This document shows, piece after piece, positions 1 to 64,000 of a DNA stretch of 64,000 nt. The DNA is from a virus. The stretch covers positions 19,068 to 83,067 of IMG/VR virus record IMGVR_UViG_3300031788_000005, one strand, 5' to 3'. The notes beneath the pieces were generated by a model, which saw only the letters and a program-made list of their open reading frames with translations, searched no databases and was not told the origin of the DNA. A program made the position numbers and the translations under genes. Positions within the stretch are counted from its first letter, which is position 1. Each line of letters opens with the position of its first letter.

Positions 1-161
1 CAGATTCTCACAGAATAGCGGGAAAACTTGTTGGCTATCCAAGGATTTCTTACCCCATACTCCGCGCTCCCATTGTGAAGACCATATATATGTCTTTCCG
101 TCAACAGGATAGATAAACTTTATTCCACCCAAATCTGCGTCTTCCGGCAAATCTTTAATTT

Positions 162-560
162 TCATAGTTTTTTCCAATGAGTTACCTTATCCCAAGTACC
201 TTGTTCAAAACCCTTAATAATCCAGTCATAAACATACCAATTTTCGAGTTTACCCCAATGAGTGGTATATACGAGACCACTACCCTTTTCGCTAGAAGTT
301 TTCATCCACACTTGAATTTCAGTTCCATCCTTGGGCGCGATGCTGATGGGTGCCCATTCTGTGTTCCATTTAAATTCCGCGTAAGCAATTGCTTTTTCTA
401 AAGCATCTTCCATGGCGGGAACACCTAAATCCGCCCATTGGTCAGTGGGCCACTTTCCACAGATTGTAGAAATAGCCTTGTTGAGTTGTGTGCCGAGTTC
501 GGCGATTAATTTTTGTTCTTCCATATTCCCAAATTTACCAGAACGTTCTCCCGAAGTCAA
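162..560 (-). CDS. DUF551-like phage protein
   Basis: C-terminal W.PI..APKDGT...VTHW signature. Confidence 0.55.
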   Translation of the reverse strand: MTSGERSGKFGNMEEQKLIAELGTQLNKAISTICGKWPTDQWADLGVPAMEDALEKAIAYAEFKWNTEWAPISIAPKDGTEIQVWMKTSSEKGSGLVYTTHWGKLENWYVYDWIIKGFEQGTWDKVTHWKKL

Positions 561-2259
561 GATAAATTAAAAACAAGTTTGCCATGCTTTTGCGAATGTA
601 ATCTCAGAAGGTCTTCCACCAAACAGGCCGCGTGTTCGGGTAATAGATGCGAGAAAAACCTAACTCCCAAGCCATTATACAGGCTTTTGGTCTGCTTTGG
701 GGTTAGTTGGATTTGGTTTTTTTTGCTCATTTTTCTTTCTTTCCTTGGCGATATAGGCGTCATAATCAGCTTCGCTTTTCTCTACGACTTCTTGGATAAA
801 GTGCCTAACATCATCAAAATCCATAACCTCGCCCCTAGAGTTTATTTTATTAGGCTTGGTAAGGTTTTCTTTAAGAATTTCGCGCTCTTCTGGTGGAATG
901 GCGTTAAACACCAGTTCATAAGTAGATTTATAAAAATCTGAGAGAAGCTTGGGCTTCTCGGGTTTGGGCGTGATTGCAGGTGTTTCTTTAGTTTTTGGTT
1001 GAGTTTCTTGCTTTTGTGACATATTTATATCCTAATAGAATTTTCGTTTAAAGTCAACAAAAATTTCACAGTATTGGCAACCTAGAAAAACACAACAAAA
1101 ACATCAAAGGAGGCCGTGTTCTTTCTCCCACTCTTTGCGCCACTTCCTCCGAAGTTTGCACACAATCTTCCACATTGCCACACCCACAACTCGTTCTAGT
1201 TTAATTACTTGTTTCTCTGTTAATGTAGGGTGAGTCAAGTGGCCAACTATCTCATGAAATCCCGAGAGGAATAATTCACGGTCATTTTGTCGTATACTAA
1301 TTTCTGCTGTATGGTCGTAACCCGTTGCGAGTCCCATTAAATAGCGTTGCCCGTATTTTTTTGCTAAATCCGCATAAATAATTCTAGGCTTTTTAATGAT
1401 TACCCGCGAATTTAAATGTTTAGGCATCTTAACCATAATTACACCATACAACAAGTTTGGTTAATTATTTTCTATTAATTTCCCAAACAACAAAACCACA
1501 TACCAAAGCTCCAATAAATAATCCCAAGTAATATGACCAAATAGAACATTCACTCATATATATTAATCGCTATACTCTTTGTCCCAGAGGGAAATTTTTG
1601 GCGGTTTTTTAATATTTTTTTCTTTGTTTAAGACATTTCTTACAGGTCACTCTATCCCATCTATTACTTGTTTGAACAAGGATATAGCGATTAATAGCGT
1701 TAGAATATTTATAAAGTCCTATCCGGCACTGAGTTTCTCCCCAAGTTGGACAAGTTTTATGGATTATTTTCTTAATAAATTAGCACGGCTTTCCGCAGTT
1801 GGGGCAAATAGCTCTTCCAGAACGAGTTACATTTACTTTACAGTTACATCGCGGACACAGCCCAAAGAAAAGCCATACGCCGCGCTTAAGATATTGTTTC
1901 TTATAATGCCACCAATTACCCGTGAGGATAATAAATGAAGCACTAGAAACAATAATAAAAATTAGTAAATATTTCATTATTTATTGCCCTTCCTACATTC
2001 CATAATGGTGCCATATACCATAATGGCAACCACAATATAGACCCATGAGTTATTAAACATAAAATTAATATATCAGAGTATTCGAGTCATTTCAACTCTA
2101 ATCTCGTCCATTGACCGCAATCACTACAACTAACTGTCTTTTCTGAAGTTTTCATATTTTGAAAATTTTTATTGGCGCATACTGGACAAACCCACCAAAC
2201 TTCAATTGGTTTAGAAATATAAGGATTAATTACGATTGTTTTGTTGGTTTTTTCCATAA

Positions 2260-2523
2260 TTATTCTTGGTATAAAATTTTTCCGTGGTTTTTACAAGATT
2301 CATTCCATTCTTTTCGACGTTGTATCTCGATTTTTGCTTCATCTAAAGATTTAAGAAAGTTTTCTTGTTGTTGTTTGTTTGGCGAAAATATATCTATATC
2401 TGATAATTCTTCGCTTCCATTAAACCATCTTCGAATTGCGCCACCACAAATGAATACCCCAAATTGAGGTTCAATTGGCGGCTTAGTGCCACGCATATCA
2501 TCAGTTTTAAGTTGTATAATCAT
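2260..2523 (-). pseudogene. truncated nucleotidyltransferase head (CCA-adding/poly(A) polymerase-like)
   Basis: GGAIR...SDIDIF Pol-beta NTase motif, but only 87 aa. Confidence 0.45.
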
Positions 2524-4077
2524 TTCCTATCCTCGTCTAAAATCATCCCACTCACTGAGCCACCACTACTTTCCATGTACTGAAATTTAGCTTCGGGGTA
2601 TTGTTTAATCAATTCTTTATACCTATAGTAGTTGCCCAGTGTCGGCTTTTCATCTTTGTAAACAACATCAGTCATAACCCCCATCCAATAACCATTCTTG
2701 GGGAATTCCCTACCCTTCGACAAGACGACAAAAGTATACAACTTATCCCGAACGTCCACGCCAGTGTCACTGAACAAAGCATCACTATTACTATGCCAGC
2801 CGCCATGAAGTTCAAAAGTCGTTCCGTCTACCAAAGGAAACGACAATGTGGCACCACCAAATCCAGCCATACTATCTTTGGAATTAGAAGTATTTTTGGG
2901 GTTATTAGTAACATACACATTCGACGCCGCGTCATCTTCGGTCGAAACTAACCAAGTATTACCACTTTTGCCGATATACTTGTTGTATTTGTGGGAGACG
3001 GCTTCGGCTTGTCCTGAGAACGCTCCCTGAGATTTAATTGTATAATCGCTCATATAAGTAACATTACCACGTTTTGATTTGGAAGTCAAGCACCAAAAAA
3101 TTCATCTTGGCATTTTTGGCACAAACCACTCAGCTTTAATTCTTTAAGAGACAATTCGTCTCGAAAGGTCGTGGCATCAATCGGCATAAGACAGAAGGGG
3201 CATTTACCGCTTTCAACATCCTTGACTTGTTGGTCGAATCCGGCAGATTTCATTATTTGTTTGTTCATGGTTTATGCCTTAGTTTTTCTAACGCTTCACA
3301 AAACTCATTTAATTGTTTGGCAGTTACATTCGTACTGGCCCCACTTCCCATAAATGACAAAACTACCACATCGTCATCTATAATTTTGTTTTCCACCAGA
3401 AAGTATTCGGCGGAAACAAATGCCCACCACGTTGCAATGGGAGAGAATTTTTCTAGTAAATGTTTGTTCATAAATCTTTGTGTAAGGAAACTTAAGACAT
3501 TTCATCGTGACTTCCGCGAGACAGAGTACTTCCAGCATAAAGTCGTTTAACACACTGACAAAGATTAGTCGTATCTACTCGACCTAGGTGGTTCATATAT
3601 TCTAGTGTAAAACCTTTTGGAGTTAGTTTAACAACCTTAGCCTTCACCAAACCCTTATAACTCGGCGGGTTAATGGCGACTTCATCACCAACGAAAACAG
3701 GGTGGCCGAATATGTCTAGTTTATGGTTCATATTATTTTAAGTAAATTTGCATTTTTGTTTTGAGATATTTCAATTTCTCAATATCTCTTCGAACGGCAG
3801 TTTGGCATTCGACGGCTGTACTGTTATAAGACTTCTGACGATTAAGCGTATCAAAATTAGTTTCAATGCGAAATATAAGTTGTCCTAATTCGTCAATAAT
3901 GGTTTCGTTTACAGTCATAAATTTTAAAATGTGGACAAAATTAACACCCGAATGTCATTTCTTAACGAAGCTTGAAATAAAAAGGCGCATCGGCGTCCGT
4001 CCAGTTTACCCCGCGTTTTCGTCTTGCCTTTCGGCGTCCACAAAAATAAGATTAGCAGAAGATTCAATATAAGTCAA

Positions 4078-5088
4078 CTACTTTTTTGAATCGTAGTGTT
4101 TATTAATGACCTTAAAACTTCCACCGTTTTTAAGCTTAATGACAACTCCCTCAAACGGCTGGCCGTTAATTTCGGTTAATTCTTCGTCATACTTTTTAAT
4201 TAATTCTGGAGTCAAAATAACACCCTTTTCCAACATTGGAACAGTTTCAATATTAAGTATTTCAGCTACTTTTTCATAGTAGAATAAACCTTCTGTACCC
4301 TCATAATTTAATGTGTCTAAATTTAAAACACTAAATAAAGCAAAACCCAATGGCAACTTCGCATGAGGATTTACCGGACCTGCCTGAATTCCACCCCCGT
4401 AAATCTCGCCACGAAGAGCAAGATTAACTTTAAATTTATTACAGAAATGAGTAAGTTTATTTAAAATGTCTATTTTTTTGGCAATTATAGTATAATTATT
4501 TACTGCGTCCAATTTCAAATCCATAGAACGAGTTGTAATACCAGTATCATAATGGTAATCCCAATCGGCGGTTTCTAATTCTAGCGTCTTCTCCTTACAA
4601 TAGGCAGTCAAACTACTACCGTCAATTTTCAGAGTCACATCAACAATTTCACCATAAGGAATATTAAGAAGATTCTGGTATCTTTCCTCGTCAGACTTAA
4701 AAATTCCGTGGGGTAGATTACCTTTTGCATCAAGATTTTGAGGAAGAGGGGGTTCATAATGCGTTATCCCCAAAATTCCAGAGACTTCATATCCTTCTTC
4801 AGCCAAAAATGTGTTATATTGAATGATTGACGGGCTTTCGACAATACCCATCGAAAAAACACCCCTTAACTTTATGGCTCGAACCCGACTAGACTTTGCC
4901 TTGTAAAATTTAGCCCATTCTGCGTCAGGTAAGACTGTATCTGGGGAAATAAACACAACCAAATCTTCAACCTTAAATTGGTTTCGCTTTACGATTACTT
5001 GGTAATTTAGCACCGTTACGATGGAAAGAAACTCACCGTTAGGATGGTCAATGATTGATTTAATTTTTTCAATACTTGCTAGTTTCAT
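4078..5088 (-). CDS. RNA ligase, Rnl2/DRB0094 family
   Basis: N-terminal KLASIEKI..HPN, motif I KIDGSS, RGEIYG, EGVVIK, FKVIN. Confidence 0.9.
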   Translation of the reverse strand: MKLASIEKIKSIIDHPNGEFLSIVTVLNYQVIVKRNQFKVEDLVVFISPDTVLPDAEWAKFYKAKSSRVRAIKLRGVFSMGIVESPSIIQYNTFLAEEGYEVSGILGITHYEPPLPQNLDAKGNLPHGIFKSDEERYQNLLNIPYGEIVDVTLKIDGSSLTAYCKEKTLELETADWDYHYDTGITTRSMDLKLDAVNNYTIIAKKIDILNKLTHFCNKFKVNLALRGEIYGGGIQAGPVNPHAKLPLGFALFSVLNLDTLNYEGTEGLFYYEKVAEILNIETVPMLEKGVILTPELIKKYDEELTEINGQPFEGVVIKLKNGGSFKVINKHYDSKK

Positions 5089-5099
5089 AAATTTTAAAT

Positions 5100-5236
5100 G
5101 TTGGTGCCAGATTCTCTCGGCCTTGCGAGCCTATTCCACTGACAAATGACTCATACCTCACACCTTTGAGTCCACGACTTGAGAATTCGTGTGCGTCTCA
5201 CACCCTTCTTGGGGTAATGTTCTTTCGCCAACCAAC
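5100..5236 (-). ncRNA. putative structured leader/ncRNA upstream of the RNA ligase
   Basis: Begins 6 nt after a TTGACT-17-TAGTAT promoter; ends pair (GTTGGT/ACCAAC); internal stems GTGTG/CACAC and GACTCA/TGAGTC; GCAA tetraloop hairpin. Confidence 0.5.
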
Positions 5237-7002
5237 AAAATCATACTATCAAACTATTCCGCAGAAGTCAACTCTTTTTAGGCAGATTGTTTGGCTAAAT
5301 AAATTAAATAATACAACCATTTAAAACTATCATCTTGTTCAAGAGTGGGATTGCAATCGGGACATTTCCTCATTTGTAGTAGAGAGTCCGCGATACTCAT
5401 TTCCGCTTCTTTTATTTTAAGAAGTCTTTTTTGTCTGGGCGTTTTAAATTTTTTCATGACTTTTTTCGCGGCTTTTTAGTTGGCTTCTTGGGCGCGGGTT
5501 TGAGTGTTTCTTTCTGGAACTCAGCAAAGTCTTTTAATTCTTTTTCGAGTTTGGCTTTATTTTTCTGTTGGTCGGAGAATTTTTTCTTTTGTTCGGCAAA
5601 TAGTTTGTGGAAAATTACTTTTTGTTCGTCAGCGGTTTTATAAAGTCCTGCATCTGAGTAACATAGGTAAGTACGTAGGGGCACTTGTTTCTCAATATCC
5701 GTACCTTCTTGGTGACACAAAATCACCGGCCCAAGAAGTACTGAGTCGTTTTTGGCATCGGGGTGCATTGTAATAGCAACACAATTGTCATCCCTCAACT
5801 TTTCAAGCGTCTCAATTAATCGTACCCCACACTCATATTGCTGACAAATTATATCTTGTTCAGCATTGAATTGGTCAAGTTCTACCCTAGCAGAAAAGTT
5901 TACTCCATTCAAAATGTATACTGGCAATTTTAAATCATTGGCAATCATAAATAAATTCTAAATCTTTTTTACTTGAGATAGATATACACTACACATATCA
6001 CCCGTCAAGATATTTTTCACATTTAAATAGCGGAGTTTACCGCCGAATTTAACAACCTCAGTCACTTGACCCTCAAAATCTTTCTCAAAGGTATCGTTTT
6101 CAGTCTTGAAAACAAAAACCTTATCAAAGACATGGAACCCGTCTAAATTAAGTTCAAATTGTGGGCTAATAAATTTCATACGACAACGTCAAATTCTCCT
6201 CTGACCCACCTTACTGGCGGAATAAACTCGTCAGGATTTTCTGATTCAATTAAGTAAGTGTCATCCTTTGCACGAAATTCAGTAATTACGCCGACGAAAT
6301 CCTTGAAATTTCCCACAAGTATCCTGACGCGTACCCCGATTGGAAATAGGTCTTTCATTCGGTTAAATACTCCCTTTTCTGAATCCACACTTGGTCTAAT
6401 ACCAAGTTTTCGTCTTCCTGCTTGGCAATTTCCCATCGCGGGTCAAGACGAATAAGAGTATCAGCGTCTTTATAACTCACTAATTGAGTGTCCAAAATGC
6501 GGTAGGGTTTAAATAATTTGAGATAGATTTTGCGGAACATAGTTTTTTTTAGTTTTTGTTTTGGTGTTGATTGCAGCCGAACCATTTTTCGGTTATAATT
6601 TCTTTGCCATTTGTGCCATATGCTCCGAAAGTCATTTCTCGGGAAGCGCCACAGTACATTTCGTCACTAGGATTTTTACTTTCTCCAAAGTGGCTATCTG
6701 GAATGTCAGTCCAGAATTTGCAAGTTGAGCAGGTTTTGTCCATGTTTAAATCCTAACAGAATATTTGTTTTGTGTCAACAAAAATTACCACTTAATTTTC
6801 CCGCCACGATTACGAGCCTTAATAATACGTGTATTTTCTTCCTTCGAAAGCCTGTTTAGTCTTTTTTGGCGGGTTTCGGGTGTCTTGTCGTATTCAGGTA
6901 TGTGGGTGGTGAGGTTAAGTAAAAGACTGCGTTGGAAACGTAGCTAGTTCGTCGTAAAAAATATACGAAGCCGTCTTTCCGCGAATTGGGTCTGAGGGAT
7001 TA

Positions 7003-7695
7003 TTAGTCATTTTTTAGTCCATGTTTTTTTAATTCTGCTCGGTTGAGTTGACGCTTTAAAATTATCTTAAACGACGGAGGAAAGTTAATTATTGTTTCGA
7101 GAATTATATCATGGGGTTTCAGATTAGTTGGATTACTAATAATTCCCGCTTTTATTTGATACCAAATACCATTTAATTTATAAAGCTGATTGTAATTCCC
7201 CAAAATACGACAACGTGCATCACGTGCTTCTTGCTGTTTTTTTTGATAACTTTTCCTAGTCGGCGGGGTGTAAATACAGATAGTCTTTGAAACAGGATGA
7301 ACATAAAAAATTTTTTGACCACCTTCGACTGGCATTGCCGAATCATCGCGGTCACGCCATGGAGTAGGATAGTCGGAATAATAATAAATTTTCTTATCTT
7401 CTCCTACAAACGTATTAAATTCCAGATGACGGCGCAAATTATGGGCCAACCTAAATTCCTTGGGAACCCATTTGGCGTGAACGTAATTGTGAATAACGGT
7501 ATCGACATTCTTTCCAAGATTAGATTCTAACCAACGCTGCATTCTGCGCCATGAAAAATTCCAACCGAAATATTTATCATTTTCCCAAGAATAATCATGA
7601 TTCCGTTCGCGGGAAGGAAGATTTTCTAACTTTTCTTCGCGTTGTGTTTGCCAGTTCATGATTAAGAATTTATTAGATAGGTTGCTTTTTGTCAA
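7003..7695 (-). CDS. hypothetical protein
   Basis: Long ORF; true start probably the ATG of MNWQ, just downstream of a TTGACA promoter. Confidence 0.65.
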   Translation of the reverse strand: MTKSNLSNKFLIMNWQTQREEKLENLPSRERNHDYSWENDKYFGWNFSWRRMQRWLESNLGKNVDTVIHNYVHAKWVPKEFRLAHNLRRHLEFNTFVGEDKKIYYYSDYPTPWRDRDDSAMPVEGGQKIFYVHPVSKTICIYTPPTRKSYQKKQQEARDARCRILGNYNQLYKLNGIWYQIKAGIISNPTNLKPHDIILETIINFPPSFKIILKRQLNRAELKKHGLKND

Positions 7696-8549
7696 CTGAT
7701 TTTTTGGCTTCTGCGTACCTAAGTTCGCTTTTATTGGCAGAGAAAGCGTAATTAAACAAATCCGCTTCTTTCTTAGAAAGAGGAAGTCCTTTACTGATAA
7801 TTTTGCCAGTGAGAGTGTTGATTAAATTGTATGTTTTGTCTTTCATAAAATTACCTCAAAACAATTTCCTTAACCGTATAAGGCACAACAATATACTCGC
7901 GTTCGGTTTCGAGAATTTGTTCAATTATTTTTTTGGCTTCCCGTGCTATTAAGGTATCAGGAATCAACTTATTCCATTCAAGATTTTTATCGCTCTTTTG
8001 GATTTCGTAATAAATAATTCCAGTACGTGGGCTTCTCCAACTAAATACAATGCGGTATTTTTTCATTCAGGAAATAGTTCTTTTTCTAAAACTTCCACGG
8101 ATTTGTTCAGTTTCAGACGATATAACAAATCAAGTTTACGCTTTCGTTCAATGGTATAATGTTCAATTTCATCAATCATAAATCCACCTTCTCCACGACT
8201 GGGATATTCAACTATGATAAATGAAGTATCTAATATTTTAACTACTACCATGGGCTTATTACCCCATATACTATTTTTAGTAGCGAATACTACGTCGCCA
8301 ATTTCGAATGTTTGATTGTTTTTCATGTTTTTAATATAACAAAAAAATCATTAATCGTCAAGTCTTTTTACAAAATTTTTATAAAATTCTGCTACTTTTG
8401 GGGTATATTCAATACTTGCGCCTTCGTGTTCGCCTTTCATCATAACAGCATATCTCCTTCCACAATGTCTACAAAAAAATAAAGCACTTTGTCTGCTTAA
8501 TGGTCCTTGAACTATTAATTTATGAAAACCAAAGAAACATTTAATTTTA

Positions 8550-9044
8550 TTAATCATATTTACAAATATATAACCTCACAGGAGAATCATCAAAAACAGA
8601 ACCAATAATAGCCCTAACCACGTTCCAATTTCCCCCACCGAGATTGCAGCCCATTTTATAAGGTATAGCTAAAGACCTCCCCGAAGGGTCTTTAGCTTTT
8701 CCGACCACTCCCCTGAGAATTGACGATAATCCCATTTCAAATGCATCATAACTGGTTTTGCGTTCGCTACGACCAATATCGAACTGACCGTATAAATTAA
8801 TGACATACCTAATATTAGGATTGATTCGAGTATCATTAGGGCGAGGGATAACTTTGGCGAATGAATAGGTGCCGAGTTTATTAATATCTCCCTTGGCGGT
8901 CTTGCAGTCAGCTTCATAAGCTTCTGGGAATAACTCTCTTACATAACGAGCCACGCCGCCACCCATAATATGAAAACAATTAGCACTATGAATGATGGCG
9001 TCCGCATCAGCTTTGAACAAATCACACTTAATTTCATTAATCAT
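8550..9044 (-). CDS. macrodomain (ADP-ribose binding/hydrolase) protein
   Basis: DLF...IIHSANCFHIMGGGVA, NLYGQ, PYKMGCNLGGGNW. Confidence 0.9.
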   Translation of the reverse strand: MINEIKCDLFKADADAIIHSANCFHIMGGGVARYVRELFPEAYEADCKTAKGDINKLGTYSFAKVIPRPNDTRINPNIRYVINLYGQFDIGRSERKTSYDAFEMGLSSILRGVVGKAKDPSGRSLAIPYKMGCNLGGGNWNVVRAIIGSVFDDSPVRLYICKYD

Positions 9045-10040
9045 AAATTTCTTTTTCTGTCATCCACAAAGCCGCAGATTCCCAGTTAGCAAACCAAACA
9101 TTTAAATTACTTCTTGGGTTCAATCTTCGGTCCTTAAAATTCCACCACAAAAACCATTTTTTATACTGGCACCTATATCTATGACCGTCTAGTAAGATTC
9201 TTCGTTTCATTTTAATTTGAAAAATGTATTTATAATTAAAATCCTATTACAACCCTCAATCAACGTCAACCTTAAAATGGCATAAACAACAAATCAAATG
9301 CTTTATCCGCCAATTCTCCATCCAAAACATACCAGTCGCCGGATGCATTAACCATTAAATTAATGATGTTGTTGTAGTTAACTGGTTCTTGTTCATTAAC
9401 ATTTGTAGAAAATGGCTTTCGCGGACGACCCCAAGGTTCAACAGACAAAGAATTACCCTGCGGATTCATGCCCACAATCCACTTACCGAGACACGAATGT
9501 TTCAACATTAAAATACGCTTTGAATTTAGCGCCCTAAGAAGGGTTTCCAGTTTGGTAATTTTAAAACATCCAATATTGCGCGTTGAGATAAAGTTATCAT
9601 CCCAAATTTTAGTTATAGACTCTTCTTCAAGAATCTCGTTTTTGACTTTAATTAGGTCATCGATTTGTTGTTGTATTGTTTCGGATTTTTTCATAAATTT
9701 TCCCATCCCTTTTTTGGTTTAGCGTCAGTTGGTTTACGAAAGCCTTTTTTATCTTTCGCGATTTCTTTCCAAATATCCATCATTTCACATGGCAAATCAG
9801 CTACTTCAACAAAATTACCGTCTCCCTCGCGGATTAATTTATTGTGATAATATTTTAGTGAAGATGCAAACTCACTATTTAATTCTTCCCAAGCTTCTTT
9901 TTTGGTTTCCGCGCCCCAACAAGACTTAGACCAGTAAGGATAATTAGGATGCCATGACCACCAATAATAATGATATTGAAGAGTTTTATCCTTAACCTTA
10001 AACGGAGGAACTTCAAAAGGGCAATTTGGTGAATTAGAAT

Positions 10041-10439
10041 TCATAAATTTTTAAGATACTGTACCAAAAATGGTACAAGTTTCAACTTTAAAGCTTCTTT
10101 CTTTGTATAAAGTTTCCATTCTGAGTGTTTTTCGGGTTCTAGGTTTTTTACTCCATCAAAAAAAAATTCACTATCAAAACGATATTCAAAGATAAAAACC
10201 TTATGCTTGTATTTTTCTACAACGTGACAGTCTGTTAAAGTGGGATTTCCCCATAATTGAATATCTGTTTCTTCCATAACTTCCCGCCGTAGACCTTGGA
10301 CAATAGTTTCACCTTTGTTAATCTTGCCACCTACACCACCATAGTAACCATTAAAAACCTTACCATTACGTTGTGCAAGCATGATTTTCCCATTAAACCA
10401 CATCAGACACACGGCGCATTTTTGATAATCTTTCTTCAT
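10041..10439 (-). CDS. Nudix hydrolase
   Basis: Nudix box GGKINKGETIVQGLRREVMEETDI; NLEPEKHSEW. Confidence 0.9.
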   Translation of the reverse strand: MKKDYQKCAVCLMWFNGKIMLAQRNGKVFNGYYGGVGGKINKGETIVQGLRREVMEETDIQLWGNPTLTDCHVVEKYKHKVFIFEYRFDSEFFFDGVKNLEPEKHSEWKLYTKKEALKLKLVPFLVQYLKNL

Positions 10440-10728
10440 AATTATTTCCCCTTTTTGGTTGTTTTTTTACTACCACCCCATACTTGGTTGAATTGGGCTT
10501 GTGATACGACCATCCAAAGACTATCTTTAATTCCCCTAAGACCATGGTCTAAGAAGGCGGCAACAACATGCTCATTGGCCCATTGATTAAATTCCTCGAA
10601 GTTCATTTTGTCTGTTGTTTTTTCTTTCATATTTCAATACTAACACATTATTAAATTATTGTCAATTAAAAAAGAGCGACGAGAATCTCGTGCTTCCCGC
10701 CGCCCTTTCTCGAATCGGCAGACCTATT

Positions 10729-12813
10729 TTAACTACCGACAAGATTCACATATTGGGTAACGCCTTCCAAGAACTTCTCGTTATTTTGCCAATATAAATT
10801 CTCAAACAATGGATAATTTGTGATGACTTCCGAAGCCACCGTCTTCAAATCGTGTTCAGCTTTGCCAGCCATGGAATAATATTCCTTCCAAGCAATGGCA
10901 GTGTCTAGAACCTTTTTGTCGTTTGAATATTTCATATACTCGAATACTTCATTAGCCTTAGCCAATACAGTTGTGTTGCTAACTTTCTTAGCAATCGACC
11001 CAATGTAGGGCAACCAGCTATAAGATGAATTAGACTCATAAGCCAATCTATTAATAAGTTTCTGAGAAATCTTATTAGCGTCAAAATATTTAGTTAACTC
11101 CTGTTCGATAAAGTTCCATAAAGAAATCATACCTGAATTCTTAAGGACAATATCCCGTTTAGCAATCTTGAATCCATAAAGTTTAGGAATAGTAATCCCA
11201 AATACCTTAAGGTCTTCAATAATTTTATTGAGTTTACTGGAATGAACTAACATCCTAGCTTTATCTTCATACTTAAACCCTTCTAAAATAACATATACTC
11301 CCGAATCATTGGCGATATCAACAGTTTCCTTCTCCCAGTAACTAGAGTTGCTATGGCCAGTACTAGTATGACCAGCAGCATAAACATGGTTATAGATAAA
11401 CTCTTTACTTGCATGCTTTAAATTCTTAACTGGCCCACCGCTTACAGTAGATAGAACGATTTTTGGCAGTGAACTTAGGAGGATAAAGTTACTATCCACT
11501 AATCCCGTCTCAGTCAAGAAATCCTGCTTATCCTTTTCAGTGTTATAATGAAGGATATAGACATCCTTACCACCGCTGTTAAAAACTAGGTTATAGATAC
11601 GGTTACTGATACCGTTGGCAATTTTCAGGTCATTGTAGATAAGAACCGTCTTATCGCTACAGGAAATAGTATTATAATCGCAGACTTTAATCTTACTACC
11701 CTTATAACTACTTTCGTACTTACGCAGTAGGAATGTATTAATGTTTTGATTCTCAAAACGGATATCAGAATTCAAGACAGCCTTACCATTGAAGGTTAGA
11801 CTGGATTTAATCATCCCGCGAAGAGCGTAAAGATTACTCCCATAATCCATGATGGTACCATAATATTTACAGGCATCAAACATAGTGGCGCAAGATTGAA
11901 AACGGATATTAAGAGTCGTGGCAACTTCCTTAATAATTTCCTCCAACTTAGCCTTGATAGCGTCTTTGGTTTTGGTGTTGTACTCCAAAGATTCACGGGA
12001 AGCTGAAACAGAAATATCCCCAATACCAAATTGGACTTCCAACCCACAGGAAAGCGCGGCTGAAATAGCTTCGTTCTGTCCAAATTGATTATGAATGGGA
12101 TAGGCAATATTACCCATGATAGCTAGTGCAGTGGTCGTCCCGCCATAGATAGCCCAATCTTTCCCTTCTACAATCGCCGTTCGCGGTTCATAGACCAAAT
12201 CACTTCCATATATAATAGGACGAACCTTGAAATGTTGAAAAAGAGTCTGAGCCTTTTGAATAAAAGCCAACACGTCATAATCCTTAACGGCAACGCAAAC
12301 TTCTACTCCATCGCTTTCCAAAGTGGGTTCGCTTGCCAACTTTGCAATCTGGCTAAGATTTTCGCTATCCACATAAATGTTGTAGGTGTTCTTAACTCCA
12401 CCGTAATAGGAAGTTAGAATAAATGAATCGCCATAAGCCAAGGGAGCGACTTTTCCAATTCCCATAAAACCAGCCTGAAGATTAGTCCCGCGCTTTGAAC
12501 TAGAGCCATAATAAGCATACAGATTGACAATTGAATCTTCGGACATACCAGTGCCGAAATCGCGAATTCGCAAGGTTGTTTCATTACGTGTGGGAAGTGT
12601 TACTTCAATGGGACGGTCAGGGCATCCAGCCTCAACATGAGAGTCAATCGCATTTACCGCAATTTCACGGATGACTGCCATGATTTTATCTGAGTAGATT
12701 TGGGAGCGAAGAATGTTTTGAATGAAACCCATACCCTCCTTATGGATTCCCATTTCTTTGCTCAATTTAATACCGTGTGTTTGGACTGTGTTTACGTTTT
12801 GTTCAATTATCAT
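10729..12813 (-). CDS. rIIA: rIIA-like protein (N-terminal GHKL/HATPase domain)
   Basis: IYSDKIMAVIREIAVNAIDSH, IRDFGTGMS, SSK, GFMGIG; rIIB nearby. Confidence 0.88.
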   Translation of the reverse strand: MIIEQNVNTVQTHGIKLSKEMGIHKEGMGFIQNILRSQIYSDKIMAVIREIAVNAIDSHVEAGCPDRPIEVTLPTRNETTLRIRDFGTGMSEDSIVNLYAYYGSSSKRGTNLQAGFMGIGKVAPLAYGDSFILTSYYGGVKNTYNIYVDSENLSQIAKLASEPTLESDGVEVCVAVKDYDVLAFIQKAQTLFQHFKVRPIIYGSDLVYEPRTAIVEGKDWAIYGGTTTALAIMGNIAYPIHNQFGQNEAISAALSCGLEVQFGIGDISVSASRESLEYNTKTKDAIKAKLEEIIKEVATTLNIRFQSCATMFDACKYYGTIMDYGSNLYALRGMIKSSLTFNGKAVLNSDIRFENQNINTFLLRKYESSYKGSKIKVCDYNTISCSDKTVLIYNDLKIANGISNRIYNLVFNSGGKDVYILHYNTEKDKQDFLTETGLVDSNFILLSSLPKIVLSTVSGGPVKNLKHASKEFIYNHVYAAGHTSTGHSNSSYWEKETVDIANDSGVYVILEGFKYEDKARMLVHSSKLNKIIEDLKVFGITIPKLYGFKIAKRDIVLKNSGMISLWNFIEQELTKYFDANKISQKLINRLAYESNSSYSWLPYIGSIAKKVSNTTVLAKANEVFEYMKYSNDKKVLDTAIAWKEYYSMAGKAEHDLKTVASEVITNYPLFENLYWQNNEKFLEGVTQYVNLVGS

Positions 12814-14337
12814 AATAGGTTTTATATTTTATTTAATTACATCCCTACTTTAGCAGAAGGTTCATTGACAGTCAAGTTCTTTTTTAAAATAATTACCCCA
12901 ATCTGGTTTGATTTTTAAATCCTTTAATTGTCTTTCATAAATAGCAGCGTAATAACGAATTGTAGTTAAAGCATTAAAATAATTAAGTTTACGTTTGATT
13001 ATACCAGCAATAGAAATAGATTTAAAAAGTTTGAATTCCGTTCCACATTTATGACAATGGATAAGTTGATGACATCTTAAATCGCCGCAGGAACACATAT
13101 CACGATTATCATGATAGTAATTTATTGGAGATTCAATCCATTCTTTAAACATCATAAAGATTAAGGAATCGACCCCACATACTCATGTAACAACTGGTTT
13201 ACTTTAATCATCTTAGCCAGATACCACAAACCGCCTTGATTCTTGGGTTTCTTGAGTGTGGTGACATCTTTAATTTCGATTTCCGCCCAGACACGTCCTT
13301 TATTAGTTAAATGTGGCGCGTGAGGTTGAGGGACACAATGCCAGCCGTGTCTTACTTTAAAGCCATCAGTGGGAAAGAGTTCTGCCTTTAGCCATTTTCC
13401 TATTTCCAGAGGTTTGGATTTGTTAATAAATAATGATGTAATTTCGCCATTGGCTTTCAGGCGGAAGAGTTTATAGGCTTTCATTTAAAATTAAGACATT
13501 TCTAGTATTTTTTTAATTTGCTTAAGTTTTTCCAAACCTTTTTTTATCCTACCATGTGATTCTCGTTCAATGCGCTTTTCAATTTCACTGTAATTATCAC
13601 CGCCGTTAGAGGCACAACACAAATTTGTACATTTAATAATGAATCCATCTTCGCCATCAGGAGTTTGACTCATATCTATATCACCACAAATGGGGCATTT
13701 TACATAATTAATCATATTTTTTCATTCCTTGGATAAATAAAGGTTTAATGGTTTTATAATTATCAAACGCCCAAGAATAGGCTTTACCATAATTCGCCCC
13801 CTTTTCTTCTAGAAAATAAGCAAAATATCCTATAAACCATGTGGCTTCTTGTCCTCGGTCGTGGTTGTTTTTAAAGTGTTTTTTTACTCGTTTGAATAAA
13901 TTGTATATAGTCCAAGAAGAAACATTCACAAATTCTCCACTGCATTTTGTACATTTCAATCCGGCGTGATATTGACTATCATAATAATCACATTTGCCGC
14001 ATAATTTTAACTTAGGATTGAAGCGTTTGATTTCAGAAGCAAGAATATCTTCTATATCAGTCAAGGTTATTGTAAAATCAGTAGTTTTCATTTACTTCAT
14101 TCTAAGCGGAAGTCGTTCCATTGCATTAGCCTGAGTATCTTCCTTAGTTTGCCGTTTGTAGTCAGATTTAGCCTTGTTTATCCGAATCATGGTTATTGCC
14201 GGAACATTCAAAAGGTGTCCCACCATATCCATCGCATCGTGTGGCCCAAATTGGGTTTCACATTCGACTTCAATTGTTAATTTAGTTTTATAAAAACTCA
14301 TATTTCTAATCTAACATAAAAATTTATTCTTGTCAAT

Positions 14338-14375
14338 AAAAAAGACCAACCAGAATTTCTTCTAATTGGTCTTTC
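14338..14375 (-). terminator. intrinsic terminator after rIIB
   Basis: AAAGACCAA..TTGGTCTTT stem followed by a U-run on the minus strand. Confidence 0.65.
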
Positions 14376-14401
14376 TTGCTTAGGTGGAGAAAGGCGTTTT
14401 G

Positions 14402-15487
14402 TTAAATAAACTTTCCATTACCATCGCGCTTTTGCCGCTTTGCCGCCTTACGCAACTTGGCACGGGTGGCGGGACTAATTGTGGTCTTTTTTACAACCTT
14501 GGCGACGGGTGCCTTGGCTTGTTTGACTTCGGCGTATACAGAACTATAACCCTCGTTATAACCCTCTGCAAATGAGAAGTCATTAATATTACCGTCTTGG
14601 ATATCAGCCAATGCCTGGCTAGCATCACGAACGACTCCATCCTTGGCGTCATAAACACCTTCTTTGTAGCCAAGTGCGCGAGAATTTGCACCATCGCTGT
14701 CGTAATCGCTTCCATCATTGAAAGCTACAGTAGGTTCAGTTTGATACAATGCGCCGAATTTTTCGCCAGCCTCATAACCAGAACAGTCGCCAAATACCAA
14801 ATACTTACAGCAACGACCCTTGGTATTATTGTAATCTGTTGGAATACAAACTACATCAGCAGGGTTAATCTTGACGATTACTACTCGACCCTTACCACCA
14901 TGATACTGAGATAGATAAGCTTGCGAACAGAAATGCAAACCATTTGAACAAGTTTTATTGGAGTTTTCATCCACATGATTGCGCGGAACTTCAACTGTTT
15001 TTCCAACAGAATTATCAAAGGTCTTGGTATAAAAGTCCTTATAATCTTCAGTCACTTTGCGATAAGCCAAAAAATGACCATCTTCGGTAATTGGCAACTT
15101 CGCGTATTCCAAGAATCCATAAAGTTCCTCAACAGCACGGAAAGAAGGATTCTGCAATAGATTCTCAAGGAAATTAAGTAACGGCTGGAATGGCAAACCA
15201 CTCTTCATGAATTCCTTAATTTTAGTGACCACATAATTGTGGACAGCCTGACCCTTATAGAAAACTTCGCCACCCTTGACGACCAAGTTACCACGAGTAA
15301 ATGAAGCCGTAACCGCGATATTGGCGTTTGGGTTAAGAATATCTTCTAGACGAGAAAAATTCTGGCTGGCAATGAGGTTTTTCAATTCCTCATACTTCGG
15401 GTTGGAATGGTTGACGTTGTATGGCGTGCCGTTGACAACGATGGCGATGGATGAATCAGTAATAATGTAACTTGGACTATTTGTCAT
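14402..15487 (-). CDS. rIIB: rIIB-like protein
   Basis: NPS..AVEELYGFL, ITEDGHFLAYRKV, CSNGLHFC, NPADVVCIPTDYNNTKGRCCKY. Confidence 0.92.
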   Translation of the reverse strand: MTNSPSYIITDSSIAIVVNGTPYNVNHSNPKYEELKNLIASQNFSRLEDILNPNANIAVTASFTRGNLVVKGGEVFYKGQAVHNYVVTKIKEFMKSGLPFQPLLNFLENLLQNPSFRAVEELYGFLEYAKLPITEDGHFLAYRKVTEDYKDFYTKTFDNSVGKTVEVPRNHVDENSNKTCSNGLHFCSQAYLSQYHGGKGRVVIVKINPADVVCIPTDYNNTKGRCCKYLVFGDCSGYEAGEKFGALYQTEPTVAFNDGSDYDSDGANSRALGYKEGVYDAKDGVVRDASQALADIQDGNINDFSFAEGYNEGYSSVYAEVKQAKAPVAKVVKKTTISPATRAKLRKAAKRQKRDGNGKFI

Positions 15488-15574
15488 ATATTTTGTTTGT
15501 TTTTTATTGTTAACTATGAATTTATTATTGCAAAACTTTCAGTAAAAGTCAAGGGGTATTTTAAATTATTTTAA

Positions 15575-15688
15575 AGGGCGTTGAGCGGCAAAGACTCCCC
15601 TTGAATGCTCCAAACACATCTTCCACCAACCTGCTGATTTCAAGGCCCATCCTGACATTTCGATAACGGCTGGCCTTTTACAACCCCT
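15575..15688 (-). ncRNA. putative structured ncRNA
   Basis: GC-rich intergenic island; ends pair (AGGGGTTG/CAACGCCCT); internal CCTTGAA/TTCAAGG and GGCC/GGCC stems; strand inferred from context. Confidence 0.4.
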
Positions 15689-15720
15689 AAGCTGACATTT
15701 ATGTTTTTGGGATTTCATTT

Positions 15721-16149
15721 TTATTTCAACGTAAAAGAACCGTCCTTCTCAAAACTAATAATAGTGGAGGATTCTGATTTGGTACTTTTGATTTCTTTGC
15801 CAGTCGCGGGATTAATACCCAATTTACGCCAATGAACTAAATAACTGTCAACTTCTTCCCGTAACGTTTTTTCCACATCTTCACCTTTAATCGTCGAAAA
15901 CAAGGCTGTCAGTAATAAACCCGAGGCATCATCAGCATGGCAAACACCAAACTTTTTTAGAACATCTTGCATTAAAGAAGTTTTTTGATTCCACAATTTC
16001 CAGCCATTTCTTAGTTGTCGACCCGTCGAATGATGGACCATGGCCGGTTCGTTTTTTTGAATAAATTCTTTCTCTTCGGGGGAAACGTCGGCAACAAGCA
16101 TTTTCACAGCCGAATCAAAATCAGTGGGAATTTCATCAGATATATTCAT
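15721..16149 (-). CDS. DUF6794-like protein
   Basis: HHSTGRQLRNGWKLW...GVCHADDASG pattern. Confidence 0.6.
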   Translation of the reverse strand: MNISDEIPTDFDSAVKMLVADVSPEEKEFIQKNEPAMVHHSTGRQLRNGWKLWNQKTSLMQDVLKKFGVCHADDASGLLLTALFSTIKGEDVEKTLREEVDSYLVHWRKLGINPATGKEIKSTKSESSTIISFEKDGSFTLK

Positions 16150-16193
16150 ATTATCATATTGACACTTTCCTAAAGAATTGTCAAGAGATTTCC

Positions 16194-17231
16194 ATGATTA
16201 TTTATTCCCTGATGGATTATTCAGGTGTAATTCCCTATAATATGATATGGGAAGAAAAAAACTTAACCGAACCAGAGAAGAACTCCTTGAACAACACAGA
16301 GCCTGTCAAAGACGCTACTATTCAAAAAATAGGGAACAACTTAATGTCAAACGACTTAAACGCTACTTCGCCGAAAAAGATTAGCGGTATTTATAAAATA
16401 ATAAATAAAGTTAATGGGAAATATTATGTGGGTAGTAGTATTAATATTTATAGAAGGTGGTCCATGCATAAATCATGGCTTAATCGAAACAAACATCATA
16501 ATTATCACCTACAGTTATCTTGGAATAAATATGGCCAGCAAAACTTTGATTTTATTATCGAAAAAGAAGTACCTCCAGAAACCCTTTTAAAAGTAGAAGA
16601 CGAGTATCTATTACTAGCCAAAAAAGAAGCGTCATATAATCTAAATTTTAACGCCACGGGTTCTGATGTCAGTAATTCTACAAGAAGTATACTATCCCAA
16701 AAAGGAAAAGAAAGATGGTTAAACCAACAATATAGAGAAACTCAAACTTTAAAAATTACTCAAGCCATGAATAAACCAGAAGTGAAATTAAGGGCTTCAA
16801 ATTTGACTAAGGCTACTATGACACCAGCAAGGAAACTACAACTTTCATTTTTTGCAAACGTTCCCAGAAATTTAAATAAAATTAAATTATTTAATAAATT
16901 TACTCAAGAAATCTTTGAAGGAACACAATGGGAATGCCGAAAAAAATATTCTCTTAACGCCTCCCATCTATCAGGATTAATACAAGGAAAAAGACTTTCT
17001 CATAAAGGGTGGATTTTATTCAAAAATCGTTTCAATAAATACGTCTTAGAAAATCAGTTAGGGATAAAGTCTCTAACCAAAATAAAACTAACCAACTCAA
17101 TCAGCCAAGAGATGTTTGAAGGAACTAGAGATGAATTTAAAAAAAGATATAAAATAAGTAAAAGTAATGCTAATAATTTAATAAATAAAAAGATAAAATC
17201 GCACAAGGGATGGAGATTAGCCTCTATTTAA
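16194..17231 (+). CDS. GIY-YIG homing endonuclease with repeated C-terminal DNA-binding modules
   Basis: SGIYKIINKVNGKYYVGSS, RW..H, N..LQ..WNKYG; two SHKGW repeats; opposite strand to its neighbours. Confidence 0.9.
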   Translation: MIIYSLMDYSGVIPYNMIWEEKNLTEPEKNSLNNTEPVKDATIQKIGNNLMSNDLNATSPKKISGIYKIINKVNGKYYVGSSINIYRRWSMHKSWLNRNKHHNYHLQLSWNKYGQQNFDFIIEKEVPPETLLKVEDEYLLLAKKEASYNLNFNATGSDVSNSTRSILSQKGKERWLNQQYRETQTLKITQAMNKPEVKLRASNLTKATMTPARKLQLSFFANVPRNLNKIKLFNKFTQEIFEGTQWECRKKYSLNASHLSGLIQGKRLSHKGWILFKNRFNKYVLENQLGIKSLTKIKLTNSISQEMFEGTRDEFKKRYKISKSNANNLINKKIKSHKGWRLASI

Positions 17232-17591
17232 ATTATTAAAAATATTTCCTACTACTTCTAAACTATTTCGGTCTATCCTATCACCCAAACAAAAAGAATA
17301 TTCCATGTATTCATTAGTCATGTATCGTCCGAAAGAAAAACACGCGTTCTTATCATCCCAAAATACTTCAGCCTTTTTAATATCCTCTGATTCGGGACCA
17401 TGCGCGTATCCTTGCAGGGTGAAATTAATCAGGTCGCCGGAATAAATTTTTTCCCCATTCTTGTCTTTTAAACCAGTATATTGCAAAAACTCATAGGTCG
17501 GGTCATTGAAATCAACCCTTCCAATTAAGTTAAAATCTACAAACTTACTCAAATGGTAATCCCAAGCCTTGAATGATATTTCGCGGTTCAT
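17217..17591 (-). CDS. YopX family protein
   Basis: REISFKAWD, QYTGLKDKNGEKIYSGD, EVVGNIF. Confidence 0.9.
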   Translation of the reverse strand: MNREISFKAWDYHLSKFVDFNLIGRVDFNDPTYEFLQYTGLKDKNGEKIYSGDLINFTLQGYAHGPESEDIKKAEVFWDDKNACFSFGRYMTNEYMEYSFCLGDRIDRNSLEVVGNIFNNLNRG

Positions 17592-17911
17592 ATTATCTTC
17601 CTAAATAACTGGCTCCTTCCTTAAATCCTTCAAAGAAAATATCTTGTCCTTCCCTACTAAGACCTTTGGGGAAATAAGTTATTTTATGTTGAACGTAACA
17701 ACCACCCAAACCGCCATCTTGATGTATTTGCTCAACAATACAAGGATACTTCACTGGATATTCTTTAAGTGCGGGACATGGCTCTTTATTAGGCGGACTT
17801 TTGTAATAGTAAAAATCTTTAAATTCTTTTGGTGTATTAATTATTTTCATTTAACTATCTTTAGTTTAAAATATTTTTCTCACAAAGTCAACAAAAATCT
17901 GTATAATATAT

Positions 17912-18008
17912 TGCGTAGTGATAATAAAACCAACCAACAGAATTTTGGCTTTTCGTGAGCGTTTTGGAAACGCACTTCGATTTATTTGAACTACGCAGCA
18001 CGAAAGGC
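17912..18008 (+). promoter_or_regulatory. pseudoknotted 5' UTR, copy 1
   Basis: TGCGTAGT/ACTACGCA crossed with GCTTTTCGTG/CACGAAAGGC, ending 4 nt before an ATG. Confidence 0.55.
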
Positions 18009-18012
18009 TTTT

Positions 18013-18147
18013 ATGACTAAAAAATGGACACCCAAAGAAATAGCTTATCTTAAAGAAAATTATTCAAAATTTAGAGCCAAAAAATGCGCTCAAGATTTAA
18101 AAAGAAGTTTAAATTCTGTTTATTGTCAAGCTAAATTATTGAATTAA
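18013..18147 (+). CDS. 44-aa HTH protein, likely a homing endonuclease N-terminal remnant (MTKKWTPKEIAYLKENY...)
   Basis: Translated by hand; WT..E..YL..NY..A..L.RS..SV pattern. Confidence 0.5.
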   Translation: MTKKWTPKEIAYLKENYSKFRAKKCAQDLKRSLNSVYCQAKLLN

Positions 18148-19490
18148 TTAGTTCTGCTCCTAGTGTGAAATTCCACTGAAGATTCAGGAACTTCGTTAAC
18201 AACACCACTAAAAGAAATTAGAAAAGACTTATTGTGTAATAGACAGCACCATAAATATCCCTCAGTATTTTTTGGGATATGAATGTCTCCAACCGTCACG
18301 TCTTTTTTGAGAAAAACCCTCATTCTAGAATCCCATTTTCCAAATCCTCTAAGATAGAGGTTGAGATTTTAGCCGCGTTAGTTTCACCACTTTCCACGTA
18401 ATTTCCTACAAATTCTTTGATTTTAAGAAGCCCTAATGTTTGAATTTCGGAGTCTTTGCCAGCGGTTCTTAGTTCGGTTAAGACATCCATAAACAGATTT
18501 TCAATATCGTCAGTACTCATATTATTCTTCTATCTTGCCACTATTCTCGGGAAATGTCAAGTAAAATTCCTTCTTAAGACTTTCGTACTTAGCAATAAAA
18601 TCAGTAAATTCCTTAATAACTTTTTTCCCTGCTTTTTTATCGCGAAGAATTATCAAGACCTTAGACAGTAGTAATGAGTTGTGGTTCAGGGACATAAGTT
18701 GATTCGACTTCTATAAAAAATTCTTGTGGTTTTTGTTGCAAATGAGAAAAGATATGTTCGTTGGGTATTACCCTTTGAGACTGGTAAATGCACCCGAATT
18801 TATTTCCATCTTTATGGGTTAACATAGTTTCAAAATGAAAGCCGTCTAGCTGTCTGGTTGTAAATGTGAAATCTGCTATGTCCATATTAATCTCCATTAA
18901 TCTTTGCAGCCAGTGGTTTCGGCATAAATCCCTCGCATCGGCCCTCTGGTGAAATTTTACAGATACTTGGAGTCATACATTTTAGTCTTATATTGAATTT
19001 ACAACCGACCGCCTGACAGTCTATATCTAGCCAATCGCGACTTAGCCACGGATGATGTTCCTTTCCGTGACCGACTCTAGGATTAGTCCGGCAGTTTTCA
19101 TTCGTCGTGTCCGTCATTCTCCAACAATTCTTCGTATTCGCACGTCTCAATCATATCCTGCAATAACTCTATAACATCCTTTTTATTAGAATCAAAATTA
19201 TCTTGTAAGTCGCCTGTGGAAAACAGGTGTGATATATTTTCGAGTTTTTCAATGATTTTTTCTAAGTTGTGGATAATTTTGTCGGGTTTCATAATTATTA
19301 ATTAATTCTGTTAAAATCTCGGCTGTATAACGTGGGATAAATTTTATTCATATTCAAATCATTAATAAATAATAGTTTATATTGGTTTTCTGATAAAGTC
19401 AAGTATTTTATTTTTAGTTAATGATTTAAATTTGTTCCAGTCGTTTTCCCACACAAAAACCTATAGATGTGAAATTAAAATACGAATGGA

Positions 19491-20033
19491 CTATTTCCCA
19501 CTTGACCCAAAACCACCCACTCGCGCTGTTTGAGACAAAAAGTCAACCAACTCAAATTTAATGGGGATTGTTGTTCTGGCTACTAATTGTCCAATACGGT
19601 CGTTTTTAGAATAAATTTTTTCATAATTTATTTTATAATAAATTCTTGTGATACCGGCTTCTGGCAAAACAAACAAATCCTCTGCGGCTGGTATGTAGCG
19701 AAAACGAAGTAATATTTCTTGCGTAAAATCAGCATCTATTAATCCAATTCCGTTAGCTAATATCAGATTCTTATTTGAAACACTGGAACGAGGAAGAATC
19801 TCAATATGTTCATTGGGACTTTCGGGAGAAATATAAATTCCAGTATGATATTGAATATAGTCAATTCGACGATATAACGTAAAATTATCCAATGGAAAAT
19901 TAACTATGTCGCCGACGATTATTGGTTCAGAAAGCGCGGTCACATCATAACCCGCGCTATGTTCAGTTGCTTGTTTTGGTGGTTCAATCTTGAAACTAGT
20001 CCTGTCGCATTTATTTTTTAGATATACCTTCAT
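19491..20033 (-). CDS. dut: trimeric dUTPase
   Basis: SAGYD, PRSS, GLIDAD, RIGQL, RVGGFGSSG. Confidence 0.92.
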   Translation of the reverse strand: MKVYLKNKCDRTSFKIEPPKQATEHSAGYDVTALSEPIIVGDIVNFPLDNFTLYRRIDYIQYHTGIYISPESPNEHIEILPRSSVSNKNLILANGIGLIDADFTQEILLRFRYIPAAEDLFVLPEAGITRIYYKINYEKIYSKNDRIGQLVARTTIPIKFELVDFLSQTARVGGFGSSGK

Positions 20034-21114
20034 ATTTTAATTAATCCAATCTCCAATGACTCGTCTGCTTCCTGCAAATTCGTCTAACTGCATATAAGCC
20101 CACGAACTACCCACCTTGTTTGTTGCTAGAAATTTTCCGTCTTTATAAGATACCGTATATTTGTCGGGATTATTTTTCGCAACATAGCACCACGCTTTAA
20201 AAGCCTTTTGGCGAACGGTTAATGAGGGACAATTTTTGTATGCGCGTTTGACTTTTTGAGCGAAATTCATATTATTTTGTCTTAATTGGTTCCCATTTTC
20301 CATTTTTAAAAACTTGCATATAAACATCAATGGTTTCTTTGTCAGCATAACCTTAATAAAGATACTCACTAACTTCATCTTTTACACCTAAGAACCCTTG
20401 TGTTTCATTTTTTAGTTCCTCGTCGGGAATTTCGAATGTGCGGGTTACTGTATAAATATGTTGAATTTTCATATTAATCGTGATTATACTCTTCTGTACT
20501 AACACCATTCGGTGTAACTGTTACTTTAACATGGTCTCCAAACATAGCCAACATCGTATTATCTTCTATGGCTCCAACGATGTCAGATGCTAGTTCAAAG
20601 GCATTTTTAGGAACTTCATCTTGTTTGTCATAATCATCATAATCATTAATTTTAACGTCATTATTAACTGAAAAACGACATTCATCACCATCATTAAAAT
20701 ATGGCGTATATTGATTCCACGAAATACTCTTGACCGAAGGAAAAAGTTCAAAAAACTCTTTCATTGATTCATTAAATAGTTTTTGGGATTCAGATTTAAT
20801 TTCCTCTTGTAGTGAGGAAACTCTTTCTTTTAGGTTTTCGAGTTTATCTTGTATGGATTTGTTCATAAAATTATAAAATAATAGCTAAATCATCTTTCTC
20901 CTCATTAGTTTCTGAGCATTCGACATTTGAAAGAATTTCCATGATTTTTTCAGTACAAGCCTTCTTAGGCAGAAGTTCTTCCTTATTTCGGTCAAAAACC
21001 ATTAGACTTTGGACGCTATTATCATATGTGCAATCATTGTATTCAGAATTAAATCTGACAATTGCATAAAATGCCGAATCAGGATAATTTTCTTTAACGA
21101 ATTGTTTAATTTCT

Positions 21115-21540
21115 TTAGTCATAACGTGTTTGGTTTATTAGGTTGGGTATTTCAATTGGTAATTTTGATTTTAATTTGTCTTCAATTTTCTGGAAACTGG
21201 GAGGGACACCACGTCCATTATTCATCCAGTCTTTCATTTCCATTTCTTGCAAATAATCTTGGGCGGTAGGAATAAATTTTCCTCGAAAATCTTCTGCTAC
21301 ATGCTGTTCACCAATATCACGAACAGATATTTTTTTATTTTCCGAATTAGTAATTGTAACTCCAAAAATTTTTTCAAGTATGAAACTCAAAAACCAAGAA
21401 TTATGAGTCAAAGCACGGTGACGATTGTCACAAATAGCTCCTTTTGAACTATCCATAAGATTATGAATTTCAATGTAGTCTTCAGGAACACCGCCAAAAC
21501 GTTTGGCGGAAGATACTGCATGTATGTATGGTTTACTCAT
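21115..21540 (-). CDS. DUF6915-like protein
   Basis: PYIHAVSSAKRFGG.PEDY..IH..MDSSK, HRALTHN, EQHVAED. Confidence 0.7.
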   Translation of the reverse strand: MSKPYIHAVSSAKRFGGVPEDYIEIHNLMDSSKGAICDNRHRALTHNSWFLSFILEKIFGVTITNSENKKISVRDIGEQHVAEDFRGKFIPTAQDYLQEMEMKDWMNNGRGVPPSFQKIEDKLKSKLPIEIPNLINQTRYD

Positions 21541-21541
21541 A

Positions 21542-22051
21542 TTAAACTTCACATTCCTTTTCTGAAATCATACACTTAATACCCAATTCCTTATCAAACC
21601 ACCTAGCCGCAACCCCTGCTTCATTAAACATAATCATACTGCGGTCATCATGACCATTCCACTTTTCACCCTTAATTTTATCCCACAAGTTTTCCCATTG
21701 TTTGTGTAAAACAATTTCTGTAATTCCGGCTTGAATAATTGCACGAGCGCAGTCCGTACATGGAGTAGAGTTGGTATACATTATAGAACCAAAAGTCTTA
21801 ATTCCATTACGGGCAGCGTTGTATACTGCATTGCGTTCGCCGTGCTCAAACCAATAATATTTTTCAGGTCGTTTATTTCTTTCTGTAGCTTTATCGTTAA
21901 CTTTACGACAGATTCCATTGTAACCCTCTGAAACTACACCACCGTCTTGAACAAGAATAGCTCCTATTTGGGTAGAAATATCTTTGCTTTTGGAGCCAAT
22001 TAAATAGACGTGCCTCATAAAAAGCTCGTCCCAAGATGGAATAGGTATCAT
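21542..22051 (-). CDS. dCMP deaminase
   Basis: SKD.STQIGA, GYNG, HGERNA, PCTDCARAIIQAGI. Confidence 0.92.
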   Translation of the reverse strand: MIPIPSWDELFMRHVYLIGSKSKDISTQIGAILVQDGGVVSEGYNGICRKVNDKATERNKRPEKYYWFEHGERNAVYNAARNGIKTFGSIMYTNSTPCTDCARAIIQAGITEIVLHKQWENLWDKIKGEKWNGHDDRSMIMFNEAGVAARWFDKELGIKCMISEKECEV

Positions 22052-22447
22052 ATTAAAAGAAAAAGAAGCAATATAGGATTTATTATTTTACATTCCCTAA
22101 AAGTAGGGGACTTTGCCATCCATGATTGCTTCAATATTGATTACACGCAATAAGATTCAACTAGATATTTATTTACCTTATGCTTGTCAATCTTTTTGAG
22201 TTCGGAGTCTTTAACAAAACCGAACAAAGTATGATGCAAACTAACAAGTCTGGCACCCTTATCGTCCTTCTTTAAGGCTCGAACTACTTGGTTTTTCCAA
22301 GAATAGAGTCGGCCAGCCACTATCTTATTAGGCGAAGCAAACTTCCCATCATTTGCGCGATTTACTTTACGCGTGAATTGGCCAGCCGAGTTTCGAATGT
22401 TATAGAATTTATTCATAGTATTATTGTGGATTATATTTCTTAAATTG

Positions 22448-22828
22448 TCAAGGATTATTGGTCGATTTTTCTTTAATTTTTTCTTTTACGTATTCAGCGG
22501 CATTAATATTAAAATAAGTTGCCGAAGCATGGTCTTCGTCTACATCGCCCGAAAACCATTGTAGAAAATGTCTAAGCGCGGATTCGCGGAAACGTTCAAG
22601 TTCTTCTTCTCCATTCGCCAGCATCCAATTGCGCTTTTTATATTTCTTAGCCCCTAAAGTAAGATGTTTGGCAAATCTTTTGAACATCGGGCCATCAAGA
22701 GCCAGAGAATAATCGATTTTGTCGGTAGTTACGTCTCTAACCATGCCGCTTTTATATTCAGTTCTTACGCCTGAATCTTTAATAGTGAATTCGGTTTTAG
22801 AGGATTGGATTGGGGGGTTTGATTGCAT
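22448..22828 (-). CDS. dATP/dGTP diphosphohydrolase domain protein (DUF5664-like)
   Basis: DSG.R..Y.SG.VRD, GAKKY..RNW, SALRH, EDHA. Confidence 0.8.
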   Translation of the reverse strand: MQSNPPIQSSKTEFTIKDSGVRTEYKSGMVRDVTTDKIDYSLALDGPMFKRFAKHLTLGAKKYKKRNWMLANGEEELERFRESALRHFLQWFSGDVDEDHASATYFNINAAEYVKEKIKEKSTNNP

Positions 22829-22922
22829 ATTAAATTAATACTTCTGCTTTTTCTAATTAAATAGATAGTTTTTGGATATTTGGTATTGATGTATTTACGG
22901 CCAACTTTTATTTGGGAGGGTT

Positions 22923-23315
22923 TCATAGTTCTGGATTGCCTTCTATAACACCCGTATTTGGAATAACATGATAAGCACGGTCATCAACAAAATGAGTAAA
23001 ATAATACATCTTCAAACAAGTAATCTGCAATGTTTCCGGCAACCCGTTCTCTTTGAGAAAATTTTGGATTTTTTGAATTTCTACTTCTGATGTAGTTTGT
23101 GAATGAGAAAGTCGCGCTGTAAAAATAGAAACTTTATAACCCTTTTTAAGCCACTCTTTGACTTTACTAACCATATATTTAACAGGTTTACCTACCTTAT
23201 TACCCTGAGCTTCCCAACTATCGTAATGAGCAATTACTCCATCAAAATCAAGTGCTATATACACTTCCTTATGAGCCTTCTCTGGGTCTGGGATTTCTAT
23301 TTCTATTTTTGCCAT
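22923..23315 (-). CDS. HAD-family phosphatase (polynucleotide 3'-phosphatase-like)
   Basis: DFDGVI, FTAR, K...FVDDRA. Confidence 0.8.
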   Translation of the reverse strand: MAKIEIEIPDPEKAHKEVYIALDFDGVIAHYDSWEAQGNKVGKPVKYMVSKVKEWLKKGYKVSIFTARLSHSQTTSEVEIQKIQNFLKENGLPETLQITCLKMYYFTHFVDDRAYHVIPNTGVIEGNPEL

Positions 23316-23692
23316 AAAAGTATATTAATCTATCTTTCCGTCTTTGTCAACAACAATCATCCTACGATAATCTGATAATTGCAATTAGGACAGGTTATAT
23401 AAGTATAAGTATCGGTATCACCAGTGTAGTCCGTGTGTATTTTTGTGAAAGTATCCACGGGCATGTATTCAAGCAGTGCGCCACAATTACGACAAGTACA
23501 CTGTTTGACTAATTTTTTGTCTGGTTCTTTGTTTATAATTTTAATAGGCATAAATTTATAATGAGTTACGGAAGGGCTTCCATCTTCAGGTAGTTATCGG
23601 CCATGTATGCATCCATGCGCTGTTATTGCTTTTATTATTATAATCTTAAATCTAGATTACTGTGCAGTTGTGTTTCTGCCAATCGCTCGAAA

Positions 23693-23861
23693 TGGTGGAG
23701 CAGGAGAGTCAACACGCTTTTGGACTTACGCGCCTACATTTGGCGCAACCTTGGCTAAAAGTCGTTGCCTTTTGTGTCTGCTGTCGTCTTGCGGTGTCCC
23801 GCTATCGTAGTAACAGACTTCTCCGATTAACTTGCTTCTCCCCGCTTTAAACGGGATGCTC
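23693..23861 (-). ncRNA. 169-nt CCA-ending tRNA-mimic-like RNA
   Basis: GGAGCA...TGCTCC-ACCA acceptor-like stem enclosing several hairpins. Confidence 0.55.
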
Positions 23862-24237
23862 CGAAAATTTTCAATCTACGGAAGTGTTTTACTTCCCATA
23901 GACACCCCAACAACGCCACTAACAGAAATAATGGCAAAAATAATACAATCAAAAAAGTTGCTAACAATATTATTGGTATTTTTTTTTATATTTTCTTTTG
24001 ATTTGATTTGTTGTTTAAAATTATTTGGGGAAAAATTAACTAATGTTATACAGATAATCATTAAAATGAGAATAACTAAACATACGACACAATATAACGG
24101 CCAGCCTAATGACATTATTATTAATGATAAAATCGCAAGTGGAGACCGTTGTCTATCTGCTTTATCTAATATGCTTTGAAGCCAAATAAAGAAGGTACAA
24201 AATAAAAAACATCCAGCAAAGTAAAGGTATAAAAATA

Positions 24238-25071
24238 TCATAATTTCTTAAAAGTAATTTTAGAGTCATTTGCTATTGGCGCATAACGATACGCCGTTGT
24301 ATGAGGTGAATAAATAGTAATATCCTTAACATTAGCAAATCCAGCTAGGTGAGCTATTAAAGAGTCTGTCCCAATAAATCTGTCTGTTAATTTTAGTAAC
24401 TCAATAATAACGCCAAGTGGTAATCCGAAATAATATCTAGTTGAGAATATTGGGGCGTGAGACTTCTCTTCTTCTTTTGAGCCGACAACAATAGGATAAA
24501 TTTTGTCTTTCAACCACAAGTTACTAATTACGTCGTTAATAATATTTTGACCCATTTTTCTTTTTTTACCTTTAGAAAATGGATGAATAACTGCAAAGGA
24601 GCCACGCAAATGATTTTTTATTTTTAAAGCCTGAACTTTATCTTCTAAAGAAGTATATAAATCGCAAGGATATTTATTTCTTGGAACCCCTAAATCATCG
24701 CAAATTCTTTCAATCTTATGTTGGGCGTTATAGGAATTGGTTAGGTTATAAAATATTTCTGGCATGGTTTGAATCTCAGAAAGGATTACTTCGTCATATC
24801 CAACCTGCTTCCATTTTTCTGCCAAAAATATCATCTTTAAAAATCCAAAACCGAGATAATAAACAAAAGGATTCCAATATTTTGGATTTTTTCCAAAAAA
24901 CGAATACACTTCATTAATATTGGGGTTTTCTTTAAAAATCCAGCGACAATCATCCAATACGAGAAGGTCAATTATGTCATTGGGATGCATTTCGCGATAT
25001 TTTTTTAAAACACCCGTAAGCATGACACAATCACCCATACCGTGAAGGAAAATTATTAAGGTTTTTTTCAT
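24238..25071 (-). CDS. glycosyltransferase family 9 (heptosyltransferase-like)
   Basis: HGMGDCVM, NPNINEV, IHPF, FIGTDSLIAHLA. Confidence 0.85.
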   Translation of the reverse strand: MKKTLIIFLHGMGDCVMLTGVLKKYREMHPNDIIDLLVLDDCRWIFKENPNINEVYSFFGKNPKYWNPFVYYLGFGFLKMIFLAEKWKQVGYDEVILSEIQTMPEIFYNLTNSYNAQHKIERICDDLGVPRNKYPCDLYTSLEDKVQALKIKNHLRGSFAVIHPFSKGKKRKMGQNIINDVISNLWLKDKIYPIVVGSKEEEKSHAPIFSTRYYFGLPLGVIIELLKLTDRFIGTDSLIAHLAGFANVKDITIYSPHTTAYRYAPIANDSKITFKKL

Positions 25072-26704
25072 TTAATTTAACGGATTTTCTGGACACATTC
25101 ATTTTCCCACGATTTCCACATTTTATCTGCTATTTTTTTTTATCTCTTTAATAGGGACAATGTGTCCAGATGGGCGTTCTTTACCAATTACAAGTTTAAG
25201 TTTCTTTATCTTCACAGCTTATTTTCTTCCTTCGACGAGTCTAGTTCAAAAGTCACGGGGCCGACCTCAAGCTTGGCAAACATTTCTTTGGCTTTATCAG
25301 AAGCTCCTTGACTTGGTCGTAATAGGGCAGCTAATTCCTTTGGATAGTCAAAATATAGGCAGAACGAATCCGTTCCAGCATATGACTTTCCTACCTGACG
25401 CTCTAGAGCCTTTCCGAACTCGCGGAGAGTAGCGAAATCTTTCTTCTCAAATGTTAATGTAACTTTCATGACTGATAATGTATACCATCCGTCGCGGGAA
25501 TGCAAGCAGGAAATAGTTTATTTAAAATTTCTTTGTCTCTTTTTTCCTCTTCCAAAATTGATTTTTGTCTTTGTTTAAAATCTATATCGGACAGGGCATG
25601 ACAAATCATTTTTTGTTCGGTGATACTCAAAGGATTTATTTCAATTTCACTTATTTTTACATGTGAAAAATGTGAAAAATACTTTTTTCCTATTTCGTAA
25701 AAGCCCCAAATTAAATGATATTCTTTGCCGTTCATTTTTGCTATCCCGTTATGACTGCCAGAGAAAGACCATTTGTCATGATTTTCAAGAGATAAATCAT
25801 TTAAAATTTCCCTAGCGATACATCCAATTTTGGGAATTGGAGGCGGTGGGGGAAGTGCGTCTTCAACGCGTGCAACATAACTAAAAGGTTCATCCCATAG
25901 GAATGAAATACTACTCCATAATTTATTTAGTGAAACCATATTAGACCTTAATCTTTAATTTCCCCAATTCAAATGTCAAACCCTGCAAACGTTGGGTCTT
26001 TCGTTCGATTTCAGGTGCCAAGTCTTTGATTCGCTTGGCAAGACGGCGACAGCGACTAATTTTACGGTTTTGGATATGTGATACATTCATATTAAAATAT
26101 TAGCTGATATTACCAACAAAGTCAAGTTATTTCTTCCGCGCCCCAATTTTCATCAATTTTTGCCATAAACTCTACAGAGACCAGTTCCATCGATACTTTA
26201 TCGTTAAAGGCGTAATAATCTCCTAATTTAATCAATGTTTTAATGCGGGGTATTTAATCTTGGATTTCGTCACTTTCTAATTCCTCTCCATTAGCATACG
26301 CTTTAGATTCAACTAAACAATAATGAAAATAGGAAGGTATATTATAAAGCATTTCTTCAAAAGTCTTGCCTCCCCACATTCCATTAAATAAGAAGAAAAA
26401 GCAACTAAAAAGCAATTTATGGAATAAACTGTTAGCCTTCATTGATTCCTGCGTTGGTTTTCCAGAGGAGGGGTCTATCTCCGTTAATGCCACTGTGCTA
26501 TTCCACTGATATACAGTTTGTTTGGTTCTATCGTCCATACTGGGAAGTTGGGCAAAAAGATAGAAAGGAACTCCCGCTTTTAAAAGCGCGGTTGTGGCTT
26601 TCATGGCGGCTTCGAATTTTTTTCTTTCTAGTGGCAACAACGAATCAATGAAATTGTCACGTTCGACATTGATATCGTTTTGTTTAGCCTCTAATTGTTC
26701 TAGG

Positions 26705-27610
26705 TTAGGAAGTGACATTTGGTTTAAATTTTTGTATTACTCGCGGGTCAGAAAGATTTTCATTATCAAACATTTTTCTATATTGTTTGAACCCTCTATA
26801 ATTACCACTCCAGTCTGAATTATTCTGCGCTTGGGCAACGTGTTCAGTTGGGGAAAGGTGTTTGGGATTTCCACCAAATAATCTATCACAAAGTTTTATG
26901 TCAGCTTCGTAGTCGTCTTTGCCTTCAAAATTATTGTAACTGACGCGGGCGCAACGGGCGATAGCAATTTTCTTTTTTGCATCATCTACGGAAATCATAT
27001 GCAACTGAGGATAAGTAGCTGCATCATTAAGATATTTATTAAAAAGTCTATCTTCATTAATTTTATCTCCAAATGGAATATGCCAATCCCCTTCATTCAG
27101 ATATTTGGGTTCTGAAGCATTATAAGCTTCTAACATCTTATAAGCCAATTCTGCAATATGAATTTCAGCGTCCTTATGGGCGCGTAGAGCAAAGAAATTT
27201 TCAAATTCAGTAGCCGAAAGGATGACCTTGTGCCACATAAATGGTTCTAGCAACCTATTTCGAAGTTGTTTGGTGACTGGAAATCTAAAATCTAGAGCAG
27301 CATCTACCGCTTTATCTCGTGCATTAAGCCAGTCTTGAATACATAACTTATCTTCATTAGCCTCATAATATTCAGTGCCCTGCATCCCCGAATGGTCTTT
27401 TTGAAACTTAGTTGGGATAAATGGGTCAGTTTTAGCTCTCTCTAACATTTTCTCAAATGGAATAGCGCGACTAGAGGCACTATTTTTTGAGAGTGACCTG
27501 TGAGTATTAAGCTCACTTAATATAATTCTAGGAAATTCAAGAACGAAAGTCGTTAGGCGATTTCCTACTGGGTTGAAACTATCAGCGATGATGGAGGCTT
27601 GGATTGGCAT
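26705..27610 (-). CDS. thyX: FAD-dependent thymidylate synthase (phage Thy1 type)
   Basis: ELNTHRSLSKNSASSRAIP, KQLRNRLLEPF, NFFALR, ARCARVSY, HLSPTEH. Confidence 0.9.
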   Translation of the reverse strand: MPIQASIIADSFNPVGNRLTTFVLEFPRIILSELNTHRSLSKNSASSRAIPFEKMLERAKTDPFIPTKFQKDHSGMQGTEYYEANEDKLCIQDWLNARDKAVDAALDFRFPVTKQLRNRLLEPFMWHKVILSATEFENFFALRAHKDAEIHIAELAYKMLEAYNASEPKYLNEGDWHIPFGDKINEDRLFNKYLNDAATYPQLHMISVDDAKKKIAIARCARVSYNNFEGKDDYEADIKLCDRLFGGNPKHLSPTEHVAQAQNNSDWSGNYRGFKQYRKMFDNENLSDPRVIQKFKPNVTS

Positions 27611-28274
27611 ATTTATATATTATTTTGTATTTCTTATTTTGTCAAGGTTTTTATGTCATTGGATTCATTTTCTTAATAACATCCATAGTGGGATTTTCTT
27701 GGGCTTTGGCGGCGGATTTTCACTGTTTTATCATTTTATCGGAAGGAGTAGTTATTATTTCTACTTTTGATAATTCCTCTTGTAATTTACCTTGCATTGC
27801 TGCGATAGGCCCATTGATAATAGCTGTAAGTTCTTTATCACTCAGGGGTTCACCAGATTGGGTATGATGGGCAAAAATACCGAACTTGTTTTTGGGTACA
27901 GGAAAGGTAACATTTTTATCCCAATTAATTTCGTCCCAATTATCTTGGACAGTTTTAAAACTTTCTTGGCGTCTTTTAGAACCTTTTGACATAATTTAGT
28001 GGGGTTTGGGTTCGGGTATTTCTCAATGCCGCGTATTCTGCTATTTTACGAGCCTTGAATTCCTCGGATTTTTTGATTTTTTTATCTGTTTCTTCTTTTA
28101 TATCAAGAATGATTGCCTTATCAACGTTAAGTTCGAATTCTAAAACATCAGGACATCCATATTCATCATCAGGGACTTCGGTATAACCAAAACTTCCACC
28201 ATAGACCCCCCTTACATGTTCGGTCATATTATCTGGCTTAATAAATGCCCATAAACGATTCAAAAGACTAGATT

Positions 28275-28898
28275 TCATAATGCGCTCCTATAAGTGGCGT
28301 AAGGATTTAACCAATAGGGGTTTATTTTTTTAAAACCTTCTTTAATAATATCCCAACATTCACCCACACTAACTGAATTATGTCGGTCAAACTCATTATC
28401 TGGTTGTTTGTCATATGGACACGCTATGTATACTTCCTTATTAGTAACCTCAACCTTAGTCATTAACGTCATTACTAATCCTTCGGACAATGATTCGTGA
28501 TAGGCTCCAGCCTCAAAAAAGTATTCATTCCAAATTCTGTTTTCTGACTGTAGAACCATAAAGCAGCGCGAATTGTCTTTTTTAACTAAAACAGTGTTCC
28601 TACCAACTGTATGTTGCGGGTTATACAAATCCATATCGCCCTTATCTGTGAAGAATGGAGCATATATTTTATTAACTAATTTGCCATTTCCGGCGATGAC
28701 CCTACTTCTGAAAGAAAATCGATGGTTGTGAATTTGGGTATTGACCTTCTGACATTGGAGACGCTGTTCCGGCCATACATTCAATCGTGTGTTAGGTTCA
28801 AAATCCAATTGAACGAAACCATTTCCATGATAGCGAGGAAGGATGTTTTCCTTTATGCAATTCAAATATAACTTATCAAATTCTAGAGTAATTTTCAT
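28275..28898 (-). CDS. putative cupin-fold metal-binding protein
   Basis: IHNHRFSFRS and a distal AYHES His pattern. Confidence 0.45.
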   Translation of the reverse strand: MKITLEFDKLYLNCIKENILPRYHGNGFVQLDFEPNTRLNVWPEQRLQCQKVNTQIHNHRFSFRSRVIAGNGKLVNKIYAPFFTDKGDMDLYNPQHTVGRNTVLVKKDNSRCFMVLQSENRIWNEYFFEAGAYHESLSEGLVMTLMTKVEVTNKEVYIACPYDKQPDNEFDRHNSVSVGECWDIIKEGFKKINPYWLNPYATYRSAL

Positions 28899-29686
28899 AG
28901 TTTATTTAAGTAATTCCGAAATAGTACTAGCGCATTTCCAGCCATTAAGACACCAATTTCCTTGTTTATTTTCCCAAAATACACGCCTAAAACATTCAAA
29001 AGTAGTATCATAAAAAATCATCCTGCCTTCACCAATATCAGCTACAAATTCGCATGTTGATACAAGGTCTCCAGCCCAAATATCTTTAGTGACATCTCCT
29101 AGTTGAAATTTGGTTTGCATGTTTTACTTTTAAAGCCTATTCTTTCGGCCATTTCCACTGGATTTGCCCACCCAAAATCAACGCGAAATTTCTTACCTCG
29201 ACTGATAAGATACTCTATAGCATTAACATATTCAGTTAGTTCTTCTTCTGTGAATATATAGGTCGCGGGATGATGGATTGCATATGCTGGTTTTTTAATC
29301 ATATTAAAGTCCCTTGGGCAACGGACGTTTTGGAGCCTTCATACTAGATAGGAGGTCTTTTAAAAATCTCACAAACTGTCTATGATTGGTTATTGGCCTT
29401 CCATAGGTTGTACCACTCAAAAATTTATCATCTACAAAGATATTAACCCTATGAGTATTAGCAAAAGGATTTGTATTCTTGTTGCCATTTTTCGCAAAAG
29501 AATTAATTCGGCGGCGGACTTGCAAAGCCGTCAAACCCTTTGGCACAATATAGGGACTATGAAACTGATGAAGATTTTCCATGTCGCGCTTTGTCTTAAA
29601 ATATTCCTTTCGGAGATAAGTAAGCAAAACTGGATTTTCTTTTAGCCAATTTTGGGTAGATGCTTCTAAATTTTCTAATGTTAGTT

Positions 29687-30457
29687 TCATAGGTCTGAGA
29701 ATTTTTTAATTGTTAGTTTGTTATCTTTAATTAATAAATATTGGTTAAGATGGCAGTCGATATCTATATTTTGCCAAATATTTTCATCAAACGAACCCTC
29801 GGTACTGTGGGGTAAAATATTAGTATGGGAACTATGCCCAACTACCTGCGGAAGTCCTTCAATCGGTTCAAATTCCGTATCAAAATCCAACCAGTCCAAT
29901 CCACCCACTGATTGACTACCTCCTCTACCATATCCAGCGCGGTACATCCAATGTCTTCCATTAGCAGAAAGAGATATTTCGGCCTGTTCTACCTGTTCAT
30001 CCAACCATTTAGAAAGACTTATTTTATCTAATTTTTGGTTTGGAGGAAGGAATGAGGGGTGAAGACCCGCGTGGGATAATAGCCGGTCGTCCAAAAACAA
30101 ATACCACAAAAACTTTTCCCTGATTGCTGGCATAAAAGACCCAAATTCTTTGGTAATTAACTTGTCCTTCCACCTATAATAACCACTACATTGAGTGTGC
30201 TGAGTATAACCCCACAAGTAACTTATATCGTGATTGCCGATTGTGGTAAAGAAGTTTGGCTCAAACAAATACTTTTTGAGAAATTTACACGTTTTGATGG
30301 CGTCTTCTTCGCTATTATGACTAAAACTATCGAAAAAATCGCCGAGACAAACTACTTTATCGTAATTTTCACGCTTGAGAATTGTCTCTAGTTTATTAAT
30401 CTCCTGATGCGGGTCGCTCAGGACAAGAATCGTCTGGTTTTTACTTGAAAGTTCCAT
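29687..30457 (-). CDS. calcineurin-like metallophosphoesterase
   Basis: SDPH, GDFFD, GNHD, SHAG, VGHS. Confidence 0.9.
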   Translation of the reverse strand: MELSSKNQTILVLSDPHQEINKLETILKRENYDKVVCLGDFFDSFSHNSEEDAIKTCKFLKKYLFEPNFFTTIGNHDISYLWGYTQHTQCSGYYRWKDKLITKEFGSFMPAIREKFLWYLFLDDRLLSHAGLHPSFLPPNQKLDKISLSKWLDEQVEQAEISLSANGRHWMYRAGYGRGGSQSVGGLDWLDFDTEFEPIEGLPQVVGHSSHTNILPHSTEGSFDENIWQNIDIDCHLNQYLLIKDNKLTIKKFSDL

Positions 30458-31518
30458 CTTTTAATCTTAACAAAGTGTTAGAAAAAAGTCAAGCCTTAAT
30501 AATCACCAAATTTAACGTCCGGTTGCGCGGCAAAACTTTCGGCTATTTCTTTTTCAAAAATCTTCTCGGCGGTTCTGCAAAGTTCACCTTGTTGTTTCAT
30601 TCTTTTCCAATTTATGGAGTATTCGCTTTTTAGCAGCGATTCCTTCATATACCTCTTGAGCCAAATAATCTTTTCGTAGACCTTTTTTTCTTCTTCATTT
30701 AGATATTGGGGTATATAAGTTTTTGCCGTGTCAAAGTCAAAATGGTCAGCGCGGCATTCGTCGCAACTATGTCCATTACAAGAAGAACCATGGCACTTTT
30801 TGTCAGTACATCCAATAGTAAATACATCACAGAGGTCACAAAATCGAATAGGGTATTTGCCCTTCCACTTCTTACCACAGTCAAATATATCGTCTAGTAA
30901 TTCTTCTTCGTTCATAATTAAGTTTTAGGTACCAATGCCAACTCTGTATTTTCGGGGAAAACATACCCACATCTTAGCAAATAGTCTTCCATTATTTCTA
31001 TCATTTCTTGAAGGTTTTTCTCGTCTTCCACGAGGATTTCTACATCATAAGGGATTTTATCATCGAATTCCGATGGTTCGCTGCGATAACATAGTGCGTG
31101 TTTAATCATATTATTATTGTAGGTGTTAACTTGATAATTGGCATAAAAATCACCCAAGGAACGGCATCATACGGTAAATATCGCCCCTGAAGAGTGGCTT
31201 CCCAATGTTCTTCTTCAATTTCTTTCATGCGAGTGAGAATATTATCAAATTCTACATCCTCATTCCACCATTGTAATGTCCCAGATGGTAGGGGTGTTGC
31301 TTCCAAAGGGATATTTTTTGGAATTTTATTATTGCGACAAATACGATATGTCAGTCGATATTTCATACAAATGCCGAAGCGATTAATAAAACTAGTCCTA
31401 GCAAACACGAGTAGGGAAATAGAAATCGGTTTTCTGAAATATTCATCAGTCCATCCTCTAATTGGAGATACTGTCGTTTCAGGTCTTGTAGGTCTTTAAT
31501 CAGTTGGTTCATAAATTA

Positions 31519-32166
31519 TTAAGGTTCAAATTCTTTCTTTAAAATTTCATAGTCGCGCTTTCTTTCGGCTTTGGCATAATCATCTTTAGAAAGTCCCACT
31601 CCACCATCTTGAAGTCTTTCGCCATGATGGTCTATAGGTTTCCAATTTTTCTTTTCCATTATCGCCGCGACTTGCTCAAAGCTAATAGGATAAAAGTTAT
31701 GGCAGTCAACCCCCACATCAATCGCTCTAGCGTTGGGGTCGTCTGGCAAACTGCCGTGGCTATGAGCATAAAGATTATAGCTTCCATAATGACTGCGATT
31801 CCATACGCGAAAAGCGTAATGCGACAAAACGATAAATTGACCGTTAATAGTAACTTCCGCGTAATCTCCTAAATAATTCACCTTATTAAGAACAACATGT
31901 TTGGCAAAATTTCTCAATGACTTGTCGTGATTACCAAAAATAATATTAATGGTTCCATTAAGCCTAGATAAAAATCTAGCCACTTCTGATTCACCACCAA
32001 AGACAAAATCTCCTAAAAAAAATCCAACATCGTTAGGTGATACACGGCTATTCCAATTTGTGATAATAGTCTCATTCATTTCTTCGACATTCTTAAATGG
32101 ACGCTTAGAATAGGTCAAAATATTAACATGGTTAAAATGAAAATCTGAACTAAAAAAATACTTCAT
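31519..32166 (-). CDS. metallophosphoesterase (phage phosphoesterase family)
   Basis: SDFHFNH.NI, LGD, GNHD, HY, HSHG, DVGVD; start moved to MKYFF. Confidence 0.9.
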   Translation of the reverse strand: MKYFFSSDFHFNHVNILTYSKRPFKNVEEMNETIITNWNSRVSPNDVGFFLGDFVFGGESEVARFLSRLNGTINIIFGNHDKSLRNFAKHVVLNKVNYLGDYAEVTINGQFIVLSHYAFRVWNRSHYGSYNLYAHSHGSLPDDPNARAIDVGVDCHNFYPISFEQVAAIMEKKNWKPIDHHGERLQDGGVGLSKDDYAKAERKRDYEILKKEFEP

Positions 32167-32850
32167 ATTAAAATAATAATATACTTTTATTAACAAGTCA
32201 AGGATTTATTTTTACTTTATCTCCGTTTTTTAATTCACTAATTTTGCAATAACGCTTATAAGGATTTACCCCGTGTTCCTCTTCACCCACGTCGGCGCGG
32301 TGCTCCCAATCATGCGGGCAATGGAATATAAACTGCAACGTATTCCTGATATTAACAAAGAACGGGTTAGTTTCTTTGGCTGAATAAATCCATTTTATGA
32401 GTTTATTTTTCATGCTGAAGTCATTACTAAGCCCATATTTTTAGCACTAGAGATTTCTATTGGAGTAAAAAATGCTCTATCTCGGTCAAACAAAACTTCT
32501 CTTCCCCAATATACCTTATCAGCTAGATATGTTTTAGAATATCTCAATTTTTTCCTTCTTGGCATAGCTTCCATGTAGTTTTTACGCTTAACAAACTTAA
32601 TTCTACAACCCATTAACGAAGGAGTAAAGTTATTAGTATATCTAATATAAGCTTGAGGTATTTTATTAATATCATCTGAGAATTCGTGGCTCATAGAGAC
32701 GGATTCAGGACTTTTCCCATTTTTATCGTAATATTTGTTAATTGTCCAATTTAATCTTCGCAGTAAATCTGACATATAACCAATATTATCTCACATTTCA
32801 AAATTTGTCAACTATTTTCTTTTTTTCTTACAATAATTCTATATAATAAA

Positions 32851-33627
32851 TTGATTAAAAAATTTATGCAATATATGAACCCAAATACCACCCCTAACCT
32901 CTTTGAACGGGATAAACAGAAACTCGAAATTATTACAATCTCGGTGGGATTTGATGATATTTTAGATGTTACAATTAGTGAGAATCATACTCAGTGTGAC
33001 CATCTAATTATTGTTACAACACACGAAGATAAAGCCACCCAATCAGTTTGTAGGAAACATGGAGTAACTTGCGTACCAACTGATGTAATTAATCCTTCAC
33101 CAAATGAGTTTAGGAAAGGAGCCGGAATAAATAGAGGATTTGACTTTTTGAGATATTACGGATGGAGACTTTACTTGGACGCAGATATCTTTCTTCATAA
33201 TAATTTTAATAGAATATTATTTAATCATACTTATTTGGATGAATCTGTCCTTTATGGATGCGACCGTATTAACGTTTCTGGGTTAAAAGAATTCGAAGAT
33301 ATTAAAAAACGCCTAGACAATAATCCTCAACATGCGTATGGTTATTTAATTAATCCAAGTCATGGTGGAACTTTTGGAAGTCGTTATGTTGATGGTTACG
33401 ATTTATTTTGTCCTATTGGGGCATTTCAACTTTGGCACGCGAGTCAGCAGAAGCCATATCCATCTTCAAAAAATGAAGCAAGTCATGATGATGTAAGTTG
33501 GGCTAAACTTTGGCCCAGAAGCAAAAGGCAATTATTGCCTAGCACATTTGTTTATCACCTCGTACCAGAAGGAGAAGTGGTTTTTGGAGCAAATTGGAAG
33601 GGTAGGACACAACCCCGAATAAAATAA
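32851..33627 (+). CDS. GT-A fold glycosyltransferase-like protein
   Basis: FRKGAGIN.G, YLDADI (DxD), GAFQLW, A..DD..W. Confidence 0.7.
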   Translation: MIKKFMQYMNPNTTPNLFERDKQKLEIITISVGFDDILDVTISENHTQCDHLIIVTTHEDKATQSVCRKHGVTCVPTDVINPSPNEFRKGAGINRGFDFLRYYGWRLYLDADIFLHNNFNRILFNHTYLDESVLYGCDRINVSGLKEFEDIKKRLDNNPQHAYGYLINPSHGGTFGSRYVDGYDLFCPIGAFQLWHASQQKPYPSSKNEASHDDVSWAKLWPRSKRQLLPSTFVYHLVPEGEVVFGANWKGRTQPRIK

Positions 33628-34036
33628 TTTTGTTATATTTTCCTTAAAAGTTCCGCTGCTGCTCTACGGCTTATATCAAAATTTGCCGCTACTTCGCTGG
33701 CAGAAGCTCGATTAATAAATTCTGTTTTAGATATCAATTCGCTATTAAATTGCTTCTCATTAGACCAACCTTTTGGATTAATAATACGTAGACCGAGTTT
33801 TTCGGCCCAATCTTTGCCAGTTTTTTTTGTACGACTCATAAAAAAGGGGTTAGAATTAATCTTCTTCTCTGATATATTCTGCAAGTTTTTTAGCCGCTTC
33901 GACATATGCCACGCGAAGTTTGTGAAATTCAGGGTCTTTTATCTCTTCAAACCTAGAATAATGCCTAAAAGCATAATCAAAGCCTTCATTATCAACACAT
34001 TCTTGAATAAATTTTAAGTTTTTTGCATTCATATTA

Positions 34037-34300
34037 TTGAATATAGAGAATTTTTCGGGGTTTGTCAAGAATTATTTAAATTTTAAACAATGGGCCATTT
34101 CCCATGGATATAAAGAAGGTTTAAGTATAGAAAGAATCAACCCAGATGGAAATTATTGTCCAGAAAATTGCGAATGGATAACTAAATCTGAAAATTCAAG
34201 TAGAGTTACGTCAGGTAGAGACGCAAAAATCCATTTTTTAACTGAAGAAAATATTCAATTAAAAAATAGGATAAAAGAATTAGAATTATTACTTAGGTAA
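34037..34300 (+). pseudogene. HNH endonuclease C-terminal remnant
   Basis: F.QWA...GY...LSIERINPDGNYCPENCEWIT..EN with no N-terminus. Confidence 0.65.
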
Positions 34301-34924
34301 AAAATAAAACCAATCGACGTGAGCCGCGTTTTTTACCGCATATGAGGCGGGAATAGGTCTAGGCTCCTGATGAAAAAACAGGGGAACTAACCCCACGTCT
34401 TCTAATTTTTTATTTCCGCGCTTGCTATTGATATCTTTATTCACGAGCATTAAATTTTCAAAATTACTTTTGCCTCCATGGGAGCGGGCAATTTTGTGTT
34501 CTATGTTAAGTTTGGAATACGGCAGACGAACCCCGCTATAACCACAGATTCCTTTTTGTTTTTCAAAAAGCACTGTTTTCGTAGGGCGAAATTTCCGAAG
34601 AGGCATTTTTGAATAGGACGTAACAATAATCGAGGGCGACCTTATTTGTATTTTCGCGCCGTGAATAACTTGGTCTATTCCGTTACGGATAGGTACTTCT
34701 AACCATTCTTCAAAAGAACAAGCTTTAAAACCAATAACATTATCAAAATCCCAAGACCCATCTTCTTTTTTGCCATATTCAATATTAATGGCTTTGGCAG
34801 CAGGACGTTCTCCATCCGAAGAACTATTCATTGCAACCACGGCTTGGCGCGGACTAGTTTGGCCAATAATTTGATACAACGCGTTCAAGACCAGTGTGCT
34901 GGATTTATTTAAAAAATCACTCAT
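34289..34924 (-). CDS. HNH endonuclease (McrA-like)
   Basis: LVLNA.Y, CGYSG, EHKIARSHGG..FENL, N..RGN. Confidence 0.85.
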   Translation of the reverse strand: MSDFLNKSSTLVLNALYQIIGQTSPRQAVVAMNSSSDGERPAAKAINIEYGKKEDGSWDFDNVIGFKACSFEEWLEVPIRNGIDQVIHGAKIQIRSPSIIVTSYSKMPLRKFRPTKTVLFEKQKGICGYSGVRLPYSKLNIEHKIARSHGGKSNFENLMLVNKDINSKRGNKKLEDVGLVPLFFHQEPRPIPASYAVKNAAHVDWFYFLPK

Positions 34925-34983
34925 ATTCTTTTAATAATAAATTATTTTTACCCATTTGTCAATACCAAGGTGTAATTATTTTC

Positions 34984-35793
34984 ATGAATATTCACGCTCA
35001 CCCAACGAAGAAAATTGGCGTTTTGCCTCGTCCAGCACACGTTAAAACCTGTAAATTAGCCAATTATTTAAATATTGGGATGATTCCAACTCCCCCCGCA
35101 TCTTATGATTGGGGTACGACCGCTCCAAATTCTCTTCAAATGTTCATGAATGATTCCATAGGTGACTGCGCGGTAGCAGCTTATCTTCATCACAAAGAAA
35201 CAGTTTTGCAAACTGCTGGTTTGGGAGTTTCATTTCTTGACCCTGTTGCTTTGGAAGTTTATGAATGGGCAACAGCCGATGAAAATGGCGGACAAGGATA
35301 TAATCCAAAAGCAGGTTCTGGCGATAATAATCCAACCGATACTGGTTTAGTACTAGTGAGTTTTTTGGAAGATTTAAGGACTCGTGGATTGATTTATGCT
35401 CATGCCGAAGTTAATTTAAATAATGCCAAAGAAGTTGCAGCCGCGCAATATTTATTTGGTGGACTTTATGTGGGAGTTGCACTTCCTGTTTTTGTTCAAA
35501 ATCTTCAGAATCTTTGGTATATTCCAACCACCGCTCAAAACTTAGGAGACCCAACAAAAGGAAGTTGGGGCGGGCATTGCATTTATACTCGTGGAATTAC
35601 GCCAACGACTGGAAATACTATTTTAACGAGTTGGGGAGAAACTATTCAAGCAACTCCACAATGGATGCAAACTTATCAGGATGAGGCTCATATTATTGTT
35701 CATAAGCATTCAGCCGCAGCTTTTGATAAATTAGCTAGTGCTAATTTTGGAATTAATGACCTTATTGCCGACCTAAATGAAATAAAAAAATAA
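34984..35793 (+). CDS. papain-like cysteine peptidase-like protein
   Basis: NDSIGDC (catalytic Cys), GGHC, LTSWG; start set after the GTGTAAT motif. Confidence 0.65.
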   Translation: MNIHAHPTKKIGVLPRPAHVKTCKLANYLNIGMIPTPPASYDWGTTAPNSLQMFMNDSIGDCAVAAYLHHKETVLQTAGLGVSFLDPVALEVYEWATADENGGQGYNPKAGSGDNNPTDTGLVLVSFLEDLRTRGLIYAHAEVNLNNAKEVAAAQYLFGGLYVGVALPVFVQNLQNLWYIPTTAQNLGDPTKGSWGGHCIYTRGITPTTGNTILTSWGETIQATPQWMQTYQDEAHIIVHKHSAAAFDKLASANFGINDLIADLNEIKK

Positions 35794-35807
35794 TTAGATA
35801 TTTCTAC

Positions 35808-35855
35808 TTAAATTTTATTATTTATTAAATTGGTAATAGAGTATATTCCAGTCAT
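35808..35855 (-). pseudogene. GIY-YIG N-terminal relic (MTGIYSITNLINNKI*)
   Basis: GTGTAAT-7nt-ATG, then the GIY motif and a premature stop. Confidence 0.6.
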
Positions 35856-35885
35856 ATACTATATTACACTGTTTTACGTTTTTTA

Positions 35886-36111
35886 GCCGATATTTTGTGT
35901 TAATCTGACATTTTTCTCACTAACTGGATGTGGCGATGTGTTAATAATCGCTGCCCAAACCCGCTCTCAATGGAAAACATTATCCTCAAGCTGTTTTGGT
36001 TGCATCTACCTTTTGGTACAAACGAGTTTTTAAGACTCTCCCATGGCTGTTTTGATGTATCGAACTTCCTCTAATATAGGACTTTACCCATATCAGCGTC
36101 AGAATATTAAC
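35886..36111 (-). ncRNA. candidate minimal RNase P RNA-like element
   Basis: P3-like hairpin then GAGGAAGTTCGATACATC; GATGCAACC; P15-like CCAAA/TTTGG; distal AAAAATGTCAGATTA. Confidence 0.45.
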
Positions 36112-37138
36112 GTAATAATTCAATTTACACCATCCATCAAAATTTGTCAATTATTATCTTCAATATTATCTCCCCACCAAAAAACATCCGATTTGCTACC
36201 AAAGAAATTAGCTCCACCAAGTTCTATACTTAATTGCAAATTAGTATTATAGGTAAAATTAAAATAAGGAGGCATTTCATCTACTTGTAATGTTACAAAA
36301 ATACACTTCTTGGGGAGTTTATATGATGCAGAATTAATCGTTATTGGCGTTTGAATCATGCCGTGATTTAATGCTACGCGGCAGGTCTCGCGGAGACCAT
36401 CCAAATATCCCTGCTCATAAGTATGTTTCGGGTCAACGGTTGTTTTGCTACATCCCGCAAATAGCAGGACGGCAATTAGTAGTATTATATTTTTCATATT
36501 TATTTTTTAATCATGAATTTTTTAATGCGTTTTAAAAAAGCATCCAGATTTTCATTTTCTTTTACAATGTGGTCGTGGTCGTAATATGCTCCGTCGCCCT
36601 TGGTATTAAAATCTAATTCTTGGACTTCACAAGGAATATTCGAAAATTTCAGGAATTCTTTTATACCTTCAAATTTGTAAGAGAGTTTAGTATGATAATC
36701 GTCTCCTTCATCAAACTTTTTTCCGTCAACAAAAATGATGTAATACGCATCATATGACACATCCAATGTTACTAATGTTAATTTCATAAAATTATTATTT
36801 TCAAGGAATTTTTAAATCGAATTTAGGTACTTTTACGTTTTTATCAGGCTTTAATTTTTGTTGGTGTATTTTGGATAATTTTTCTCTCAATTCATAAACC
36901 TCTAATGCCAAACCAATTACCAGATTATCTCCCACTAAATCACGCCATTTTTCGCCATACCTTAAGGCTTCACCACCGCCATTTTTCCAATGTTGGACAG
37001 TATATTTTCCATCGCAGATAGTCACTTCCCAATCAATTTCTTTTTCGGTAACGGGTTCCCATGGACTTGGACTGACTATACATCCACATTTAAAAGTCTC
37101 TGGATTAACAATTTGTTTACAACGTTTGCATTTCCATT

Positions 37139-37318
37139 TCATTTGTCAATTATCGTTTCACCATCTTGAGCATAGTTCCATCCTTTTGGGAGATTTTTGC
37201 CAGTTTCTTCCATAAAACGCTCGTTCATGGCATCAATAATATCTGATTCGGCGGGGCCGAAGTCGGCATGATGACGAAACCATTCTAAGTATTCTAAATT
37301 AGTTGCTCTTTTTCTCAT
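37139..37318 (-). CDS. 59-aa protein MRKRATNLEYLEWFRHHADFGPAE... (paralog of 42771-42920)
   Basis: Translated by hand; shared LEYL.WFR..ADFGPA and ETGK..P.GW. Confidence 0.75.
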   Translation of the reverse strand: MRKRATNLEYLEWFRHHADFGPAESDIIDAMNERFMEETGKNLPKGWNYAQDGETIIDK

Positions 37319-38223
37319 AATTATTTATCAAATCCCAATTCAAGACTATATTCTGCTTCTTCAAGGTAATTTTTCTCTTTTTCCAAAAAGTTTTCCGCTC
37401 GTATGACTTCTTCCTTTAATCGGGAATATTCTTTTTCTAAATTAGCCTTTTCTTGCTCAACTATGGCGTAGGATTTTTTATATCCTTCTTCAAGATTTGT
37501 TTTAGCTTCACGGAGTTTAGATTCGGCGTCTTTTACGTCGATTTTAGCTCGGACAACTCTGGCTTGTTTGTCGGTCATGATTTCCTCCAATTAGGATACT
37601 CTGGATACTCTGATTGACTTCCTAGAGTGCTATTACCCATTAGTCGGGTAGGGCATAATCGGCGACTACAACATTGCCATTTTTGTTCCATAGTTTTCAA
37701 AATTAGCGTTGCATTGTGGGCAGCAGCCTTGTATTGCAGGGCATCCATTTGGATGAATCGGACAATTTCCGTCACCATCGGTATCTAGTTCGCATCCTTT
37801 CATAATCATAAATAAGGGTTTTCCTCTTCGCAGATTGGGCAGATTTTCCAATTATTTGCAGTTAAACCACAGGGGGCTTCGTCAGTTTTAAATGACCATC
37901 CTCCCGCTTCGGGAAATGATTCGCGACCGCAAAAAAAAACTTCCTCTCCAGCAGCACGACTCCAAAAATGGATATGTTTACACCATTTAGGCTTATTGCC
38001 GGATAAGTCTTGTTTAATTAATTGATTAATTGTCATTTATAACTTTCCCCCGCTTCTTGGGTTGGTTGACCGCATGTTGGACAGAGTAACGCGGAATTAA
38101 CATCACGTTCCGATTCATAAGAATAATCGCATCTAAAACACTTCCAAATTATCCTATGTTCATGATTTCTTTCCCACTGGTATTGAAAATCATCATCCCT
38201 ACCATAATCTTTATAATCGTAAC

Positions 38224-38658
38224 TCATATATTAAATTCCTCAATTTCCCCATCAGGAAATACAATCATACCTTTTTTCTTTACTTTTTTAGAAAATCGAA
38301 CTGTACTCCACGTTCCAGACCTTAACTGTTCTTCTTTTTCTTTCGGGGCCGCAATTAAGAAATCACAATTATTAACAATATCATGATTTCTTTCAAGGTA
38401 GGGTTTCGGAATTAGTTGTATATCATACTTACAGAAGGCTCTATGAGCCTTAATATTGGGTACATGCCCAAATGTTTTGATTTTTTGAAAATTTTTATTT
38501 GCATTTGCTAAGGTAATTAGGTCGTAGAATTCGCGGTCGCTTCCAGAGCAATCACCGCTATGACTTTCTGTTATATAATGTTCGGCGATAAAAAGGGCAA
38601 CTTTTAGTAATTGCATGGGTGTCATTCCATCGCGGGTTCCAGTAAATCCTAGTTTCAT
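38224..38658 (-). CDS. SLOG/DprA-like nucleotide-binding protein
   Basis: GFTGTRDGM, HSGDC.GSD, RNHDIV, RSGTWSTVR. Confidence 0.7.
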   Translation of the reverse strand: MKLGFTGTRDGMTPMQLLKVALFIAEHYITESHSGDCSGSDREFYDLITLANANKNFQKIKTFGHVPNIKAHRAFCKYDIQLIPKPYLERNHDIVNNCDFLIAAPKEKEEQLRSGTWSTVRFSKKVKKKGMIVFPDGEIEEFNI

Positions 38659-38985
38659 AATTATTTTTTTAAAAAAGCAGAAATTGTTTGTTCCTGATTC
38701 TTATTTCTAAAAGAAATACTTGGTCGCCATGGCAAACAGCCCATCGTCCAAAGTGTCGGCAGATGCTCTTTTTTAGTTACCTCAGAAATGTTTGAAATAC
38801 CTATCTGTTTTGATTCAAGGGCTTGTGAAACTATTTCACCTTTATTTGCGCGAAAAGCAGACTCAACACATTTATATGGGTCTTCGTCATAAAGGTTTTC
38901 TACTACAATTTCGGTTTTAATGGTGATTTTCGCTCGAATCAGTTTGGACTTCATATCCTTATGATTACATATCCTTCAAAAAATG

Positions 38986-39285
38986 TCAAGCGCAAACATC
39001 AATTGAAGAGACCCATATGGTGTGCTGCAATAAATATGTACATGAAATTTCCCATACCATAATATCCCCTTGGTAAAGTTCTTGGCCCTTGTCGTCGTAT
39101 TCGCCAAAAAATTGTTGAACTACCGCTGGTACAAAATTAAAATCCCAAGGGGGAATCCAAATTTTATTATTGTCCCAGATAATCATATTGTTCACATGAT
39201 GAACATAAAAATGCCCCGAAGAGTCGGGGTATCGGTAAGATTGGTCTTGTTCACTAAATAACCTTATTTTTTTGATATTTTTCAT
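38986..39285 (-). CDS. YopX-like protein (degenerate)
   Basis: QQFFGEYDDKGQELYQGDI. Confidence 0.5.
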   Translation of the reverse strand: MKNIKKIRLFSEQDQSYRYPDSSGHFYVHHVNNMIIWDNNKIWIPPWDFNFVPAVVQQFFGEYDDKGQELYQGDIMVWEISCTYLLQHTIWVSSIDVCA

Positions 39286-39360
39286 ATTATCAATAATAAT
39301 ACTATTTTCTTTTTAAGTCCATAAGGTGTTTCCCCCATATAAAAAAGTGTAATTTTTATT

Positions 39361-39618
39361 ATGAGCAAATCCATTGGTGATTTTTGGGAAAAACATAAGA
39401 CCCTCGCACAGATTATTGCGATTCTAGGGGTCGTTGCTGGTATTTATGGCAACCATTACGAAACTTCTCAAAATTCAGATATTATTCAAGGCCAGAATAA
39501 TTGGATGAAAGACGTTATTAAAGAACAAGCGCGGGAAATCCAATCATTAGAAATTTCCAACGCCGTTCAAGAACAGCAAATTTGTGATTTGAAGGAATTT
39601 TATTTAAATAAAAAATAA
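39361..39618 (+). CDS. small membrane protein with coiled coil
   Basis: N-terminal TM helix; GTGTAAT-7nt-ATG. Confidence 0.6.
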   Translation: MSKSIGDFWEKHKTLAQIIAILGVVAGIYGNHYETSQNSDIIQGQNNWMKDVIKEQAREIQSLEISNAVQEQQICDLKEFYLNKK

Positions 39619-39621
39619 AAA

Positions 39622-40440
39622 TTAAACACCTTCAATTATCTGATTGACAGCCGCTACCACCTTTTTCTTATCTGTGCAATACAGTCCAGCCGACGAGAAA
39701 GACGTTAATTCTCCTAACCAAAAAGAATTATCTCCATCTTGAAAAATATCCACACAGAAAATGGGGTCAGGATAATATCCAACTTCCAGAATTTGTTTGC
39801 ATTTTTCAGTAGCTCCCAAGGGGGCGCTTGGAATTAATGTTTTCTTTCCTTGATATTGGTAAGTAGAACAGGAAATAATATCTTTTTTAGTACAAACAAA
39901 ACGCCATTCACCCATAATTTTCTTGGGTGTCGAAACGATGACAATATCAGAACTGGAACAATTACCGCCGCCACTAGTAGCGTTATCCCAAAATCTATCA
40001 AAGTCTTGTAAATCAAGTAACTGGGCTTGAAAAGTCTTTTCGCCGCTATCAGGACGAATAAAGATTAAGGCTTCCCTACCGAACTTTTGATAATAATCAA
40101 ATTTGAATTCTTTTAAATTACCAATGAATGTAAATTCATTAAAATCATTAAATAGCAAGTCTTTAAAATAAGGATAATATGACGAGCAAAGATACTTCTC
40201 CCATGAAGAATATGCAACAGGATGACATCCTTTGGGAAGTCGGCTGGCAATATTTTTAGTCATTTGAATAGAACCCTGTACGATAACAAGGTCATTTTCC
40301 TCAAATCCTGATGGGTCGAAATCAAAGTGATTATTCTTATCAATAACAAAACAATACCGCCCCGAATCGCGGACGGCTTGAATAAGGTCGCGGTAGTCTT
40401 CAGAATCAGTGAAATTTTCTATGATATATTTAACTTTCAT
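39622..40440 (-). CDS. ATP-grasp domain protein (DUF4343/R2K-like)
   Basis: FIRPDSGEKTF, EWRFV, VDI, ELTSFSSAGLY. Confidence 0.8.
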   Translation of the reverse strand: MKVKYIIENFTDSEDYRDLIQAVRDSGRYCFVIDKNNHFDFDPSGFEENDLVIVQGSIQMTKNIASRLPKGCHPVAYSSWEKYLCSSYYPYFKDLLFNDFNEFTFIGNLKEFKFDYYQKFGREALIFIRPDSGEKTFQAQLLDLQDFDRFWDNATSGGGNCSSSDIVIVSTPKKIMGEWRFVCTKKDIISCSTYQYQGKKTLIPSAPLGATEKCKQILEVGYYPDPIFCVDIFQDGDNSFWLGELTSFSSAGLYCTDKKKVVAAVNQIIEGV

Positions 40441-40486
40441 ACAAGAATGTTAACGTAATTATTAAATAATGTCAAGTATAAACAAA

Positions 40487-40517
40487 GAAAGCCCCCAAGA
40501 ATTAACTTGGGAGCTTT
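40487..40517 (-). terminator. intrinsic terminator
   Basis: AAAGCTCCCAAG..CTTGGGGGCTTT stem plus U-rich tail. Confidence 0.6.
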
Positions 40518-40535
40518 GGGTATCGGTTTAAATTA

Positions 40536-40973
40536 TTATTGAACGTTCCAGTGAACACCGTCTCCAAAAAAGAAACGGGTTGTTCCCGAAGGAATTGTGA
40601 ATCCTGATGTAAGTGTTCCAGTGTTGAAGAAAACAATACCAGTAGTAACACCGGATACCGCCAATCCACCACCTTTAGAAGTAATACTTAGTTCTTGTCC
40701 AATAACCACTTGTGGGAAAAGACCAGTTGATACACCAGCGCCACTTCCTACAACATAGGAATATCCTCCTACAATTCCACTCATTGAACCAGTCAAGATT
40801 AGTGGTGGATTAATATAACTGCCATAATTATTAATACCGCCGCCAGTGTTGAGATTTAGTACGCCGGAAACGTCAAAGGCATATTGTGGGTTGGAATTAT
40901 TAATACCAAATTGTCCTGCGTCGGTGACTGTTAGACCAGCACCTGATGTATATTGAATGGTTTCTTTTGACAT
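40536..40973 (-). CDS. Gly/Ser/Thr-rich putative virion (fibre-like) protein
   Basis: GINNSNP...DVSG repeat, DGVHW end; GTGTAAT motif upstream. Confidence 0.5.
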   Translation of the reverse strand: MSKETIQYTSGAGLTVTDAGQFGINNSNPQYAFDVSGVLNLNTGGGINNYGSYINPPLILTGSMSGIVGGYSYVVGSGAGVSTGLFPQVVIGQELSITSKGGGLAVSGVTTGIVFFNTGTLTSGFTIPSGTTRFFFGDGVHWNVQ

Positions 40974-41069
40974 ATATACTTTATATTACACAGAAAAAGA
41001 ATAAAATTGAGAAAATTTTTGAAATAGTTATAATAGACTAATTAATAATAACTAAGAAAGGTAAAAGTT

Positions 41070-41161
41070 TGGCGGTTCGCAGATATCACGCTTACCAGAC
41101 GGGTTTTAACCGTCCCAATAGCTTTCCAAGCTACGCTGGTGCCTCGACCAGTTTACGAACC
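41070..41161 (-). tRNA. tRNA-Ser(GGA)
   Basis: GTAGC-TTGGAAA-GCTAT, long variable arm, G73, CCA. Confidence 0.8.
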
Positions 41162-41165
41162 AAAA

Positions 41166-41259
41166 TGGCGGATAAGTAAAGTGCCGACCTCTATCCGTGG
41201 TATTAGCACGAATCACCTGCTTTCAAAGCAGAGGCCATCGCCGGATGGCTAACCTATCC
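41166..41259 (-). tRNA. tRNA-Ser(TGA)
   Basis: TCTGC-TTTGAAA-GCAGG, long variable arm, GCCA. Confidence 0.85.
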
Positions 41260-41791
41260 AAATTATAAAAAATTTATTTTATCTAAATTTATTTTTGGAT
41301 TAATAATAGTTTCCCCAATTTCCGTAGTCGCTAGAAATTTCCTAACTTCTTGGATTTTACTTTTATTACCCTCCCCATATTCAATCAACGCCTGCATGGT
41401 TTGATGTTCACAAATAAATTTTACATCGGAGGGAATATATTTTTCCCATAGTTTTTTAAATTGTTTATATTTCATAATATTCTAATTCAGCTATTCTTCT
41501 GGCCGCTTTTTTATCTACTCGCAAACAACGCCTTCTATGGGTTGTGTCTTTAGATTTTCGCCTTCCAGATATGCCTTTTAAAAAAGATTTACTGCTATAC
41601 GGTTTCATAATATTATTGGGTAAATTTTAGATTTGTCTTTCTGCAACTCCTTCCACATCAAAACCTGCTGACAAGCATGAATTCCATCGCGGAAATAACG
41701 TTGGTGGTCGGGATGGGTTTGTGGCAAAAGGATAAATTTATCCCACGCTTCGACAAGACATTGCATTATTTCTTTTTCCTCATTCATAAAT

Positions 41792-41864
41792 TGGTGAATC
41801 CTTGATGGCTCACACACCACAAGCGGTTTGCCGCAGTCGTCTTTCTCATTGCAGACGAGGACTC
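41792..41864 (-). ncRNA. tRNA-like RNA with a 4-nt loop in place of an anticodon loop
   Basis: GAGTCCT/AGGATTC-ACCA; D-like and T-like arms; GCGG-CAAA-CCGC. Confidence 0.55.
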
Positions 41865-41870
41865 GTAAAT

Positions 41871-41957
41871 TGGCGGATAATTACCCTCCTGCCGAGTAAA
41901 CCTTTCGGTTCGCACCGTTTTCGAAACGGGCCTAGAAACTTTTCTAGTTAATTATCC
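41871..41957 (-). tRNA. tRNA-Ser(CGA)
   Basis: CCGT-TTCGAAA-ACGG, long variable arm, GCCA. Confidence 0.85.
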
Positions 41958-42403
41958 AAATCATTGGTCTCCATCCATTAAAGTTTGTAACGTCAAAGCT
42001 GCTAGATTTGCTTTGGTAGGCCGTTCAATACCGCAGATGGGACACATTTTCCAAGATTTTGGAATATCCCTGTGTAATGAGTCCATCCACCAAGAATAGC
42101 GCCTATTTCCATCAATATATTCATGGAGATATTTAATATGGTCACACCAAGTTTTCATAAAGCCGCTTGCCAGAATGTATCGACTGCCCCAATCATAGTC
42201 CCTGATAAAACCCAAAAATCACCTTCTGCTCGTGGATATGGATTAGGGATAATCTCTACTTCATGTTCTCCCGCTGACAATGGCACTATGATATCTCGCG
42301 GTAGACGCATTTTAGATGCATCAATTAAATTTAATATTCTAGTCGTAATTACTTTCATTAATTTAAGCTTAACAAATTTTTCATTCAAAGTCAAGAAAAA
42401 AAA

Positions 42404-42478
42404 TGGAGGCTAATCAGGGATTTGTTTCGCCCTGTCTTGTAATTTACGAAATTACTGTGCATACAACACCTAAAAGCC
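42404..42478 (-). tRNA. tRNA-Thr(CGT), atypical
   Basis: GTAAT-TTCGTAA-ATTAC; imperfect acceptor; enlarged T-loop. Confidence 0.6.
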
Positions 42479-42483
42479 GAAAG

Positions 42484-42558
42484 TGGAGGACAAGCCGGAA
42501 TTTACATCCGATTCCCAATTTTACCAAAATTGAATTTTATTACATAAACTACAAGTCC
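42484..42558 (-). tRNA. tRNA-Thr(GGT)
   Basis: CAATT-TTGGTAA-AATTG; mismatched acceptor; CCA. Confidence 0.7.
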
Positions 42559-42572
42559 AAAAAATCATAAAT

Positions 42573-42651
42573 TGGTGCTGCGGACAGGAGTTGAACCTGC
42601 ATTATTCCAATTATGCGCTTCCTCTTTAGGAAAGAGTGCCATTACCGCAGC
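42573..42651 (-). tRNA. D-armless tRNA-Arg(CCT)
   Basis: GCTGCGG/CCGCAGC-ACCA, CTCT-TTCCTAA-AGAG, GCAGG-TTCAACT-CCTGT. Confidence 0.65.
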
Positions 42652-42659
42652 GTAAAATC

Positions 42660-42767
42660 GTGCTGACTGTCTGTTGAGTTGGCAATCCCAATTAACGACC
42701 CGACAGCTAGGTGGCTCACTAAACGTGGTGTTCGGTAGCGAATCGAACGCGCCTTTGATATCAGCAC
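42660..42767 (-). ncRNA. permuted tRNA-like (YrlA-like) RNA, weaker copy
   Basis: GTGCTGA/TCAGCAC closing stem; GTTCGATT T-loop precedes an AATTGG D-loop-like segment. Confidence 0.45.
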
Positions 42768-42770
42768 AAA

Positions 42771-42920
42771 TTATTCGTCGTCCCAACCTTGAGGGACTTT
42801 CTTGCCCGTTTCCTTTTCAAACTGGCGGTGCATTTCGTAACGCACATCACCATCGGCAGGGCCAAAATCAGCGTTGATACGAAACCATTTAAGGTATTCA
42901 AGTTCTGTTGCTTCTTCCAT
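42771..42920 (-). CDS. 49-aa protein MEEATELEYLKWFRINADFGPAD... (paralog of 37139-37318)
   Basis: Translated by hand; TTGACA-17-TAATGT-6-ATG promoter. Confidence 0.75.
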   Translation of the reverse strand: MEEATELEYLKWFRINADFGPADGDVRYEMHRQFEKETGKKVPQGWDDE

Positions 42921-42961
42921 ACTCAAACATTATCATCAATGTCGGATTATGTCAAGCGAAA

Positions 42962-43052
42962 TGGAGGAAGGAGCAAATCCCGCCTTTGACACCCCTTTCA
43001 GGGTGCGATGTGTTTAGCAAACACTCCTAGAACCTCGTCTAGTTCACCTTCC
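42962..43052 (-). tRNA. tRNA-Ser(GCT)
   Basis: GTGT-TTGCTAA-ACAC, long variable arm. Confidence 0.8.
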
Positions 43053-43446
43053 ATTGTTCAAAGTTTTCTGCTAATTTTACATCTGGATGTCTTTTTGAAG
43101 CAGAAAAACTAAGATAAATTTTACTTTTACCGCGAGCCAAATGCAACGGAACAAAATAGACCTTATCATTTGCTGGATAATAAATGGCAAAATAATCTAT
43201 TTTGCCTTCGTAATCTTTGCTTACTTGCTGTCCCTTAATTTTGTAAGTAGATTTTCCATCAAATTCGATGCTGTTATTTACTTTTCGTCCTGTTTTTGTT
43301 TGGATGCGAATTAAATTATTATCGTCTTGAACGATTAAATCTACACCCGTATTTTCTCCAAATGGGAGAAATGCCGTTTTCCCTAATTCCAAAACTTTAG
43401 CTAAAACTTTGGCTTCAGAAATACTTCCTTTGCTTTTTGTGTTCAT
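43039..43446 (-). CDS. PD-(D/E)XK endonuclease (PDDEXK_5-like)
   Basis: KG.ISE, PFGEN..VDLI, RIQTKT, IDYFAIY. Confidence 0.8.
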   Translation of the reverse strand: MNTKSKGSISEAKVLAKVLELGKTAFLPFGENTGVDLIVQDDNNLIRIQTKTGRKVNNSIEFDGKSTYKIKGQQVSKDYEGKIDYFAIYYPANDKVYFVPLHLARGKSKIYLSFSASKRHPDVKLAENFEQWKVN

Positions 43447-43486
43447 GTCTATCTAGTAATACACTAGACACGTTTCATTGGGAAAT

Positions 43487-43571
43487 TGGTCGCAATGGTG
43501 GGACTTCCACCCACAAAGGTCGGAGATTTTAAGTTTCCATGCTCTTGTATTCGCTGTCAACCCACATTGCG
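43487..43571 (-). tRNA. tRNA-Leu(TAA), short variable loop and enlarged D region
   Basis: CGCAATG/CATTGCG-ACCA; loop CTTAAAA. Confidence 0.65.
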
Positions 43572-43659
43572 TTGAAATTGGTGTGTTCTTTCCCACCGTC
43601 AGCAGCCAAGGGAGCGGCTTTACCAGCCATCCTCGGTATCGTTTTGTGCGAACGTATAT

Positions 43660-43737
43660 TGGTGCGCCCCCTCGGTAATGCTCCGAGTCCTATCGGGTAA
43701 GAGCCGATTGCTTGCCACTATTAGAGCTTGGAACGCA
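43660..43737 (-). tRNA. tRNA-Lys(CTT)
   Basis: ATCGG-CTCTTAC-CCGAT. Confidence 0.85.
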
Positions 43738-43742
43738 GTAAA

Positions 43743-43818
43743 TGGTTGTCGTGACAGGTGCCGACCCTGCTAAATTCTCCATGTAAAGGAGATAATCATG
43801 CCGATGATACTCACGACA
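43743..43818 (-). tRNA. tRNA-Val(TAC)
   Basis: TCTCC-TTTACAT-GGAGA. Confidence 0.8.
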
Positions 43819-43824
43819 GTAAAA

Positions 43825-43899
43825 TGGATGCCTGTGATGGTGCTGCCCCATCGCCTCGACTTTCAGAGAGTCGCGAACTACTGTTATTCAGAACAGGCA
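43825..43899 (-). tRNA. tRNA-Gln(CTG)
   Basis: CGACT-CTCTGAA-AGTCG; U1-A72. Confidence 0.85.
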
Positions 43900-44366
43900 A
43901 TAAAATTACTTTTCTTGTAATGATTCAGAATGACCGCATTGTGGACATTTCCAACATCTAACAAGTTTTCCTTCTGAATAATGAGTGTATTCTGTTTTAA
44001 TATTTTCATCAACAAAATCAACAGACTCACCCAATTTTAAATTAATTTTGCAGTATTTACATTTTTTATTTTTCATAAATTTAAAATCTCAACAAAAAGG
44101 TTAATTCTTCGCTGAGAATCCAAGGTATATTACTACCCTTGAAAACCCCTATGGTGCACTTTAACCATTCCCCTTGCAAAAAGAACAAGCGTTAAGGGTA
44201 CTAAATCTCTCTAATCCACTCCGTAACTGGAATAAATTTTTCACATTTACAATTAGGACATTTTTTAAAAACCTCGTCTAAATTAAAAATCTCAGAACAT
44301 CCTATGCATTTTTTGAAATTTTGCAATCTTGGTTTAATTTTGTAATAATCTTTGATTTTCATAAAA

Positions 44367-44441
44367 TGGAGCCAAGCCTCGGTAATGCTCCGAGTTCTCT
44401 CGATTACAAGTCGAGTGCATCACTTTGTATGCTTGCAAGGC
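44367..44441 (-). tRNA. tRNA-Thr(TGT)
   Basis: CTCGA-CTTGTAA-TCGAG. Confidence 0.85.
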
Positions 44442-44446
44442 GAAAT

Positions 44447-44522
44447 TGGTGCATCCTGTCGGAACTGCCCCGACATCCCATTCCTTAAGAGGGAAGGCTC
44501 TATCTCGCTGAGTTAAGGATGC
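44447..44522 (-). tRNA. tRNA-Lys(CTT), second copy with an Arg-like body
   Basis: TTCC-CTCTTAA-GGAA; GCATCC acceptor; GATAGAG D-loop. Confidence 0.75.
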
Positions 44523-44791
44523 AAAATTATTAATATATTATTTAATTTCTAAATTATCTAGAACTTCTATTAGTTTAACATCCAAAATTTGGGCATCATC
44601 TTCTGTTAGAGAGCGGTCATAAATCAAACCTTTCGTAGGAGAACCGTATCTCCAATCTTTCCAGTATTTTTTACCATCTCTATCTTGCCAAATTGTTGTT
44701 CCACCGTCACGAATTGTATTAATTTTCTTAACCAAAATTTCTTGCATATTTTTATTATGAATGAAGTTTAGATTTTTGTCAAGGAGAAAAA

Positions 44792-44866
44792 TGGTCCCAG
44801 TAGAAGAAATTGCATCTTTAACTCCGAATGACTTATGAAATCACCGTTCCACTCTGGATTACTGGG
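44792..44866 (-). tRNA. atypical tRNA(CAT), Met/Ile2
   Basis: CCCAGTA/TACTGGG-ACCA; GGTGAT-TTCATAA-GTCATT; very small D arm. Confidence 0.55.
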
Positions 44867-44871
44867 AAAAA

Positions 44872-44947
44872 TGGTGGACATTTCGTGTTACGCTCACGAC
44901 TTTCAACTTTTTCAGAGTTGCACTTTCACTAGATTAGTTTAATGTCC
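44872..44947 (-). tRNA. tRNA-Phe(GAA)
   Basis: CAACT-CTGAAAA-AGTTG. Confidence 0.85.
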
Positions 44948-45340
44948 TTAAATTTTTAATTTATTTTCTATTTGGTCAAGATGTTTTCCCATAAATACTA
45001 GGATTTTATGAGATTGCTCTCTTGCAGCTTTCCATTTTAGTAAATCTTTTGGCTGAACATAACCCTTAGTTTCTACTCTTAAAATTTTATTGGAATTAGT
45101 TAAAATATCAAAATCTACTAAATAAGAATGTTTTTTGTTATCTTCACCAATATAAGGAATTCTTAATTTGGATTTACTCCAATCTAATATCATTCCTTTT
45201 TCTTTTAGTTTATCAAAAATAATACAAGCTCGATACTCATAAGACCCCTGTACTCGAATATTATTATATGTAAGCCATTTCGTTGTTCCACCAGAAACTT
45301 CTAAATTACCAGAAGAAAACATCTTTTTATTGGTAGCCAT
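44948..45340 (-). CDS. TnsA-like PD-(D/E)XK endonuclease (probably 5'-truncated)
   Basis: QGSYE, YLVDF, VETKG; ATG lies inside the tRNA-Arg acceptor stem. Confidence 0.7.
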   Translation of the reverse strand: MATNKKMFSSGNLEVSGGTTKWLTYNNIRVQGSYEYRACIIFDKLKEKGMILDWSKSKLRIPYIGEDNKKHSYLVDFDILTNSNKILRVETKGYVQPKDLLKWKAAREQSHKILVFMGKHLDQIENKLKI

Positions 45341-45406
45341 ACTCGGAATCCCACCGAGAACTAAGGATTAGAAGTCCCCTATGATATGTATTTTCACCAT
45401 ACGGCC
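45331..45406 (-). tRNA. tRNA-Arg(TCT)
   Basis: GGGGA-CTTCTAA-TCCTT. Confidence 0.85.
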
Positions 45407-45498
45407 AGAAATTATGATGGCATCCCATTTAGGAACACCACCAAACCCAAAGGCTCTATTGCAGAGTCAAATGCAAGGAAGAGTTACTGCGGAAGATA

Positions 45499-45588
45499 TG
45501 GTCGGTCTGCGGCGTAACGCTCGCCGTCTAGCTTATTAGGCAGTACCTGCGCCCAAGGCAGGTGGGTTCACTTTTTCCCTACAGACCG
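45499..45588 (-). tRNA. tRNA-Pro(TGG) with long variable region
   Basis: CGGTCTG/CAGACCG-ACCA; CCTGC-CTTGGGC-GCAGG. Confidence 0.8.
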
Positions 45589-46528
45589 ATAAATTTGTTT
45601 TTCTAAAAATCAATTGATTTGAACCCAGAAAATCGGCCACAGATTTAGCTGCTGTTAGTTCGTCATTAAATCTTTTTGAAAATTGTATTTTTCCTTGTTT
45701 TTTAACATTAGCAATCCATTTATTCCTAGACGAACTAAACGAAACATAAAGATATTTAGATGGAAAAACACGACTTATAGGTGTGATTTTTTTAATCCTG
45801 TTTCGTCTTGAAAATCTGGAAATATTTTTCCAATCTATGTTATAATAGACGCACCATTTACGTAGGGTATTATCACTTATATTATATTGTTTAGCAATAG
45901 TTAAAATGGGATGTATCTTAATTAGAGCAATCAAATCCTCTTTGGATGGTCTTCTCTGCTTTCTTCGGTTTTCATTAGAGCAAATAGCACATATATCATT
46001 GTTAGAGTATCCTTTTGATGGTTTCCCACACTCCTTACAAAAATAATATTTTTTATGTTTTTTCCCTGCAAATGTTGATGTCTGACTATGACAATTTGGA
46101 CAAAGAAATTCAAGATTTTCAATTCTATCATCGTCAGAAACTCCATTTTTATGTTCTAATTGTAAGGAAAGTTTCAAATTATTCCATTGTCCTTCATTTG
46201 AGCACTTTGAGCATTTATAAGGCAATAAATTAAATTTAATTAAATATTTTTTAGTACTTACGCGTTTGTGTGGAGAATGTTCCACTAATCTAGTTAAAAA
46301 CTCGTCCTTTGAAACTTCTTTAGTTAATATCGAAGAATGAAGTCTGTTTAGAAAATGGGAAGAGTCTATATTTAGTTCCTTAATTCTATTTTTACAGGTT
46401 ACATAGTTTCCACCTTTATTTTCCATCCCAAAAAACTTTAACACTTGGGACATTGTTTGGCTTGTAAGAATTAGTTTCTTAAAATCTGGTTCTGGATATG
46501 ACCATATGATACTTGTTCTTTTTCGCAT
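45536..46528 (-). CDS. HNH homing endonuclease with HTH and AP2-like C-terminal domains
   Basis: C..C...W....L.LQLEHKNG...D.R.ENL.FLCPNCHSQT; start MRKRT after GTGTAAT. Confidence 0.88.
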   Translation of the reverse strand: MRKRTSIIWSYPEPDFKKLILTSQTMSQVLKFFGMENKGGNYVTCKNRIKELNIDSSHFLNRLHSSILTKEVSKDEFLTRLVEHSPHKRVSTKKYLIKFNLLPYKCSKCSNEGQWNNLKLSLQLEHKNGVSDDDRIENLEFLCPNCHSQTSTFAGKKHKKYYFCKECGKPSKGYSNNDICAICSNENRRKQRRPSKEDLIALIKIHPILTIAKQYNISDNTLRKWCVYYNIDWKNISRFSRRNRIKKITPISRVFPSKYLYVSFSSSRNKWIANVKKQGKIQFSKRFNDELTAAKSVADFLGSNQLIFRKTNLSVCREKVNPPALGAGTA

Positions 46529-46584
46529 ATAGTATATTATACACGAATAATGGTGAACTATGAAGTAGGGGTTCGATATAAATT

Positions 46585-46668
46585 TGGCAGCCCCGATTCG
46601 ATTTGCACGAATGATGTTTATATTTCGGTTCCAAAGACCGACGCGTTCGACTACTCCGCCACGGGGCA
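46585..46668 (-). tRNA. tRNA-Gln(TTG) with long variable region
   Basis: TCGGT-CTTTGGA-ACCGA; G73. Confidence 0.8.
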
Positions 46669-46954
46669 ATAAAATTTCGGGAGCAACGTGTTACTAAACT
46701 AATCTAGTAGACATGACCCCCATCACCATAAAGGTGAGAAGTAAATTAATCTTGTGGAAACAAAAATTTCGCAAGAGAATCGTTATGCTCGTTGACGATT
46801 GTGTTAGCGTGGTCTGGCCACATTGCTTTTCCGAGAGTTACTTCATCTGGAAATCCAAGACATTTAACAACGTCCGCAACATCGTAATCAGTACCGCGTT
46901 TAACGATTCGAACGCCCCATTTGTTATGACGGAAATATTGGTCGTTGGTCATCT

Positions 46955-47458
46955 TTATTTTTTAATAGGAAATTCCAAACAAACCTCTCCTCTATCAGAA
47001 TAGTATGCTCCATCTGTAATTGACGCCTTAGATTTGTAAGCTTTTTTCTTGGAACGGTCATTCAAAAACTCAGCCAAGCATTTTTCATTATGTAAATGAT
47101 ATTGTTTATCTATCCCATCTGGACCTTTTAGGGTAGCAGCAATGGAATCTTCCTTGTCGTCTTTATCTTTGGTGTCGATTGGACGTTTACAGTTGTCACA
47201 AATTGTTTGGATTTTTGCCTCAGCAGTATAAGAAGCGACTGCACTTTTTTGAGTTTCCATTTTCTTGTTGATAAACGACGCCATACAAGCCATATCACAA
47301 AATTCATGTTGTTTTTTATAAGTGGCACCATTTGCTTCTGGCTCGCTAAGAAGAGCAACAGATATGTTTTTATGACCTTCTGGATAATGTTGGCCGAGTT
47401 CAGCGCCGCATTGGTCACACGCAACTACTTGTCTCGCGAAAGATTCTAAATTATTCAT
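46955..47458 (-). CDS. tandem Zn-finger (TRASH/YHS-like) protein
   Basis: CDQC...HEFCDMAC and CDNC...HLHNEKC; start MNNLES after GTGTAAT. Confidence 0.55.
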   Translation of the reverse strand: MNNLESFARQVVACDQCGAELGQHYPEGHKNISVALLSEPEANGATYKKQHEFCDMACMASFINKKMETQKSAVASYTAEAKIQTICDNCKRPIDTKDKDDKEDSIAATLKGPDGIDKQYHLHNEKCLAEFLNDRSKKKAYKSKASITDGAYYSDRGEVCLEFPIKK

Positions 47459-47536
47459 ACAACAAGTATTACACGCAAAAATACCCAAATAAAAAGAAAA
47501 AATCATACATTATTACCATTTTTGTGCATAATATAT

Positions 47537-47634
47537 TGAATTGAAAATGATACCGACTAACCGTTTTAGCCGTCCTTATGTGCTCCTAAGAAGAGTGTCT
47601 CTGTTTATCAGTTTCAATTCACCATAAGGGCGGT
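47537..47634 (+). promoter_or_regulatory. pseudoknotted 5' UTR, copy 2
   Basis: TGAATTGAAA/TTTCAATTCA crossed with GCCGTCCTTATG/CATAAGGGCGGT, ending 4 nt before the ATG. Confidence 0.55.
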
Positions 47635-47638
47635 AATT

Positions 47639-48322
47639 ATGATTTTTAACGACCTGCCAAAAACCTTCGGAATATATAAATTTACCAACAAAATAAATGG
47701 TCGCATCTATATTGGTAAGTCTAATAATCTTCGGTATAGAATAAAACACCATTTAAGAAAAAGTGCTAATCAAGTAATAGATAGAGCTATAAAAAAATAT
47801 GGATTAGATAATTTTGATATTGAAATTATTGATACATTTGAAAATATTGACAATACGGAACTTCTAGCTTTAGAGACTTCGTATATTGAATATTTTGAAT
47901 CTTTGGTTGGTCAAAATGGATATAACATTTGCCTGTTTGGTTTGAATAATACAGGGTGTAAAGTTTCAAATGAAACTAAATATAAAATAAGCATCGCACA
48001 TTTTGGAAAAAAACTTTCTCAAGAACATCGTCGTAAAATTAGTTTAAGTAGTTTGGGTAGAAAGGCTTCGGAAGAAACAAAAATCAAAATATCCATATCC
48101 CGTTTAGGAGATAAAAATCCTAATAAAAAATGGAAAGCCTATGGAAATCCGACTTTTAACAAAAACATATATCATTTCCAAAACCGAATAACTAATGAAA
48201 CTTTTACCGGCTATCAATATGATTTTTATACAAAATACAATCTACGCTCAACAAATGTAAATAGAATTATAAGTGGTAAAGACAAATCATTTAAAAATTG
48301 GATATTTTTAGGCCGTCTTTAA
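47639..48322 (+). CDS. GIY-YIG homing endonuclease with NUMOD3 repeats
   Basis: GIYKFTNKINGRIYIGKS, AIKKYG, GYN, S.ETK.KIS repeats. Confidence 0.92.
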   Translation: MIFNDLPKTFGIYKFTNKINGRIYIGKSNNLRYRIKHHLRKSANQVIDRAIKKYGLDNFDIEIIDTFENIDNTELLALETSYIEYFESLVGQNGYNICLFGLNNTGCKVSNETKYKISIAHFGKKLSQEHRRKISLSSLGRKASEETKIKISISRLGDKNPNKKWKAYGNPTFNKNIYHFQNRITNETFTGYQYDFYTKYNLRSTNVNRIISGKDKSFKNWIFLGRL

Positions 48323-48850
48323 ACTAAGATTTTTCCTACCCACTTTGTCTGGCAGCGAGTATAAAAGAGAGTTAACTGAAAATTTTTCTCCCTTTAAACC
48401 TTCGTGACCATCCAACTCCTTGTGGCTACCCTTTTTAACGTATGCTAGGGTGGCATGAGCATGATAAATTGGATAAGTTGTTTGAATTGAATTTTTAAAT
48501 TTGTCTTTTAAAGCGTAGTGAAGTTTTTGAGCATCTGGACTAATTACTTCAGCCTTTAAAACATCATAATCTGGACATTCAAAACGGCTTACAGAGCCTA
48601 ATTCAAAAGCTATAGATTCTTGATTTTCCAGAAAAGCTTTAAGTGGTTCAGTTTCAAAATCAGGGTCAAAACCATAAAGTACCGTTACATGATACTCGGT
48701 CTCTTTGCCATCTCCCGCAAGATTACTATCAGAAATATGTTTGTCGCTAAAAGTAGTGAGTTTTTGTGACAAATCTTTGCTAATCATCGCCATTAAACAG
48801 CCCTTGGAAACTCCCTCCTTGGCGTAGGCCAGTAAATCAATTATTATCAT
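48308..48850 (-). CDS. 2H phosphodiesterase (T4 gp57B/Acb1- or LigT-like)
   Basis: Two HxT motifs: HVTVLYG and HATLAY. Confidence 0.8.
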   Translation of the reverse strand: MIIIDLLAYAKEGVSKGCLMAMISKDLSQKLTTFSDKHISDSNLAGDGKETEYHVTVLYGFDPDFETEPLKAFLENQESIAFELGSVSRFECPDYDVLKAEVISPDAQKLHYALKDKFKNSIQTTYPIYHAHATLAYVKKGSHKELDGHEGLKGEKFSVNSLLYSLPDKVGRKNLSLKTA

Positions 48851-48858
48851 ATATTATT

Positions 48859-49173
48859 TTACACTTTTAATAGCGGAAAATATTGAAAACATTCAGGCCA
48901 GTCAACGCGGGGACAAAAAACAATGGCAATTTCTTGATTATTTAAATTCGATTCGGTAACGATAACGTAGTCTTTTTGAGTCTTTAGCATTTCGAATTCG
49001 ATATCCCTTACTTCAACAACTACCTTGCGAAAAGACTGGGAGAGCCACTCTTGATAAACGGGGTCATTCCCGAATTTAAGATGCGCCATTAAAACGCCGT
49101 GTGCTGCTCCCAAAACTTTATGAGAAGGAAGGGACTTCTTAATACAGATGTACATTTTTAGATTATTTTTCAT
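48859..49173 (-). CDS. peptidyl-tRNA hydrolase, Pth2-like
   Basis: KMYICIK, AAHG, W....FRKVV, C-terminal F.PR...F..L. Confidence 0.75.
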   Translation of the reverse strand: MKNNLKMYICIKKSLPSHKVLGAAHGVLMAHLKFGNDPVYQEWLSQSFRKVVVEVRDIEFEMLKTQKDYVIVTESNLNNQEIAIVFCPRVDWPECFQYFPLLKV

Positions 49174-49424
49174 ATCAGCGTCAAACCAGTTGGGTCTTTT
49201 AAAGCTTTTACTAAATTTCTGGCTGAGTTTCTAGCATCTTTGCGAGTAGGGATTCTCAAGCCTTCAAGGACACTGCCTTTAGGAAAATGGGTAAGACCTT
49301 TGTATGGATTTTTTTGATTTGATTTCATAAAATTTTTGCTGGAAGTTAGTGTCCAGCGGCACTGATGCAATTCGCCTATGCAACTAAGCTGGCCGATTAC
49401 TAACTCATCGGACCACTCGGAGAT

Positions 49425-49500
49425 TGGTATTGCCGACCAGAGTCGCACTGGCTAGGAATAGCTTGAAAGGCTACTTACTCCACTCTTTGTATTCAGCAAC
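49425..49500 (-). tRNA. tRNA-Glu(TTC)
   Basis: GTAGC-CTTTCAA-GCTAT. Confidence 0.75.
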
Positions 49501-49505
49501 ATAAA

Positions 49506-49886
49506 TTATTTTTTATCCTCATATAGAGTGACGTAATTCTTTCCATATTTTTTGATTGTGTAATCTAGAAAAGGCTTCATGTCTTTTTGGAAAATTACTT
49601 TGAGTTTTCCCTTAAATTGTGAAATTTTTTCTTTATTTTTAGGGGTTAACCATCCTTTTATCTCCACATATTCGTCGTTAATTTTAAAATCGGGATAAAA
49701 TTTAAATGTTCTGCCTTCAAAAACATAATCAAATCCAAAAGTATTTCTTGTAAATAAAATTCCATGTTCGATATTGTAAATAACCCAAGCCAATTCCCAA
49801 GAACTATTACAATAATAACCTTTATACCAACCCATGTGGCCCCGGCCAGCCTTTTCCCTGTATCCTCCGCGATTAGAATAATCCAT
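49506..49886 (-). CDS. PD-(D/E)XK endonuclease (TnsA-like), probably 5'-truncated
   Basis: SSWE, YPDF, VEIKGW; an in-frame KFCSREC Zn-finger remnant upstream runs into the tRNA. Confidence 0.75.
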   Translation of the reverse strand: MDYSNRGGYREKAGRGHMGWYKGYYCNSSWELAWVIYNIEHGILFTRNTFGFDYVFEGRTFKFYPDFKINDEYVEIKGWLTPKNKEKISQFKGKLKVIFQKDMKPFLDYTIKKYGKNYVTLYEDKK

Positions 49887-49981
49887 TCCCTTCCGTGTGC
49901 ATTCACGGGAACAAAATTTTCGTTTACCGTCAAAATAATCAGCAAACCTTTTGTGACAATAATGATTTTGATTGATAATAT

Positions 49982-50057
49982 TGGTAGGGTTAGCTGGTTT
50001 TGCGCCAATGCGTTTAAACTTTGAGAAAGTTTCGTGCTACTATTACACCATAACCCC
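49982..50057 (-). tRNA. tRNA-Glu(CTC)
   Basis: AAACT-TTCTCAA-AGTTT; bulged T stem. Confidence 0.7.
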
Positions 50058-50059
50058 AT

Positions 50060-50097
50060 AAAAAAGCCCGCGTTGCTACTTTTACACTATACTGCTA
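50060..50097 (-). pseudogene. orphan 5' half of a tRNA (TTT-like loop)
   Basis: AGCAGTA-TA-GTGTAAAAGTAGCAAC-GCGGG-CTTTTTA, then directly the next tRNA. Confidence 0.4.
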
Positions 50098-50184
50098 CAT
50101 TAGTCTAGCTTCTTTGTCCTCGACGGACGCCATTTAATGCAACTGTGTATTCGGTATTGCGCCGAATCCTCGGGACGATTGATA

Positions 50185-50252
50185 GCCAGTGTGCTGCCGC
50201 TGCACCAATACCGGCGAGGCCGGTATGTGGGATTCGAACCCACGTCTCTGAC
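50185..50252 (-). ncRNA. circularly permuted tRNA domain (YrlA/Y RNA-like)
   Basis: GTCAG, GTGGG-TTCGAAT-CCCAC, ATACCGGC-CTC-GCCGGTAT, GTGC-AGCGGCA-GCAC, CTGGC. Confidence 0.8.
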
Positions 50253-50328
50253 ACGATTGGACACCAGTGATTCATTAAAGAATTCTCCAAGTTAAAGGCT
50301 TGGCATGTTTCCATAGGCTGGTGAAATT

Positions 50329-50418
50329 TGGTGCAACCGGAGGGACTCGCACCCACGATGGAGCTATTAGCTCACAAGATTAAAAGTCTTGTCCTTTCGC
50401 TGCTAAGGGAACGATTGC
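50329..50418 (-). tRNA. tRNA-Lys(TTT) with a type II-like variable arm
   Basis: CAAGA-CTTTTAA-TCTTG; GAGCT-AAT-AGCTC arm. Confidence 0.8.
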
Positions 50419-50425
50419 ATTAAAT

Positions 50426-50503
50426 TGGTAGCGCAAGTGGCTTGAGGAACCACAACCTATCCCCTATCAAGGGAGTACTCTTACTCATTTGAGTTACTGC
50501 GCC
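50426..50503 (-). tRNA. tRNA-Ile(GAT)
   Basis: TCCC-TTGATAG-GGGA. Confidence 0.8.
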
Positions 50504-50521
50504 ATAAATTAATTAACTCTT

Positions 50522-50631
50522 TGGTTGTTTTCGGACGACTACTCTTGATGCCTCTCAAGTCGATTCAGACGTTACGGATTCAAAGTCCGTCACAACCTGT
50601 CTCTGCCCCGTCTATGCTATTCGAATAACAT
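50522..50631 (-). ncRNA. enlarged tRNA-like RNA with a Gln(TTG) anticodon hairpin
   Basis: ACGGA-CTTTGAA-TCCGT; TGTT-A-TTCG/CGAA-AACA-ACCA. Confidence 0.45.
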
Positions 50632-50658
50632 ATTCAGCCTCTTTTCCGTGAGTTAAAA

Positions 50659-50732
50659 TGGTGGGGTGTATAGGAATCGCACCTATGTTACGAAAGTGTC
50701 ATTCTCGTGTCCTAACTACTAGACTAACTCCC
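50659..50732 (-). tRNA. tRNA-Val(GAC)
   Basis: CGAGA-ATGACAC-TTTCG. Confidence 0.7.
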
Positions 50733-50737
50733 CGAAA

Positions 50738-50800
50738 TTGGTGAGTCCCAAGTTTCTAAACTTGGCCAGTCTCCTATTCGAAGAATGGCTTTTAAGACCC
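50738..50800 (-). ncRNA. approx. 63-nt mini tRNA-like RNA
   Basis: GGGTC/GACTC-ACCA, CCAAG/CTTGG T-like arm, one further hairpin. Confidence 0.45.
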
Positions 50801-50806
50801 ATAAAT

Positions 50807-50886
50807 TGGTCGCGGCGATGGGTACTGCCCCCACACGAATATTCCGATTAAAAGTCGGCTGCACGTTCTTTGGTAGCTTCACCGCG
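50807..50886 (-). tRNA. tRNA-Lys(TTT), second copy
   Basis: CCGA-CTTTTAA-TCGG. Confidence 0.75.
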
Positions 50887-50892
50887 AAAAAT

Positions 50893-50966
50893 TGGTTCCG
50901 AACCTTGGTAACGCTCCAAGTCTTAATGGGTAACAACCATTTGTGCGACTTTCACACTCGTAGGGA
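50893..50966 (-). tRNA. tRNA-Asn(GTT)
   Basis: AATGG-TTGTTAC-CCATT; mismatched acceptor. Confidence 0.75.
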
Positions 50967-51061
50967 ATAAAAAAAATCAATGCAAATAACCACACCTAGA
51001 TATTAGGCTACAAGTATATCGAGTCCTTGACGGCTCTTACGAAATCCGCCTTGCATTAAAT

Positions 51062-51149
51062 TGGCTCTAGAGGCTTGAGTTGAACAAGCAGTGCTTTTTA
51101 AAGCGGTGGATTAACAATCCACTGAGTTTACCAATTCTTCTACTCTAGA
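51062..51149 (-). tRNA. tRNA-Asn(GTT) with long variable arm
   Basis: GTGGA-TTGTTAA-TCCAC; GCTTT/AAAGC arm; G73. Confidence 0.85.
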
Positions 51150-51156
51150 ACCAATT

Positions 51157-51450
51157 TTACTTGCTGACCTCATTTTTGACTATACACTCATTTGCTGGGG
51201 AATTTAGCAGCGTGGCGTCCAAGCCTTTTATGTTCCCTCTATCTTATCACTAAGATGCAAAATTTACCCTAACGATTGAATAATTGCTACACGGCCAAGC
51301 TCATAATCGCATTATGAAGTATTAACGACAAATCTCCTTCTCTATGTGCGTTTTTAAAATGGACGAAAACGCTGACTACTTACGATATACCCTTTGGGGC
51401 CGTCGTCCCATGGGCTAGGGAATTAATTCCCGCAATGACAGACCAAGTAA
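51157..51450 (-). ncRNA. approx. 294-nt unknown structured RNA
   Basis: TTACTTG..CTG/CAG-CAAGTAA closing stem; several hairpins; no ORF. Confidence 0.5.
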
Positions 51451-51494
51451 ATTAAATTTTTGTCTTCACTACATTTCAAGTGTAATAACAATAT

Positions 51495-51902
51495 GTGAGA
51501 GAAAAAATATTACAATTACGAAAAGAAGGTAAAACATTCAGAGAAATACAAAAACTTGTTCCATGTAGCGCATCAACAGTTTGGTATCATTGTGGAAAAG
51601 GCGCAAAGGAAAAACATAGAAGACAAAAAAGGAAAAACTATGCTCGTATTCAAATAGAGATAAAATCTCACTTCGAAGGAAAATGCAAAATTTGTGGATA
51701 TAATAAATGTTTGTCAGCTCTGGAATTTCATCATCTCGATTCCTCTAAAAAGGAAAAAACAGTATCTAGGTTTATCCAAGCTGGTTCAAAAAGTAAAGCC
51801 TATAAAGAAGCAGAAAAATGTATTCTAATATGTGCTAATTGCCATAGAGAATTACATGAAAACGAAAAGCTTATTCGCCATCCTACAATGACAGACCATT
51901 AA
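51495..51902 (+). CDS. HNH endonuclease with N-terminal HTH
   Basis: CKICGYNKC.SALEFHH.D, C.LICANCHRELH. Confidence 0.85.
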   Translation: MREKILQLRKEGKTFREIQKLVPCSASTVWYHCGKGAKEKHRRQKRKNYARIQIEIKSHFEGKCKICGYNKCLSALEFHHLDSSKKEKTVSRFIQAGSKSKAYKEAEKCILICANCHRELHENEKLIRHPTMTDH

Positions 51903-51983
51903 TTTAAAACAGTTTCGCCTCCCTATAACACTATAGACTTTATTTTTTCTTAACCAGCGCGATTGCTGGTGAGGTTACTAAAT

Positions 51984-52058
51984 TGGAGCACTTGGGGAAT
52001 TTTGAAATCCCGACGTTCACTTTGGAAGAGTGACACTCTGCCTCTGAGTTACAAGTGC
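51984..52058 (-). tRNA. tRNA-Gly(TCC)
   Basis: TCACT-CTTCCAA-AGTGA; U73. Confidence 0.9.
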
Positions 52059-52063
52059 ATAAA

Positions 52064-52136
52064 TGGATGCAGCGATTGGGATTGCACCAATGGAGTTCGT
52101 CTTATGAGGGCGAATTGAATACTAATTCTCACTGCG
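52064..52136 (-). tRNA. tRNA-Met(CAT), initiator-like
   Basis: C1:A72 mismatch; loop CTCATAA. Confidence 0.7.
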
Positions 52137-52219
52137 ATAAAAAATGGTCGTAAAAACTATTAAAGTAATCTCAAAAATCATCTTTCTCTTTGAGTTTACT
52201 TTTGTGTATCTATTAATAT

Positions 52220-52744
52220 ATGAAAAATAAATATACCAAAGAACAAGTAGAAAACGCGGTTTTAGAATCTAAATGTTATTCAGATGTTTTTAGAAATTTA
52301 GGACTTAAAATAAATGGTGGTTCTTATCATTGGATTAAAAATTTAATAAAAAAACATGATATAAATATTACTCATTTCTTAACATCAAAAGAATTATTTA
52401 AATTAAATCATTTTATTAAAAAAACTAATTTTTTGGGTATACAAAAAATTGAATCTAATCAACGCATCAGAGCTAAAAAACTTAGAAAATTTATGTTAGA
52501 TAATAATGTTGATTATAAATGTAACATTTGTAATATTTTAGAATGGCTCGGGAAACCTATGACGCTAGATATAGACCACATTGACGAAAATTGTCTAAAT
52601 AATCAAATTGAAAATCTTCAATTTCTTTGTCCAAATTGTCATAGACAGAAGACTCAATTAAAATTAAATGGTTGCGTTCGCCAGAATCGGACTGGTCCTT
52701 TGCCTTATGAGGACAACGTGCGCCATTACACTCCCACGCAATAA
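52220..52744 (+). CDS. HNH endonuclease
   Basis: CNIC...WLGKP.TLDIDHID....NN.IENLQFLCPNCHRQ. Confidence 0.88.
   Translation: MKNKYTKEQVENAVLESKCYSDVFRNLGLKINGGSYHWIKNLIKKHDINITHFLTSKELFKLNHFIKKTNFLGIQKIESNQRIRAKKLRKFMLDNNVDYKCNICNILEWLGKPMTLDIDHIDENCLNNQIENLQFLCPNCHRQKTQLKLNGCVRQNRTGPLPYEDNVRHYTPTQ
52669..52740 (-). tRNA. tRNA-Met(CAT)
   Basis: TTGTC-CTCATAA-GGCAA. Confidence 0.75.
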
Positions 52745-52746
52745 AT

Positions 52747-52822
52747 TGGTCGCTTTCACAAGACTTCTTCCTTGTATTTCCAGCCTCATTGCTGGTGTCC
52801 TAGAATTTTAGACGATACGGCG
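52747..52822 (-). pseudogene. degenerate tRNA-like gene
   Basis: D and T arms and CCA present, but a 6-nt anticodon loop and broken acceptor. Confidence 0.5.
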
Positions 52823-52827
52823 ATAAA

Positions 52828-52903
52828 TGGTACAGGCGGTGGGACTCGCACCCACGAAAACTCCGCCCCAAACGGAGTGGCATAGCTACTAACCGACGCC
52901 TAT
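52828..52903 (-). tRNA. tRNA-Pro(TGG)
   Basis: CTCCG-TTTGGGG-CGGAG. Confidence 0.75.
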
Positions 52904-52974
52904 AAATTTTAAAATGTTAGTCCCATTTATTCTTTGACGAGAAAATAATGGTTCGGTACTCAACTAGCATAAAT

Positions 52975-53052
52975 TGGAAGTCAGTTTCGGTAACGCTCCG
53001 AATATACGAGCAGGTTTGCAATCTGCGGGGTTTTCTTACTCCCTCACTGACT
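52975..53052 (-). tRNA. tRNA-Cys(GCA)
   Basis: GCAG-A-TTGCAAA-C-CTGC; U73. Confidence 0.85.
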
Positions 53053-53061
53053 ATTATAAAA

Positions 53062-53138
53062 TGGCGGACATGACCGGACCTGCCCCGGCTTAATCATCGT
53101 TGACAACGATGCGATTCGACTCCTTCATCTTCATATCC
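53062..53138 (-). tRNA. tRNA-Asp(GTC)
   Basis: CATCG-TTGTCAA-CGATG; G73. Confidence 0.85.
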
Positions 53139-53144
53139 ATAAAT

Positions 53145-53235
53145 TGGTGCATCCAGAAGGATTTCCACCTTCACGCTACTATTACTTCGCAACAGAGTCT
53201 AAATCTGTCATGGCTGGTTGTTTCATCATGGATGC
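53145..53235 (-). tRNA. tRNA-Leu(TAG)
   Basis: ACAGA-TTTAGAC-TCTGT; long variable arm. Confidence 0.85.
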
Positions 53236-54285
53236 ATTTCTTAAAATTAACTTATCAGAATTAAAATATTTTGCAATCGCTTCTGCTGCCTCCAACTCTG
53301 TTTCTCCTCTCTTAAAAAATAATGCTTTGCCGTTTTTTCTCACAATGGCTCTCCATTTAGAATTTCCTTTATCAACTTGAACATAAGCATATTGAGACGC
53401 CCTAATCACTTTTTCTTTGACTGATTTGGGGTTCGCTTTTTTATAAAAATGAGAAAATGGAGACAAACTTTTATAGTCTATTTGATAATCTTCGCACCAA
53501 CGGACAATTGCGTTGCCGGTTAAGTTAAAACTTTTCGCTATTTGCGAGAACGACTTTCCCTTTATTAAAGAAATTAATTCATTTTTTGATGGCCTAATTA
53601 CTTTACGCTTATTTAATCTAGGGGCAGTTCTCCAGAATGGATTAGGAATATATTTTAATTTATCCTCTCTCGTTGGAGCTTTTAAAAATTCCAGATTGTA
53701 TTTTTCTTTAATCTTCTTGATTCTGTTATGAGATTTCCCATAAAGATTTCTTCCTAATTTTCTTAATACGTCGGTTGCCGAGTAAGATGTTTTAATGGCT
53801 TCTACTAAGACCTGTTCGTCAACCGGTTTTGAGATTTTTCTGATTCCAAAGTTGGTTGTTTTTGAATGGCAATTTGGGCATAAAATCTGTAAATTTTCCA
53901 AATGATTATTATGATGATTCCCGTCTTTGTGGTGAAGTTCTAGTGGAATATCGTCTCCTAGCCATGATGTATTTGAGCATACTTCGCACTTCCTTTCTTT
54001 TATCTGTTCGTCAAAAAGGCGGAACTTTAATGGGTTAGAGTTAATCCTCCTTTTTCCATTAAAATAATCAGAAATTGGATATTTGAATCCAAATATGCCG
54101 CCTCTCCTACTAGCTTGCCCTAAAAAATGAGAATCATCTAAATTAAACTTTTTAATTGTGTTGTAGATTTTTTTATAATTCTCCCCTCCGCGTTCATACA
54201 TCCCCATTGCTTTAAGAATTGCGGCTACTGATTTTAATTGTTTTTGTTGAATTAACTTGACAGCTTCTTGTTCGTTATATTTCAT
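53182..54285 (-). CDS. HNH homing endonuclease with HTH and AP2-like domains (paralog of 45536-46528)
   Basis: CEVC...WLG..IPLELHHKDG...NN.LENLQILCPNCHS; RPSK.ELI.LIK; SQY.YV...KW.A. Confidence 0.9.
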   Translation of the reverse strand: MKYNEQEAVKLIQQKQLKSVAAILKAMGMYERGGENYKKIYNTIKKFNLDDSHFLGQASRRGGIFGFKYPISDYFNGKRRINSNPLKFRLFDEQIKERKCEVCSNTSWLGDDIPLELHHKDGNHHNNHLENLQILCPNCHSKTTNFGIRKISKPVDEQVLVEAIKTSYSATDVLRKLGRNLYGKSHNRIKKIKEKYNLEFLKAPTREDKLKYIPNPFWRTAPRLNKRKVIRPSKNELISLIKGKSFSQIAKSFNLTGNAIVRWCEDYQIDYKSLSPFSHFYKKANPKSVKEKVIRASQYAYVQVDKGNSKWRAIVRKNGKALFFKRGETELEAAEAIAKYFNSDKLILRNASMMKQPAMTDLDSVAK

Positions 54286-54342
54286 AAGACACTCTTTAAG
54301 ATATTATACCGCTGATTGTGCTAAAATTACAATATATTTAAA

Positions 54343-54421
54343 ATGGTGCAAAACTCCAGATTTCCACTGGAAAGCCACTAATTTTGAGTTAGCGAGGTAT
54401 GGTAGTTCCCGTCAGTTTTGC
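54343..54421 (-). tRNA. tRNA-Leu(CAA) lacking the long variable arm
   Basis: GCTAA-CTCAAAA-TTAGT; GCAAAAC/GTTTTGC-ACCA. Confidence 0.75.
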
Positions 54422-54422
54422 A

Positions 54423-54512
54423 TGGTGTCATTGATAGGACTCGCACCTATACGCTGCTTTGATTTCGCCCAAAGTTCTCAACCTTGGATGTATTCTATTC
54501 CATCACAATGAC
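54423..54512 (-). tRNA. tRNA-Leu(GAG)
   Basis: CAAGG-TTGAGAA-CTTTG; long variable arm. Confidence 0.85.
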
Positions 54513-54516
54513 AAAT

Positions 54517-54627
54517 TGGTGGGAGATGCGAAGCTTTTCACTATCGCAGCAATTCGAATTCAACTGGCCAGTTAACATAAGAATTAGAGTGTTATATTAC
54601 CCCGCGTTTATCTTTCGCCAATCTCCC
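54517..54627 (-). ncRNA. 111-nt enlarged tRNA-like RNA
   Basis: Perfect GGGAGAT/ATCTCCC-ACCA; D arm; no 7-nt anticodon loop; approx. 35-nt variable arm. Confidence 0.55.
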
Positions 54628-54632
54628 GTAAA

Positions 54633-54710
54633 TGGTAGTTCGTGCAGGCTGATGTCCTGCGCCTCTTCGCCTATAAAGCAAACGCTCTTAATCGTGTAAG
54701 CTAACGAACC
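54633..54710 (-). tRNA. tRNA-Ile(TAT)
   Basis: TTTGC-TTTATAG-GCGAA. Confidence 0.8.
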
Positions 54711-54718
54711 ATAAAAAT

Positions 54719-54795
54719 TGGTAGGTATTAAAGGATTCTAACCTATATCTTTCACGTTCGAAGCGTGACACTCTATACATTTGAGATAAATACCC
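54719..54795 (-). tRNA. tRNA-Arg(TCG)
   Basis: TCACG-CTTCGAA-CGTGA. Confidence 0.85.
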
Positions 54796-54813
54796 ATTAA
54801 ATGTTTCTTAAAA

Positions 54814-54891
54814 TGGTGTCCCAAGAAAGAGTCGAACTTTCATAATCCAATTATGCACAAGACGCTTCGCAAGCGTAGCCATTACTGGGAC
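54814..54891 (-). tRNA. D-armless tRNA-Arg(GCG)
   Basis: GTCCCAG/TTGGGAC-ACCA; ACGC-TTGCGAA-GCGT; GAAAG-TTCGACT-CTTTC. Confidence 0.65.
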
Positions 54892-55146
54892 GTAAAATTT
54901 TGAGTTCAATATTTCATTCTCACTAGAGCTAGGGAATCGCACCAATGCCATATTAAACTTGGTAGTCAAGCAGTAGTAGGAAATAATTTTCCAACCGTTT
55001 TGACGACCCTAAAACTCGCTGATTTTTTTCAGAAACCGAGGCTAAACCAGTAAAACCTATCCGACTTCACTGTTTTTCTCTGCACTTACTTCTCCGCTTT
55101 GCCGCCACGTCCCCGTCCGAATACGACAACTAACTCGCGGCAAAAA

Positions 55147-55222
55147 TGGTCAGGTGGCCGAGTGCCGACCTCGGTTAGTCAGTTTCACGAACTGAGAAAT
55201 TAGCCGTTATTATACGCACCTG
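55147..55222 (-). tRNA. tRNA with GTG (His) anticodon on an atypical body
   Basis: TCAGT-TCGTGAA-ACTGA (C33); C1-G72 and A73, no obvious G-1. Confidence 0.55.
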
Positions 55223-55286
55223 TAAAAATGCTAGGATAAATTTCTCTATCCCGCGTCTAACCGTCGAAACGATTAGAGGAGTAAAA

Positions 55287-55371
55287 TGGTGGTAGTTGAG
55301 GAAATTGCATCCCCGTAGGCCGAAGCCAACGCGTTTACAGCGCGTCACAATTGCTACTCTGTCAAACTACC
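55287..55371 (-). tRNA. tRNA-Tyr(GTA)
   Basis: ACGCG-CTGTAAA-CGCGT; GGC-TTCG-GCC variable arm. Confidence 0.9.
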
Positions 55372-55751
55372 AATTTAAATTTTTTATAAAAATCTGACAA
55401 TGTAATAGAAGTATTTGCTTTAATTTCATTTATTGGAATAATATATATCTCATCCAAGTCGGTTAAAACAAACAATATATCAACTTTAGTTTTGTCAATA
55501 TTTTTACACCAATATTTTTTTTTGTTGCCACCCATAGTTCTCATATTAACAACGTAATATCCTTTTTTATTTTTGTGTGCGGTAGTTTTAACCTGTACCT
55601 TTTGTAAATTTACGTTCTCAACTATTAAATCATATTCTTGACTATCTGTTAATGGAATAGATACCGTATATCCTTTAGCACAGTAATGGGCAATTGCTTT
55701 TCCAAGGCCATGGTCGCCTTGTTTTTTCGAGTTTTTACAATTTTCAAACAT
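55362..55751 (-). CDS. PD-(D/E)XK endonuclease (PDDEXK_5-like)
   Basis: QGD.G...AI..Y...GY.VSIPL.DSQEYDLI, KVQVKT. Confidence 0.85.
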   Translation of the reverse strand: MFENCKNSKKQGDHGLGKAIAHYCAKGYTVSIPLTDSQEYDLIVENVNLQKVQVKTTAHKNKKGYYVVNMRTMGGNKKKYWCKNIDKTKVDILFVLTDLDEIYIIPINEIKANTSITLSDFYKKFKLVV

Positions 55752-55854
55752 ACACCTGTATAATACACAGATTATGACGTTTTATCTAAAAAATTTGGTG
55801 GAAGTATCGTTCCCTTTACGCCTGATTCTAACAGGAGGATTTTTCATCCTACGA

Positions 55855-55936
55855 TGGTGGACACATGAGGGTATCGCGCCCTTAATTTTAAACTTGCGTG
55901 CAAAGCAAGTACAGCACCTTTGTTGTCACATGGCCC
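55855..55936 (-). tRNA. tRNA-Ala(TGC)
   Basis: CTTGC-TTTGCAC-GCAAG; G3:U70; A73. Confidence 0.8.
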
Positions 55937-55992
55937 AAAATATTTCATCTGCTAATCAGACCGTTTTTCGGTTCAATCTGCAAACGTTAAAA

Positions 55993-56065
55993 TGGCAAGA
56001 CGTGAACCATCGCAGGCTCGCTAAGTGGTTTGGAATCACTTGTGCTACTCTTACACCAACGTCCT
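55993..56065 (-). tRNA. tRNA-Trp(CCA)
   Basis: AGTG-A-TTCCAAA-C-CACT; G73. Confidence 0.85.
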
Positions 56066-56310
56066 ATAAATTAAATTCAGCTAAGTTGCTAGGGACGAGA
56101 AGTAGTCCCCGAATACTCTCATGTCGAAGTGACTTTTTGAACTTGGGCGTAGAGCTAACGCCTCCAGAACTCGTTATTTACTTAACTGAAATTTTTAGCT
56201 ATTACGGGCAAACCCGATTCAGGTACCAACCCTGACATTTTTATAAGGGGAGTTTTCTCCCCCGACTGGATTCTTTTTAGTTTTTATGATTACTCATGAC
56301 TGAGTAAATT

Positions 56311-56385
56311 TGGAGTGCTCGATGGGTAACGCTCCCACTTAAACAATCTTGGCAAGATTGCGCCTCACTTGTCGGCCCCGAACAC
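56311..56385 (-). tRNA. tRNA-Gly(GCC)
   Basis: CAATC-TTGCCAA-GATTG; U73. Confidence 0.85.
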
Positions 56386-56740
56386 AAAAATTGGGGAGTC
56401 TAATTTCTCTGCTATCACAGTCGTAAATCACTGTATAGAATTGCAGTTTGACCCCGAATTACGAAATTAAAGGAGGCGAGTAAACTCAAACACTCCTGAA
56501 AAAATTAAGAAGGTTGGGGCGAGCTAAACTCAAACCCCAATCCTTCATCTTAGTGCCTATTTTGTCCCGTATTAAGGGCATATTCAGCTACTATTCGTCT
56601 GGCAGCGAGTATTGTCCTCAAAGCCAGCAGTGTGTTAACGCTGTCTCGCGGTCATCGTCCTCCTCAGAAGCTCTATTAGCTACTTTGGGCTGATGCCACT
56701 CAGCGGGATTTTTCTAAGTTTAATCTCAACTTCTAAAGTC

Positions 56741-56769
56741 AATCTAACATATTCATCCAAACTTGTCAA
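56741..56769 (-). promoter_or_regulatory. sigma70-like promoter internal to the array leader
   Basis: TTGACA-17-TAGATT. Confidence 0.65.
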
Positions 56770-56812
56770 CTACTTTCTTCGCCCCGCAACCAGTCTATTT
56801 TACTAGACAAAC

Positions 56813-56877
56813 AAAAAACCCGAAAAACTTTCTTTTTTCGGGCGACCCTACCATCTTATCTTTAATCCCAGTCGCCC
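56813..56877 (-). terminator. attenuator: overlapping antiterminator and intrinsic terminator
   Basis: GGGCGACT/GGTCGCCC shares CCC with CCCGAAAAA/TTTTTCGGG-TTTTTT. Confidence 0.7.
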
Positions 56878-56991
56878 TTACATCTGTCTATCCCCCATGG
56901 CCCATGTATAATTAGTGTGTTGTATTACGGGTGAATTACCTTTAATGGGATATTCACTACGCAAACTAAATTGTTCAGACACTAATTTCAT
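56878..56991 (-). CDS. putative 37-aa leader peptide MKLVSEQFSLRSEYPIKGNSPVIQHTNYTWAMGDRQM
   Basis: Translated by hand; stop codon abuts the antiterminator; lies directly after three tandem promoters. Confidence 0.65.
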   Translation of the reverse strand: MKLVSEQFSLRSEYPIKGNSPVIQHTNYTWAMGDRQM

Positions 56992-57002
56992 CTTTCTAAT
57001 CT

Positions 57003-57205
57003 ATTGTACATTAAAAGAATGTTTTTGTGAAGTTATTTTTAAAACTATTTTTACCGCTTCACCAAACCATCTCTTATCTTTTTCTATCATAGAGCAGATT
57101 TATCATTTTGTCAAATCTTTTTTTTAACTATTTTCAAACCGTCAATTTGACACTATTTCGTCTCTTAACTTACTTAACTATAAAATATACCTCAAAAAAA
57201 GTCAA
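57003..57205 (-). promoter_or_regulatory. three tandem sigma70-like promoters heading the tRNA array
   Basis: TTGACT-17-TATAGT (57205-57177), TTGACA-17-TATGAT (57114-57086), TTCACA-17-TACAAT (57031-57003). Confidence 0.7.
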
Positions 57206-57228
57206 GAGATTTTTAAAACTTTCTTTAT

Positions 57229-57897
57229 TTAAATTTTATTCAATAATATTAATCCATCATCATATATTTCAAGATAATGGCATTCAGCCTCGGTAAAGCA
57301 ACCCGTATTGATATATGGGTTGCCTTCTTCCAAGAAAGCCATGTGGGTATGACTACACACAATATAATCATAACCCTTTGATTTAGAATAGGTTTCGGCA
57401 TTTTTACGGATTTTGTCGCAGCATTGAATGAAACCCTTTGACTGACGTTTTAAAGCACGAGCCAAAGCTTGTTTTTTAGGACTTAAACACTGAATCCAGT
57501 GATAAATAGCCGAAGCAATTTCGGTTGTTATTGGAAATTTAGAAATAAAGGTATCAAATTTATGACCGTGTGTTATATGAAATCTGCTGCCCGAAACTTC
57601 AAAATCAAAATCATTTTTAAATTTAAATCCTAATAATTCAGATATCATTTTAGCCACTTCCCCGTCGTGATTGCCAGCGATATAGATAATATGAGTGTTT
57701 TTACTCATTTTACGGAGTAGTGATAGGATTTCCCAGTCTTTCTTTTTTAGACGCTTTGTATTATTAACATCAATTAAATCACCGTTTATAATGAGCGTTT
57801 CCGTCTTAATTGTCTTAAGAAGATGGATAATTTTGTCGCGCTGACAGACTTCCGAGCCGATATGGAAATCGCTTACAATGGTATATTTTGTGGGCAT
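57229..57897 (-). CDS. LpxH-like (UDP-2,3-diacylglucosamine diphosphatase-like) metallophosphoesterase
   Basis: SDFHIGS, NGDLID, GNHD, HGHKFD, HTH, YINTG. Confidence 0.75.
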   Translation of the reverse strand: MPTKYTIVSDFHIGSEVCQRDKIIHLLKTIKTETLIINGDLIDVNNTKRLKKKDWEILSLLRKMSKNTHIIYIAGNHDGEVAKMISELLGFKFKNDFDFEVSGSRFHITHGHKFDTFISKFPITTEIASAIYHWIQCLSPKKQALARALKRQSKGFIQCCDKIRKNAETYSKSKGYDYIVCSHTHMAFLEEGNPYINTGCFTEAECHYLEIYDDGLILLNKI

Positions 57898-58459
57898 ACC
57901 ACTAATTACACTATTCTGGTTTAGGATTTTTCCTAATTGAGAAATACTCCGGTTGTTTCTTCTTGCTTCGCGGCAAACCCCTCATTTTACGGCATTTGGC
58001 ATGACCTCCATTACAAATTCCTCCGAATTTGCCACAAATAATAAGAGGATTTCCATTCCATTCTCCGCTTTTAATTAAAAGAAAACCTTCTTTATTTGGA
58101 AATGCGGGTAATAATTCAGGGAATTCTTCAAAAGAAAAGAACCTAGTATTATTTGTTAGTCCATCTTTGCCGCACTGAATGAATTGAGTTCTAAATGGTA
58201 TTGGTTCCATATATAACTAATTATGCATAATATTTTAGAAAATGTCAAGATTATTCTTTTGCCAAAATATGAGAAGCTATATTCCTAAGAAGTTGACATT
58301 TGAGACAATTTTTACCATTGGTGCATTTTTCATTATAAATTTGAGAAAGAAATATCCAGTTTTCGTGAGAGTGATTGAGAAAGTACTTCTTCATGGCCAT
58401 CCGTAAATTTTCAGAACAGTCAAAAGTTTTATCAATCCCATCTAATAAGCCGCTATTAT

Positions 58460-59122
58460 TCATTGTTCGCTAAGTACCTTTAAAGCACCCACATAACCAA
58501 ATCTTCCAGTTTTACAAGCGACAGTAGAAACCTTATATTTTTTACCACGAGAATCAACTATGGTGTAAGTATCTTCAGAGTCCCTTCCATCCTTTACACA
58601 TAAATCCCAATTTTGGATTACTCGATTTCTATCTTCTTCCGCTATGAAGTTTTTCCACCCATGACCCAAAATAGAATTTAAGTCTCTTTTAATTAAATTT
58701 AAATAAGCTGGATTAGCCCAAACACATTTACCATCATTATCACTTTCAAAAATTGGAGTTTCCCTATTGTCGAATATCCATTTCTGCCTAGTAGAAATTT
58801 TCTCTGTTAATTCTGTATTTCTGGCTAGTTCCCATTGGATTTTGTTTATTTGGTCTTTTAAAGAAGAACCGTGATTAGGAAGGAACTCTTTGGAAATTGT
58901 GTCAATTTTTTCTAATGAGTCTTCTAGGTATAAGTATTTATTTTTAATGAATTTAGCTATTTTTTTGCTAATACTCCAAATAAAAGCTAAAATTGCTCCA
59001 ATTCCAGTTATTATAAATACCCAATTATATATTTCGGTAGAAGATTCCTTTCCTAAAAGGGAGGGAAATTGATTGTTTACAACATGAGAGAGGACGTTAG
59101 TAGCAATATCGGGTATTATCAT
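58460..59122 (-). CDS. membrane protein with C-terminal PAS domain
   Basis: TM helix, PNHGSSLKD, then IFESD.DGKCVWAN..Y......G.GW..FI..EDR. Confidence 0.8.
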   Translation of the reverse strand: MIIPDIATNVLSHVVNNQFPSLLGKESSTEIYNWVFIITGIGAILAFIWSISKKIAKFIKNKYLYLEDSLEKIDTISKEFLPNHGSSLKDQINKIQWELARNTELTEKISTRQKWIFDNRETPIFESDNDGKCVWANPAYLNLIKRDLNSILGHGWKNFIAEEDRNRVIQNWDLCVKDGRDSEDTYTIVDSRGKKYKVSTVACKTGRFGYVGALKVLSEQ

Positions 59123-59150
59123 CCATGAATATTACACGAAAATATTAATA

Positions 59151-60059
59151 TTAAGAAGATAAAGATATAAAAATAGGTAAACTACTAATACTTATCAATT
59201 CCGCCGCCGTTTTAAGGGCACCAAGAGTAGCAGTAGAGGCATCATCAATAGCGTAACCATTACCTAAATTTGGTGCGATTCTATTATATTTACTTTTTAA
59301 AATTTTGGAAGCCTTATAGACTTCAGAGGATTCACCAGCGGAAAATACGATTTTGATGGTATTAAGACCAGCCACAGCAATACTAGGATTAATCATAGAA
59401 CTAGCCGAAACATCCCAATTAGTGTCTCCAGCGCCAATAGATAACATGTTTAAATCAGATATAGGAACAAAATCTAAGGCTTCCGAAATAACTAATACAT
59501 CTGGGGCATTGTCGCCTATATTACCACCATCCATTAGTACCATGTTGTTATATTGATAAGCCGGAAAATACGTCTGGGCTGCACTACTTGACCGGCACAC
59601 TTCCCATAATTTAATGGGGCTATCATTTCCTATAATAACCCAATCTTTGTTCTCAGAAGACTTCTCATAAGACTTAAAGTAAACCGGCCTATCGGTAGCC
59701 CAATCATAAGAAGTTATTAGTAACTTTGTTTTGCAGTCTGCTAACGTTGCATCCTTTAGTCTGGATTGAAGAGCGGCTTCTAATGACACGGCGGAATACT
59801 TAGCCCCCCAAAGTTCTTCTATATCATTTAGGATGTTTCCTTTAAAAATATTAGGAGCATCTGTTGTAAAAAATGTTTGAATATCCGAAGAAGGTATTCC
59901 TATTGACAAACACGCTCCAATTATGCTACCAATCGAAGTTCCACCGATTATATCAAAAAGAGAGTAGCATGGTTTTTTGGCGATATTCTCTAAATTGGCA
60001 AGGATAATGGTTTCTCCATAGCCCAAAATTCCACCACCTTGAATTGCAAGAGCGTTCAT
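59151..60059 (-). CDS. patatin-like phospholipase
   Basis: GGGILG, GTSIG, SSAAQTYF, DGG. Confidence 0.92.
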   Translation of the reverse strand: MNALAIQGGGILGYGETIILANLENIAKKPCYSLFDIIGGTSIGSIIGACLSIGIPSSDIQTFFTTDAPNIFKGNILNDIEELWGAKYSAVSLEAALQSRLKDATLADCKTKLLITSYDWATDRPVYFKSYEKSSENKDWVIIGNDSPIKLWEVCRSSSAAQTYFPAYQYNNMVLMDGGNIGDNAPDVLVISEALDFVPISDLNMLSIGAGDTNWDVSASSMINPSIAVAGLNTIKIVFSAGESSEVYKASKILKSKYNRIAPNLGNGYAIDDASTATLGALKTAAELISISSLPIFISLSS

Positions 60060-60085
60060 AAATATATGATATATTACACATATTT

Positions 60086-60118
60086 AAAAAAAACCCCGAT
60101 TCAAATTAATGAATCGGG
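60086..60118 (-). terminator. intrinsic terminator
   Basis: CCCGATTCA..TGAATCGGG followed by TTTTTTTT. Confidence 0.8.
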
Positions 60119-60159
60119 TGCCCTTCTCGTGCTCTACCTCTTGTAAGGTCTAGATAAAT

Positions 60160-60612
60160 TTAAGGCTTCTTGAGTGTCGCAAGACCAGAGAGGGTCAAAC
60201 CCTGTTGAATACCGTTTGCGACTGCCCCAGCGACCTGTTGAACTGCAACGAGTTGGGCGGGAGTATTTGTGCTGGTATTAGCAGCAATCAAAGAATCTCC
60301 AAGTTGGATAGCGTTTGCAATCGAATCGGCTATAACAATATTCGTTACTCCGGCAGATTGTAGACCGACCTCAATAGTAGAGATTGTAACTGCATTCGTT
60401 CCGGTAGCTAGCGTCTGCAACGCCTGTTCTGCCCCTACGAAATATACAGCATTTGCTGGTTTACTCTGGATGGCGAGTTCTGTGCCTGTTGAAGCGGCCA
60501 ATGTAATGGCAGCAAGTTCAGTCGCATTATTGGACGATGATGTGGTTGAGCAACCAACGAAAGCAAAAGCTGTCATGGCTACAATAGATACTGATACAAT
60601 TAATTTCTTCAT
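60160..60612 (-). CDS. lipoprotein
   Basis: MKKLIV... signal peptide with FVGC lipobox; start corrected. Confidence 0.75.
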   Translation of the reverse strand: MKKLIVSVSIVAMTAFAFVGCSTTSSSNNATELAAITLAASTGTELAIQSKPANAVYFVGAEQALQTLATGTNAVTISTIEVGLQSAGVTNIVIADSIANAIQLGDSLIAANTSTNTPAQLVAVQQVAGAVANGIQQGLTLSGLATLKKP

Positions 60613-60665
60613 ATAACCTATATTAAACGATACTTCTTTTTTTGTCAAGTGTTTTCGTAAGATAT

Positions 60666-61211
60666 TTAGAATGAAAACAACTTTACTTCAAATTTAATCG
60701 TTGTACTGTTTATATCCGACTTTGTATTAATACTTTGTAAGAATGAAAGATTAGGACGAAAATGATAATTTTTGATTTTAATATCGGCATCAATACCTAA
60801 ACCAAAATCAAGCCCCTGCGAACCATATAGAAAATCCTGCTCGGCTCCTGTTTCAAAAGTAAAGGCGAATTTATTTAAATATTTATTGTCGGCAAAGGGG
60901 AGAATACGATAGTCCGCTAAAGTGGAAATATATGTAATGGGATACCTGTCGCTATAATCTCGATTTCCTAATAAAAGAGTAGTTCCAATTGTTTGGGACG
61001 CAAAATAAGAAATCTCACCTTCATATCCATAAGTAGAACCTTTAATACCTTTAGAAAATAGAGAACCAGATGAAATAGTAGGTGCAACAGCAAGAGTAAA
61101 ATCTCCAGCTTTATACATACTATTTGTGTTTAGTGTTAAAACAGAACTTTGCCCCAACACCCCAAACGACGTTAAAAACAAAACCAACAAAATAACAATA
61201 AGATTTTTCAT
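60666..61211 (-). CDS. outer-membrane beta-barrel-like protein
   Basis: Signal peptide, alternating amphipathic beta strands, C-terminal Phe. Confidence 0.6.
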   Translation of the reverse strand: MKNLIVILLVLFLTSFGVLGQSSVLTLNTNSMYKAGDFTLAVAPTISSGSLFSKGIKGSTYGYEGEISYFASQTIGTTLLLGNRDYSDRYPITYISTLADYRILPFADNKYLNKFAFTFETGAEQDFLYGSQGLDFGLGIDADIKIKNYHFRPNLSFLQSINTKSDINSTTIKFEVKLFSF

Positions 61212-61456
61212 TATTTTTTTGATGTGGCAATGGCGTGTCCAAAATAATAGGAAACTACGGAAATCGTAATATTACTAAAAGTTTCACTTGGAACAACTTT
61301 AATAAATTCAAGAGCGCATAAGGTAACTACAAGCAAAATCGTAATAATACCCCTTAAAGAAACTCCCTTGATTTGTGACCCTTCGTTCGTGGGTTGCGAT
61401 GCAACCGTCAAAGTCTCTGTTTTTATTTCGGGTGAAGGTGAAGCGTTATCTGTCAT
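61211..61456 (-). CDS. two-TM holin-like protein
   Basis: SLRGIITILLVV..., second TM ending YYFG, basic tail. Confidence 0.55.
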   Translation of the reverse strand: MTDNASPSPEIKTETLTVASQPTNEGSQIKGVSLRGIITILLVVTLCALEFIKVVPSETFSNITISVVSYYFGHAIATSKK

Positions 61457-61516
61457 ATAATGTATTATACACTCATTTAAACTAAAATATCTCTTAATGT
61501 TTGTGTAATATATGAT

Positions 61517-62338
61517 ATGAAGACTCTAAATCAGTACGACAAACAAATCGACCTATTTGACGGAGAGCAGCCAGATTCTTGGAGACGCAATTATTGGAAA
61601 GAGAAGTTGAAAAATCCTGACGTAGTTCAGAAAATTTCCGAAGAAATTAACTCGGCTAGTACTACAGCCCCAACAAAACAAGAAAAACAAGATGATTTTT
61701 TCTATGCTGGCTCTACCGTTGAAACGGTCTTGAAACCCCGCAATTTACATGAGGAGAGTAAAGATTTTTTTAAAGCCCAACTTGACCTAACTAAAGACGG
61801 ATTACCTAAGGAAACCATGGGCCAAAATGGCACAACGGTTGATAGTGACCGTGTCCGATTGGATTTGTTCGACCAACAGTGGCACCGAAATAGTGATTTT
61901 GCCGCAAAAGCCACATTAAAAGATGGTAAGATGACCATGACTCCTACAGAAGCGTTTATTGAAGTCTACCCTCATGGTAAACAAACACCTGTTAGCGCAG
62001 CCCAGAAGCCTACATCGAGCATTACAGACGGCATTCCAGCCAATCACAAGGGCGGCGTTCGTGGAGACGATGGCGGCGTTGTAGATTCTATTCAACTTGA
62101 GGAGAAGAGTGGTGCTAGTGTACCAATAGGAGACAGATTTTTACCCGCTCCTACTCAAGACGGAAAACTTCCTTTGCCCGCTAATCCTCAAATTTCTAGT
62201 GGAAACCTTCAAGCGAAAGCTTGGGATGGGCAGAAATATGACGACGGAGGCTTTCAAGGCGGATTGGGTACTAACTTGGGCGATTTACTCCAAAAATACA
62301 TCCAAGATAAAGGTTTGAATTTTAAACAGGAAAAGTAA
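61517..62338 (+). CDS. hypothetical late protein
   Basis: 273-aa ORF; GTGTAAT-7nt-ATG. Confidence 0.7.
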   Translation: MKTLNQYDKQIDLFDGEQPDSWRRNYWKEKLKNPDVVQKISEEINSASTTAPTKQEKQDDFFYAGSTVETVLKPRNLHEESKDFFKAQLDLTKDGLPKETMGQNGTTVDSDRVRLDLFDQQWHRNSDFAAKATLKDGKMTMTPTEAFIEVYPHGKQTPVSAAQKPTSSITDGIPANHKGGVRGDDGGVVDSIQLEEKSGASVPIGDRFLPAPTQDGKLPLPANPQISSGNLQAKAWDGQKYDDGGFQGGLGTNLGDLLQKYIQDKGLNFKQEK

Positions 62339-62362
62339 TCTAAATAGGTGTAATAATCAAAT

Positions 62363-62884
62363 ATGAGCTTAATAGATGTGTCATCCGCAATTGCAGCAAC
62401 AAAAGAAAAACAAGTATTAAATAAGCCTTTTAAAACGCCAAAAGGCAAAGCCGCTTACGCCGTATATGTTAAAAACGACAAAGACGCGATTATCCGTGTA
62501 GATTTCGATGCTTGTCAAGCGAGCGACCCTACAAACCTCGGTCCACTTTGGACTTCAGAACATTGGGGGTCTCAAGTTAATACTGCAAAAGCAGAAGATA
62601 ATACTAACACCGCAACACAAACTGTAGACCAACTTTCCAATTTTTATTACGAAGGCAATTATAAGACGAAGGACGAACAGTGGGATGGTTACAGTTTTTA
62701 TAGCCAACAGGCTCTTATTGATGCAATGCCAAAACTAAAACTTGCTCCGTCAGTTTATACTTTAAACATTCCTACCGCCAAGGAAACAAAGATTGGTTCA
62801 GATACTCTCTATAATTCCGAAGTAAAAACTCAATTGGATAAAGCCGCCCAAAAGGTCAAAGACCCAGTGAGCGGCAATATTTAA
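62363..62884 (+). CDS. hypothetical late protein
   Basis: 173-aa ORF; GTGTAAT-8nt-ATG. Confidence 0.7.
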   Translation: MSLIDVSSAIAATKEKQVLNKPFKTPKGKAAYAVYVKNDKDAIIRVDFDACQASDPTNLGPLWTSEHWGSQVNTAKAEDNTNTATQTVDQLSNFYYEGNYKTKDEQWDGYSFYSQQALIDAMPKLKLAPSVYTLNIPTAKETKIGSDTLYNSEVKTQLDKAAQKVKDPVSGNI

Positions 62885-63393
62885 TTAACGCGGTGGTTTG
62901 CAAAATCTACTAGGAAATGCGTTTGGAATAGATACTTTTACTTCCTTTGTTACAGGAACGCCCTTCTTAATCAAGCCATCCCGATAATCGTAGAAAATCT
63001 CAAATGTCAAGATAAATTTTTATTTAGAATTTGAAACCACAAATTTATAAATAGTAGGAGTGTCTAAAATTTGGGCAAGAGTTAACCAATCAGTTACTGG
63101 ATTTTCTTTTTCAATGGGATAATCTGTCATAACAACACAAACATTTTCGGGTTCCATTTCGTGGCGGGCTGTAGTTTCGGGGAAAGGAACAATAAATCCT
63201 GAATATGGCCATTGATTTACTGGCCTCATACCATCATCAAATTCCTTCCAAAATTCAACATCCTCTTCGTAACACCAGAAACATTCCGAACCGGCAATAA
63301 GTTTACCCTCTATTCGGCTCAATAAATTCTCATTTTTAAAAATTAAATCTCCTGCCTTATCGTATTCTTTGGCTAAATTAGCTAAATAATGTT

Positions 63394-63879
63394 TCATATG
63401 AACCGAATTGGTTTCAAATCACCCTTTAAATACAGGGGATGACTAGGACTTCCATCACCGTTAATTTTAAGACAGTGAAGTTTTACTCCGATATTATTTA
63501 ATAATTGTTTGATATTAATATCTTGATTGTGGTGTTTTCCATGTTTTCCCCAACCCGCTACTACGACGGATGCTTCACTAGCACACTGTAATATATAATG
63601 CTGATTATGAACTCCCACTGGATTAGGAACCGCTTTCATATTTTCAGGAGACGTGTCACGCCACGCGAACAAATTCGTCATACAAAAACCACCGTAACCC
63701 CAAGCCTTTGAATAGGCTATACATCTGCGAATAGTAGGGTCATCAATGGATTCATCGGCGGTCGAAGGATTGAGTCCTATAAAATTCACATAAAGACTGT
63801 TATTATCCCATTTTCTCCAAAGACTATACCTATAAAGTCTATCTGGACTAAAAGTTGTTTCACGATTGGTCATCAGCAA
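63394..63879 (-). CDS. DUF1643 family protein
   Basis: YRYSLWR.W, IGLNPSTAD...DDPTIRRC, NLFAWR.T.P, HPLY. Confidence 0.92.
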   Translation of the reverse strand: MLMTNRETTFSPDRLYRYSLWRKWDNNSLYVNFIGLNPSTADESIDDPTIRRCIAYSKAWGYGGFCMTNLFAWRDTSPENMKAVPNPVGVHNQHYILQCASEASVVVAGWGKHGKHHNQDINIKQLLNNIGVKLHCLKINGDGSPSHPLYLKGDLKPIRFI

Positions 63880-64000
63880 GTAATTACAATGTTACTAGCA
63901 TCAATTCCAGCATAACATGGAGATAAGCCCGTAAAAGAACAGACGATAAATACTAACTGGCCACAATAACGCAATTTGAAGGTAAACCCAAAATGGAATA

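Follow-up and report, generated by a model that had tools for sequence, protein, structure and literature searches.

The tRNA array of the phage described here is headed by what appears to be a ribosome-mediated transcription attenuator, the leader of which is stocked with about one codon per amino acid. The probability of this reading is put at roughly two in three. Slow decoding at any codon of the leader would probably let extra transcription into the tRNA genes that follow. The initial annotation of this DNA had proposed such a device, and the proposal is supported by comparison with related sequences and by predicted RNA folding only, with no experiment behind it. Phage tRNA arrays are increasingly viewed as counter-measures to host tRNA depletion and to codon mismatch, and the control of their expression remains, to our knowledge, essentially unknown.

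Architecture of the cassette and its tRNA array

The window, a stretch of 64,000 nucleotides, is part of an 83-kb phage record in IMG/VR (IMGVR_UViG_3300031788_000005), matching DNA for which is present in peat metagenome runs. The closest relatives of the phage are JGI metagenome contigs. Nearly all of its genes are carried on the minus strand, including every feature of the cassette, which reads as follows in the direction of transcription.

57177..57205, minus strand: distal promoter-like site P1 (TTGACT-17-TATAGT), window-specific, fitting the phage's own promoter motif
57086..57114, minus strand: promoter-like site P2 (TTGACA-17-TATGAT), without an ATG at +1
57003..57031, minus strand: proximal leader promoter P3 (TTCACA-17-TACAAT), with 11 nt from the -10 box to the ATG
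56878..56991, minus strand: leader ORF of 37 codons plus TAA, with 19 amino-acid types (no Cys) and 28 different codons
56840..56877, minus strand: hairpin 1, the putative antiterminator, with its 5' arm at 56877-56870, a 22-nt loop and its 3' arm at 56847-56840
56840..56842, minus strand: CCC common to hairpin 1, which it ends, and the terminator, which it starts
56813..56842, minus strand: intrinsic terminator with a 9-bp stem, a 6-nt loop and U6
56741..56769, minus strand: the array's own promoter (TTGACA-17-TAGATT), with TG ahead of the -10 box
56392..56734, minus strand: non-coding 5' part of the array transcript, conserved in L026/L027 and covered by RNA-library contigs
55986..56066, minus strand: tRNA-Trp(CCA) with an unusual T-loop (Rfam tRNA, 31.7 bits; ARAGORN at relaxed threshold)

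Every element claimed in the initial annotation, namely the ORF, the stop codon at the hairpin, the shared CCC, the terminator and the promoters, is directly observable where it had been placed. The 5' arm of hairpin 1, GGGCGACT (56877-56870), abuts the TAA (56880-56878) and can pair with GGTCGCCC (56847-56840). The terminator is composed of CCCGAAAAA (56842-56834), the loop AGAAAG and TTTTTCGGG (56827-56819), followed by T6 (56818-56813). Strong intrinsic terminators on the sense strand are rare in this phage, with about six in 83 kb.

DNA homologues of the locus were traced via the neighbouring phosphoesterase gene. These are L002, which lies on the same contig as L003 and L025, L028, and L027, to which L026 is equivalent in its blastn match to the window; together with the window they make four sequences. 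Hairpin 1, the terminator, the common CCC and the downstream promoter are kept in all four. Arrays that retain such a terminator but lack the ORF and competing hairpin would have spoken against an attenuator; they were looked for, and none was met among these four, which keep all of the elements. Three tandem promoters had been read as pointing into the ORF, and all three were found, but only the proximal one is conserved throughout: P3, present as TTGACA-17-TATTAT or TACTAT in L002, L028 and L027, is the sole upstream promoter kept in all four homologues. P2 is kept in L002 and L028 and not in L027, which has a single leader promoter and no counterpart of P1.

The array promoter is situated about 45 nt past the U tract and is kept with its 17-nt spacing (TTGACA-17-TAnnnT) in L002, L028 and L027. 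Because this conserved promoter lies beyond the terminator, an attenuator at this site could only add to transcription of the array and not gate it. The same point had been raised from the outset, with the promoter at 56769-56741 taken to imply a booster and not an on/off switch, and its presence and conservation in the four DNA homologues bear this out.

About 340 nt separate the array promoter from the first tRNA-like gene. The tRNA-Trp(CCA) gene is the first array tRNA to be confidently detected, and the array extends from there to about 41100. The claim that it supplies tRNAs for all 20 amino acids holds at relaxed thresholds, at which ARAGORN (80% threshold) and two Rfam-only matches together give 32 candidates covering all 20, several with unusual elbows, but not under the default settings of ARAGORN, which return 11 tRNAs. 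The leader covers 19 of the 20 amino-acid types of the array; Cys is missing from it despite a tRNA-Cys candidate, and it offers no cognate codon for 9 of the 28 array anticodons.

The non-coding 5' part of the array transcript is matched over 240 nt at 85% identity in L026 and L027, and contigs of three RNA libraries cover it. A search of 55300-57300 against Rfam (E <= 10) returned only a tRNA and a chance sRNA match, leaving 56392-56734 without an Rfam family. A giant ornate RNA of the GOLLD/ROOL type was also considered at 56740-55790 and rejected, there being no Rfam match and tRNA-like genes within the stretch. Across four peat RNA libraries, contigs cover 56901-57151 and 56377-56813 and leave 56814-56900 and the region above 57151 uncovered; at a depth of 2-9 they are uninformative on termination. 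Such contigs can neither reveal transcript ends or strand nor rule out DNA carry-over.

Evolution and composition of the leader peptide

A profile search of 1.84 billion proteins yielded five further peptides (P0024, P0025, P0026, P0027 and P0031), along with the L002 and L027 peptides themselves, extended at the upstream end and listed as P0022 and P0023. The extensions that the gene caller gave to P0022, P0025 and P0026 are translated promoter, and thus the promoter is conserved there too. The leader ORF has in all eight relatives, for a family of nine peptides, and its frame is open in every one. The five peptides from the profile search come without DNA context, and the conservation of the hairpin and terminator rests on the four DNA homologues. 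Beyond these, blastn against phage GenBank gave no match, and exact DNA patterns taken from the ORF and the array block recovered the contig of L002 only. The peptide profile found neither a second copy in the genome of the window phage nor any in five more distantly related phage records, and the contigs of the phosphoesterase relatives L029-L032 and L055 carry other genes downstream, without synteny.

By its pattern of substitution, the leader ORF is evolving as coding sequence. The frequency of synonymous differences exceeds that of nonsynonymous differences in every pair (pS 0.73 and pN 0.22 for the window and L002; pS 0.50 and pN 0.10 for L002 and L028), with dN/dS of 0.1-0.4. Third positions change in excess, and the four indels are all of whole codons (multiples of 3). 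Translation in vivo is an inference from this evolution alone, as there are no ribosome data. The ORF has no visible Shine-Dalgarno sequence, and its ATG lies 10-12 nt past the -10 box in all four DNA homologues, so that a leader of 3-5 nt without a Shine-Dalgarno sequence would have to be translated. At 39 of 44 promoters of the window phage the ATG is found 6-9 nt past the -10 box, giving leaderless mRNAs.

The peptide itself is 63-74% identical among close relatives and retains the motifs FSLRSE, KG.SP, HTNY.W and GDR. Conservation of the amino-acid sequence as such would thus also be compatible with a function of the peptide itself. Searches at E <= 10 matched it to no Pfam or PHROG family, except for two weak PHROG matches of L027 alone (E = 0.03 and 0.26). 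AlphaFold gave a pLDDT of 59 with no secondary structure and no confident fold, which is weak support only.

The nine leader peptides, of 32-39 residues, contain 19, 19, 20, 19, 20, 19, 20, 20 and 20 amino-acid types. A cluster of regulatory codons for one cognate amino acid is absent, and about one codon per amino acid is found instead. Taken alone, the composition of the window leader is only mildly unusual and constitutes weak evidence, since among 37-mers of the phage's own proteins at least 19 types occur with a probability of 2.7% and all 20 with a probability of 0.3%. This comparison with random 37-mers, which had been suggested with the initial annotation, is therefore of little weight by itself, but the property is held in eight relatives.

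The family consensus already has all 20 types, and consequently the close relatives are uninformative and the divergent members are the informative ones. Each of the nine peptides has a single His, which falls in one of three alignment columns; Cys is found in three columns and Asp also in three. As the alignment is read here, the consensus His, Cys, Asp, Glu and Arg positions are all changed in P0031, and each of these residues has been regained elsewhere. Permutation of residues within columns lowered the summed number of types to 167.2±2.05 from the observed 176 (P = 1e-5), and redrawing only the non-consensus residues from the composition of the phage gave 167.7±2.09 (P = 6.3e-5). The completeness of individual sequences was assigned P = 0.004 for P0031, 0.01-0.02 for P0027 and 0.05 for L027. 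Fisher combination of all nine sequences stops at P = 0.05-0.07, four of the rows carrying no information (P = 1), which is why the sum statistic was preferred. Post hoc as they are, and taking the lineages as independent, these tests are best regarded as giving strong hints, and not exact probabilities, that the amino-acid completeness of the leader has been selected, by way of compensating changes, and is not merely inherited.

Predicted folding and the proposed switch

The distance from the stop codon to the 5' arm of hairpin 1 is 0 nt in the window, 3 nt in L002 and L028, and -4 nt in L027, where the stop lies inside the arm. It is thus held at -4 to +3 nt although the C-termini differ. 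Both helices are maintained among the four sequences, with 97% of cells paired in hairpin 1, including one compensatory C-G to U-A change, and 100% paired in the terminator, also with one compensatory change, and the loops of both vary freely. Conservation is higher in the arms of hairpin 1 than in the ORF. Covariation of the helices over these four sequences is not significant (92/500 and 121/500 shuffles), nor is the fold of the whole leader (z-score -1.34).

In the window, hairpin 1 has a predicted free energy of -13.8 kcal/mol and the terminator one of -9.9 kcal/mol, which falls to only -0.9 kcal/mol without the CCC/GGG pairs; across the four DNA homologues the terminator without these pairs retains -0.7 to -2.4 kcal/mol. 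Free RNA is predicted to favour the combination of hairpin 1 and a crippled terminator by 1.5-1.8 kcal/mol in the four homologues, the CCC pairing into hairpin 1 with a probability of 0.73-0.88 in each. As the initial annotation had cautioned, the two hairpins overlap by 3 nt only. With so small an overlap and an energy gap of 1.5-1.8 kcal/mol, branch migration could still let the terminator form.

The footprint of a ribosome was masked at each codon in turn and the probability of the complete terminator was computed. This probability is 0.02-0.03 for free RNA in the window (0.02), L002 and L028. It stays at 0.01-0.14 in these three while the A site is anywhere from codon 2 to about 34, except at codon 28 of the window, where it is 0.30, and with the ribosome at the last one to three codons or the stop it rises to 0.76-0.89 (0.76 at the stop in the window). 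The switch of L027 is untidy, with values of 0.50 for free RNA, 0.6-0.9 at many codons and 0.92 at the stop. Folding of the two conformers thus reproduces, in silico, the logic that had been proposed, in the window, L002 and L028.

From these predictions the following sequence of events may be envisaged. Transcripts carrying the 37-codon ORF would arise from the leader promoter or promoters. A ribosome that reached the last codons or the stop would cover the GGG of the hairpin 1 5' arm; the freed CCC would then be available to finish the 9-bp stem of the terminator, and RNA polymerase would halt at U6. If instead the ribosome were held earlier by a scarcity of charged tRNA, or had never started, hairpin 1 would form first and keep the CCC. 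Only a weak terminator stem would remain, one G-C and five A-U pairs worth -0.9 kcal/mol, and transcription would continue across the array promoter into the tRNA genes. Read-through would add transcription of replacement tRNAs over the basal level, with negative feedback once the tRNAs were restored. With candidate tRNAs for all 20 amino acids in the array and 19-20 of these sampled by the leaders, the device would amount to a general sensor of decoding health.

The kinetics of the switch, the direction and size of its effect, and its natural trigger, whether starvation or host anticodon nucleases, are all inferred. No trp-type protector or pause hairpin was found upstream in the window family. 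Its absence makes this a two-state version, in which untranslated RNA is predicted to read through, and leaves the timing between ribosome and polymerase unexplained.

Leaders ahead of other phage tRNA arrays and known attenuators

The initial annotation had pointed to the tRNA arrays of related phages as a place to look for the same layout. IMG/VR was scanned with the conserved ends of the terminator (CCCGAA-N5-12-TTCGGGTTTTTTGTT), which gave 76 matches, mostly on the same strand as a tRNA array and just before it. The layout of short ORF and terminator recurs in 53 of the 76, in which an ATG ORF of 20-50 codons stops 5-70 nt short of the terminator, itself followed by a tRNA at most 130 nt away. 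The terminator consensus at these loci is CCCGAA...TTCGGG-U6-GUU, and the leaders often hold a copy of the terminator 3' arm within their last codons, for a putative antiterminator that uses the full arm. Their peptides are unrelated to the leader of the window and fall into 16 families.

The match between leader and array is observed across these phages. Met being left out, only 1 of the 199 amino-acid types of the tRNAs at 23 non-redundant loci is missing from the leader of the same locus. When leaders are dealt to other arrays, 39±5 of the 199 are missing, and a value of one or fewer was never reached in 20,000 permutations; random peptides in place of the leaders miss 45±5. The result stands when each of the 16 peptide families is represented by a single locus, with 1 of 139 types missing as against 32±4 when leaders are swapped. 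The number of types in the leader tracks that in the array (Spearman 0.83, p = 2e-5), from leaders of 11-13 types at small arrays to those of 19-20 types at near-complete arrays, and the window cassette, ahead of its 20-amino-acid array, accordingly lies at the pan-amino-acid end of a continuum. The agreement extends to codons, in that a cognate leader codon exists for 207 of 227 anticodons, compared with 194±4 after synonymous redraw (P = 0.001).

When 32 modules were folded, comprising 28 class leaders and the four members of the window family, the median probability of the terminator was 0.82 for free RNA, 0.93 with the ribosome at the stop and 0.08 with it at codon 10. As predicted by this model, the pattern is that of a classic three-state attenuator. 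The window cassette differs in several respects. Its antiterminator has only the CCC in common with the terminator, whereas class leaders often duplicate the terminator 3' arm; its free RNA is predicted to be 'on', whereas many class members have the three-state, trp-type pattern; and its array is served by a clearly separate promoter, with 340 nt of leader RNA, unlike most of the other members, in which the terminator is 12-120 nt from the first tRNA. The chances are put at about even that these loci constitute a general phage class of 'decoding test' genes, the leaders of which would list what the tRNAs behind them serve, in amino acids and largely also in codons. In phages with a complete set, such a leader would be a pan-amino-acid probe for the loss of any tRNA, for example to anticodon nucleases or starvation, and would allow homeostatic replacement.

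Several of these observations bear on other readings of the cassette. The ORF could be an independent small-protein gene whose peptide acts in trans, with hairpin 1 and the terminator as a 3' stabiliser or insulator and the adjacency to the array as synteny without regulation. The peptide is indeed under purifying selection and has conserved motifs, and the ORF has its own promoter and terminator, the array promoter being separate; trans-acting leader peptides are also known, peTrpL among them (PMC7298713). A folded or binding peptide, however, would have no reason to keep each amino acid by moving residues, and this one has no family and no predicted fold. A small-protein gene would further leave unexplained why the stop codon is held at -4 to +3 nt from the hairpin arm despite differing C-termini, and why unrelated leaders in 16 families mirror their own tRNA sets, and it is considered unlikely. 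Less credible still is a reading as a non-coding sRNA of about 180 nt or as a constitutive insulating terminator, with the open frame and its composition incidental. The 3-5 nt leader without a Shine-Dalgarno sequence and the greater conservation of the hairpin 1 arms relative to the ORF would suit it, but the excess of third-position changes, pS > pN, the four in-frame indels and a frame open in nine relatives would not, and an RNA predicted not to terminate when free (P = 0.02) would make a poor constitutive terminator.

It is also conceivable, if similarly doubtful to the small-protein gene, that the attenuator is real and its output is another. Read-through across 56769-56741 might modulate the array promoter by occlusion or interference, or might set the 5' end or processing of the 340-nt array leader RNA. 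The position of that promoter, only about 45 nt past the U tract, is conserved, and the non-coding stretch that follows it is likewise conserved and is covered by contigs of three RNA libraries. Yet in most class members the first tRNA is 12-120 nt past the terminator, which leaves no room for a leader RNA, and the matching of leaders to tRNAs argues that tRNA supply is the regulated quantity.

An attenuator of tRNA transcription remains the preferred reading, and it can be set beside known systems. The amino-acid operons of enterobacteria are controlled by attenuators such as trpL, hisL, leuL and pheL, and by the multivalent thr and ilvGMEDA leaders. The proposed device resembles these in that an antiterminator competes with an intrinsic terminator behind a short translated ORF, with a full read leading to termination and a stall to read-through. 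It differs in that the leader has no run of a single amino acid and offers about one codon for each of 19-20 amino acids, and in that its targets are phage tRNAs and not biosynthetic enzymes. The 1:2 protector/pause hairpin is lacking in the window family, the untranslated RNA of which is predicted to read through, the overlap between its hairpins is only 3 nt, and the regulated array has its own promoter.

Breadth of sensing has a parallel in whiB7 (wblC) of Actinobacteria, at which a uORF and terminator are reported to answer general translation stress and not the pathway of one amino acid (PMC10274678). The window leader is alike in the breadth of what it would sense, although the gene controlled by whiB7's uORF is a host transcription factor and not a tRNA array. 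In mycobacteria, leaderless polycysteine short ORFs are reported to be Cys-responsive attenuators (bioRxiv 10.1101/834739). In these, as in the window, a short ORF begins at or close to the transcript 5' end in a system in which most mRNAs are leaderless, and downstream expression is controlled, for the window by inference only, via ribosome stalling. They respond to one amino acid through Cys runs and have operonic protein-gene targets, and the window leader differs on both counts; they are also leaderless with the ATG at +1, whereas the ATG of the window lies 3-5 nt from the predicted transcript start. We know of no selection for an all-amino-acid leader at whiB7.

T-boxes bind uncharged tRNA directly, without translation. 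The window cassette is comparable to these riboswitches in that tRNA status would be sensed and a choice made between terminator and antiterminator, but the Rfam T-box model gave no match at the window leader (55300-57300, E <= 10), and it is not a T-box. Full-text searches of the literature returned nothing on attenuation acting on tRNA genes of phages. What would be new with respect to known attenuators is the target, phage tRNA genes, together with a leader that fits the tRNA set, and in this phage is complete for it, and the role of a booster beside a constitutive promoter.

If the reading is true, leader-peptide attenuation, a textbook mechanism for amino-acid operons, reaches tRNA genes. 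The leader would be a sensor for all 20 amino acids at once, with selection acting on composition rather than sequence, and would provide a compact natural part that reports general translation health. Its sequence would predict simply which tRNAs a phage 'cares about', and the cassette would establish a direct, testable tie between decoding stress and phage tRNA output.

RNAs and unusual tRNAs of the tRNA array

A non-coding RNA of approximately 340 nt, for which no matching Rfam family was found, separates the array promoter from the first tRNA-like gene. The region retains 85% identity across 240 nt in L027, a DNA homologue of the leader cassette, and in L026, which has the same blastn match to the window, and it is spanned by contigs from three RNA libraries. 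A further block of 125 nt directly 5' of the tRNA-Trp gene is 82% identical in L002, another homologue of the cassette, while the sequence flanking this block cannot be aligned with L002. Overlapping the block is a putative tRNA-Leu(TAA) at 56233-56149, an unverified call returned by ARAGORN at the 70% threshold. The tRNA-Trp itself is among three unusual tRNAs, Trp(CCA), Ile(UAU) and Glu(CUC), that are missed by ARAGORN at default settings, and several tRNAs are 84-91 nt in length. The array also contains a raiA-like RNA, whose match to Rfam RF03072 (56.7 bits, E = 1.2e-11) does not reach the gathering score (101.3), yet spans the full length of the model.

Features of the array region
56392-56734, minus strand, non-coding RNA
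56068-56193, minus strand, block 5' of tRNA-Trp
55986-56066, minus strand, tRNA-Trp(CCA), unusual, T-loop of 6 nt (UGCGAU), D-loop without GG
54636-54710, minus strand, tRNA-Ile(UAU), unusual
51155-51452, minus strand, raiA-like RNA
49985-50057, minus strand, tRNA-Glu(CUC), unusual

Leaders and terminators at other loci

Among the IMG/VR loci recovered by the terminator-pattern scan, some leaders (L058, L088, L072 and L062) are biased in composition rather than complete, and small sub-arrays lie downstream of them. Thr accounts for 10 of the 35 residues of the L058 leader, and others are high in Asn and Thr. At L096, L099 and L111, a terminator of the same pattern occurs immediately 3' of a tRNA within the array, without an ORF.

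Many loci, L059, L063, L073, L081 and L122 among them, have a conserved box, TTCTTTGACAT[AG]TTGG, between the attenuator terminator and the first tRNA. The box is located 10-60 nt past the terminator and only 15-25 nt ahead of the tRNA. The latter spacing is too short for it to serve as the sigma70 -35 box of that tRNA.

Promoters and leaderless mRNAs

In the leader-peptide relatives P0022, P0025 and P0026, gene callers extend the leader ORF by approximately 20-27 codons at its upstream end. This conserved extension was rejected as protein; it is translated promoter, with TTGACA read as LT and TGTATTAT as CII.

Across the whole phage genome, promoter sites of the form TTGAC[AT]-N16-18-TAnnnT with an ATG within 40 nt number 56 on the minus strand vs 1 on the plus strand. 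Where such sites precede an ORF of at least 60 aa, the ATG is situated 6-9 nt past the -10 box in 39 of 44 promoters, and exactly 6 nt past it in 23.

Example leaderless-type promoter sites
40475, minus strand
32201, minus strand
30492, minus strand
27645, minus strand

Judged from promoter and start-codon sequence, leaderless mRNAs are the predicted basis of gene expression in this phage.
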